Assembly (NCBI GenBank): GCA_028534125.1 | Contig: CM052837.1 | Location: forward strand, 37,076,001 to 37,140,000 | Source of the DNA: Lama glama | Taxonomy: Eukaryota | DNA length: 64,000 bases | Direction: 5' to 3' | In this document: positions 1-64,000 of the stretch, in pieces | Position numbering within the stretch: position 1 is the stretch's first letter | How the letters are laid out: every line of letters begins with the position of its first letter | Program-made: the position numbers and the translations under genes | The notes under the pieces: model-generated | The model's input: the letters and a program-made list of their open reading frames with translations, nothing else | What the model was told of the DNA's origin: nothing | The model's database searches: none

Positions 1-1504
1 GGACCCTCCCCGGCGGGTCCCTTCCGGTAAATATAGATAAACAGAGAAAAGATAGTCCACCAAGTAACCTTTTAGCTTAAGACATTTCCCCACGTGACTC
101 ATCCACAGGAACAGTTACTACGTGAAGAGATGGTGCAAGGCAGCTGTTCAAATTCTTTTTACAACACACTGGTTTCGAAAAAGAAATTGCACGTGCAAAT
201 CTCAAAAGCAACCCAGGGATGCAGAAGAAACAAGTGTATGAGGCTCATGCGGGAGCCCGCAGAGGGGAGCAGCGAGGGCTCCACACAGCAGCTCAGGGGT
301 CCCGGGGCCTCGTCCAGCGGCTGCGACACCCCTGGGAAGATGTCGGGGACCAGAGACAAGGCTGGCACCCGCTCACGGGCCTCAGCTTGGGCTGCCTCCC
401 CCTTCAGAGTCCGAGGACAGGGTCCTCACTGAGGGAGGCGCCCCTGAAGGCCAAGCAGCCTCTCTCCGGCCTCCTGCTCGCCCACAGTTTAACAGCCGGT
501 GCAGAGGAGCCCCCTGCGAACCACCCAGGGAGGCCCTGGGCAGCTGTCAGGATGCTGTGTGCTCCCCCAGTCAGACCCTCTGAGGAAACTTCTAGAGCCA
601 GAGGGACCACCCCACAAGAACACTGGGCTGCCAACCCACATGGAGTTTAAGAATCTGGAAGTACTGTGCTTTGGAGCAGGGCAGAGGGAGAAAGGTAGCC
701 AACTGGCTGGCTTAAGGGGGAAAGACTGACGGGCAGCAGCCCTTCATGAGCCAAACCTGACACACACTGAAGGTGGCGTGAGGTCCAGCTCCCCTCCCAC
801 ACCGTGACCCCCAACAGCCCTTCCTTCCCAGACGCCCCGAGCACCAGGACAGCAAGCGAGCTGGCGGGGCAGGGGAGCCTGCAGACCAGGCAACACTTAC
901 GGGCCAGGAACCCAGGCCGGCCAGTAACTGACCCGCCACAGCCTCTACTCCCGGTAACTGGCCCCAACCCTCTCTGCTGCCCTGACTCGCAGGAAGAGGT
1001 GGTAACATCTGTCAGGGCACTGGCCGGGCGACCACATCTCGAGCCGGGAGCCACCGCCTCTTCAAGGCAGCCCGACCATCAAGCACTTGGGAGGTGATGG
1101 CAGGGAGACTCCGACACACACGCTTCTGCAAAGGGACCCTTCAGCGGCTCTGCAGTTAAACCGTCGCCAGCCCGTAAGGCAGGGCGGAAGAGTGAGACGG
1201 CGCCAGCCGTGCCGAACAGGCGATTGGCAGGCCTGTGCTCTCCGAGAGGCGAGGCTCCCCGACGCTGCCCGGACCCCTCACAGGCAGCGGCAGCTCCGCG
1301 AGAGCGAGCGCCCAGCCCCGAGGGCCCGCAGAGCTCGCAGCTCGCAGACAGCACCTGCGCACTGGGTGGGTGGCCCTCCGCGTGGGTGCGTGCGCGCGGC
1401 ACGTGTGGGGCAGGCATGTGCACGGCTCTCACACTCCGACTCCAGCTCCTGTGGCGAGCTCTTCAGCAGCCCCTTAGTCCACAAAACATGACGGCAAATT
1501 CAAT

Positions 1505-2392
1505 TTCTAGAAGACTTTTTTTGTTTTTTTATCCATTCAGGAAAAAAAATTAGACACACACGGTGAAATTTACAATCGGCGGCATCACCTGTCACACCGT
1601 CTGTCCTACCAGACCTGACGTTTAAAGCTCAGCATTACTGGTATAAAAACATGAAACGGCGTCAGGACGCTCCACGGAGAAAAGTGAGGAGCCCCTCCAG
1701 GCCCGGGCCTGTCACCACTGCCCGCCCAGGAGCACAGCGGCCCCTCCGGGCACGCAAGGCCGTAGGAGGCAGGGGCCCCAAGGAAACAGCACGTTCACCA
1801 AATCTGAACAACTAAAATGTGTCCTTCTGCCTAGTGGAAATCAAACGGACAGACTGGCATTTTAGGTTGATAATAGGTAACAAAGATAAAATGATGGCAA
1901 ACCAGCCAAAGTGAGCCGCAGCCCGCTGACCCCGGCATCTTGAGAGCAGCGCGTCAGCGGAGCTCGGCAGATGGCTCGTGGTTTCTCACGCTCGCTGTAA
2001 AGCACAAGGGGCAAGAACTGAGTCTCGTACAGAAATGTGAAATGGCTGAGTGTAAGAATAAGAACATAATTTTCACCGAAAGGAAATAATAATAATAAAT
2101 CTTTGGGATGTATTAGATTTTTGTTTTTAAGGATACTTACATTTCACATTAGGGCAGTCTGACTGACAAGCTGACAGAAACACTCCTTTACTGAGTGAGT
2201 TTCCAACATTCTAATACATAGAAAAAATACAAACAAACGCAGAGCCATCTGGGCAAAAATAAACCACGAAGAAGGTAAGACATGAGCAGTGGAGCCTGCA
2301 GGAGAGGCCGGCCGGAGCCCCGCCGGAGACAGCACCAAGACGCCCCTCCGCCCGGGCCGCACCCCGCAGACCTGCGAGAACCCCTCTGAGCC
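1505..2392 (-). other. YTHDF1: YTHDF1 3' UTR (approximate end); AU-rich stretch ~2082-2100; candidate variant poly(A) signal GATAAA at 1528-1533
   Basis: AT-rich blocks downstream of the stop. GATAAA is followed by a U/GU-rich segment on the minus strand. I saw no canonical AATAAA, so the 3' end is uncertain. Confidence 0.5.
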
Positions 2393-2419
2393 TCACTGTC
2401 GGTTCCGGTTCTGCCGTTC
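2393..2419 (-). CDS. YTHDF1: YTHDF1 last coding exon (ERQNRNRQ*)
   Basis: ttttcacag|GAA CGG CAG AAC CGG AAC CGA CAG TGA. Confidence 0.93.
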   Translation of the reverse strand, partial: ERQNRNRQ

Positions 2420-5400
2420 CTGTGAAAAGAAAGGAGAGGGGTTGAACATGCCGGGCCAACATGCCGTGCACACAAATTCCCCCAAAGCCCAAGGGCCGCG
2501 GCCGCAGGTCTGGACCTGAGCTCCCTGCTGGGACCGCCACGCCACGGCAGCTCCAGGCCCTGGGGTCTGGGCGTGGGACCTGGCCTCTGATAACCACCTA
2601 CCAGCGATAGACACCTGTGCGAGGAAGGCTCCCCTGGCCAGTCTGTTCTTACAGACCACCCATCCCAGCGCGTGCAGGACCAGCCTGTGACCAGCGCTCA
2701 GTCCTCCCCACACCCTCCAGCCTTCTTGTTCGTTAGTCGGGCCGCAGCCACAGCTGACTCGCAGGAGACACACCGAGTCCGGCTCCCTCTGGCCCCTCCA
2801 GGATGGGGGCACCGCTCGCGGACTGGCGATGACTCATCTCCTGACACTCAGGACTGCCACTCGTGTAACGCACAATGCAAGTGAAAGCCTCTCCTCTGCT
2901 GCGAACGGACCAGACGTGTCTTCAGGGAAATGCGACACCAACCCCCACCCTCCGCGTCGTCACCCAGGACACGGCTCGCCGCAGGGCCACCTATGGTCAC
3001 TCCTCTAACAACTATAACATTTCCTCCCTACCCTGAACTCCAAACACTGGAAAAATTAAGAACTCTATATTTTACATTCTCCTAAAAAAAAAAGTCACAG
3101 GCACTGCCCTCTACCCCCGGAGAGCAGATGGCAACCTCTCCTTCAAGCTCAGACAGGCAGCCTCCCGGGCTGAGCACCCTGACTGCTAAACCACCTCCAC
3201 TCCTCCAACTGTGAGACGTGCTCTTCTCAAAACAGCTGAACCACATGGGAAGCAGAGTTCCTTCCTGAGAGGGACACTCAACAACAAACACGCCAGCAAG
3301 GGCTCACCCCTAACCCTCTGTCTTCACCCGGCTTTCCGCGGAGTGGCCCTGGGCCGTGGCCAGTCGAGCTGTCCGAGGAACTCTCAGCTCACTCCCACTG
3401 TCAATGGAAACCTGCACTATTTTAAGCGCCCTAAGGAGTGACTGTTTCTAGACTTGAAAACCACAGGCTTCTGGGGCTCGGTCTGACCCAGCTGCCACAA
3501 GACCTGGTGCTTCCCCAAAGCAACAGCGCGCCTTCAGGCAGACAGCCCAGGTGCAGGACGGCCAGCGCGCCTGCAAAGCGGCAAGTACGCCTGGCCTCTC
3601 AACAAGGCCCGATTTTAAGCACTTCCAATCATTGAAAACAATGGAGTCAAACTCCAGATGATGAACAAAAGGGTGACCTGAGAGTCTCCAGGACAGACAA
3701 GCGCGGGATATGAGGGCGTCCGTGCCCATCAGAGTGAAGGACACACCCTAGCCCTCCCTGGAAACCAGACTCCTGGGACCTCTGAGGCTCCACCAGGGCA
3801 GCAACAGGGCAGGCTCCTCTCTGCCACTCTCAGGAACAGGACTTAATCGAACACTGTCAGCTGCGGACAAAGGCATCCTGCCCCCGGCCACTCACCTGCT
3901 TCCACAGCGTCCCCGCCACAAGGGGGGAGGAGCAGCGCCCAGTGAAGCCGCACAGCAAAGCGACAGAGGACAACCCTGCTTGTCAACTGGAACATCTTGG
4001 TGGCACAGCCCATCTCCCTCCAGCCCACTGGAGGGGCAGCTCAAAGCCAGAAGCACCATGGCTCCCGTGACCACAGCCACCTCCCTCACTCCCGATCCCG
4101 GACACACCAGCGTGGGCACCGAAGGCTCCAACCGCCACGATGCACATTTCAGGACAATAGCTCCTCAAAACACCAATCTGGTTAGGGGCAGAAAATCATC
4201 CCTCAGCACATCACAGCTTCACAACCCAGCAGTCACAGCATTTACGACAAACCACACACAGCGAGCCCGCTTCTTGCGGCTGGGGACCTCAAGTTTCACT
4301 AGCGACGCTCTCTGTTCTGTCCCTGTAAATTCACTAGTTCAATTTCATACCCAAGAGCTAAAACAGAGAATCGCAGTAACTGGCAATAAATGACAAACTT
4401 GTCTTTTCCCCACAAAAATGAGTGGGCCCAATCGAGTTCTGTGAGCATGGCAAGGGATCCCAAGTTACGTGGTGACATCCAAGCGGGCCTGCCCATCGCC
4501 GCCGAGGCCGCGCATGCCCTCCCGAGACCCAGACCCACCTTGCGCACCACCTCCTCCTCCTCCTGGCGCTTCTCATAGTGCGAGAAGTCGTCGAAGATGG
4601 AGGTGGTGTGCCTGTAGGCAGCGATGATCTTCAGCACCTGCCTCGCCTTCTCCAGGGGCACCTCCTGGGTGTCGCGGGAGTTGGTGACCGGCTTGTGGTC
4701 GTTGTTCTCCAGCCGGATGTGCCGGAGCTGGCTGTTGGGCACGTCCTTGACAAAGATCCACTTCACGTCGAACTTGCCCTTCCACTTGTCCTGGGACCAA
4801 ACCCCGGCGCTTGTGCCGTAGTCCACGGGCGACTTCATCTCGGCCACCCCGCAGAAGTGCCCGCTGCCGTTGACGCTGAACAGCAGGTAGACAGGCCCCC
4901 GGCTGCCCAGGGCGCGGAAGGCGCTGTCCAGGCGCTTGTTGCCGTGCTCGGTGCTGCACCAGATGGAGTACTTGATGGAGCGGTGCACGTCGTCCTCCGA
5001 GTAGCTCTTGATGATGAACACGCGGCCACTCCGCAGGTTCCAGTCGAACTCCCGGGGGTTGTAGCTGTGGGCCGCCTTCAGCTTCTCCAGGACTGGGTGG
5101 GACTCCGCGCCCAGGGCAGAGCTGGGCTGCGTGTTCCCGAGGGAGTTACTGTCGCCGCCTGTCCCTCCACTCGGCCCGAACGCAGCGTTCCGGTTGCGAG
5201 GCGCGACCCAGCGGGTTTGGGGAGGCTGCTGGGGGCTCTGGTACTGCGGCTGTGCCAGAGGGGGGTGCTGAGCGGGAAGAGGCTGCCCAGTCGGCTGGGG
5301 GGCCACCTGGGGGACCGGCGCCTGCTGGGCAGCCGGGGCCTTGGGCCCAGGCCCCTTGTTATCCCAGGTGCCAATGTCCATGTTATGCTTTATGGGAGGA

Positions 5401-8400
5401 GGGGGCAGTGCACCCCCCACCGCAGGGCCGCCCTTGGCCTTCGCTTTCGGCTGTGGCTTCGCGGGCTTGCTGGCGATAGCAGCCCATGAGGCCGGCTTCG
5501 ACACCGGCAGGCTCACGTTCGTCCCACCACTGCCAGAAAGTATGCCCGTCATCGCCACACTGCTGACCACTGACCCCACCGTCTTGACCGCAGAGGTGGT
5601 GACGTCCCCAATCTTCAGGCCCACCATGCCTTGCTCCAGGCTGTTCATTCCAGGGGCCTTGTTGAGGGTGTCACTGTGAAAGCCTGTCTGTCCGTCCACA
5701 ATCGTGCCGCCCAGGGAGCTTGGCGGGTAGGTGTAGCTGTTTCCATAAGCAGAACTCTGAGCCTGCTGCCCCTGAGACCCGCTCGTCCCCCAGGCTGAGA
5801 AGGCAGGGTTTTCGGGGAAAAAATTAAACCTGTGCTGATAGATATTGTTCCCCAGGCCCCCAGGCTGCCCAAAAACAGCATCGTGCATAAAATGATGGTC
5901 TCCATTACTGAGCTGTCCGTAGGTGGTGAGGTACGGGATGGGAGGGTCCCCTCCGCTAGACCAGGGTGCCTCGTTGAGGGAGTAGGGAAATCCGATGGAT
6001 GGCGGGTAATAGCTGGACAGGTAGGGATCGGCCATGGAGGGGTAACTGTTACTCTGCAGAAACAAGCACGAGCCGCGTTAGATGCTGTCCCAACACCGAG
6101 GAGACACCGGAACGCCAACTGCTCCTGCCTAAGTGCAGGCTGATGGGAAACCAGGCCTGTCCTGCACAAGCCCCACCTGCAACAGGAGCCCAGAAAGGAC
6201 AGGTGAGGGTGAGGTCAGGGACAGTCCAGCTGGTCACCTCCAAACACAGAATATCACTTGCAATGACATGGATTCAAGTCAGGTGACAGCAATCTACTCA
6301 GCACCCCACGTCCCCACTTGACCTTCAAGAAGAGACCCGTTTAAACGGACCTAGAGTGAGGAGCTACCCTCTGCCCCGCTGGCAGCAAAGCTCATGAGGA
6401 GCACGGGCAGCACGGGCAGCCCAGGAGGACGGGGGAGGCTTTAGAAGAGCCGCAGACTCCTCACAGCAGTCAGGACGTTCAGCACTGCAGGCGTTTACCC
6501 TGCAGGCTGACTTCAAGTTCAGCAGTTATGCATCTAGACACCCCTTCCCACTCTCCACCCACAGGACCCCTGCCACCCACCCAGGGCCATTCCCGAGGCC
6601 CCTTCCACAGGCCTTTCCTGATGGCCTGCCTCTGAGTTCCAGGGTCTCACCTCCTCAGTCCCCACCGTTTCCTGGGCACGGCCTGGGGCTCTCGGAGCGG
6701 GCCGGGTGATGGAGGAGGCCCCGGCTAGTCCAGCCCCTTTGCCCAGTGAGTGTCCCACTCTGTTCTCTGGACCACAGGAGCCCCCGCCTCACCCGGGCCC
6801 CTCACTGAGAAGCCACCTCCGTGCAGCAGCTGGAAGCTCCAGGAGGAGTTTCTTAGCGCTGGACCCTGAGGCCGCAGCGCCTCCCTCACTTCTGCCAGAT
6901 TTAGAGCTGCAGCCAGCAGTTCTGGGAGGGTGGCTGCTCAGGGAGACTCACCCGGGGCTGCCGGTCAGACCGGGGACTGGGAGCGGGAGGGCTGCGAGGG
7001 AAACAAAGCAGGGCAGACGTGGAGCCCTCCAGCCTGTGACGCCGCTCGCGGCCCCTCTCCACGTCCCCCGAGCAGCCAGAAAGTTCTACGTGGAAAGCAG
7101 CGGCTTTAAACTCTTTCCCTAACCCCGCGCCCATGTTCAGGAGAGAGCACCTGCCACCCTGTCCGCAGAGGGTGGCTGGTGTCCAGGCAGGGAGCCGGGC
7201 GAAGGCAGCCAGGGAGGGTCCAGGACACCAAGAGGAAAGCAGCTCTGCTTATGGGCAATGAGAACGGGCAGGCACTCTCCGGATCCCCCAGAAGACCCTG
7301 GGGAGGTCAGGCCAGTCCCCAGGCATGTCCCGAGACAGCACTGACACTGCTGGTCTGCACGGCCACCTCCTGCCTCCCTGCCCATCCTGGGGCACTCGAG
7401 GCCTCAGGACTCAGATCTCCTCCCCATCAGCTGCTCCACTTGACAGCAGATTATTCTAGAATCACCTTTTCAAATGCAATGGTAACAGTTTGCCTGTTAA
7501 CACAAGCCCTTGAGATTCTCCGGGATACAAGAAACAGGACGGACATGCAAGGGAAAGGACCTCAGTGATCCTGGCCCCTTTAACGTAACCTCTCGGTCAG
7601 CCTGCCTCCGCCCAACCTGGGCCCACTGGAGAGGCAGCAGAGGAGAGCGGACTACTGGGGGATGTGTTAGGAGGGGCGGGCCCAGGGGCTCAGGCCTCTG
7701 ACTCGGAGCCCTCCTCCTGCCAGCCTGGCCCTCCTGGCATCAACGCACTTCCCTCGCATGCAAGGAAGGCCCTGGGGAGAAGAGAGGACCAGGGGCTGCA
7801 CGGCATTTGAACCACCTGGACAAACCAGAGTGGCAGCAGCGGGGCCACAGCACTGTGCTCCCCGAAAGACCCAGCGCCTCACTCTGACCTGCACGTAAAC
7901 CTGAGCCACGACAGGATGCAACCCAGGACGCGAGCTCTCGTGTGTCATGCTCAGCCCTGAACTCCCCTCACACCCGTCCCAAGTCCCGCCACTGATGGAC
8001 AAGTCCACCATCCCGGTCACCCCAGCACCACTGTGTGGACAGGTGGCTCTTGGCCGCCTCCAGCCAGGACTATCCAAGGGAAAGAGGAGACAAGCCAGCC
8101 AGCATCACCGGGACCCTGCGTCCAGCCCTGGGGTAAGGCCAGGCAGGGCGGCATCTGGGAGAGGAGCGGCCAAGCAGGCTGGTGGTGAGGGCTACCTAGA
8201 GGGCTGGGCTCCATACCAGCCCGGTCCACGCTGTCTAGCCCCACCAGGCCGCCAGCACACAGCAGGCTTTGTGCAGGGACCCTAGCCCACCTGCATCCCC
8301 ACCCTGCTGGCAGCACAGTTCCTACCACCTCTGCCATATTTCCTGCAAAACTCCGAAAGCAAGGCAGCAAGTGACCCAGCAGAGCTCCTTCTGCAGCAGG

Positions 8401-11400
8401 AGAACTTGGAGGTGTTCCCCGAGCACTGTGGTCTGCACCGCACCACCTCCCCTCCTCGCTGCCTTGAGGGCGTGGTTCCAGGTGGTTCCAGGCCATCTGC
8501 AGCACGGGGTGGGGGTGGCGGTGACTGTTCTGGCCTCAACTTACAGCAAAACTAAAACTATACTTGTTTCAAACGTGAACTCTACGTGAGCCCGCCAATG
8601 GCACTGCAGAGTTGGGCCGCTCGTGATCACAGGCAGCCCCTCGGAAGCCACCGGTCCTGGCCTCAGGCTCTCAAAACACTCAGCACAGTAGCTCAAACAC
8701 TGTCCAGCCTGGCTCCTGCGAGAGCCGCAAGGCCCAGCTAGAGTGCATGGGTTCACCTGCTAGGGATGCGGGTGCAGAAGCCAAAGGGATGGAAACAAAT
8801 TCCACGCCTTCAGGCCTCTGCGCAGGTGGGTCGTGGGTCTTGTGAAAGGAGCAGCACAGGAAAAAATTCTTTCAAGGACAATGCAGGTAAAACAACAAAG
8901 CCATCGCCCTGACCGCACGAGGCTTCTAGTTACCGCCTTTGCACAACTTAGGGCCTCAGAGAAGGGAGGCGGCAGGTCTTCACGCCAAAACGTCTGCTGA
9001 CTGCAGGGAACACAGCCCCAAGCGTTGCACCCCTAGGCCAAGGCAGACGTGACAGGCAAAACGTGCCCTCCAAACCAAGTAAGTTCAAGCAGTCGTGACA
9101 GTTACTCCCAGGTCACTTTCTTCGAAGAACAAACAGTAAAAGACAATAAAGCTGTAAGCCTGTCCTATCATTAAGTGTTTGTTATACTTACCAACACTCA
9201 CCCACATCAAAAACAACCTTCCAGTCTCAACAACCAGAACCATCTATTTTAAACTTGAAATGTCTGCTTCCTAAACCCAGCTTTCTTAGAAGGAATAATT
9301 CCAGAATTACTCAAATGCTTTAAGTTTCACAAACAGTAAAGTGACTCAGCCATTAAGGTGACCAAGAGGAGGCAATGGAAGGAAAAACAGGAAGGACCCT
9401 TCAGAACCTCAAGGCAAAGAGAACACTTCTGGAGTCTGCAGAGCAGCATTTACTTGGGGGAGGGGAGTGACTATCATAAATTATGTAAAAGAGGAAAAGC
9501 ACCTAGGGCAGTGAGGAGTGGTGACAAAGTGAGTGACACAGGCTCCGGGGAGAGGCCTGGGGGTGCAGCTGGTTCCCCCCTCGGAGTCCTGCATCTGCTT
9601 CCTGCCTCGGCGAGCAGTTCTGAGTGACCTCACAAAGAGGTCTGTCACCGCTCTTCGGGCACTGTTAGCTGCATTTCAGATGGAAGCCCCTACTATGTGC
9701 ACCATCCTTGTGTTTTAGGACGTCCCTGGCTCTCAGATGCAGCTACAGGAAACGGATGTTCAGCCAGTGCCCACTTGACCAGGCACTCCTCGCTGCCCGG
9801 GCTCACTGGCCCACCAGAGCCGCCGAGGAGCGGTAACATGCCAACTTCCTCCCAGACTCTTCACAGTGGCCCCAACACCAAGAAAAGGTATCAATTTAGC
9901 CCAGCTTTGTGCTGCTGGGTGAAAAAACCACCCAAAACCTGACAGAACACCTGCTGACAGCTTTCACAATACAGGTGGGTTAGGGTCCCTGCACACGGCA
10001 CAGTTTTCAAGGAGGGCCCTGCTAGGGATGCCAGGCAGAAGCTTCTTGCAAAGAGAGTAAAGAGGCACAAACTCCAATGCACACAAGACAACATCTGAGA
10101 GACACTGTACACCAGGTCTCCAAGAGATGCCACGCGGAGCCCTCAAGTGTTAAAACACGTGCCCAGCACTTCCGGTGGTTCTGCACACAATAGGTCAAGA
10201 CTCGACCAGCAGCTCAGCTTCCTCTGGTTACAGACGGCCAGCGCCGGGACCCGAAACAAGTACCTTCACAGAGTGCTCTCGTACAGTGAGTGTTTCTCGT
10301 TACACTCCAAGCAAGACAGAATTGTTAAGGAGGAATAAAAAGTTCGCTTTTATTCCTTCTGTACCGGGCAGGTGTGACCAGGCACACTGACAGGTCCATC
10401 GACAGCCGAGTGCCTCCAGTGTAGATGTAGGCGCCCCGTTGGTTCCCTCCCGGCCTGGCAGTTGGCTGGCACACCTGCAACAACTCAGAAGAGGAACTTT
10501 TCTGGGTCCTTTCGGGGGGAAAAAACAAAACAAAACAGGACTGGAAAGGAGGCAGGCCCTGAGGACAAAGTCAGGAGGACCCAGCAGCGGCAGAGCCCCA
10601 CCCAGCGCCCTCACCCCGGGCCCCCACCCGGACCCCGCTGCTTCAGGAAAGCTGACCAACGTGTGCTGCCCCAGGAGCCCCAGGAAGGGACACGCACACC
10701 GGGAGCAGTGGCCCCAGTCTTCCTGAGGGAAGGACCAGCCACCCGAGCACAACAGTCCCATTACAGAGCATTACCATTAACCAACTGAACTTAGACGGCC
10801 TGCTTCTAAATGCTTTCCAAGTCATCTTCAATACCAAGGCTTCACAAATCAGAAAGCCACAGTGTCTCCAAGAGGCTACTAGAAACCACACCTGAGTTCT
10901 GACAGATGAGCATCGCAGAGCTGACGGAGGCGCTGGCTCCGTGAGGGAGGATTGTGTACACAAGTGGGCCCTCTCGCCACGGTCCACCTGGCGGCAGCAC
11001 CACCTCAGCAGAACCTGGCGCAAACAGGGCTGCGCGCTTCCCGCTGCTGGCCACGCCACCACTGCTCCAGCTCACACACCAGCAGTCAGGCTGGACATCA
11101 CAGCACATCCTCAGTCTGAGCACCTTCCTAAACCTCCGCCGGCAGAGTCCACGTGGAGAGGCAGCAACCATCCCCAGTGACTCCTGACTGCATCACTGCT
11201 CACGTGAAGAAAGGAGAGGCAGACACAGGACCCAGAGAGCCTGGCTGCACGCCTGGCACGAGGCACCGGCCCTCAGGTTCCTCATCCACGAGACGACGAG
11301 GATCCAAGAGCCCTGGCGGTCACAGGCTTCCTGTGCCCTCCAGCAGTCGGGCATTTACGGACAGTCTGTTCTCAATCAAGAGCCTTCTCAGCAGGTTCAC

Positions 11401-14137
11401 CGTGCGAACTGATCTTGCTGCAAACTGCACATCTAACATCTGGGAGGAAGGGGCCATTTTCAGGCTGTTCACTGACAGCACCAACCCGTAGGGTCTTTCC
11501 ACACGGCTCCCGGGGGATAGCCGGCCCTCTTCTGATATCAGAAAATCACCCACTCTGTCTGGAAGGAACTCCTCTGGAGTAACGAAAGCTCCTGCCTTGT
11601 AAACATAAGGCTAAACATGTAACACTTTTAGGCCCAACACATAAGAGAAATAAGATGGTCAACAAAGTAAGTCCACTAAACTTCCTGGTCACTACCTCCA
11701 GCTGACCGCCCATCACTGAGCAGCCAGTTCTACTGTGCAGCCCTCATCCTGCCCAGGAGGGTGGGTTCTCGGGGCCCCTCTGTACAGGGTCTCTCAGGTC
11801 CCTCAGCTGCTGACTTGCCAAGTGCAGCAAGAAAGAGGAGGGTGAAGAAAAGTTCTAAGACACTTCAGAGAGGGGCAGACTAGCAAGAAAAGAGGCTGAG
11901 TAGCTTTACGCCACAGGAAGAGGCAGAACCTGGTTTGACACTAAAGCAAACATGGACAGTACACTTTAAAAGCAGTAGACACTAGGCTTAAACCTAAATC
12001 CAACCAGCCAAGTGGTCTTAACCAGGGCTATTCAGCCTCCCAGAGACATTTGCCGAGACATCTTTGGTTGTCCCAAAACCAGACCGTGTGATTAGGGGGC
12101 AGGGGAGGGGGTACTAGTGGCATCTCATGAATGAAGGCCAGGGAGGCTGCCAAATATCTGACAATGCACAGCACAGCCCCCAAAACAAAGTCTGTTTCAG
12201 TCCAAAACATCCTTAGTGCCAATGTTGAGAGACCTTGAAATACCTAAGAAAACCAGGTGGCACTGACTTACCCAGGTACCACCCTGAGCTTTACACAAAC
12301 TGTCTAGTCTCAGCCTCCCCAGATCTATCAGGAGCCACTGTGAACTGTCGTACAGAAAAGGAAGCAGGCACAGAGAGGGCAAGCCACTGAGGCAGTGTCA
12401 CACAGTCATCACTGGAGTGAAGAACCCAGGGCCAGAGTCTCGCTCGAGAGTCCTGCTCCTTCCCATTGTCCAGAGCTAACACAAAGTCACCGGACAACTT
12501 CAGAAAACCATGCACACCTCCACTCTGTCAAACGCAGTGTATCACTACCCGCCAATGCTGAGGCCAACTACAACTTCGGTCGAATGCCAGCCTCAGTAGG
12601 ACGTCGTTTACAGCATTTTATACTCCGCTTCTTTGCTGTTTAGGATAATAAAAGTCAGATTTACGGTATTAAACTTGCGTCACAAAACTAATGGAAAAAT
12701 ACACGTTAAGAAAGATAAACTCACCTGGTTTGACTGTCCAGAAAGGTAGGGCTCAAAGTCACTGTCATGAACTGTGTCCTTCTGATGCAAAGAACCATTT
12801 TGTACTAGAACGAGAGATTGCAAAATGCTACATTTAAATTTCAAAAAGTTACTTTTAAGCATGAAAATTAAAGGTAATAAGGCTTATCTCCATCCATTCC
12901 TAGTAGTCGTTGCTTCTACTTAAAAACAGTCATTACAAAACTGGTACTTACACAACTAATTACAAAGATGATGCACAACTTTCAATAACTTAAGCTACCT
13001 TTCTGACAAAAATTAACTGCGATTTGGTAAACGCTGACAAGACAGAGGTGCAGACAAAATAACGTGAGGCACTCGTAGCCAGGTTTTGGTAAAGATGATG
13101 TGGTCTGAGACCCACGCGTACCACACAGAGAACAGCGCTTCCCAAAGCCTAGCTGTTCCTGCGAGGAGAGGAGACCAGGAAACGCAGGGCAGCGTGGCTG
13201 GGAAGAGAGTGGGACAGAACAAGGCGTTGGTGAACGCGTTGTTATCTGCCCTGTTCTCTTCCTCTGTCACTGTGCCCAGCCAGGAAAGGAAGGGGGAGGT
13301 AAGGAAGTGCTGGGCCTTCTCCAATCTTAAAACACGATGAACCGTATCTGCTTACACCCGAGTCACTCACTCTCTCACTCTCTCTCTCACTCACACACAC
13401 ACACGTTAAAAACAATCTTCTGAGTAAACACAAAGCAGAGTCACTAGTTCTCACAAGAATGAGTCCTGGGGGTCTGCCTCAAGACAGATCACAAGGGCTC
13501 CAGCTATGAGAGTAAGAGCTAGCTTACAGGGCCAAGGGCTGGCAAGTCACCCAGAGTCAGCCCCACACCTGGGGCACAGACAGGCAAGGCCCTGGCCAGG
13601 GTCCCCTCCCCCATTCAAATCAAGCATCTCGCGGTAGGATAGGAAGATGGAATTCTCGAACCACCTGTTTATTCATCTCTTGAAAAGTCTATTTTAAACC
13701 CGTTAAATCTCCCAAGTATCCTAACCTAAAGTTGCATTTCCCTGAACCTGCGCGAGGAAAACTTGGCGGTTCTGGGCGCCTCTCCCGGGCCCTGCTCTTC
13801 CTCCGCACGGAGCGCCCGATTCTCAACAAGCCCCGCTTCCCGCTCCGCCCTGGGGCCCGCACGGCCCGTCCCGGCTCCGCTCACCTTTATTATCTTGTCC
13901 TTTTGTTCGCTGCTTCCCCGCAGGCCCGGACGTGCGAGTGGACAAAAGCCGGGAAAAGGAAACACAAAGTTATTCACGAGAAACCCTCCCAGGCAGGCAG
14001 CGCGCTCCGGCCCGAAGGGCCCGCGGTCACAGGCGACGCCGGCCCGGTCCCTGGCCCCGCGACCCTGGCTCCCGGCTTCCGGCCCCCGGGCCCGCGACCC
14101 CGGCCGCTACCTGGGGGTCCACGCTGGTGGCCGACAT
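2393..14137 (-). CDS. YTHDF1: YTH N6-methyladenosine RNA-binding protein F1, whole spliced CDS: complement(join 14111-14137, 13885-13909, 12725-12804, 4539-6053, 2393-2419), 557 aa
   Basis: Spliced product [50 protein letters not shown]...YTH domain ([25 protein letters not shown]...[10 protein letters not shown])...[12 protein letters not shown]. All introns are GT-AG, phases are consistent, and the aromatic-cage tryptophans are present. Confidence 0.98.
4539..6053 (-). CDS. YTHDF1: YTHDF1 exon 4 (1515 nt; P/Q/G low-complexity region plus YTH domain)
   Basis: tctgcag|AGT ... AAG|gtgggt; core of ORF 4299..6065. Confidence 0.98.
12011..12237. mobile_element. MER20-like hAT-Charlie DNA transposon fossil
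   Basis: agtggttcttaaccagggc...gagacatctttggttgtc...ctagtggcatct...ggccagggaggctgccaaatatctgacaatgcacag...gttgagagacctt resembles the MER20 consensus as recalled. Confidence 0.8.
12725..12804 (-). CDS. YTHDF1: YTHDF1 exon 3 (80 nt, [27 protein letters not shown])
   Basis: ttctag|TA ... CAG|gtgagt; peptide visible in ORF 12680..12862. Confidence 0.96.
13363..13403. repeat. (CT/CA)n compound microsatellite, YTHDF1 intron 2
   Basis: tcactcactctctcactctctctctcactcacacacacacac. Confidence 0.8.
13885..13909 (-). CDS. YTHDF1: YTHDF1 exon 2 (25 nt, RTKGQDNK)
   Basis: Acceptor gaagcag|CGA, donor G|gtgagc. Confidence 0.93.
14111..14137 (-). CDS. YTHDF1: YTHDF1 coding exon 1 (MSATSVDPQ)
   Basis: ATG at 14137, 27 nt, donor gtagcg, inside CpG island. 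Confidence 0.95.
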
Positions 14138-14359
14138 GCTTCATGAACAGCGCGGCGCGGGGCCCGGGCGCCCGCCGGCTTGGGCCTCCCCGCGAGGCCG
14201 GGTCTGTCACCCGCGCTCTCGCGGCCCCGGGCCCGCCGCCTCCTCCCCGGGCGCCGGCCGGCCGGGCGGCGGCGGCGGCTGCTGGGCGCACGGGCCGCGA
14301 GCGGGCCGGGCGCAGGGCGGCGAGCAGGACCGGACGCACTGACCAGGTGCTGATTCCAA

Positions 14360-14360
<1 letters not shown>

Positions 14361-14432
<72 letters not shown>
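14361..14432. repeat. Pure (GGC)24 / (GCC)24 trinucleotide repeat in the YTHDF1 5' leader
   Basis: 72 nt uninterrupted, followed by agc agc ggc gac gac. Confidence 0.97.
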
Positions 14433-14436
<4 letters not shown>

Positions 14437-15374
14437 GCGGCGACGACCGGAACGAGGCTGCGCGACGTCAGCACGCGCGGGGCAGGCCGGGAGGCCGACC
14501 TGCTGCCACGCGCCGCGCCTGCGCAGCGCCTTCCGGCGGGACGGATCTCGCGCCCGGGTCCCAGTCTCGCGCGGCGGCTCAGGGGCGGGGCGAGCCCCGG
14601 AAGTCACGTGGACGTGTCCAATGGCGCTGCGGGGGCCGCGACTCAGGTGGGCACCTACTGGGCCTCGGGCGCGCAGCCGCAGCGTGGGCCGTGGTGCTGC
14701 AGAGTCTCGGCGCGTGCAGCCGCTGGCTGGCTCGGGTAGTGGGCCCGATGGCACCCCTGCGCTGGTCCCCGGGACCGGGAGAAGCGAAGCCGGCAAGTGC
14801 AGCCACCCCGAAAGCCACTTACAGCAGGCTGCGGTCCACTGTACCCTGCTGCTCGCCCCAAACGCCCCGCCGGCATCCCTCGGAGGGGCGCCCAGGCGCC
14901 GAGCTTTGCTGTCCTCGGGGCGGCTCCTTGGCTTCTGCAGCAGCTGTCCCGGTAGAGCCCTGGGCTCGGGCCTCCCTGAAGGTCGGCTTTGCAAGCACTC
15001 TTGGATCTACAAGGGGCTCCCCAGTTTATAACTAGCTTGCATTTAGATTCTTAACTCCGGGTTTCACCACGGGAAGGAAAAGAGAGTTCAGCTCTGCATG
15101 GCGCCCTTTTGGGTCTTTTGGTCTCTGTTCAGGGGTGGACAGCCCCTTCTTGTCTCCAGCTTCCTGAAGGGAGCCCAGTTCCCACTTCCTACTCACTTCC
15201 ATGCCATTCCAGCCTGGATGTCCCTCCTGGCTCTGGGGCCCCTGTGACTACTTCCCAGCATGGCTTCCAAGTGGGTCTTTTCTTCTTTTCCAGCTCTGGC
15301 AGGTGTACCACCCTCACAAGGCCCAGGTCTGTGTTCTGTCCTTGTCCTGCTGAAGGTAAGAGGCCTGGAATGCT

Positions 15375-15610
15375 GGCTCTCTCTGTTTCTGGTGGCCCCA
15401 GATGTCCTTGGTGCTCTGTCTCCATCATCACATGGTTTTCTCACTGTGTTGTATATTGACTCTTCCTCTTCTTATAAGGACATATGTCATTGGATTTAGG
15501 GCCACCCTACTTCAGTATGAGCTCATCTTAACTTCATTCTGTCTGCAGCGACCCTGTTTTCAAATAAGATCACATTCCCAGGTAACAGAGGGACACTATT
15601 CAGCCAGTAT
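15375..15610 (-). mobile_element. MLT1 (MaLR) LTR fragment
   Basis: ctcttcttataaggacat...cattggatttagggccaccct...ctcatcttaact...ctgcagcgaccctgttttcaaataagatcacattc is typical MLT1A-D sequence. Confidence 0.75.
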
Positions 15611-18380
15611 AGGGATCACAGGTGATGTCCACTGAAAAAGTTGGAGGTGAGCTATAGGGCTGAGCAGTGAAAGGAGTAGCCCCCAAAACTGAGGCCTGAG
15701 GAGGTGTGGTCAGACCAGCCTGCTGGCCAGGGAAGGGGCAGATCTGATAGCCACCACCTCCCCACTACCCTCCAGGCTGCCACCCTGCCAGCTGGGAAAT
15801 CTGGCAGTGTCCCTCACTGATCTCAGTGAAGGGGGAGAATGAGGGTCGCCCAGGGCAGGGGGCAGCGTGGCCCCAGCTGGCAGGAAACATGGGACCCCAA
15901 AAGCCCTATGTAGGGACTATGTGAGCCCAGCACTGGTGGCTGAGGCCCTCAGACCAGCCTCAGGGGAAGCCTTTTCCTCTGCCAGGCATGAGGACACAGG
16001 AAGTTGGTGTCAAGGAGTCTAAAGCTGAGCTTCCTGTAACTGCAGAGGACCACTACCATGGTCCAGCTGTGAAGAAGGTGAGAGAAAACTGTTCCAGTCT
16101 CACCTTTCCAGCCCAGCTTCTCTGGGACAGGGAGGCCCGGGTCCAGCAAGCTGGGGACAGAGTAGTTCCTGGCACAGGGAGGGGTGGTAGGGGCCTCAAA
16201 TGACACTGACCAGCTCAGGCTTTGGAACAGCACAAGAACCTCTGGGGCAAAGATGGCCCAGCCCCAGGGTCTGTGCTAGGACCCATGGGCTCTCCCACTG
16301 TCTAGAACCCTCTGCTCCTGCCCTCCCCACCTAACCCTTGGCCATCCTCCAGCTTCCGGGAGGAGCTGAGTCCATGCAGGCACGGGGTACAGAGGTCTCC
16401 TCCCCTGCAGGTCCAATGGCAGGGAGAACCCACCCCATCCTGGACCCTCCACCTTCAGACACCCCCTGTCTGCCGGACCCAGCTGGTATGGGATTGTCTA
16501 AACATTGCCAGCATTGATTTAAAGAGATTTGATTTTCTACTTATTTCAAAGGCATATGGGCATGTGGTTAAAAACCTTGTCTTTGTATTCAAAAGTACAG
16601 GGTGGAAGACAGAAGGTCTCTTGCAGCCTGTTCAGGTTCCATTGTACAGCTGTGCAAGGACCCCTGGAGGGAGGCTCCTGCAGGGGGGTCCCTGGGTCAG
16701 AAGGCACTCACATTGGCCACCTGCATGTTGTTAGATCTGGCAGGTTGCCCCCAAGAGAGGTTGTGCCGATTCCCCAGCGGGGAGCTGGGGGTGGGGCCTA
16801 AGGGGTGGTGGCCCTGGCCATGGGTCCCTCAATGGCTGGCTTCTAGGGGCCTGCAGATGAAGACACCCTTCCACCTCGCACCTCAGCTAGCACCTCCTGA
16901 CTGGCTCCAGGGTCCCCCTGACCTGCCCTAGACAGCCTTGCACCTCCCTGTGCCTCTAGTCCCCTTGAGGACCAACCAGACAAGCCTCCACTACTGCTGT
17001 TCCCTCTGCTTGTGACACTCTTCCCTGCCCTCTGCACAGCACACTCAGCTGCTTCTTCATTTCTTCTCCCATGAGAGTGGTCTGCCCTACCCTCCCATGG
17101 CTCCTCTGTACCTCATGCCCACCCTGGGGACGCTTGGGGCCCAGCCAGGTCATCAATTGTCTGCAAGAGCTCTGCTCGACCCATGCCTGAGACCTCCTGC
17201 CCCAAAGAGGGCCTCCTTGTGAGCTTGAAAATCTACAGAGTGTGAAGGAGAGAGGGAGAGGCAGAAAGACAGAGGTTTTGAGCCTCTGTAATCTGTTCAC
17301 CACCCCCACCCCCAAACTCAGCCCACATGGAGTTGGGGTAGGCAGTACCCATTTACCCTTGCAGCCTATCAGTTCAGCTTTCCCTGGAGGCCTGCTACCT
17401 GCTGACCATGGTTAGCAAGCTCCCTGATCCAGCCCTTCCTGAAGCTGAACCCAGCAATCCCCTGGAGCCCTGGGCTGGGATCTGGGGCTGGAGATGGGAC
17501 CTCTTATGTCTCCAGATGAGGTGGTCTGTCCCGTCAGTGAACATTCCAGGCTCTGCAGGACTGAGACAAGAAGGCCACCGTTCAGCCTTCCCTCCTCCAA
17601 CGTCAAGCCCCATGTCATGTCTTCCACCCACCCCCAGCCTCCCAGCTCTGCCTCAAGGGGCGCCTGGGCTTGGAGAAGGGCAGGAAGGAGCCAGGCTCAG
17701 CTGTGCTGAATCATCTGCAGGGACAAGCCGATCTTCCTGCCCAGGCCTGGGGCCACGCATGCCCAGGAAATCGTCTGATTTAATAAGCCCCGGTGATGTG
17801 GACTGGGCTGGGAAGACAGCCCTGAAGCTGTGGTCCGGATGGCTGCATGCAGGCCCATAGCTGGGTTAAGGTCTGGAGGTCCAGCCTCAGCCCTTGGGTG
17901 GGAGGAGCCCAGGATTGGATCTGCCCTGGCTCTCACTCTCCCCAGGCGCCCTCTGGTGGCCCCTTGTGGCTCTACCCGTGACTCTTCAGCCCGCTGGCCA
18001 CTTGCCCAGAGCCAGGGAACCGGGCCCAGTGGGTAGGGGTGCACAGGCTCTGAGGCCCCCAGCAGGGGAGCCCATGGCAAGAACCCCTCTGGAACACACC
18101 CAGCATCGGCACGTTGCCCACGGCCTCCTGCTGCTTCCTGCAGTGACCCCCAAATAAAGTTCTTACACCCTGGCCTTGATTTCAGGGTCTGCTCTGGAGA
18201 GCTCTACTCAGAGTGGAGATGGGGCAGTGCAGAGCATCCTTCTCTAAGGGGGAGTAAAATAAAACCCATCCTTCCCCCTTCCTCCACCCCTCTCGCTCGA
18301 TTTCCACCAAACGTTATGACACTCTGGCCCAGGCTCTCAGGACCCCACAGAGAACCACAGCAGACATGGCTCCCACCGCC

Positions 18381-18755
18381 CACGTGACCGCCTTGGCTGC
18401 CCTGTGTCGTCCCTGTAGAGGAGGCTGCCCTCCCCTCCTGGGCGGCACTGACTGCCTGGCTCAGGCGACCTGGAACCTTCTGCTTTCAGAGGCCCCCTGG
18501 CGCCTGGCCCAGGAACTCAGAGCTGACCGACAGCAAAGCCCACCCCTCCTCCCCTCCCCTCCCCGGAGGTCCCAGAGCCAGGACCAGCCCTCTGCTGCCT
18601 CGGGAGGGGTCTTTGTGCTCCGACCCCTCCCCTTGTACCAAGACACCACCTTCCCCTGAAGAGTGGAGTGAGGGCTGCAGCCCCGACAGCGGCCCCACCC
18701 GCTGAGGCCCCTGCCCAGGAGCCTCATGACACCTCCCATTGCAGGGAGCATGTGA
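18381..18755 (+). promoter_or_regulatory. BIRC7 upstream E-boxes (candidate MITF/TFE sites): CACGTGA 18381-18387 and CATGTGA 18749-18755
   Basis: Motifs are seen directly. BIRC7 is an established MITF target in human; function here is inferred. Confidence 0.45.
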
Positions 18756-19019
18756 CACGGGCTGTCACACTGGACCCTTCCAGAAGGTGGTAGGCCCCAG
18801 GGGCCCTCCCAGCCCCTGGCTTCTCCCCGACCTGGGGCACCTGGTGGACAGGACCGTGCCTGCCCCATTGCCCAGCTGTTGGAGGCAAAGGCCACGGCTG
18901 TTTACGGGCAGGGCCCAGCGATCAGGAGCCCCGAGGCGGGCTGGCTGGGCACATTCCAGGACTGGCTGTCCAGGGGCCCCATCGCTGCTGCAGAACTGGT
19001 CAAGACTGCTGTTTTCTCC

Positions 19020-19347
19020 ATGGGGCTGGAAAACAGGGGCAAATGTCAGTACTGTGGCCCGGAGCCGAGCCACTGGGTAGCTGGCGGCAGCCCTACTGGG
19101 GGACACCGTGAGCCCCACTTTCGGTGCGGCCACACCCAGCGCCAGGACCACACGGATGGGCAGATCTTGAGCCAGCTGCGTCCCCTGGCAGAGGAGGAGG
19201 AGGAAGAGGGGCCTGGGGTCTTATCTGCCAGGCCCGCCTTCCCCGGGATGGGCTCCGAGGAGCTGCGGCTGGCCTCCTTCTATGACTGGCCGCTGACCAG
19301 CGTGGTACAGCCCGAGCTGCTGGCTGCCGCCGGCTTCTTCCACACGG
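19020..19347 (+). CDS. BIRC7: BIRC7 exon 1 (N-terminus, poly-E, first half of BIR)
   Basis: ccATGG at 19020; donor G|gtgagt. Confidence 0.95.
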
Positions 19348-22300
19348 GTGAGTCCTGAGGGCCTGGGGCCATCCAGGACCCTCCTGGGCTGGGGCCCCAC
19401 CTTCTCCACGGAGCCCCTCCCCCATGGCAGGGAGGTGCTGGCCTGATGCAGAGGGCCACAGGGCCCTTCTACACCTGTCCCCGGCCCTAGGGTCTCTCCT
19501 GGGCTCGTGCTTCAGATTAAGTGCACCCGGGGAGGGGCCAGAACAGCACAGGTGCACCCTGGTGTCAGGGGTCAGTGGTGGGACAGTGGGGGCCGAAGGA
19601 GAAGCAGGAGGTGGGGGGCATCCGCAGGGCCCCTGGGGGCCACGGACAGGCTCTAGGAGGATGAGTCTGTTGACAGCATGGGGTGAGACAGAGGTGAGGG
19701 CTGCAGGGGCAGAGATGCGGGGTCCCCACCCCCGGGTGGTGTCAGCCTCTAAAACCAAGCCTGGCAGCAAACAGTCCCTTCTTGTGGTCACTGGGAATCC
19801 ATCCTGAGGAGGTGATGCCTAGGGTGGAGGTGTGGGGGGCAGTTCTGTCTCCGAAGCTCTGCAGTGACACGGGATGTTCTGGCTGGGCGGCCCGTCCCTC
19901 AGCCTCTCTGTGAACAGCACAGACACCGAGCAGTTGCATTCCCTTCCCGAACATTCACCGAACATTTGCCTCGATTCTGGCAAGCGCCCCAGCCACTGTT
20001 ACCCCCATTCCCCCTGCGATAAAACAGGCACGAGTGAATCCCAAGGAGAATGCAGGGCAAGGGGGTGGCAGAGGCCAGTGGGAGCCCCCAACCCCAGCCT
20101 TGGGGGACACTCCCGGCCATGTGAGGGGCCAGCGTCTCTGCTCTACCCCAGGCCAGCAGGACAAGGTTCGCTGCTTCTTCTGCTACGGAGGTCTGCAGAG
20201 CTGGGAACGAGGAGATGACCCCTGGACGGAGCACGCCCGGTGGTTCCCCAAGTACTGGCTCTGTGGGGGGGTCCCGGGGCTGGGCGTGCACCAGCCTCCC
20301 CTGCCGTGTCCCGGGGTGTAGGGTCTCAGGGACGGGGCCCCATCCAGATGGCACTTGCGCTGTTTCTTCCTTGATGCTCAACAGACCCTGACGCAGCTGC
20401 CCCAAGTGCCTCCTGCGGGGCGTCTGGGGGAGTGGTAGATGATGGCGCCATCCCCGCCAGGGGGTCTGCAGGGCTTGCCCTGGACCTGGTGGGGGTGGCT
20501 CTCTGACAGGGCAGGCCCACTGCCCACGGGGCTCCTGACCTGCTCCCTCAGGTGTGAATTCCTGCTCCGGACAAAAGGAAGGGACTTCGTCTGCAGCGTC
20601 CAGGAGTCTTGTCGCCCGCCAGGCTCCTGGGTGAGTTCTGCCTGTCCTTAGGGCTTTGGGGGGCAGGCGGAAAGGGTCCCTCCCACCCTGCTCCACAAAT
20701 GTTCTCTGGTCCTTCCAGGACCGATCAGAGGAGCCAGAAGACACAGGTCCAGCCGCCCCCTCAGGTGAGCCAGGGTGCGCGGCCTGGGCTCTGCTCCCTT
20801 GGGCACCTCCAGCCTGCACTGTGGCTGGGGCTGTCGGGTACCCCCTAGCCTCCGCAGGACAGCCGAGAGTGAAGGGGTCTGAGCTGGCTTCATGGGGGGC
20901 TCCACAGACACCATGTGTGCGTCCAGGACTCCAGTGAAGCCAAAGCCATCCCCTGAGACCACAGAGCTGGCCACCGTGGGCACGGCCATTCCCAAAGGTG
21001 GCCACGGGGGCGTGGAGAGGGGCGGCCTTTGCCAGTGTGTCTGCCAGTCACCCCTCAAGAGCTCACTTGGCCAGAGTCACCAGCACACAGAGGAGCCGCC
21101 GTGCTGAGCTCTGCTTTCCATGTGGTGCCCAGGACCCAGTGGGGTAGGGTCTGAGGGGCTCCAGGGTTCAGGTCCGGTGCTTCCACCCAGCCCTGTAACA
21201 CATGATTTTGTTCTCTGAGCCTCAGTGCTCTGAGCTGTGAAATGGGATGGAGCCGACCTCATTTGGGATTAAACGGGGTCCAGTGATGCCCTGGGAGCAG
21301 CACCTGGTGTGTCGCAGGACTGTCTGTGGCCGCTTTGGTCTCAGGCCTGTCACCTTCCCTGTGTGGGGGCACCTCTGATCCAGGCGCTGGGAACACAGCC
21401 CTGACTTGGGCATGGCTGGAGCAGCCGTGATGGCCACAGGGGCCCTCACGTGGAGGTGACCCTGGTGACAGGTCAGAGTGGCAGGCCACTGCCTCTTTCC
21501 CAGGACCCCAAGGCCCTGGGCCCTGCCTGCCCTGGGTCCAGCACCCCTCATCCTACCTTGCAGATGCCGGGGACAGCCAGGAGTGGCCCGCATGGAGTCA
21601 GTGCCCCGCCGTGCAGGCCGTGCTTGGGATGGGCTTCGGGCAGGGCCAAGTGTGGCAGCTGCTGCAGCGCAGGTACCGCCGGGCGGTGCCGACCAGCGTG
21701 TCCGTGTCCCAGCTGGTGGCCGACCTGCTCCAGGAGGAGGACAGGGGCCGGGCTGTGGGGGCCAGAGGTACCTCCGCCTCTCTGGACACTGCCCCCACCT
21801 CTCCTGCCTCACTGCTGCTGGGCACAGCCCTGCCTCACTGCTCCCACAGCGCCCGGCACTCAGTGTCCATGGCACCACATGAGGCGCTGCACAGGCAGAG
21901 TGCCCCGGTGTGGAGGGGGAGCCGGGATTCTGGCGCGCTGGGAGGGGCGGGGGGCAGATGTAGGGGCAGGGGCTGTACTGCCAGTCAGAACTGGACCTCG
22001 CCTGCTGCCGGCTGTCTCTGGGCCAGGCCTCACCTCCCTGGGGACCTGGGCCTTAAGGCTCTTCTAACTGCCCACAGCTCCTGTCCACCTGGGGCCTGAG
22101 CTGCCCGTGCCCAGAAGAGAGGCCCCGTTGGAAGGAGCCAGGGAGCCAGGTGGAGGGGGCGCCTAGGGTGGGAGTGGGGCCGGGCCTTCTGCCTCCTGCG
22201 GTGGGGGCGGCCACTCCTGGTCTGGCCCGCCTCCCACACCTGCCAGCACAGAGGGCTGAGGTCAGGGTATGGGGATGGTGTCACAGGTCGCCCTTGTGGA

Positions 22301-22546
22301 GAAGCGGGTGGAGCCCAGGCCCAGCGGGTGCTGGTGGCCCTGGAGTCCCCAGGAGCGCGGGATGCAGAGGAACAGCTGCAGCGCCTGCGGGAGGAGCGGA
22401 CCTGCCGTGTGTGCCTGGACCGCGCCGTGGCCGTTGTCTTCGTGCCCTGCGGCCACCTGGCCTGTGCCGAGTGCGCGCCCAGCCTGCAGCTGTGCCCCAT
22501 CTGTAGGGCCCCCATCGGCAGCTGCGTGCGCACCTTCCTGTCCTAG
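19020..22546 (+). CDS. BIRC7: Baculoviral IAP repeat-containing protein 7 (Livin/ML-IAP), whole spliced CDS: join 19020-19347, 20152-20251, 20552-20630, 20719-20764, [21564-21767 UBA exon], 22078-22149, 22353-22546; 272 aa without and 340 aa with the UBA exon
   Basis: BIR domain [10 protein letters not shown]...[85 protein letters not shown] ending RTFLS*, and DHTD|G caspase site. GT-AG introns are in phase. Confidence 0.97.
20152..20251 (+). CDS. BIRC7: BIRC7 exon 2 (BIR CxxC...H)
   Basis: ccccag|GC ... AA|gtactg, 100 nt. Confidence 0.95.
20552..20630 (+). CDS. BIRC7: BIRC7 exon 3 ([26 protein letters not shown])
   Basis: ccctcag|G ... TGG|gtgagt. Confidence 0.94.
20719..20764 (+). CDS. 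BIRC7: BIRC7 exon 4 ([15 protein letters not shown])
   Basis: ttccag|GAC ... G|gtgagc, 46 nt. Confidence 0.9.
21564..21767 (+). CDS. BIRC7: BIRC7 extra exon encoding an IAP-type UBA domain ([68 protein letters not shown])
   Basis: Acceptor tcctaccttgcag|AT, donor AGAG|gtacct, 204 nt, phase 1-1, no stop; MGF and LVADLL motifs. Confidence 0.8.
22078..22149 (+). CDS. BIRC7: BIRC7 exon homologous to human exon 5 ([23 protein letters not shown])
   Basis: ctaactgcccacag|CT ... G|gtggag, 72 nt. Confidence 0.88.
22353..22546 (+). CDS. BIRC7: BIRC7 RING exon (beta-type acceptor)
   Basis: ccccag|GA GCG CGG GAT...; stop TAG 22544-22546; donor gtgagt at 22552. Confidence 0.95.
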
Positions 22547-23230
22547 GCCAGGTGAGTGAGTTGCCACCAGGCTCCCCCCGAGATTTTGGAACGGGCCTGG
22601 ACAGTGACCGCAAGCATGCCATCTCCTGTGGTCCTGATGGTGGCCCAGCGTCGCAGGGACCAGGTGGTGGGGCAGGAGACAGCACTTCTTACTCCCGCCA
22701 CCTCCCTGGCCCCACAGACGTTGCCCGTCCACTCCCCCTGGTGCTTGGGTACCTGCTCTGAGTCCTTCTCAACGCAGCATCCCAGGCGGCCACTGCCACC
22801 CTGCTTGGGCGTGTTAAGCCACACCCACTGGTCACATCTCTGCCCGGGTTTCTTAGTGCTCAGAGGGATGGTGCCGCCCAACTAGCCGGGCATAGAGAGC
22901 GGCAGCCTGGCCGAGGGGCGCTCAGCTTTGGGGGTGAGAGCACATGCCGTCCTTGTCAAGGGGAGGGGGCTGGGGTCTGCCTGAGCATGGACCCCACGGG
23001 GATCCCAACCTGGGAGCAGAGTCCTGATGGAAATGCATGGTGTGGGGGGGCCCTTCGGCGTCACGGAGGTGGGGGCAGGAGCCACGGCCTTCTCAGGGTC
23101 TCTGTGCTCCAGGATCTCCCCAAGAATCTTCCGGGGAGGAAGTAGCAGGGAAGGAACCTCTCAGGGCTGAGGGGTCCCAGCCGGGTGGACAAGCCAACTG
23201 GAGCTGCTGCTCCCACCTCCTCCCCTCCAG

Positions 23231-23440
23231 GAGCTGTGAGTACCGCTCCAGGAGGGCACCCCACTCGCTCAGCCTGTCCCTTGGCCCACTTGGCGGCCCG
23301 TTGGGGATGGCTGAGCTGGTGTCCAGCACTGACCAGCCCAGCGAGGAAGAGGGAGCTGTGGACGGCTTGGTGGAGGGGGTGGGAGCCTACGTGTGGAAGC
23401 TTTGGAAGAGTCAAAATAAAGTATGGGTTTTCCTTGGACA
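23231..23440 (+). other. BIRC7: BIRC7 terminal non-coding exon with AATAAA at 23415-23420
   Basis: Acceptor cctcctcccctccag at 23230; ggatggctgagctggtgtccagcactgaccagccc resembles the human 3' UTR as recalled; canonical poly(A) signal. Confidence 0.65.
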
Positions 23441-23649
23441 GTGCTTCGCAGACTCTGTTCCAGAACCTCCCGCCCCTCCCCACTACCCCGCCCCAAACGG
23501 TCTGTCCCATTCCAGGCTATTTGCCCCTCCCGTTCGCTCCCCACTTTCCCTGGTTCTTCTCTTTGGCCTTGGGCCACTCCTGAAACTGAACTTGTGAATA
23601 CCCCACGAGCCCCTGCATCTCAGAAACATGGCCTGGAGGGCAGGTTCCT

Positions 23650-23655
23650 TTTAAT
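23650..23655 (-). terminator. Candidate NKAIN4 poly(A) signal ATTAAA
   Basis: tttaat on the + strand, about 680 nt downstream of the NKAIN4 stop. Confidence 0.55.
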
Positions 23656-24332
23656 CCACTTGTGGGCACCTTGGGGGATGCCCTAGGACTATTTCATGGG
23701 GGGGGTGCTTGAACAGGCCTCGCCCCTCATCAGCACATTTCCAGGCAGCTCTTGTCCTGTGGCTCCTGGGCAAGCCCAGCCCCCGCCCCAGGGTTCCACC
23801 AGCCACAGCACCTGGGGCAGGTGGAGCCTGGGTGCGCACAGTACTGAGTCAGGAACCTGCACTCGGGTGGGGGTCTCCAGGGACTCATGCTGACCTTCAT
23901 GGTGGGGTCACACTTCCCCATCTCGCAGTCCCGGGGCCAGCCCCTCTCCCCAGCACGGGTGTGTGCAGCGTCTGGGTGCCTGGCTGCCCCAGGACAGGGC
24001 TCCCAGGGAAGGGGGTTCGTTGGACAGCAGCCCCAGGCCTGCTGTGGACGGAGATCAACCCTAGTGCTGCCAGAGGCCAGGCATGACATTTCCTTCCGTG
24101 TCTTTTTCTTTTTCTTTTTTTTTAAGAAAAAGGAAAACAGCAAACTTTCTGATGTTGCGTCCACCTTCCACCAGCTCAGGTCCAGTCACTCGACCCTGGG
24201 GCAGGTGCTCAGCCCCTGCAGGGCCCCTGGGGCAGGAAGGCCCAGTGCGCTCCACCGCCTGGCGTCTGCTCACCATCTGCAGTGGGTCACTGAGGCTGGC
24301 GGGGTCACAGGAGGGGGTGGGCGCGCCTTCAC

Positions 24333-37694
<13,362 letters not shown>

Positions 37695-40089
37695 GATGTC
37701 TGCCCGGCTCGCGGGCGTCGCCTCTGCCAGTCTGAACCAGGAGCCACCCGCGCGCGGGATGCCCAACGCCTCGGCCCGCAGCTCTCGCAGCGCAGCTCCC
37801 CCAGTTCCTGTCCCCCGCCTCCGGCCCCTCCCCGCAGCGCAGCGCCCCGCCCGCCCTGGCCCCTCGGCCCCGCCCCACCCTGCAGACCATCCCCATTCCC
37901 GGCCCTGCCGGCTCTGCCCTAGATCCCTGGTCCCTTCAGTCCCTGGCGGCCCCCGCCCCCGCCCCATAGATTTGAGACCGCCTCTGGCCAGGTCGCACCA
38001 GGCACACCCCTCCGTCCCCCCGTCCTCCCCTCGCCGGCCCTTGGCCCTGGGCCAGTGCCGGCTAGCCCCCTCCTCGGGCTGCCCTCGGCCCAGCTCCGCC
38101 CCTCGGAATAACAGCTGCGCCTCGTCTTTCTCCCACAACCCAGGACTGGACTGGAAGCCTCCGAGGGGCTTCTCGCCAGCTGGGGAGGGGGCGAGGAACC
38201 CTTTCTTAAAGGGGCGATGGCACGACTCCTCAGGCTGTGTGGAGCAATGAGGGGCAGCCTGTGGCCCAGAGACAGACCCAAAGCTGCTGCAAAGCCACTC
38301 CGCAGAGTCCAGGAAAACCCCATGACACTCTCCTGCCAGGCACCTCCTGTGCTTGCCCTGGGTCTTCGAGTGACCTACCCAATCAGCCTCCTTCCTGGTG
38401 GGGCTCAGGCACACCGCATTCCTGAGGCCTCCTGGACCAGCTCAGATGTCCCCCTCCTGGGGGTGAGGACCCAGGAGTAGGAGGAGGGGTGAGCTGGCCT
38501 ACCAGGAGTTCACCTGCCCAGGCAATGTGGGGGGACCTGCAGGCCAGGTCTGCTCTTTGAGGGGCCAGGCCAGGGTCAGGCCTGAGGGGAAGAGAGGGAC
38601 CTGGGAGACCTTGGGTTGCAGGCAGCCCTGGGGCAATGGTCCTGCATTTAGTGGGGGGAGGACTGGGCCAGGACCCCAATGTGCAAAGGTGCAGAGGTGG
38701 GACTGACAAGGTGTGGGGCAGATGGTGAGAGGGGAGGCAGGTAGGGTGGGGCCCAGCAGTTTGCGCACAGACTAGCTTGGACTTTATTCTGTTGGTCATA
38801 GGGAGCCACTGGGGTCTAGATCAGGGTAGGCCGTGACCAAGTGACTCTTGTGCTGGGAGGCAGGACATGGTCCTGGCCAGGACCTAACAGAGTGGCAGTG
38901 GGTGGGGGGAGAGGGCGCAGAGCATTGCATTTCAGCTTTGGGCCATTGTTCTTGGCTCCAGGGGTCCAGGGCCAGGTCCCAGCCCTGCAGTGAAGATGGG
39001 CACTGGACATCGGGTCCTTGGAGATCTGGCTGCCCCGCTATCAGCTACCCCCTTCACGCAGGAAGGACCTGAGACCAGTTTCCCATGGCAAGCTCAGTTC
39101 CTGACCTCGCTCATGTGATTTCACAGACTAGCCAGAGTTTTCCCATGCGAGGTTTTGGCTGACTGTCCTGCAGTCCCTGGAAGCGGGAGAAGCCAAGTTC
39201 ATTGGTACATTTGATGGAGGAGCAAGGTCAAGTCCTCCTAAGGTCTTCAGCGAATTGGGGATGAAGCCGCACCAGATGCCTAACCCAGGCTCTACTTAGG
39301 GGGGCAGCTCCCAGACCCTGGCAAACAGAAGGGGTGGGAGGAAAGGTCTGGTGAGCTGGGAGGGGGTCCTCAGGCTGTTTGTCGATGGAAGGGAACAGGA
39401 CGCCCGTGGGGCACGAGGAGGGCCCCGGAGACCACTCAGGACAGCCATAGTGGGGCTGGGCCAGGGGAGCAGGAGAGGCCTCTGAAGCCCCCCAGAGTGA
39501 CATCCAGTCCCTGGCATGATGACTCAGCAGGCCTGAAGAGACCCCCCTCCTGGGAAAAACTTGGACTCACTGCCCAAGTTCTTTGACCTTCCTTGCACGT
39601 CTTGACCTTCACAGTGAGCTGAGTGAAAGTGGCAGGACTCCCCAGGAGGGTGTTCATGAGAAATGACTCAGTGAAGGAGCAGATGGCAAGGGGATCTCTT
39701 TAACGGCAGCATCGTGAGGTGTGGGCCTGTGACTGCTGTGGGGGAGGGGGTCTGGCCGCAGCCCTGGGCTCTTCCCACCAGACGCCAGCCCCGCGACACT
39801 CCTGCCAGTCATGACGGTCAAAGACGTATCCAGAGAAGGACGAACTTCCCTTGGGACCGCCCTCACTCTTGTCCAGGTGGCCTCGATTTTATAGAAAGCC
39901 CTGCACCTGCTCCGAATGGCATAGATCAAGGGGGCGGGACGGGGATCGCGTCGCCAACTGACAGTCCTGGAGTGGAGCAGAGTAAACGTCTCCCCTGCAC
40001 GCATTTGCCCACCTGTGCTGGGACGCGTGGGCGATGGCTGCCACTGCGCTGTCTGCAGACCGAAGCCAGACTGAATGGTTGTAGTTTCC

Positions 40090-40560
40090 AACAAGCGCCA
40101 GAAAAGAGGAGTGCCGTTCAAAACCGCGAGAGACCACTTCACACCCACTAGGACGGTTGGAACCCACAGACAGACACAGCAAGCCTTGGCCAGGACTCAG
40201 AGACACCAGAACCCTCACACCCTGCTAGAGAGGGCGCAAGACAGCGCGGCCGCGGTGGAAAACCGCCCGGCGGACCCTCAGAGGTTAAATGCGAGGTTAC
40301 CGTAGGACCCAGCACTTCTATTCCTGGATATTTTCCCGAAAGAAGCTGAAATTCCGTCATAAAACCGTGTGCACAAGCGTTTCAGCACCAGCGTTTCTGA
40401 TAGCCCAAAGCGGAAACAACCCAAGTGTCCCCAACTGGGTGGATACACCTAAAATGTGGTCCAGCCGCTAAGGGACTGTCCCTTGGCTCCAAGAAGGAAT
40501 CAAGCTTCGGATATGCGCTGTGCCTCGGCCGAACACTGAAAACGCCAAGCGAAAGGAGTC
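40090..40560 (+). mobile_element. Old L1M (ORF2 end / 3' region) fragment, strongly GC-shifted
   Basis: aaaaccgcgagagaccacttcacacccactaggacgg...agaaccctcacaccctgctag...gacccagcacttctattcctggata...ggaaacaacccaagtgtcc...aaaatgtggt follows the L1M consensus order. Confidence 0.75.
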
Positions 40561-41409
40561 ATCGTGGGCCATCCACTCCTGAAAACTGATGCCAGGGGAG
40601 GGGGGAGCCCCGCTAGCCTCCCCTTCTGGCACCTCCTGGCGGCCTCCTGAGCGTCACCTGTTCCAGAAGTACACGTCCTGGTGGAGGGGTCAGGGATCAA
40701 TCAGAGCAGCTCAGACACTGACCTCTCACATGTGGGGCTCTGCGTGGGGTCGATGGTGTCCATATACCCGGGGCAGGCAAGCTGCTGTGGACGGGACGAG
40801 GGGTTCCCCCCTACTCCTGCCCCGGAGTGCAGAGTTGCCCACTTTACGGACAGCAAGTCTATGGCTGGGTCATCCCTGGGCTGTAGGGTTTTACATAACA
40901 CCTCATTTCACATTCCTTCTTGCTGAGTGTTAATGGTTCCTGAGAGCTGAATGGTGCCAAATCCGCATTTGACGTAGACTCCCAGACAGGAAGTCACTGA
41001 TCAGAGGTACCCACACCCGCCTCCGGATTCAGGACAGCAGAAACGGCAATGCTGTGAGTCAAGACCAGAGAACAGGGGTGGGCTCTCTCCAGGCCCCCAA
41101 CAGAACGTCCAAGGGGCTGGGGGACGGATGGCAGCCTGACACCAGGCAACAATGCCAAGTCAGCAAGGCGAGGTCAGGAGTGCTCGCACCACCCGCGTCT
41201 GAGCACCGACAGCAAGTCGGGAGGAAGCCCTGCTCTGGGGTCTGCGGACCGAACCGGCAGTCAGGGGAAAGTGTCCCTGGTTTCCAGACAGTGAAAACGG
41301 GCACTCCGAGTATGGGACTGTTTCCCCCTAGGTTGGAGGGGTCTTTCCCAGGGAAGGCCTCCAGGCAGGGCTGCAGGGCAGGGCTCTGTGTGTGCTTCCT
41401 TAATGCACC

Positions 41410-41855
41410 CAGTCATTCATTTGCTGTGGCAGCCATAACAGTTCACTACAAACTGGGGGCAGGGGGAGGGCTTAAATCATCAGAAATGTTTTCTCTGAGG
41501 TTCTGGAGGCCAGAGACCAAAATCAAGGTGTCTGCAGGCAGGGTCACCTCCTTCCAGAGGCTCCAGACCATCCTCGACTTCCAGCTCTGGGGACTCCAGG
41601 CGTCCCTGGGCTTGTGGCCACATCACGCCCATCTCTGCCTCCATCTTCACGTGGCCCCTTTCTCTGTCTGTCCTCTGCTGTCTCTTGTAAGACACGGGTG
41701 ATGGCCTTTAGGGCTGACCCAGGTAATCCGGGACAGTCTCACTTGAGGCCCTTAACCCAGTCACAACTGCGAAGACCCTTTTCCTAAACAAGTTTCTGTT
41801 CACAGATTCCAGGCATTAGGAGCGTGTCCTCTGGAGGCCACCACTCGACACTACA
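41410..41855 (-). mobile_element. MLT1C/D-like MaLR solo LTR, near full length
   Basis: gcagccataacagttcactacaaactggg...gcttaaatcatcagaaatg...ttctggaggccagagaccaaaatcaaggtgtc...ctctgcctccatcttcacgtggcc...gaagacccttttcctaaacaag. Confidence 0.85.
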
Positions 41856-42679
41856 CTTGGAGAGGCCAGGCTGAGTTTTGGGGGGCTCCCTGCCGCCACC
41901 TCCACCCACCCTCCCTGTGGCAAAAAAACAGGCAAAGACCCCGATCCCTGGTCTGTGCAGGGTCAGCTCACAGCGGCTGGAGGAACCTCCGCTCCGTCCA
42001 GACCTCTCGACATCCCTGTGCACCAGGAGAGACAGGAACTGCCATGTGCACAAATGTTTTCGGATGAGACTGAGAGAAGTTTCCAACTATCCACAAACAT
42101 TCCTGGAAGAACAGAAGCCTTGACCCCTGGAACTGCACAGAGGGGGCCGCTGGAGCCCTTGCTCCGGACCAGGAGGCAGCCCAGCTGCAGGCCTTGTCAA
42201 TTCTGTTCTTCCCTTGGAAGAAGATGCACTGGGCCGCCTCCAGTGCACAGCAGAAAAGCAAAGAGGAGGAGCCCCTTTGTGGAGGAGCCAGCACCCACAC
42301 CTCCATCCTGAAAGGCCAGTCCCCCTCAGCAACAGCCTCAGGGCGCCTTTCTTGTGTGGAAGAGCTTGTGCATCTGAACCTCAGGGAGCCCAGGACACCT
42401 GGCCTATGATTTCCCGGAGGCAGTGCCTCCACGTTTCCCGGGACCAGAGATTCTGGTTTCCTGGTCCTTCAGAGTGGACAGAGTGGATGCAGTCATGCCC
42501 TGCTGAACTGCAGACCCTTGAAATCCTGGCTCCATTGCAACCCATCCTGGGGAACTCGCCTCCCCTTGAGCTCCAGGGCTGGAGCCCAGGGCTGAGATGC
42601 CACAGGTCAGCGCATCCCCTGCCCCTGTTGGCCTAGAAGTGGACACATGACCCAGGCTGGTGACTCTCTGGCGTTTGGC

Positions 42680-42970
42680 AGGGATGCTGAAGCAAAGCCA
42701 CTTCCTGCCGCTGCATGCAGACCAGGGAGCATACAGCTTTGGAGCTGCATGTTGGGATGTTAGCATGAAAACGAAACAGCAGAGCAAAGGTATGATGAGA
42801 AACCTGGTTCTCCGCAACATCGCTGAGCCGCTGGATCAAGCGTCACCTGAAAGCCTGGACTTCTGGACTTTTCACCACAAGAGACCATAATTTCCTTTTG
42901 TTTTTTAAGCCAGTTGGGGTTGGGTTTTCTGTCTCTAATGACTAGAATCCGGAAAGATTCCTGACTAAGA
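42680..42970 (+). mobile_element. Older MLT1 (J/K-like) LTR 3' fragment
   Basis: ctggatcaagc...cctgaaagcc...ctggacttttc...ttccttttg...taagccagttggggttgggttttctgtc...cctgactaa. Confidence 0.6.
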
Positions 42971-44724
42971 TGGGTGTGGGAGGGCTAAGGCAGGGGCTGT
43001 GTGGATCTTACTGTCATAGCCCAGGATCTGAGCCCTCAGGCCTGCAGTGTGAAAAGCTGGCCCTGTCTCAACACATTCTTGGCTGGGACGCCCTAGCTGT
43101 GTGGGCAAGTGTTGGCAGCTTCTAGTTCCTGGGTTGTTTTAGGGTGGGGCGACGGCTCAGGATTCCTGAACCGCTGTGCTCTGTCACGATGCACAGCCCA
43201 CAGAAGGTGGGGCCATGTTCTGACATTTCTTCCATCTCCTTCATCCCGGGGCCCAGTTCTTCCTGAGCATCACCTGGGGCAGCAGCAGGGTCAGATGGGG
43301 CCGGGGCCACCCAGGCCCTTCTCCCCATGGGGCCACATCCCCCCACCCAACAGGCCAGAGCCTGGGCAGGCCTGAGCCAACCCTACACCCTTTTCTTGGG
43401 TGCAGGATGGAGCCACTTCAGGAAGGCACTGGCGGTGGAAGGTAGTCAATGGAGGACAGAAACATGGAGGGAACGACATGGGGGGACGTCCACATATGCC
43501 CAGCTCCACCACTGTTAACGAAATGAAAACCACAGTCACAGTGGCACCAAGGAGCCGCTGGTAACACTGAGCCCCGAGGGGTCGTGAGAAATGCGGCGCC
43601 CACATCAGGGCATCTGGTCCAGAGGCTGTGGAAACGACCTGACAGAATCCACCAGAGTTTACCCAGCACCTCCGCTGCCAGGCGTCTACACCACGGAAAC
43701 GCTCACGTGAACGCGGAGAGCTGGCTGTACACAGATGTCCGGTCTGACTGAGACGGCACAGCAAAATCCTGGCAATGATGAGGATAGCGGTGACAGCAGG
43801 CGCCAGGCAGGGAACCCGTAATATGACCCTGCAGCTGGGAAGAGTGTCTGCAATAAAGACAGGTGAGGAGAAGGTGCCCAGGGAGCCAGCTGCCTGCCGA
43901 GCAAGGGCCAGGGAAAGTGCTGATGAGGAGGCTGGTCTCGGCAGGTCGTCCCGAGCTGCTAGCCACGGTCCCCTCTGGAGGGGCCTGCCCTGGACCCAAG
44001 GGCTGCGCACCACGTCCTGGGGCATTAGGCTGTGTCCGTCCGGCTGCGTGAGGCCCTGCAGGGGATGTCTGTCCACACGCGGCCCGTTCTCACCCATCCT
44101 GGCTGGAGCCTGCTGGGGTCTTGGTGGCAAAGCAGGACCGGGCAGCTGGGCCGCAGGAATCTACCCTGAGCTGCTCTGTGTGAGACCCTGCGGGGCACAC
44201 TCAGTGACTGGAGAGGTCAAGGCCGTGGGCAGGACCTTCAGCAATTCCCAGGCCACAGGGCAGGGCAGTGCAGGCTGGGCTGCAGGGAGGTGGACCCTGA
44301 GGAATGAGCAGGATTTCCACAAGGAAAGGAGAGCAGAGAACACCGGGTTGGGAGGGCCTGAGTGCCGGGGTTGGGGCAGGGCAGAGCCCAGACCAGAACC
44401 CACACACAGAGGTGAACACTTACACAAGTGTACACACATGGCCCTCACCTGCCCTGTGTAGCCTCAGCTGCTTCTTTAGGCTCTGCCACCCCTGCTGGCA
44501 GCTGGCTGAACCCTGGGACCCAGCTGACCGGGTTGTGAGGCCCAGACAGGACCACTGATGACCGGTGCTCACAGACTTACCCAATTTGTCCATTACTTCC
44601 ACATGTTGGGAATGAACCTGACCTCTGAGACTGGGGCTGGGTCAGATCAGAGACACCATTGCCCATCCCTGGCCTTCACACCCCCAGCTCCCCACACCCT
44701 CCTTCTACTCTGAAGAGGATGGTA

Positions 44725-44835
44725 CAGAAGCTGGGTGCAAACCTCAGCTCCATACTCACTGCCTTTCTGACCTTGGGGAAATTACTTAACTGCTCTGGGC
44801 CTTTGTTTCTTCATCTGAACGATGGGTTCATATCA
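44725..44835 (+). mobile_element. MIR fragment
   Basis: gcaaacctcagctccatactcact...tgaccttggggaaattacttaactgctctgggcctttgtttcttcatctg. Confidence 0.75.
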
Positions 44836-45949
44836 GAAAGACCGTGCTTTGTTGTGCAGTTTAGACAAGATCTTCCTAATTGGGCCCAGGGCCCGACTTC
44901 TCCCAGGGGGCAGGAGGCGAGGTCCCTGGCCTGAAAAGGGGGATCAGAGCCCTCCTTTCACAGATAGGGAAACTGAGTCCAGGAAACAGGCCTATGGCTA
45001 CCCTGCAGATGAGCTTGTGTGGCCTGGGCCGGCACCAGGAGCCACCCAGCCCCTCAGAGTCATTGACTCAGGTTTTCACTTTGCTGTCCTCATAGTCTCT
45101 TTGGTTTTATTCACATGGAGAACTGCAGAAGCCCCAGGGAGGTAACCACAAAGATGATCACATTACTGTAACTGGAAATTAATGGACTGCTGGTGGTTCT
45201 AAAAGAAAACAAATTATCTAAATATTTTAGATGGGGTAATAAAACGTTTTCAATTTGCAGCTACATGTTCTGCCATTCACCACTTCATTGCCCAGATTCT
45301 GCTGCTGTCAGTGAGCATTTTATCCTCTGCTGTTTGCTCACTGTACGAGCCATGAGATGTCAGAGGGAGGCAGGGGTGCTGCAGAGGCTGTGAGTTGGCA
45401 GCTTGCCCTGTCCTTGGAAGGGCCACCCCCCTGCTCTTGTCTTTGGGGACCTGGGCCTCACTCTGGAGGTGAACCTAGCCCCATGTGTCCCAGAGCCAGG
45501 GGTGGAGTGGGGGTTGACCTTTTAGCTTTATGATCAGAAAACTGAAAATTCAGCCTCAACTTGTTGCTTGCTCTAGCTAGTGCCAAATGTTGGCTACCGC
45601 TCTGCCCTGCCCTTTCAACATCTCATCCTTCACAGCCCACCTCCTCCAGGGAGCCTACTGGAAGGAACCCAGCACAGGGCTCTCACTCTCTGAACTTGTG
45701 GAGCCTACATAGTCCCAAGCACAGGATCTTATGCTGAAACGACACTGTCTCACGTTGCCCCTGCGTGGACCCTGTTGGTGCCCTGTCCACATCACTTCTG
45801 CCCTCATTTCTGGGAATGCCAGCGGCTTCTGGCTGCAAGAACTGCTGACTCCTTCCTGAGGGTTTCCCCAGGCTGCAGGAGGGTGCACATGGTGAGCTGG
45901 GCACAGTGCTGGGAAACTAAGATGAGCACCCAGGGCAGCTTTCAACCAA

Positions 45950-46610
45950 CAATGAAGGGAAATGCCAATGAAACTGCAATGAGATACCATGTTGTTCCCG
46001 CTAGACTGGCTGCAACAAAAAGACTGACAATGCCAAGTGTTGACAAAGACTTGGAGCAATTGGAACTCCCACACTGCTGGTGGATATAAAATGGTACAAT
46101 CATTATGAAGATTGTTTGGCAATTTCTTAGTTCAACACAAACCCCATCACCCAGCAATTACTTCTAGGCAATTATGCAAGAGAAATAAAAAGTATGCTCA
46201 TAAAAAGGCTTGCACGTGAATTTCAGGGCAGTTTTATGCACAATGGCTGAGATTCAGAAACAACTCCAGTGTCTAGCATGTGACTGTAGAAACAAAGCGC
46301 TATACTCACTTAATGGAATACTATTCAGCAATAAGAAAGAACGAAATGCTGGTACACGCTTGATGAATGTGGATGGATGAACCTTGAAAATATTATGCAA
46401 AGTGAAAGAAGTCCTTTGAAACATTACTTATTGCATAAATCTATTTATATGCAGTTCTAGAACAGGCAAACTGAGATATGGGGATAAAAATCAGAACAGT
46501 GGTTGCCTCTGATGGACGTGTTCTATACTCGATCATGGTGGAGGTTACCTTGGGGTAGGCATTTGTCAAAATTCGTTGAATGAAAATTACTGAATGTAAA
46601 TGATACCTCG
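45950..46610 (+). mobile_element. L1M (L1MB/MC/ME-type) 3' fragment
   Basis: gggaaatgccaatgaaactgcaatgagataccat...gactgacaatgccaagtgttgacaaagacttggagcaattggaactc...ggaatactattcagcaataagaaagaacgaa...ggatgaaccttgaaaatattatgc. Confidence 0.85.
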
Positions 46611-47239
46611 GGAAACATGGTTATACTTGATCACTCCAAAAGTTACACAGATCAATGAAGAATATGTGAAATACATGGAAAAGCCCGAAGTAAAAACAAA
46701 ACCCAGATCACTTGCGATTATATCCCCAGAGGTCACTGCTCTCGGCAGTTCTCTTTCTACCGCCGAATTCCGCCTATCAGGGATTCTGGTGCTCGCCCTG
46801 CTTTGCAGCCTGCTTGCATCATCTGCATTACGTGATGCTCTCGCTCCACCAGTCCAGCCACCCTCCGTGTCCACTCCCTACCCTTCTCCGCCTCGGACTG
46901 CACCGATGGGCTTGGCCAGTGGGAGAAAAATCGGGAGATGAGAGTCTGAGAGGCCACAGAGACCGGCATTTACCCCTATGGCTTCCTCTGCTCGGTCACC
47001 TTGGGCTGGCCATGCCCTCAACCAAAGATGACAGCTCCTCTGGGTGGCGGTCCTGAGGACTCTTTCCTTCCAGAGTCCGGGAACCTCGCCTCCCCCTTTT
47101 CTTTGGAGCGTGTTGACGTCACAGCTGTGCTCCTCCAGCCCTGGGCTCTCGCAGAATTCCTGTGACGTCTCTAAACCCGCCCACACCCTCCTAATCAGCG
47201 CCTTTGTAAATGATCCCCCATGAATCGTCCTAATCTGAT

Positions 47240-47700
47240 CAGGCCGTCAGTCTCCCGTCCGGATCCTGACGGTACACCCCAGTGAGCATGGCTGGCGGTG
47301 TCCAGACCATCGCGGTCCCCGCTTGACAACCAGCTCTGACACAGCAGCCCAAAGGAGGACGCGTCCCCATGGCAAAGGGGGCGGGGCCTCACTTCCGGCC
47401 CTGCGGGCGGGCGGAAGTCCCTCCCCCGCCGGCCCGCCCCGGCTTCCCGTCAAGCCTTGCGAGGTGCTACGTAGCCGGAAGCGGGTGGCGTCGAGGTGGG
47501 CGGTCGGCCCGCGTCCTCGGTGCAGTTCGGGGCGCTGCCGACCCCGCCCGGACCCCGGCGCGCAGGAGCGAGCCCACCTGCCCGGTAAGCGCGCCGCCGA
47601 GGCCCCGAGGCCTCGGCTCCCCCCGGGGCTAGTCCACCGCCCCGCCCGGCGGCCGCCCCCGCCCGGACCCCCGCCCGCCCGCCCGCACCTACTCTAGGGG
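47240..47700. promoter_or_regulatory. ARFGAP1: ARFGAP1 CpG-island promoter and non-coding exon 1 (donor G|gtaagc at 47584/47585)
   Basis: CpG-dense; ETS motifs ACTTCCGG 47391-47398, GCGGAAGT 47411-47418, CCGGAAGC 47475-47482; GC boxes. Confidence 0.8.
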
Positions 47701-50240
47701 GAAGAGCCGGTCCTGACGCCTGTCCCCTCCTTCGGACCCAGGACCTGGTGTGGACACAGGTTCAGTCAGATCCGGTCTGAGTTCTCAGGGGGCTTCCATT
47801 GAAGGGTTGTGCCCGCCGGTGCCCTAGAGGCTAGTCTAATCAGAATCGACAGCCTCCGCGGCCTTAAGTCTTTTTCCTCCTCACCCTCTGCCGCGGGTGG
47901 TCGTCTTGGCAGAGGGAGGGGAAACCAGGAAGGGATTTTAAAATTCCCCTTCAGCTTAGGTGCATTCAGGTAGGAGAACCAGGCTCCCTGTCTGCCCTGT
48001 TAAACGGCTTCGTTGCCCACCAGCCATGTGAGTTGGCTGTGCTCACTCAGCGCAGGCCTCATCTCGCGGTGCTGTGTGTGATCCGGCAAAGCGGGGCTGT
48101 GATACTGGCCCGGGGAGAATTAGCATTTCACTTTGCTTTGGTGTGCCCTCCATGACCTGCCTTGCTGAAGTTCAGAAGTACCCGTGCTTTAGAATGAGAA
48201 AGGGTTGTTCGTAAACACAGGTGCTTTGAGTGCTTCAGGTGGTTTCTGAGAAAGACGGGTGTGATTTCTGCCCGTGGCCTGTGTGACAGCCCTGGGGACT
48301 GAGCAGTGTCCTGAAGTCATCGCTTTTAATCTCAGACGTTGAGGAAGTCCCAGCTTAACAAGCAGTGTTCTGCAGTCTGACAAGTGGCTTCCTTCGTGAA
48401 CTGAGAAAAAGTCCTCATTTGGTTCAATGTTTATTGAAATCACGCCTGCTTTCAGAAAGCTCTGTTTTACCATCTGGGTTTCAAGCATTAAAACAGAAGT
48501 TCTTGGGTTATTTTTCAAGATGAACTATGGTTTTGAAAGTTAAGTGTTTGTTCTTATGTCTTAAGTTTAGCATTTCCCAGAACTAAAGGATTCTCATATC
48601 CAAAACCAGTCACCTAGGGGAGTCCTTTGAGATCTGAACCAAGTCATTTATTTTTCACATATTTCCCATAGTAGTTCTGCAGACACTCACTCTGCCTTAC
48701 TTTGCACTATTAGAAATTCAGGGCAGGCTCACCCCTGTTCGGGCTTTTGTTTGCTTGTGTCCAGTTGGCCAGAATAGGAGCCTTTGGGCAGACACAGTTC
48801 CCTGGGAAGAGCACAGGCCCCAGTGTCCACCCGTCTCTGCCTTCGAGCCAGGGGTGAGTGGAGCTGTATAGGTTGGTCCAGGCACCAAGTCCTGGGCAGG
48901 ATTTTGCATTTAGATGTTTGCCTTCGAGGTCAGGAGACCATCTCGGGCAGCAGAGAAGTACAGAGCAGAAGGGAACCTTGGGTGAACTCTTGGTTTTGTT
49001 TCCATCGATAACGGAAAACAGGTGTTTATTTTCAACTTAAGCTGAAAAGTGGACCCTTGAGCATCAGGAGTTCTGGAGTTCCAGATTCAGGAAGTGTGGC
49101 TGTGTGGACAGGCAGGGTCCCCTTGGAAAGTAACTGAAGGTGACAGATGGAATACCAGACAGACCTTCTGGGTCTGTGATGCTGCACCTGCACAGAGCTC
49201 ACTGTACCGTCACAGGGAAGCTGGCCGGAGCCGCCGCCTCACAGGCGCAGTGGGTAGAGAGCAGCATCCGAGGGTGGGAATGTCCAGCAGCGGTGCATGC
49301 GGGTGGCTCTGCCACTTAACGAGGCTCGTGTGTTCTTGGGAAGACGCGTGCTGCTGTGGGCGGTCAGACAGCTTGCAGGTTCCACTCATGAGCGCAGGAC
49401 AAGCTGAGGCCCAGGGTCAGTGGTGTGTGCAGGAGAGGTGGGACGGACTGTGTCCAGCGCCATGCTTGGCCCCCTCCCCTCCCTCTGCTTGAGTCTTACT
49501 CTGTCAACTTTCCTGGTCATGGATTAAACGGGCCACCAGATGAGCTTGAACTTTGTAAAAGCTAGATGATCTATAAAGAAATGAACAGCTTTCCTCTTCA
49601 GCCCCAGGACCCGACAGGTTCCCTTTGAGGCATGGTGGCAGGTCTCCTGGTCCATAGGCCACTGTCCTTGCCCTGCTGTGGGCATGCTGTCTGTCACCTC
49701 CTTCCCTCAGATGGCCCCAGGGAGGACCTACCTATGGACCCTCCATCTGCCAGCCTCTCCACATGCCACTGCTTCCACCCCAGGCCAAGAGCCTCGCTGC
49801 ATCAGGCCTGGGAGGTGGAGGGAAGATGTGGCCGCAGAGAACGCGGCTGCCTGTGTTCGGATGCCGCCAGCCCACGTCTGCCATATTGCCCTGAAAGTGG
49901 GAAGTCAGGTTTCATGGACAATCTGAGCACGTCTTGTAAGGACCACTGCTTGCTGTGAATGTTCCTAGGAGACAGGCCTTCTGTAAATTGTGCAATCTTG
50001 ACGTCCGTGAGGCTCAGGCAGAGCAGATGCCAGTAATTACTCTCGCTCCTAATAACCGTGGCACTGTTGGCCTGGGAGCATCCACACTGCTCTTGACTTA
50101 GAGTGTGGAGAACGGACTCCTGTGGCCCGTAGCCCTGTTACCCTGTAGCTTCTAAGCAGCTTTTTTGCACTGACAGTTGATTTTCTCGTAAAGTGACCTA
50201 CCTGTGAGTTTTAGGAGTTTGTTCTCTTCTTTGCAGCGCC

Positions 50241-50300
50241 ATGGCCAGCCCGAGAACCAGGAAAGTCCTTAAAGAAGTCCGGGTGCAAGATGAGAACAAC
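50241..50300 (+). CDS. ARFGAP1: ARFGAP1 first coding exon
   Basis: ttgcag|cgccATGG ... AAC|gtaagc. Confidence 0.96.
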
Positions 50301-53300
50301 GTAAGCGTCTGCTTTTCTCGGGTGGGCCTCACGAACCTCTCAGAAGTTGCTTGCAGCCTGTCACGCATGGTTGGTCTCTCAGCCAGCCTCCCTCTGTGCC
50401 TCTTGGGGCCACCCATCGGGCCCTGCCCTGAGCCACTGGGTGAGCTGCCTGTGGCTCTCCCTGCAGGTGTGTTTTGAGTGCGGGGCATTCAACCCTCAGT
50501 GGGTGAGTGTGACCTACGGCATCTGGATCTGCCTGGAGTGCTCGGGGAAGCACCGCGGGCTCGGGGTGCACCTCAGGTCAGTGCCCGCCTGCTCCTGCTG
50601 CGCCGTGAGCCAGGGCGGGGAGACAGGCCGGGACGGGGTGATGGGCCAGGGAACGGGCCTGGGTGGGGAGACGGGCCGGGGCGGGCCCCTCACCGGCCAG
50701 CTCCACGGGACCACAGTGCACAATTCAAGACTGTTGGGGGCTCGAGGATGCCCCGTGCTGGTGATGAGGCTGACCCTCTGGTGTGCAGCTTCGTCCGTTC
50801 CGTCACTATGGACAAGTGGAAGGACGTGGAGCTGGAGAAGATGAAAGCCGGTGGGAACGCTAAATTCCGAGAGTTCCTGGAGTCTCAGGAAGACTATGAC
50901 CCCCGGTGGTCCCTGCAGGAGAAGTACAGCAGCAAGGCCGCCGCCCTTTTCAGGGACAAGGTGAGGACAGGCCTGCAGGCCCGTCGGCTGCTGCCGCGGT
51001 TCTGGGAGTAGAGGCTCCTGACACACCACGGGGGCTGTGTGCAGCCCCAGGCAGACAGGACCTGCGGCCCCATCTCGTCGCAGCCAGGGGACGCCCATCA
51101 TTTAGGGGGCAGAGAGTGGGGCCCCAGGCATTTGCGGTTGGAGCCACACTGACCAAGAACTCACTCGTGCTCTGTCTGTCGTGAGGCCTGGTCTCAGCGT
51201 TTAGACTGGGTGGGCCCCTAGCCCGTGGCTGAGCCAAAGTGGCTGCGTGAGGGGCACGGGGGCGCTAGAGCAGGTGCGCCCACGGCTGCCCCGACGGTTC
51301 CCGCGTCCCCTTGGCAGGTGGCCACCCTGGCCGAAGGTAGAGAATGGTCTCTGGAGTCATCGCCTGCCCAGAACTGGACCCCACCTCAGCCCAGGGCACT
51401 GCTGTCCACTGCCCACCGGTAACTTCTCTGGCCTGCTGGCTGGAGGGTGCTGCTGTCAGCCTGGCCCTGACCCTGACTGTGGCTCAGGGTCCCCGTGCTA
51501 TTGTGGCAACGATTCGATTGTCAGCTGTTCTAAAGGCAGAGGGAAAACCAACTTTTTAAGTTCCATATTTAAACTTCCAGTAAAAACTCAACCATTAAGG
51601 GCATGTTCAAGGTAGAGCATACCGTCCCCGGTTCCTCAGCGTAGAGTCTCCAGGTTTGTGCCCACGACACTCAGCAGCTCTGGAGGAATCTGCCTGGCTG
51701 GTGGTCTGGTCTGAGGCTTGCCCACCTCCCCAGGGCACAGGAACGCAGGGCGGGCTGACCCCATGGAGGTGTCTCGGGTCCTCTGGCACATAGGAGACTC
51801 GTGTTCTGGGGGGTTGGCATCAGGAGAGGCTCCCTGTTTACACCAGGGTTGCCCTGCAGTCCTCCTCCTGTGGCAGGAGTCCCGTCGGGATGTCTCCAGA
51901 CCACTGCCAATGTGCTTCCTTTGGCCTCGGTCCCTCTGGCCTCCCTGTGGACGCAGGCAGGCGTGGAGCCGCTGGGGAGCCTGCCCGCCAGGCTGCCTCA
52001 ACCTCCTCTTGCTCCTTGCCTCCTCTGCTCAGAGGTGGAGGCCAGCTCAGCCCAGGTGCTAGTGCTTCAGAGGAGCTGGGTGTCATCAGGTGGGCGTGGC
52101 AGCACCTCCACGACCATAGCTCCTGCCACGTGTGCCTGCCCTGTTGGTCTCACCGACTTCTGACTCCGTTTCAGAGCCCCTGGCCAGCCGCAGAGCTCCA
52201 CCGCTGCCTCCGACAAGGCTTCCGAAGACTGGCTGAGCGACGGCTCCTGTCGAGGGTCAGGCCTCGGGGGGCGCTGGGGGGCTGGGGGCCTGCATGGACC
52301 CAGCTGTGGAGGGTTTGGTCCCTCGGGGCAACGCTGCCCTGGTGAGGGTGGGCACTGCTGCTGCTTCACAGGTGCGGAGTCGGCAGGCCTCACTGGCCAG
52401 CCTGGGTTCGAGTAGGGGCTTGAGTGGAGAGAAACCCCTTAGAGACGATCACTTCTAGGAACACTTAAGAGGAACAAATGAAAGTAGGTCCCCAGAGCTG
52501 TCGGGTTGAGCCACTGTGACGCTCCCTGCGGTCGCTGGCCGTCAGCTCCGGGTCTCGCTGAGATTCTCAGGCCAAGTGCAGCAGGGGGGCCCCGTCCCCG
52601 AGCGCAGGAAAGCCTGACCCCCACGCGGAGGGCCGTGGGCGCACCTGCACGCCCTCCAGGGGCTCCGTCGGGTCCGGGCGCCCCCACCCCACGGCTCTCG
52701 GGAGCATCACGGCTGCTGCTTGTGCCCCCTCCAGGGCCCAGGAGACCCGCTATGTGGGCTTTGGGAACACCGCGCCACCTCAGAAGAGAGAGGACGACTT
52801 CCTCAACAGCGCCATGTCGTCCCTGTACTCGGTGAGGACGCTGTGCTGCCCCGTGCCACCCGTGTGCGCCCGGGGGGCCTCCCGCAGCGGGCGCGGCTCC
52901 CGTCCCCTTCGGGCCCCTCCCCCTTTCCTCCGCTGACGCTTCCTGGAGCGCGGCTTGCTCAGTTCCGTTACTCCAGCTGCAAGACACGTAGTTTGGATTT
53001 AATGAGGTGCGTTTCCTCCAGAGAATTAATGCCCCGTGTGGAGAGCCTCCCTGGGCCACTTTGGTTCTGGGTGTCACTCTGTGGCTCTGTCGGTGGCAGA
53101 GGTGACAAGCTCAGCCGCACAGGCTGGGCCACCGTCTGGAGGTGGCTCCTGGTCACACGTGTGCCTTCCCCCCACCCTCGGCCACTCTAGGTCACACCAT
53201 AATTTTCCAGAGAAACTTCCTTTTTAAAACACGTTCTATTTGTCACAACCTGGTCTACAACGCCGGTAACTGCAGCCCTCCCAAGCGTCTCTGGACGCTG

Positions 53301-56300
53301 TGCACAGAAAGACGGACGTGCTCTGTGTGCTGAGAGGATGGGGTTGAGGGCTGGGGGGCCTGTAGGGGACTGGAGGCTGGGCTGGTCCCAGGCTGTGTGA
53401 GCACAGAGCCTCTGGACGGAGCCCAAGGATGGGGTCCAGACTTGGGCCATGGGAGGTCGCCATCACCACTGCGTACGCTCCTTGAACCACATGTGTCTGT
53501 CCCCCAAATGAACGGGCATCTCACTCAGAAAATATTTAAGCCCCATTTGCCCCTGAAGCGCCTGTAGCTGGATCTGGGGGCTCCTGGGGGAGCGCTGGGG
53601 CCCCCAGCGTTGCTCTCCCGGGCGCTCTTTGTGGGTTGTTGGCCTGAAGCCTGCTGTGAGGAGATTGTCTTCTGGAAACACCCTCCCAGGACCGCAGTGT
53701 ATTTGTGTCTCCTATCAGAGGGGCCGGTGGGCCAGGCAGTGGGAGGAGCCGGCTCACCTCAGTGGTGGGGGCTCCACCCTGGGGCCCCGCCCTCCAGCCC
53801 TCCTGGTCCAGCCACGTGTGGGGTGGGGACGGTCCCACAGCGTCCAGCTGTGTGCGAGGCAGGTGGTGTGGGTCAGAAGAGCACCTTCCATGTTGCTTCC
53901 TCTCAGGGCTGGAGCAGTTTCACCACCGGAGCCAGCAGGTTCGCCTCGGCAGCTAAGGAGGGTGTAAGTAGCCTGTCCCACAACACAGCCACGCGGGCTG
54001 GAGGGCTGGGGAGGACGGAGGGTCCTGAAGGGGCTCGGGCCGCACATCTGTCTGCCCCAGGAAGCCTGGTGAGTGGCCCCTGCCCTGCCCTTGGCTGGTG
54101 CCCTGAGACTGGGCGGGTCCTCAAGGCCCCGCGGAGCTTCTTTGCTGTAATAGTGGGTCTTGTGCTGGCTGCAGAGGAGTCGCTGGCAGGGCCTGGTTGG
54201 TTCCAGGAGAAAGAGGTGACAGGGTGGCCTCCACTCGCCCCGGTGAAGCAGTATTGGCCCTGCAACCCCCCGAGTGTCAGCTCCCGGGTCTCCAGTGCAG
54301 TGTAGGCAGTCCGAGTTTCCACTCCCAGCCTTGCCTGCTCCTTGGCCTAAGGCGAGGGATGACTGGGGATTTTGTCAGGACAGATGAGTGGACACTGGGC
54401 AGTGACCTGGGCGAGAGCCGGGCGGGAAGGATCAGGCCAGAAACCTGTACGAGGATGTCATCCTGGAGGGGAGACTGCAGCCAGCATGGCGTGGTGGTGA
54501 CAGGAGGGGTGCGAGGAGGGGAGCGCGGAGCAGGGATAGAAGGCTGCCTGGCAGGCTGACCCAGGGCACACGGGCCCAAGGGAGCCCAGGACAGGAGTTT
54601 CTGAAGGCCAGAGCACAGCTGCCCAGCCAGCCAGTGGGAACCCTGGGGTTGGAGTAGAGTCTGGGGCACATCTCGGGTGTGCCCCAGGGGCCACTGTGCC
54701 CGGCGTCGGGCAGCGCCACCCATGCTCCTGAGTCACCTCTGCCTGTTTTCTCTGAGGTCTTGTCTCCCAAGGGCGCTGCGGTGGGGGGTCCAGGCCTGCT
54801 TGTTTTGAGAGTGGCCCGGGTGCCGGGCCAAGGTGAGAGGCCTGAGTGGACTGGGCTTGTGGGAGGCCTGTGGGCCCCTGCATCCTGGACTGGGGAGGTC
54901 AGCGTTAGCCCTGCTCCCTCACACCGGGTGCTGCACGGGCCCCCCTGCCCTGATGGCCTCCTGGGGGGAGCTGAAATCGTGTGCATCTCTGAGGGCCCCA
55001 TAGCGCTGCTGTGGGGTGAGCACAGGGCCTCGTGGCCGTCGGGAGACAGGCCTGGGACTGATCACCTGTCTGTACCCCAGGGAGCGGCAGCCCCAGTGGT
55101 CAGCATCAGGACAGTAGACCAGACACCAGGCGTCTCTCTGTTTTCTTTCAGGCTACGAAATTCGGATCCCACGCAAGTCAGAAGGTAACGAGGGAGGCCT
55201 CCATGTTGGTGTGTGAGGCTCCCGGCCGGCCTGCCCTCCCTGTATGCTCGGGGCCGGGACACTCCTGCAGGCAGCTCGGGCAGGCCCACACATGTGGACT
55301 TGTCTCCCAAGCTCCCATGTCACAGGGGTCTCTTCAGGTGCCTGCGGGTTTAGCAGGTGGAGTAAGGCTGTACCTGCTTAGGGTCTGTGGGGCCAAAGTC
55401 GTCACCTGTACCTGGCAGCTGTGGGCCTCTGTACCGTTTGCCTCATAGGGAGGGAGCAGGCGGTGGCCCCGGGATGGGGAGAGAAGGCTCAGTGTGGCTG
55501 AGGCTCTGCTGTGTCTGGGCAGCCCCAGGCGGGGTGACCCGGGGCCTCCTGTAGGACACTGGGGCTGAGTCCCGCAGAGACAGGTCCTTGTCCCCAGTTA
55601 GCACCCTCTCTTCTTGTGGATGGTGTCTTGGGTCCTGGTGTTCATCTTTCCAAATCTTGGTGTGCAGCCCCCATGGTCCACATGTGGTGCCAGGCTCAGG
55701 CCGGCCCGTCCTCCGGCACTGGGGGTCAGGACTCAGGAGGGGCAGCCACAGAGGCTGTCCCAGGAGCCCAGGGCCACATGGGCCCCTCGCACCCTGAGTA
55801 GGGGTCCCAGCCCCCGCCTGGGAACCTTCTCTGAGCCCCTACCTCGGGCTCCTGAACCACCCACTTGCGTGGCCCTGGACTTGCAGAGCCAGGACTGGGG
55901 GCTCCATGGGGCCCTGCCAGGGTGCGTCCTCTTGTTGCCAACGCTGCTGCCACCGCCTTGCTCTCTCTCTCTCTCCGTCGTCTCCGCGTGCTGCCTGGGT
56001 AAAGTTCTGGGGTTCCAAGCAGCAGCCCGAGCTGGTAAGGCCGTCCGTACCGCTGCATGCCCCCATCCACGTGGCACGAGCTCTGCTCCCCAACGTCCGC
56101 GCTGTGGCCCGTGTCGGTGCTTCCGTGTGCTTGCGCTCTGATCTGCTGCCGATTTCCGCCTGATCTGTCCGCGGCGCTCGGGCACCCGTGTCGTGGGCAG
56201 GAGACATGAGACCGACCCAGGACTTGGGGCTGCTGCTGCTGCCGGGGCTGAGGGGCCCGGGTGCTTGGAGCTTCTTGGCGAGATTTTCACTTTGTGGTTT

Positions 56301-59300
56301 AATTATTTTCAGCGAAATTATCCAAAGGAGTCCTGTCCAAGTGGCCAGGGCCCCACACTGTGTTGCCTCCCCCAGTCCTGCCCACCCCGACCTGAGCTGC
56401 CGGCCGGGCTCATTCCCCCCACCCCCTTTTCTCCAGGCTCCGGCAGGGCCCTGGAGGGCAGGTGGGCTCGGGACCTGCCCGTCTGTGTCCCGGTGGGGGG
56501 TCGTTGTCAGCACACGGGCTGTTCTCACGGGATGGGTCACGTGGGCTCCAACGGGGAGACCCTGGAGGTGGCTGCTGGATGGTGTAGGCTCCCAGGGGCT
56601 CGCCGCCGTCCCGGCCCCTTGCCAGAGCAGGTGGGCCAAGGGCGGCAGCCTCTGGCCTGCGCGCATCTGCCCAGGCGCCACCCGCCGTGAGAGCCTGGTG
56701 CGTCGTGTGCTGCCGGGCTGCTCGCTGGCCGCTGCTTCCTATCTGTGCGCAGAGCTCGCAGTGACCGTGCTGCTGTGTCCCGGGATGGACCTGCCGCCAA
56801 GCTCACTTGATCTAATGAAGTCTTTTCTTCTGACAGGCGTCGGAGTTGGGGCATAGTCTGAACGACAGTGTCCTCAAACCCGCCCAGGAGAAGGTAATGC
56901 CACGACCCACGGTGCTCCGCCACGTGCTCCTTGCAGCTCCTGTGGGCTTTTTGGGGGTGGCTGGTGCGGGGGCTTTGCTCCGGGGTGTGGACTCCTGAGG
57001 GTGCCCCGTGTTCCCGGCGCCCTGTACTTGTGGGTTCATCCCCAGCATTAGCAGCGCCTGGCCTTGCCCTCTGCTGCTGGGTCGGGGAGAGCCCTGTCCC
57101 GTGTGGCTGGGTGTGCCCCCTGGCTTCTCGTCCTGGCCAAAGTGCTCAGAGGAGACCCGGATGGGCTGAGAGAGGCTTTGGGGGGCTGGGACTTAGGGGA
57201 CAGGGCCAGCTTGTCCTCAGAAGGTTGTGGGTGGCGTCGAGACCACCCGGGGAAAGTCCGAGTTAGACCAGCCTGGGCTGTGGCCTGGCAGCCCCACTTC
57301 CTCTCACTTCTGGGGAGGAGCAGCGTGGCGTGGAGGCAAGTTCCGTGAGCAGGCGCCAGCGGGCGTGTCCTCTGTCAGGGGCGGGCAGCGGGCCTCTGCC
57401 CCTCGGCTGACGGCGCTGTTTCAATCCACCAGGTGAAGGAGGGAAAGATTTTTGATGATGTGTCCAGTGGGTTCTCTCAGTTGGCATCCAAGGTAGGGCA
57501 GCCCCGCCTGACACTTGGGCATAGCTGGAAGCCAGTCTCCATATTCCAGGGTGCCGGGAACCGCGAGCAGGAAGGGCCCGGGCGCTTCTTGCCCCGGATG
57601 GTGTCTGCGGCCTGCGTGGCCTCTGGGACACGAGGAAGGTCAGGTAGATGCTCCGGTGCCGGTGGCTCGAGGAATCTGGAAACAGCTGGACGGGCACCTG
57701 TTACAGCCACTAACCTGTTGCTTCCTTTCTTTCTGTCCTTGTCTTGCTGCTGCCGACCTCTCCCCGGTGAGTGTGCCGGGGCGGCCTGCCCACCTTCTCT
57801 GCCTTAGAGCCACAGTGGGCAGCGCGTCTGTCTGCTTCCCAGCACGAGGCTCTGCGTGGGGCGGCCGTCCGCCCAGGGAGCCTCGCAGCCACCTGCTGGG
57901 GCCACAGCCTCTCGCTGTGCACACGGCGGGCGTCCCGCCTGCCCCGGGAGACTCCATCCCGGGTGAATGGGCGCGAATTCCAGGTCTTTAGACACTGTGC
58001 TCTCGGCGCCAGAGCCGTGGCTGAGCTGCCCCATGTCTCCTTACAGGTCCAGGGGGTTGGCACTAGGGGATGGCGGGACGTCACCACCTTTTTTTCTGGG
58101 AAAGTGGAGGACGCCTCGGACAGGTATGCCGGGCCTCTCGTCCTGATGTAAGCCCCCCTTTTCTGGTATTCTTCCTTGGGGTCTCTGGGAGGCAGATGTG
58201 TCACCCCCAGGGATTCAGAGGTCACAGGGCAGAGGCCCCCCAAGCCCTTGACCTCTTACTCTGAAGCTCTTCCTTGGACCTGGCAGGAGCTGCCGCTGCC
58301 CAGGGCTGGAGAGGGAGGGAGGGTCTCAGGCGGGGAACTGGGTGTGGAGACGAGGGGCTGCTGGGCTCTGATCCCACCTCCTGGGGTCTGGAGCGCTCAC
58401 TGGCCCGCTCGAGGCTGTGCCCGGGCCTTCCTGCTGGAATCCCAGTCTGCCTGGCTTTCTGGTTCTCTGACCCCAGGGGGAGCCTGGGATCTGATGGGGG
58501 AGATGGCCAGGGGCTGGGCCAGAGCCGTGGCCGCAACTGCCTTGGCGGTGCCGACGGCCTGCCCTGGGGCCGAGGAGCGTCCCCCTTGCCAGCAGGCAGG
58601 GTGCCGCAGTGCTTGCTTGGTCGCCCGCTGTGGGACCGTGCAGCTGCAGTTCTGGTGAGGGGTTTTCCATCCGGAGCTGACCCTTCACGATGCCGAGGCC
58701 AGGTCTCTGGGTTTTCTTTTGCCCTTAATCATCGCAGAAAACCAAGATCTGCGTGTTTCCCGGATTTCAGCTCTGTAGCTGGGTCTCCTCTGCTTTGGAG
58801 CGAGAACAACAGCTCCACGACCCCGCCTGGTGGTGGCCGAGCATCCTGGGTGGGATCTCAGACTCGGCCTTGAGCCGTCTCTGGGGAGAAGCGGGGAGAA
58901 AGCCAGGCGGCTCAGGGCCCCTTGCAGCAGCTTTTCTGCTTTTGTGAGAGCCACTCAGAGGCCCCTTCTCTGTCACAGACTCCCGGAGGGCCAGAGCTAC
59001 CAGAACAGCGGTGGGGACAACTCCCAGAACACCATTGATCAGAGCTTCTGGGAGGCCTTTGGGACCGCTGACCCCGCCAAGGCACACCGGTCCCCGAGCA
59101 GCGACAGCTGGACATGCGCGGACGCCTCAGCCGACAAGAGGAGCTCGGACAGTTGGGACGTGTGGGGCTCGGGCTCCGCGTCCAACAACAAGAACAGCGA
59201 CAGTGGCGATGGCTGGGAGGCCTGGTGGGGCGGCGGGGAGGGCGCAGCCAAGGCCACCAGGGAGGGCGCAGCCAAGGCCACCAGGAAGGCTGCGCCACCC

Positions 59301-59336
59301 ACGGCGGACGAGGTCTGGGACAACCAGGACTGGTAG
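50241..59336 (+). CDS. ARFGAP1: ADP-ribosylation factor GTPase-activating protein 1, whole spliced CDS: join 50241-50300, 50467-50576, 50789-50960, 51318-51418, 52175-52255, 52735-52831, 53907-53963, 55152-55184, 56837-56893, 57433-57492, 58047-58123, 58979-59336; 420 aa
   Basis: [50 protein letters not shown] (C4 zinc finger plus catalytic Arg), ALPS1 [29 protein letters not shown]2 [20 protein letters not shown]...FFSGK, C-terminal WDNQDW*; 1263 nt in phase. Confidence 0.98.
50467..50576 (+). CDS. ARFGAP1: ARFGAP1 zinc-finger exon
   Basis: ctgcag|GTG ... AG|gtcagt, 110 nt. Confidence 0.96.
50789..50960 (+). CDS. ARFGAP1: ARFGAP1 exon ([10 protein letters not shown]...LFRDK)
   Basis: gtgcag|C ... 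AAG|gtgagg, 172 nt. Confidence 0.96.
51318..51418 (+). CDS. ARFGAP1: ARFGAP1 exon ([10 protein letters not shown]...AHR)
   Basis: tggcag|GTG ... CG|gtaact, 101 nt. Confidence 0.94.
52175..52255 (+). CDS. ARFGAP1: ARFGAP1 exon ([27 protein letters not shown])
   Basis: tttcag|A ... GG|gtcagg, 81 nt. Confidence 0.88.
52735..52831 (+). CDS. ARFGAP1: ARFGAP1 exon (RYVGFGN...SSLYS)
   Basis: ctccag|G ... TCG|gtgagg, 97 nt. Confidence 0.95.
53907..53963 (+). CDS. ARFGAP1: ARFGAP1 exon ([19 protein letters not shown])
   Basis: tctcag|GGC ... GGT|gtaagt. Confidence 0.95.
55152..55184 (+). CDS. ARFGAP1: ARFGAP1 exon ([11 protein letters not shown])
   Basis: tttcag|GCT ... AAG|gtaacg. Confidence 0.93.
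56005..56034 (+). CDS. ARFGAP1: ARFGAP1 alternative 30-nt (brain-type) exon, [10 protein letters not shown]
   Basis: taaag|TTC ... CTG|gtaagg, phase 0-0; resembles the known 10-aa insert (human FWGHKQQPEP, recalled). Confidence 0.85.
56837..56893 (+). CDS. ARFGAP1: ARFGAP1 exon ([19 protein letters not shown])
   Basis: tgacag|GCG ... AAG|gtaatg. Confidence 0.94.
57433..57492 (+). CDS. ARFGAP1: ARFGAP1 exon ([20 protein letters not shown])
   Basis: caccag|GTG ... AAG|gtaggg. Confidence 0.94.
58047..58123 (+). CDS. ARFGAP1: ARFGAP1 exon ([25 protein letters not shown]); alternative acceptor at 58053 drops VQ
   Basis: ttacag|GTCCAG|GGG ... AG|gtatgc. Confidence 0.94.
58979..59336 (+). CDS. 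ARFGAP1: ARFGAP1 last coding exon
   Basis: tcacag|A ... TGG TAG; WEAF, WDVW, WEAW and WDNQDW tryptophan motifs. Confidence 0.96.
59238..59285 (+). repeat. Perfect 24-nt tandem duplication in the ARFGAP1 CDS (EGAAKATR x2)
   Basis: gagggcgcagccaaggccaccagg at 59238-59261 and 59262-59285. Confidence 0.95.
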
Positions 59337-59533
59337 GCCCCAGCCCTGCAGCCAGTGCTGTGGAAGGCAGCCTCGGGCGGGCCCCTGGGCCGTGCCTGCC
59401 GGTCGTGTGTCCCTGTGCCCACCCTCCTGGATTCTCGGCAGCCCTGGGCACCTGGGCTGGGCACTGTTGAGGACAGGGGTCCATGCTGCTGCGGGGAGCC
59501 GGCCGCACCCTGCCGTCGCCCCACGCGCTCAGT

Positions 59534-59539
59534 AATAAA
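59534..59539 (+). terminator. Candidate proximal poly(A) signal AATAAA for ARFGAP1
   Basis: Canonical hexamer about 200 nt after the stop; U/GU-rich sequence near 59610-59635. Confidence 0.55.
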
Positions 59540-62500
59540 CATCCTTCCTGGTGGCACGTGTGGCCACGCGTCAGTGGCTGAGGCTTGTCTCCCCCGACGC
59601 ATCCTGGCTTTCTGTTGGTGCTGGCTTTTTTCCTCCTGAGGACGCTCTGGAGCTGCCATCACCCCTCTCCTGCACTCCACTCCTAAGTCCTGTCTTGGTG
59701 CGGCCTGTGCCTCGCGGGCCAGGGTCTGCACTGCCGCCCACCTGCCGTCAGCCCTCCACGAGTGTCCGCTTGCCAGGCCTCAGCGCCGGGACTTGGCGCC
59801 CACAGGGAGGCCCGTGGGCATCCAGGGTGCTCTGGGGCGGGGCGCATCGGTACTTCGAAGCACCGGCCGGTCTGGTGGTGCTCTTGGGCCTCAGCCTTCC
59901 TCGCAGCCCCAGCCCTGCTGGCGTTGGCTGCGCCTGAGATGCCGGACCCCTGCCCCCCCACTGTCTCCTCCACAGTTTGGATCTCTGTCGGCCTAGGGCC
60001 CAGCTGACTTTGGCCCCTGCGTGTCGGCCCCCTGTTCTTGGGGCCTGGCACTGACAGGTGCCTGGTCCACCCATCAGCTCTGATGACCTCGGGAGGCATG
60101 AGGCTGTGGTCGGTGCCCTGTCCCACACCTGCCTCTGCTGACCCTCCCGTCTGTGAGCCGGGCTTTGACCTGGTGCTGCGCAGACCTGAGTCCTTTGGGA
60201 TTTGTGCAGGGCGTCCCCATCCCTGCCCCACTCTGGTGGCCACGGCCCTGCCCAGTGGGCCCCTCTCCCGCGTGAGGGCTTGTGTGTCAGGCCTGCAGTA
60301 TGTCCCTGAGGTGGGGGCTGACAGAGGGGCCAGGGTGGGACAGCCCTGCCGTCCATAGCGCTCCCTTCAGGATGTCCACGCGTGCCTCTGGCTGACTCTG
60401 AGGGTCTCAGTCACTGAGCCAGTAGTTGACCCGGATCTGAGGTCAGAGGTCAGGCTCAGGCTGACGAGAAGACCCAGGTCAGGCCAAAAGCCAGGGCCGC
60501 ATTTGGCCAGTCGGGCCCAGAGCTGGGGAGCTCAGGGGAGCCAGGCGCAAGGTGAGCATCCCCATCGGGCTGACGTGGTGCCACTGTGGCGTCCCTCGGG
60601 TCAGCGCCTGTCTTGGTGGGGGGGTGTGGCCCATCCCGCTGCAGGCTTCAGGGGCATTTGTTCTGTTGGTTCTGGTCCAGGAGGCCCTGCCCCAGAGTCC
60701 ACGTTAAGCTGGGAGTGAGCTGCCCTCTGCCCTGGGGCCCTCTTCACCACCAAGTGCAGGGTCTGGGGCAGAGTGGGAATCTCTGCTCCCTAGGCCCACT
60801 TCAGGAGTGCTGGGATGTGGTGGTTTGACTGTCCAGTCCCCCCCCCACCCTGCACAGAGGCGCTGACGTCACCATAAAAACACCCAGGAACACAGAGTGG
60901 TCTGGCTGAACTCCCAACAAAGGTGCAGGCAGGGACCAGGCCAGGTGTGCGGGTTAGAGACCGCTGGAGGTTCTGGACCTGAGGCTGTGTCTCCGGGTCG
61001 GTCTTCCGTGTTGTCCTGTCCGGGGCAGCACTTTGGGGCAGGTGGGCCCAGACTGAACAGGTGAAGGTGGTTGGGTCTGGGTGCGGAGGCCGGTCTGGGC
61101 TGGGTGTGGTTCTGGGTGGGACAGTGCTGGAACCTGTTCTTGGCTGATCCCAGTCACCACCCCCACCCCACCTGGCTTGTACAGGCCAGGCTGGCCTCCA
61201 TCTCTCCAGGCAGCTCACCCATCAGCCGTGGAGCTGCCCTCGGCCCCCGAGCTGTGTGTGCTGCCCACCCAGACTGGGCCTCCTGGCCAGTCTCCACTCC
61301 CTGTTTGCCCCAGACTTGGCCAAGGCACCAGGACTGATCAGCAGACACTTCAGGGCAGCCCCTGGTCAGCTTAGGTCCCTTGTCCAGAACTTTCATGCAA
61401 CCAGGGACGACCTGTTTTTCCTGGCTGCCCCCTTTACATGTGTCCACTTTCGCTGCCACCCTGTCCAAAAGTTCCTCCCAGCCAGGTAGCCCTGCCCCGT
61501 GGGCCCTATGCCTGTAAGTGCAGATGCTGGCAGCCCTCCTGGGGCCCCACGCCCTGAGCCAGCCCTGCAGGAAGACGGGGAGCAGAGCTTCCTGGGGACC
61601 GTGTGGGTTGGGATTCCTGGGTGGTGGGCGCCCCACCCTCTGCACCTACTCCGGTCCCACCAGCCGTGCTGCGTGCTGACCCCAGCCGCCAGGTTGCACG
61701 GGGTGGGGCTGGCAGCAGCTGCACTGAGGCACGGCTCAGTACTGAGGGTTGGCTGCCCAGGCGCTCAGAACTGGAGCTCCTGGGGTCCCTCCCCACCGCT
61801 GGGGCTGGGGGAAGTGGGGCCTCTGCTCGGGGTTCCCACCTGGACGCTGGGATGAGGGCCATGATGGGAGACTTTCACCAGCCAGGACGCCACGGCTGTG
61901 CCACTTCCAGAACCAGCGAGGGGCCTGCCTGGCTCTAACCTGTCCTTTCTCAGCTGTGACCCAGGGCAGCTCACGCCCTGGCCGAGCCCTGACCCCGCTA
62001 GGTCGGCTGCAAGGCCTCGGGTGCTCGCGGGCACAGAGCACCTGTCGGGTTCAGAGACTCCTGGGCGGGCACATGGGTGGGGGACCAGATGGGGTCCAGC
62101 CAAGGGCACTTGCTGACTGGCTCACGTGAGTGGAGGGCAGTTCCTTGGAGCGTGTGGACATGCACATGAGTGTCCTGCGTGCCTGTGAGCCATGGACGTG
62201 GATTGATGGTGTTAGTTGTAGCCGCTAGACCAGGTGCCCTCTGCTGGCTTCTGCTTGGGTCTGCAGGGCCCACCTATGTGTCAGGGTGTGGGTCCCAGGA
62301 CCCCAGCACCCAGCACCCAGTGCAAGGCATCCACCAGCACTGCGGCATCCATAGCATCCAGCCATGAGTTCACAGGCTTGGGCAGCTCTCGGGCCACAAG
62401 TCTCAGACCTCCCTTACTTGAGATGCTCAGGTCAGGAGCATTGACCGCCAGGCAGGATGACAGGGCAGGGCTGGGGCGGGACACAGGACACCTGGTGCAA

Positions 62501-63457
62501 GGCTGTGGAGCTGACTGGGTCCTGCAGCCCCACCTGGTTGCTAGGGGTCTGGGGGAGGAGCAAAAGTGCCCACCCCTCCGGCAGCATCCAGCCCCGACCT
62601 TTACCCACGACCCCTCACAGTCTCCAGCGAATATCACGTCCCCGACTGTCCTGTGCATCCTGAGTGTCCTGTGCCGGACCCGTCTCCCCCAGAGCATCTC
62701 TGCCCCCAGAAGCTGAACCCAGAGCAGGGTCAGAGTGGCCCTGGCAGCCTCGGCACACAGCGCTCAGCACCCCCCGACACACACTGGCTACCCGAGAGAG
62801 GGGGCCTGTCAGGTCCAGGTTCGGGTAGAGTGGGTCTGGTCAGGGCAGGCCCTGGGGCCCAGCTGGGCACCCCCTAGCACTGGTCACCGGTCCCAGCCTG
62901 GGGCTGTCCGGGCAGGTGGGGAGGCTTGGGGAGAGGCCTTGCTTGGCAGGCCCTCGCAGACTGGGGAGGGGCTTGTGGAGAAGTGGCCAGTGCAGAGGAG
63001 GCTTCCTGGGGGCCAGTGTGGGCTGGGTCATTGGAGAGACCTACGTGTGGCTCTGGTTTGGGGTCCTGGGTCCTGGAGGCGATGATGGGTGAGTGGGGGG
63101 GTTGGGGTCTAGTTTGACTCCCAGGGTCCAGGTGCTGCTCCAGGCCGCCCCCCAGGCTGCCAGAGACCCCAGGCCCATCTCCCACAGTGTGCTGCATGGG
63201 GCCACTTGTGGTGCCCTTGTCCATGAGGCGCCTCCCCTGTGAGCCTCTTTAGGACAGACCCTGTGGCGTGAGGGTTGAAGGTGTTGACCCCTTGCTGCCT
63301 TGCGTCCCTGCCCTGCAGCGTCACGGGGTTCTTCTCCCTGGGGCGCCCATGCCCCCAGCTCAGGGGAACGTCCTGGCCAGCAGATGGGAAGAGTGGAGAG
63401 TGGGGGAGGGGTGGGCCGGGGGTGGGCCAGGCAGTGACGTCGGTGGGCAAGGGCCTC

Positions 63458-63539
63458 ATAAGCTGCGGCCTCCCTGTGGCTGCAGCAGGACCTGGCTGGA
63501 CGGGAGTGCGCGAGACTGAGGGCTCTCGGACGGGAGCAG
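63458..63539 (+). other. COL20A1: Probable non-coding first exon of COL20A1; the CDS lies beyond the window
   Basis: Synteny (next gene after ARFGAP1). ataagctgcggcctccctgtggctgcagcaggacc resembles the human COL20A1 mRNA 5' end as recalled. TGACGTC at 63435-63441; donor cag|gttggt at 63540. Confidence 0.45.
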
Positions 63540-64000
63540 GTTGGTGACTCATCTGGGGGCCGGGGCCACCGGGGATGTGCCCAGGTCTGTGATCTGAGGA
63601 TGACCTTGACCTCCTAGAAAGGTTAGGGGGGAGTGGAGCTCCTGGGGAGGGGGCATCAGGACCAGAGGCACAGTCAGAGTGGGGCTGGGGTCTGACCCCC
63701 GGGCTACGGGGCAGAGAGGAGTCCTGCTCCCAGCACTGGCCTCCGTGTCCCTGGAAGGGGTCTCACCGGGTTTCTGGGGAGAGGAGGGGTCTGGCTTCAG
63801 AATGTGAATCAGGAGGGCCAAGGACCTGGGGTGCCCAGAGAGCCCCTCCACAGCCCTGAGGACCCCCACAACCTTGGCTGCCCTGGGGGTGTCCGGGGCC
63901 CTGAGAGCCTGCGCTGCGTGTCCCTTCTGCTGTCAGCAGAGGCGCAGAGGCCCTGAGGTCCCAACCCCGCTTCAGGGCTTCTCCCCACCACTCGCTGGTA

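What the first reader, a model, noticed from the sequence alone, without database searches (positions are those of the whole stretch)
21564..21767. Intact UBA-domain exon in BIRC7: a BIR-UBA-RING Livin in a mammal
Seen: between the exons equivalent to human BIRC7 exons 4 and 5 lies a 204-nt stop-free segment. It has a good acceptor (tcctaccttgcag) and donor (AG|gtacct) and is phase 1-1, so it can be included or skipped without frameshift. It encodes ...[47 protein letters not shown]. Established: IAP UBA domains carry an MGF loop and a C-terminal LL/LV helix. XIAP, as recalled, is PMVQEAIRMGF-x25-LVADLV; here it is [11 protein letters not shown]-x25-LVADLL, the same spacing. Canonical human Livin alpha/beta are BIR-RING only, whereas amphibian BIRC7 is described with a UBA. 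Inference: this lineage retains the ancestral UBA exon that human lost or does not use. That would give Livin ubiquitin-chain binding (NF-kB/TNF signalling, turnover) and possibly a splice switch between UBA+ (340 aa) and UBA- (272 aa) forms. The ORF track shows it only as part of an apparently junk ORF.
Basis: partly seen in the sequence, partly recalled or inferred. Interest (0 to 1): 0.85.

Follow-up and report, generated by a model that had tools for sequence, protein, structure and literature searches.

The report
Camelid Livin (BIRC7) UBA-domain exon
The 204-base segment is a real coding exon of a camelid Livin (BIRC7) gene that encodes a ubiquitin-binding-type (UBA) domain between the BIR and RING domains, but public gene models for alpaca, camels and dozens of other non-primate mammals already include it, so it is correct but not new.

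Summary
Window 21564-21767 (+) is a 204-nt, phase 1-1 exon with an AG acceptor and a GT donor.

- **Domain evidence:** The peptide matches Pfam UBA_BIRC2-3 over its full length, at E 1.5e-4 and 22.2 bits, below the 27.2-bit cutoff. A profile of the exon hits only the cIAP1 and XIAP UBA domains in the PDB. An AlphaFold model superposes on the cIAP1 UBA (Z 8.3, 2.3 A, 60 residues).
- **Conservation:** The MGF loop and LVADLLQE are invariant in 23 distinct orthologous sequences. GC3 is 0.91 in frame.
- **Already annotated:** The exon sits, with the same junctions, in the RefSeq BIRC7 of alpaca (362 aa), three camels, pig, ruminants, cetaceans, carnivores and hedgehog. Echidna, turtle and gecko BIRC7 carry a homologous UBA.
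- **Loss elsewhere:** Rodent isoforms keep the exon with an internal deletion that removes the MGF loop. No fetched primate model has it.
- **Transcript evidence:** A 1913-bp assembled camel contig encodes an uninterrupted BIR-UBA-RING protein.

Ubiquitin binding, a splice switch in camelids and the state of the human gene were not tested.

The parts
19020..19347 (+). BIRC7 exon 1: start codon, N-terminal region and first part of the BIR domain; ends in phase 1 with donor GTGAGT
   Evidence: Local tblastn of alpaca RefSeq P0035 against the window: residues 1-110, 98% identity. BIR is Pfam PF00653 in the orthologues.
20152..20251 (+). BIRC7 exon 2: core of the BIR domain ([32 protein letters not shown])
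   Evidence: The window codes K where the alpaca RefSeq protein has R at the junction codon.
20552..20630 (+). BIRC7 exon 3: end of the BIR domain ([19 protein letters not shown]...GSW); donor TGG|GTGAGT
20719..20764 (+). BIRC7 exon 4: acidic linker [15 protein letters not shown]; ends with one base (phase 1)
   Evidence: The junction S184|D185 is as in P0035 and P0002.
21564..21767 (+). The finding: BIRC7 exon 5, 204 nt, phase 1-1, encoding an IAP-type UBA domain
   Evidence: Sequence and splice sites. Pfam PF21290 E 1.5e-4. PDB profile hits only cIAP1 and XIAP UBA. Fold Z 8.3 to cIAP1 residues 386-447. Present in RefSeq camelid models. GC3 0.91.
21602..21742 (+). UBA core (exon residues 13-59): helix 1, MGF loop, helix 2, helix 3
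   Evidence: The Pfam alignment covers profile positions 6-52 of 53. Model helices are at 14-21, 26-37 and 47-65.
21629..21637 (+). ATG GGC TTC = the Met-Gly-Phe loop, the canonical ubiquitin-contact loop of UBA domains
   Evidence: Invariant in 23 distinct orthologous 68-aa sequences. Aligned to the MGF of cIAP1 and XIAP.
21713..21730 (+). LVADLL, the helix-3 motif shared with XIAP (LVADLV)
   Evidence: LVADLLQE is invariant.
22078..22149 (+). BIRC7 exon 6: linker [24 protein letters not shown](G), 72 nt, also phase 1-1
   Evidence: 100% identical to P0035 residues 253-277.
22287..22546 (+). BIRC7 exon 7: linker, RING domain and stop codon.
   Evidence: RING is PF13920 in the orthologues.

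Best explanation
Window 21564-21767 is exon 5 of seven in the BIRC7 (Livin/ML-IAP) gene of a South American camelid or a very close relative of alpaca. It is a genuine coding exon that is included in the main mRNA.

It encodes a diverged IAP-type UBA domain. The domain has a short N-terminal helix followed by a three-helix bundle, with a Met-Gly-Phe loop between helices 1 and 2. It is placed between the single BIR domain and the C-terminal RING. The protein therefore has the same BIR-UBA-RING layout as the C-terminal half of XIAP.

Shown here:
- the exon structure;
- family and fold resemblance to IAP UBA domains;
- conservation across orders;
- inclusion in spliced transcripts of a camel and of pig;
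- a homologous domain in monotreme and reptile BIRC7.

Inferred:
- The domain binds ubiquitin or polyubiquitin through the MGF loop and helix-3 patch, as shown for the cIAP1, cIAP2 and XIAP UBAs. This would recruit Livin to ubiquitylated complexes or help engage E2~Ub.
- It was lost in Euarchontoglires, by an internal deletion in rodents and by absence from primate models.

The exon is already part of public RefSeq, Ensembl and UniProt models, so this is a confirmation, not a discovery.
For: - **Profile match:** Pfam UBA_BIRC2-3, E 1.5e-4, covering profile positions 6-52 of 53. The orthologous carnivore ORF P0015, identical over this exon to the dog and fox BIRC7 models, scores 27.7 bits, above the cutoff. 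PF21290 is precomputed on the fox, dingo, echidna, turtle and gecko BIRC7.
- **Solved structures:** The profile of the exon (A1) against all PDB sequences hits only cIAP1 3t6p (E 0.029) and the XIAP UBA 2kna (E 0.52), both without gaps.
- **Fold:** The AF2 model has pLDDT 74.9 and helices at 9-12, 14-21, 26-37 and 47-65. The Foldseek top hit is 3t6p, probability 0.99, TM 0.73. VIA-align gives Z 8.3, rmsd 2.3 A and 60 aligned residues to cIAP1 386-447. The next hit has Z 4.8, and other UBAs follow.
- **Public gene models:** The same exon and junctions are in RefSeq models for Vicugna pacos (362 aa) and for Camelus dromedarius, C. ferus and C. bactrianus. It is also in pig, ruminants, cetaceans, carnivores and hedgehog: 70 full-length hits among the 207 fetched proteins.
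- **Transcript evidence:** P0039 is an uninterrupted 408-aa ORF containing all seven exons on a 1913-bp assembled contig, whereas the genomic span here is 3.5 kb. Pig-type contigs of 1083 and 945 bp join the UBA exon to exon 6 and the RING exon.
- **Constraint:** Between-order identity is 0.71 for the UBA core, against 0.31-0.57 for the linkers and 0.83-0.88 for RING and BIR. There are almost no indels in the exon and many in the linkers. CPAV, MGF and LVADLLQE are invariant in 23 distinct sequences. Similarity stops at the exon borders in ORFs that read into the introns. GC3 is 0.91 against GC2 0.52, while the flanks are flat.
- **Contrast case:** Rodent isoforms have lost helix 1 (end), MGF and helix 2, and their helix-3 motif then drifts.
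Against: - The window's own Pfam score (22.2 bits) is below the curated cutoff of 27.2. The single-sequence PDB search gave only E about 1.
- RNA runs hold 0.22-0.23 of the sampled words. That lies between my rough expectation for UBA+ (0.27) and UBA- (0.20) transcripts and decides nothing.
A processed retrocopy is not formally excluded.
- Many ruminant and carnivore RefSeq models omit the exon, so inclusion may be partial.
- No codon-level dN/dS could be computed, because no orthologous DNA was obtained.
- Ubiquitin binding is untested. The conservation is lower than for BIR and RING.
Confidence: 0.85

Rival explanations
1. It is a regulated cassette exon. Camelid BIRC7 makes both a UBA+ (362 aa) and a UBA- (294 aa, human-like) isoform, and the biology lies in the switch.
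For: - The exon is phase 1-1, so skipping keeps the frame.
- The donor GTACCT departs from the consensus at +4 and +5.
- UBA- models with the exact ...PS|APV... skip junction exist in reindeer, deer, goat, whales, bears, mink, cats and dogs. Sister species carry UBA+ models.
- The share of words held by RNA runs is intermediate.
Against: - All eight members of the camelid protein cluster are UBA+: seven models from four species plus the assembled contig P0039. No UBA- camelid protein appeared among the 120 best hits.
- UBA- models in other species may be projections from human or mouse proteins rather than observed transcripts.
- No junction reads were obtained.
Confidence: 0.3
2. It is a real, included exon, but the domain no longer binds ubiquitin. 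It would serve as a structured spacer, or as an intramolecular regulator of RING dimerisation, as the UBA-CARD region packs against the RING in closed cIAP1.
For: - The Pfam score is below threshold.
- Conservation is intermediate (0.67-0.71) compared with BIR and RING.
- Helix 2 is unusually basic here (QRRYRR).
- The best structural match is the closed cIAP1 structure 3t6p, in which the UBA is part of an autoinhibited assembly.
Against: The parts that are invariant across 23 sequences are the MGF loop and the LVADLL of helix 3. From general knowledge of UBA domains, these form the ubiquitin-contact patch. A mere spacer would not need them.
Confidence: 0.2
3. It is a decaying relic or pseudo-exon. 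An open frame in GC-rich intron is swept into gene models by prediction software, is not part of functional mRNA, and its UBA resemblance is residual.
For: - Stop-free frames are common here: 26% of 68-codon windows, and the frame is open for 222 codons.
- The Pfam hit is below the cutoff.
- Many sister-species models omit the exon.
- Rodents show that this exon can decay while still being annotated.
Against: - Spliced contigs contain it in a camel and in pig.
- There is no frameshift or stop in 52 ungapped orthologous segments from six lineages. Conserved motifs lie exactly at functional positions.
- Similarity ends sharply at the splice sites.
- The GC3/GC2 pattern is coding-like.
- The predicted fold is specific to the IAP UBA.
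Confidence: 0.05

Closest known systems
RefSeq BIRC7 of Vicugna pacos (XP_072800666, 362 aa) and of Camelus dromedarius, C. ferus and C. bactrianus
   Same: Same gene, same seven coding exons, same junctions around the UBA exon. The exon peptide is 66/67 identical.
   Different: The window differs from the alpaca protein at four residues: A>V in exon 1, R>K at the exon 2/3 junction, A>V in SVS[V]SQL of the UBA exon, and D>G in exon 7. It is therefore another individual or a sister species. The public records do not label the domain as UBA: only PF00653 and PF13920 are precomputed on them.
UBA domains of cIAP1/cIAP2 (BIRC2/3) and XIAP/ILP2 (BIRC4/8); Pfam PF21290; structures 3t6p and 2kna
   Same: - The position is the same, between the last BIR and the RING.
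- The length and spacing are the same, with gapless alignments.
- The MGF loop is present. Helix 3 reads LVADLL, against XIAP LVADLV.
- The predicted fold matches: Z 8.3 and rmsd 2.3 A over 60 residues to cIAP1 386-447.
   Different: Identity is only about 28%. The Pfam score is below the curated cutoff. Helix 2 is basic and Gln/Arg-rich. There is no CARD after it, unlike cIAP1/2. Ubiquitin binding is shown for those proteins but not for this one.
Human and mouse Livin/ML-IAP as described in the literature (BIR-RING only)
   Same: It is the orthologous gene, with a single type-II BIR and a C-terminal RING. The linker exons 4 and 6 are recognisably the same, as seen in mouse P0144.
   Different: Reviews list a UBA for cIAPs, XIAP and ILP2 but not for ML-IAP (PMC7290580). 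Human BIRC7 is drawn as BIR+RING (PMC13159474). The mouse canonical protein (285 aa) and all fetched primate models lack the exon. Human sequence itself was not examined.
BIRC7 of echidna, turtles and geckos (PF21290-positive)
   Same: There is a homologous UBA between BIR and RING. The mammal-exon HMM hits them at E 1e-14 to 1e-10 with the motifs LQMGF ... DLLQ.
   Different: These domains are more canonical and pass Pfam. The proteins are longer (383-438 aa).

Membership tests
IAP-type UBA domain (Pfam PF21290 UBA_BIRC2-3) | Significant match to the family profile | tested here: inconclusive
   Window exon: E 1.5e-4, 22.2 bits against a curated cutoff of 27.2, but the match is full length, profile positions 6-52 of 53. 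The orthologous exon in the carnivore ORF P0015 scores 27.7 bits, above the cutoff. PF21290 is precomputed on the fox, dingo, echidna and reptile BIRC7.
IAP-type UBA domain (Pfam PF21290 UBA_BIRC2-3) | Compact three-helix UBA bundle, with a short extra N-terminal helix in IAPs | tested here: met
   AF2 model: pLDDT 74.9, helices 9-12, 14-21, 26-37, 47-65. Z 8.3, rmsd 2.3 A and 60 aligned residues to the cIAP1 UBA 386-447, well above the next hits. This is a prediction from a 7-row alignment, not a solved structure.
IAP-type UBA domain (Pfam PF21290 UBA_BIRC2-3) | Met-Gly-Phe/Tyr loop between helices 1 and 2, and a hydrophobic Leu-Leu patch at the end of helix 3 | tested here: met
   MGF at 21629-21637 and LVADLL at 21713-21730. 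Both are invariant in 23 distinct orthologues and align to the cIAP1 and XIAP motifs.
IAP-type UBA domain (Pfam PF21290 UBA_BIRC2-3) | Located between the last BIR and the C-terminal RING of an IAP | tested here: met
   Exon order in the window and the domain order BIR ... UBA ... RING in P0035, P0002 and P0007.
IAP-type UBA domain (Pfam PF21290 UBA_BIRC2-3) | Binds ubiquitin or polyubiquitin | not testable with these tools
This needs a pull-down or NMR experiment.
BIRC7 / Livin / ML-IAP orthologue | Single BIR plus C-terminal RING, and best reciprocal similarity to proteins named BIRC7 | tested here: met
   All exons are 97-100% identical to the alpaca RefSeq BIRC7. The 120 best hits of the family profile are all named BIRC7 or are unnamed orthologues. 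BIR and RING are found by Pfam.
Alternatively spliced cassette exon | Both inclusion and skipping junctions observed in transcripts of the same species | not tested
Only model-level hints come from other species.

The most novel reading that the evidence does not exclude
Livin of Laurasiatherian mammals (camelids, pigs, ruminants, whales, carnivores, hedgehog) is a working BIR-UBA-RING ubiquitin-chain reader like the C-terminal half of XIAP. Euarchontoglires disabled the domain: rodents by a shared in-frame deletion of the MGF loop and helix 2, and primates by dropping the exon. The human and mouse BIR-RING Livin on which the literature is based would then be the derived, reduced form, not the mammalian norm. 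UBA+/UBA- splicing may tune it in some orders.
Probability: 0.45. Interest if true: 0.45.

Novelty: already known. Interest (0 to 1): 0.3.

Why it matters
Reviews of IAP proteins assign a UBA domain to cIAP1/2, XIAP and ILP2 and draw ML-IAP/Livin as BIR-RING. That picture comes from human and mouse.

The data here show that the standard gene models of many livestock and companion species (alpaca, camels, pig, cattle, sheep, dog, cat) encode a Livin with a conserved IAP-type UBA. Monotreme and reptile BIRC7 have one too. Work on Livin in these animals, or using them as models, should therefore not assume the human domain layout.

The rodent exon, which has lost the MGF loop, is a natural contrast for asking what the UBA adds. 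Possibilities are chain binding, E2~Ub recruitment, and turnover.

The value is as a comparative and annotation note. The domain is missed by Pfam's cutoff on most of these proteins. It is not a new kind of element.

Tried and rejected
**Tool calls that failed or gave nothing**
The call was still counted. So there are no junction reads.
- After, no letters of 22518-22558 were sent to any search tool.
The DNA and run type of the camel and pig contigs, and orthologous DNA for dN/dS, could not be fetched.
- The search for related loci in metagenome contigs with the exon alignment matched 242 patterns, none confirmed.
- The search for homologous proteins with the echidna UBA region returned only the query itself. 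Marsupials, Afrotheria, Xenarthra, birds, amphibians and fish were therefore not mapped.
- The search of earlier findings returned nothing, by place or by words.
- One paper search was spoiled because 'livin' matched 'living'.

**Results set aside**
- The single-sequence PDB search put unrelated methyltransferases level with cIAP1 at E about 1. I rejected them as chance, because the profile search kept only the two IAP UBAs.
- The low-complexity repeat proteins P0019 and P0022-24 from the representative search are not relatives.
- Some long ruminant and fox models (P0163, P0169, P0194; 361-377 aa) looked UBA+ by length but contain no UBA.

Exons were searched by reference.
- No human sequence was fetched or compared.
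Full report
**1. What is in the sequence**

A pyrimidine-rich acceptor (...catcctaccttgcag|AT) is followed by 204 nt of open frame and a donor (CCAGAG|gtacct). The in-frame peptide, 21566-21766, is [67 protein letters not shown].

The open frame alone means little. The same frame is open for 222 codons (21431-22096). In this 66%-GC region, 26% of all 68-codon windows are stop-free. Codon-position composition is informative, however. GC3 is 0.91 against GC2 0.52 inside the exon, while the flanks in the same frame are flat at 0.61-0.73.

**2. The gene around it**

I aligned public BIRC7 proteins to the window locally. This gives seven coding exons with GT-AG borders:
- 19020-19347
- 20152-20251
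- 20552-20630
- 20719-20764
- 21564-21767
- 22078-22149
- 22287-22546

They sum to 1089 nt, which is 362 codons plus a stop.

Exon 4 ends with one base and the UBA exon ends with one base. The exon is therefore phase 1-1, and skipping it keeps the frame (294 aa).

I did not build or search a joined spliced protein from the window. Exons were handled by reference.

**3. Which animal**

The exons are 97-100% identical to the RefSeq BIRC7 of Vicugna pacos (P0035, 362 aa), with four amino-acid differences. They are 92-97% identical to the dromedary. The window is from alpaca or a very close relative.

**4. Is it a UBA domain?**

- **Pfam.** The only hit is PF21290 (UBA_BIRC2-3) at E 1.5e-4 and 22.2 bits, below the 27.2-bit cutoff. 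It spans profile positions 6-52 of 53. The orthologous carnivore ORF P0015, identical over this exon to the dog and fox models, reaches 27.7 bits.
- **Solved structures.** A single-sequence search was uninformative (E about 1). A profile built from the exon and six orthologous ORFs hit only two chains in the whole PDB: cIAP1 3t6p (E 0.029) and the XIAP UBA 2kna (E 0.52). Both align without gaps, MGF to MGF and LVADLL to LVADLV.
- **Fold.** An AlphaFold2 model (pLDDT 74.9) has a short helix followed by three helices, with MGF in the loop between helices 1 and 2. The Foldseek top match is 3t6p, probability 0.99, TM 0.73. VIA-align gives Z 8.3, rmsd 2.3 A and 60 residues on cIAP1 386-447. That is far above the next rows, which are UBAP1, USP5, UBASH3A and other UBA folds at Z 3-5.

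By profile, motif, position and predicted fold, this is an IAP-type UBA, although a diverged one.

**5. It is already in the public gene models**

A word-based search with the exon found it at 99% identity in Camelus dromedarius BIRC7. It found it at 70-78% identity in Bos, Bison, Bubalus, Ovis, Capra and Sousa proteins. Cluster look-ups added Vicugna pacos, C. ferus and C. bactrianus, in which all isoforms are UBA+. They also added cervids, pig and warthog.

A family-profile search listed 120 BIRC7 proteins. I scanned all 207 fetched proteins with an HMM of the exon. The results were:
- **Full-length hits (70):** camelids, suids, ruminants, cetaceans, carnivores (panda, mustelids, cats, canids, pinnipeds, hyena) and hedgehog. 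More distant hits came from echidna (E 2e-14), turtles and geckos (about 1e-10). On these last three groups PF21290 is already precomputed.
- **No hit:** about 20 primate models, and the listed bat, horse, rhinoceros, pangolin and rabbit models.

Absence from a model is not absence from the genome. I could not test that.

**6. Rodents as a contrast**

Isoforms from marmot, squirrel, porcupine, guinea pig, grasshopper mouse and vole retain the exon. They share an in-frame loss of about 25 residues that removes the end of helix 1, the MGF loop and helix 2 (for example DARGGQEWSERSQCPDV|STSISSSQLVANLLQEE...). The helix-3 motif then drifts to LGAGLL and LMANML. The mouse canonical protein skips the exon altogether. 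This is what decay of the exon looks like, and the Laurasiatherian exon does not look like that.

**7. Constraint**

I compared twelve UBA+ proteins from six lineages. Mean between-order identity is:

| Region | Identity |
|---|---|
| BIR | 0.88 |
| RING | 0.83 |
| UBA core | 0.71 |
| N-terminus | 0.53 |
| Linkers | 0.31-0.57 |

The linkers are full of indels and the UBA exon has almost none.

Among 52 ungapped orthologous segments (23 distinct), CPAV, MGF, a Tyr, [10 protein letters not shown] and the last Arg are invariant. In ORFs that read through into the introns, similarity ends at the splice sites.

**8. Transcription and splicing**

P0039 is a 408-aa uninterrupted ORF on a 1913-bp assembled contig. 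It is C. bactrianus-like and runs from the in-frame 5' leader through all seven exons, including the UBA exon. The genomic span here is 3.5 kb, so the contig is spliced cDNA, barring a retrocopy. Pig-type contigs of 1083 and 945 bp join the UBA exon to exon 6 and the RING exon.

For the window's own species I found RNA runs that hold 0.22-0.23 of the sampled words. Inclusion is therefore not shown at read level here.

Whether the exon is a cassette remains open. UBA- models with the exact skip junction are annotated in deer, goat, whales, bears, mink, cats and foxes, next to UBA+ models in sister species. All camelid models are UBA+. Some UBA- models may be projections from human or mouse proteins.

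**9. Literature**

[quoted passage not shown] A 2026 survey of 2,843 IAPs describes human BIRC7 as a single BIR plus RING. It also notes that UBA presence is labile or hard to predict (PMC13159474). I found no paper describing a UBA in mammalian Livin, within a library that lacks most subscription journals.

Human sequence was not fetched or compared.

**10. Verdict**

This is a genuine, conserved, ancestral UBA exon that makes camelid Livin a BIR-UBA-RING protein.

It is not new as a sequence feature. It is in RefSeq for this very lineage and many others, and Pfam flags it on some orthologues. What remains of interest is modest:
- a gap between the human-centred literature and the databases;
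- a clean retention and decay pattern across mammals;
- untested ubiquitin binding and splicing regulation.

Noticed in passing
Related proteins P0085, P0088, P0095, P0104, P0126, P0139 (rodent BIRC7 isoforms); orthologous to window 21564-21767: Rodent isoforms keep the orthologous exon. They share an in-frame internal loss of about 25 residues that removes the end of helix 1, the MGF loop and helix 2. The helix-3 motif then drifts (LVANLL, LGAGLL, LMANML). The mouse canonical protein skips the exon.
   Followed up: partly
Related proteins P0005 and P0032 (pig); equivalent to the window intron just upstream of 21564: Pig Ensembl/UniProt models and assembled contigs start inside the intron upstream of the UBA exon and read through its acceptor. 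This gives a BIR-less UBA-RING ORF. In the window, the same frame upstream of the exon has no ATG before the Met of the MGF motif.
   Followed up: no
Window 14621-14770 and 15293-15355 (+): The alternative N-terminus of the dromedary isoform X1 model (P0002) matches these two stretches, about 4 kb upstream of the main start-codon exon (74% and 90% identity). They are possible alternative 5' exons.
   Followed up: no
Window 20250-20251 + 20552; 21704-21706: Compared with the alpaca RefSeq protein, the window codes Lys instead of Arg at the codon split between exons 2 and 3. It codes Val instead of Ala in SVS[V]SQL of the UBA exon, and hedgehog also has Val there. There are two further differences, in exons 1 and 7. 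This suggests another individual or a sister species.
   Followed up: partly
Window 22078-22149 (+): Exon 6 (72 nt) is also phase 1-1, so it could likewise be skipped in frame. The first 22 residues coded by exon 7 (RPCGE...LESPG) are absent from carnivore proteins.
   Followed up: no
Window 19000-23000, both strands: The region is 66% GC and carries long overlapping open frames in all six frames, up to 368 aa on the minus strand across the BIRC7 introns and exons. These are composition artefacts, not genes.
   Followed up: partly
They cover the last codons of the RING exon and the stop codon. I worked beside them.
   Followed up: no
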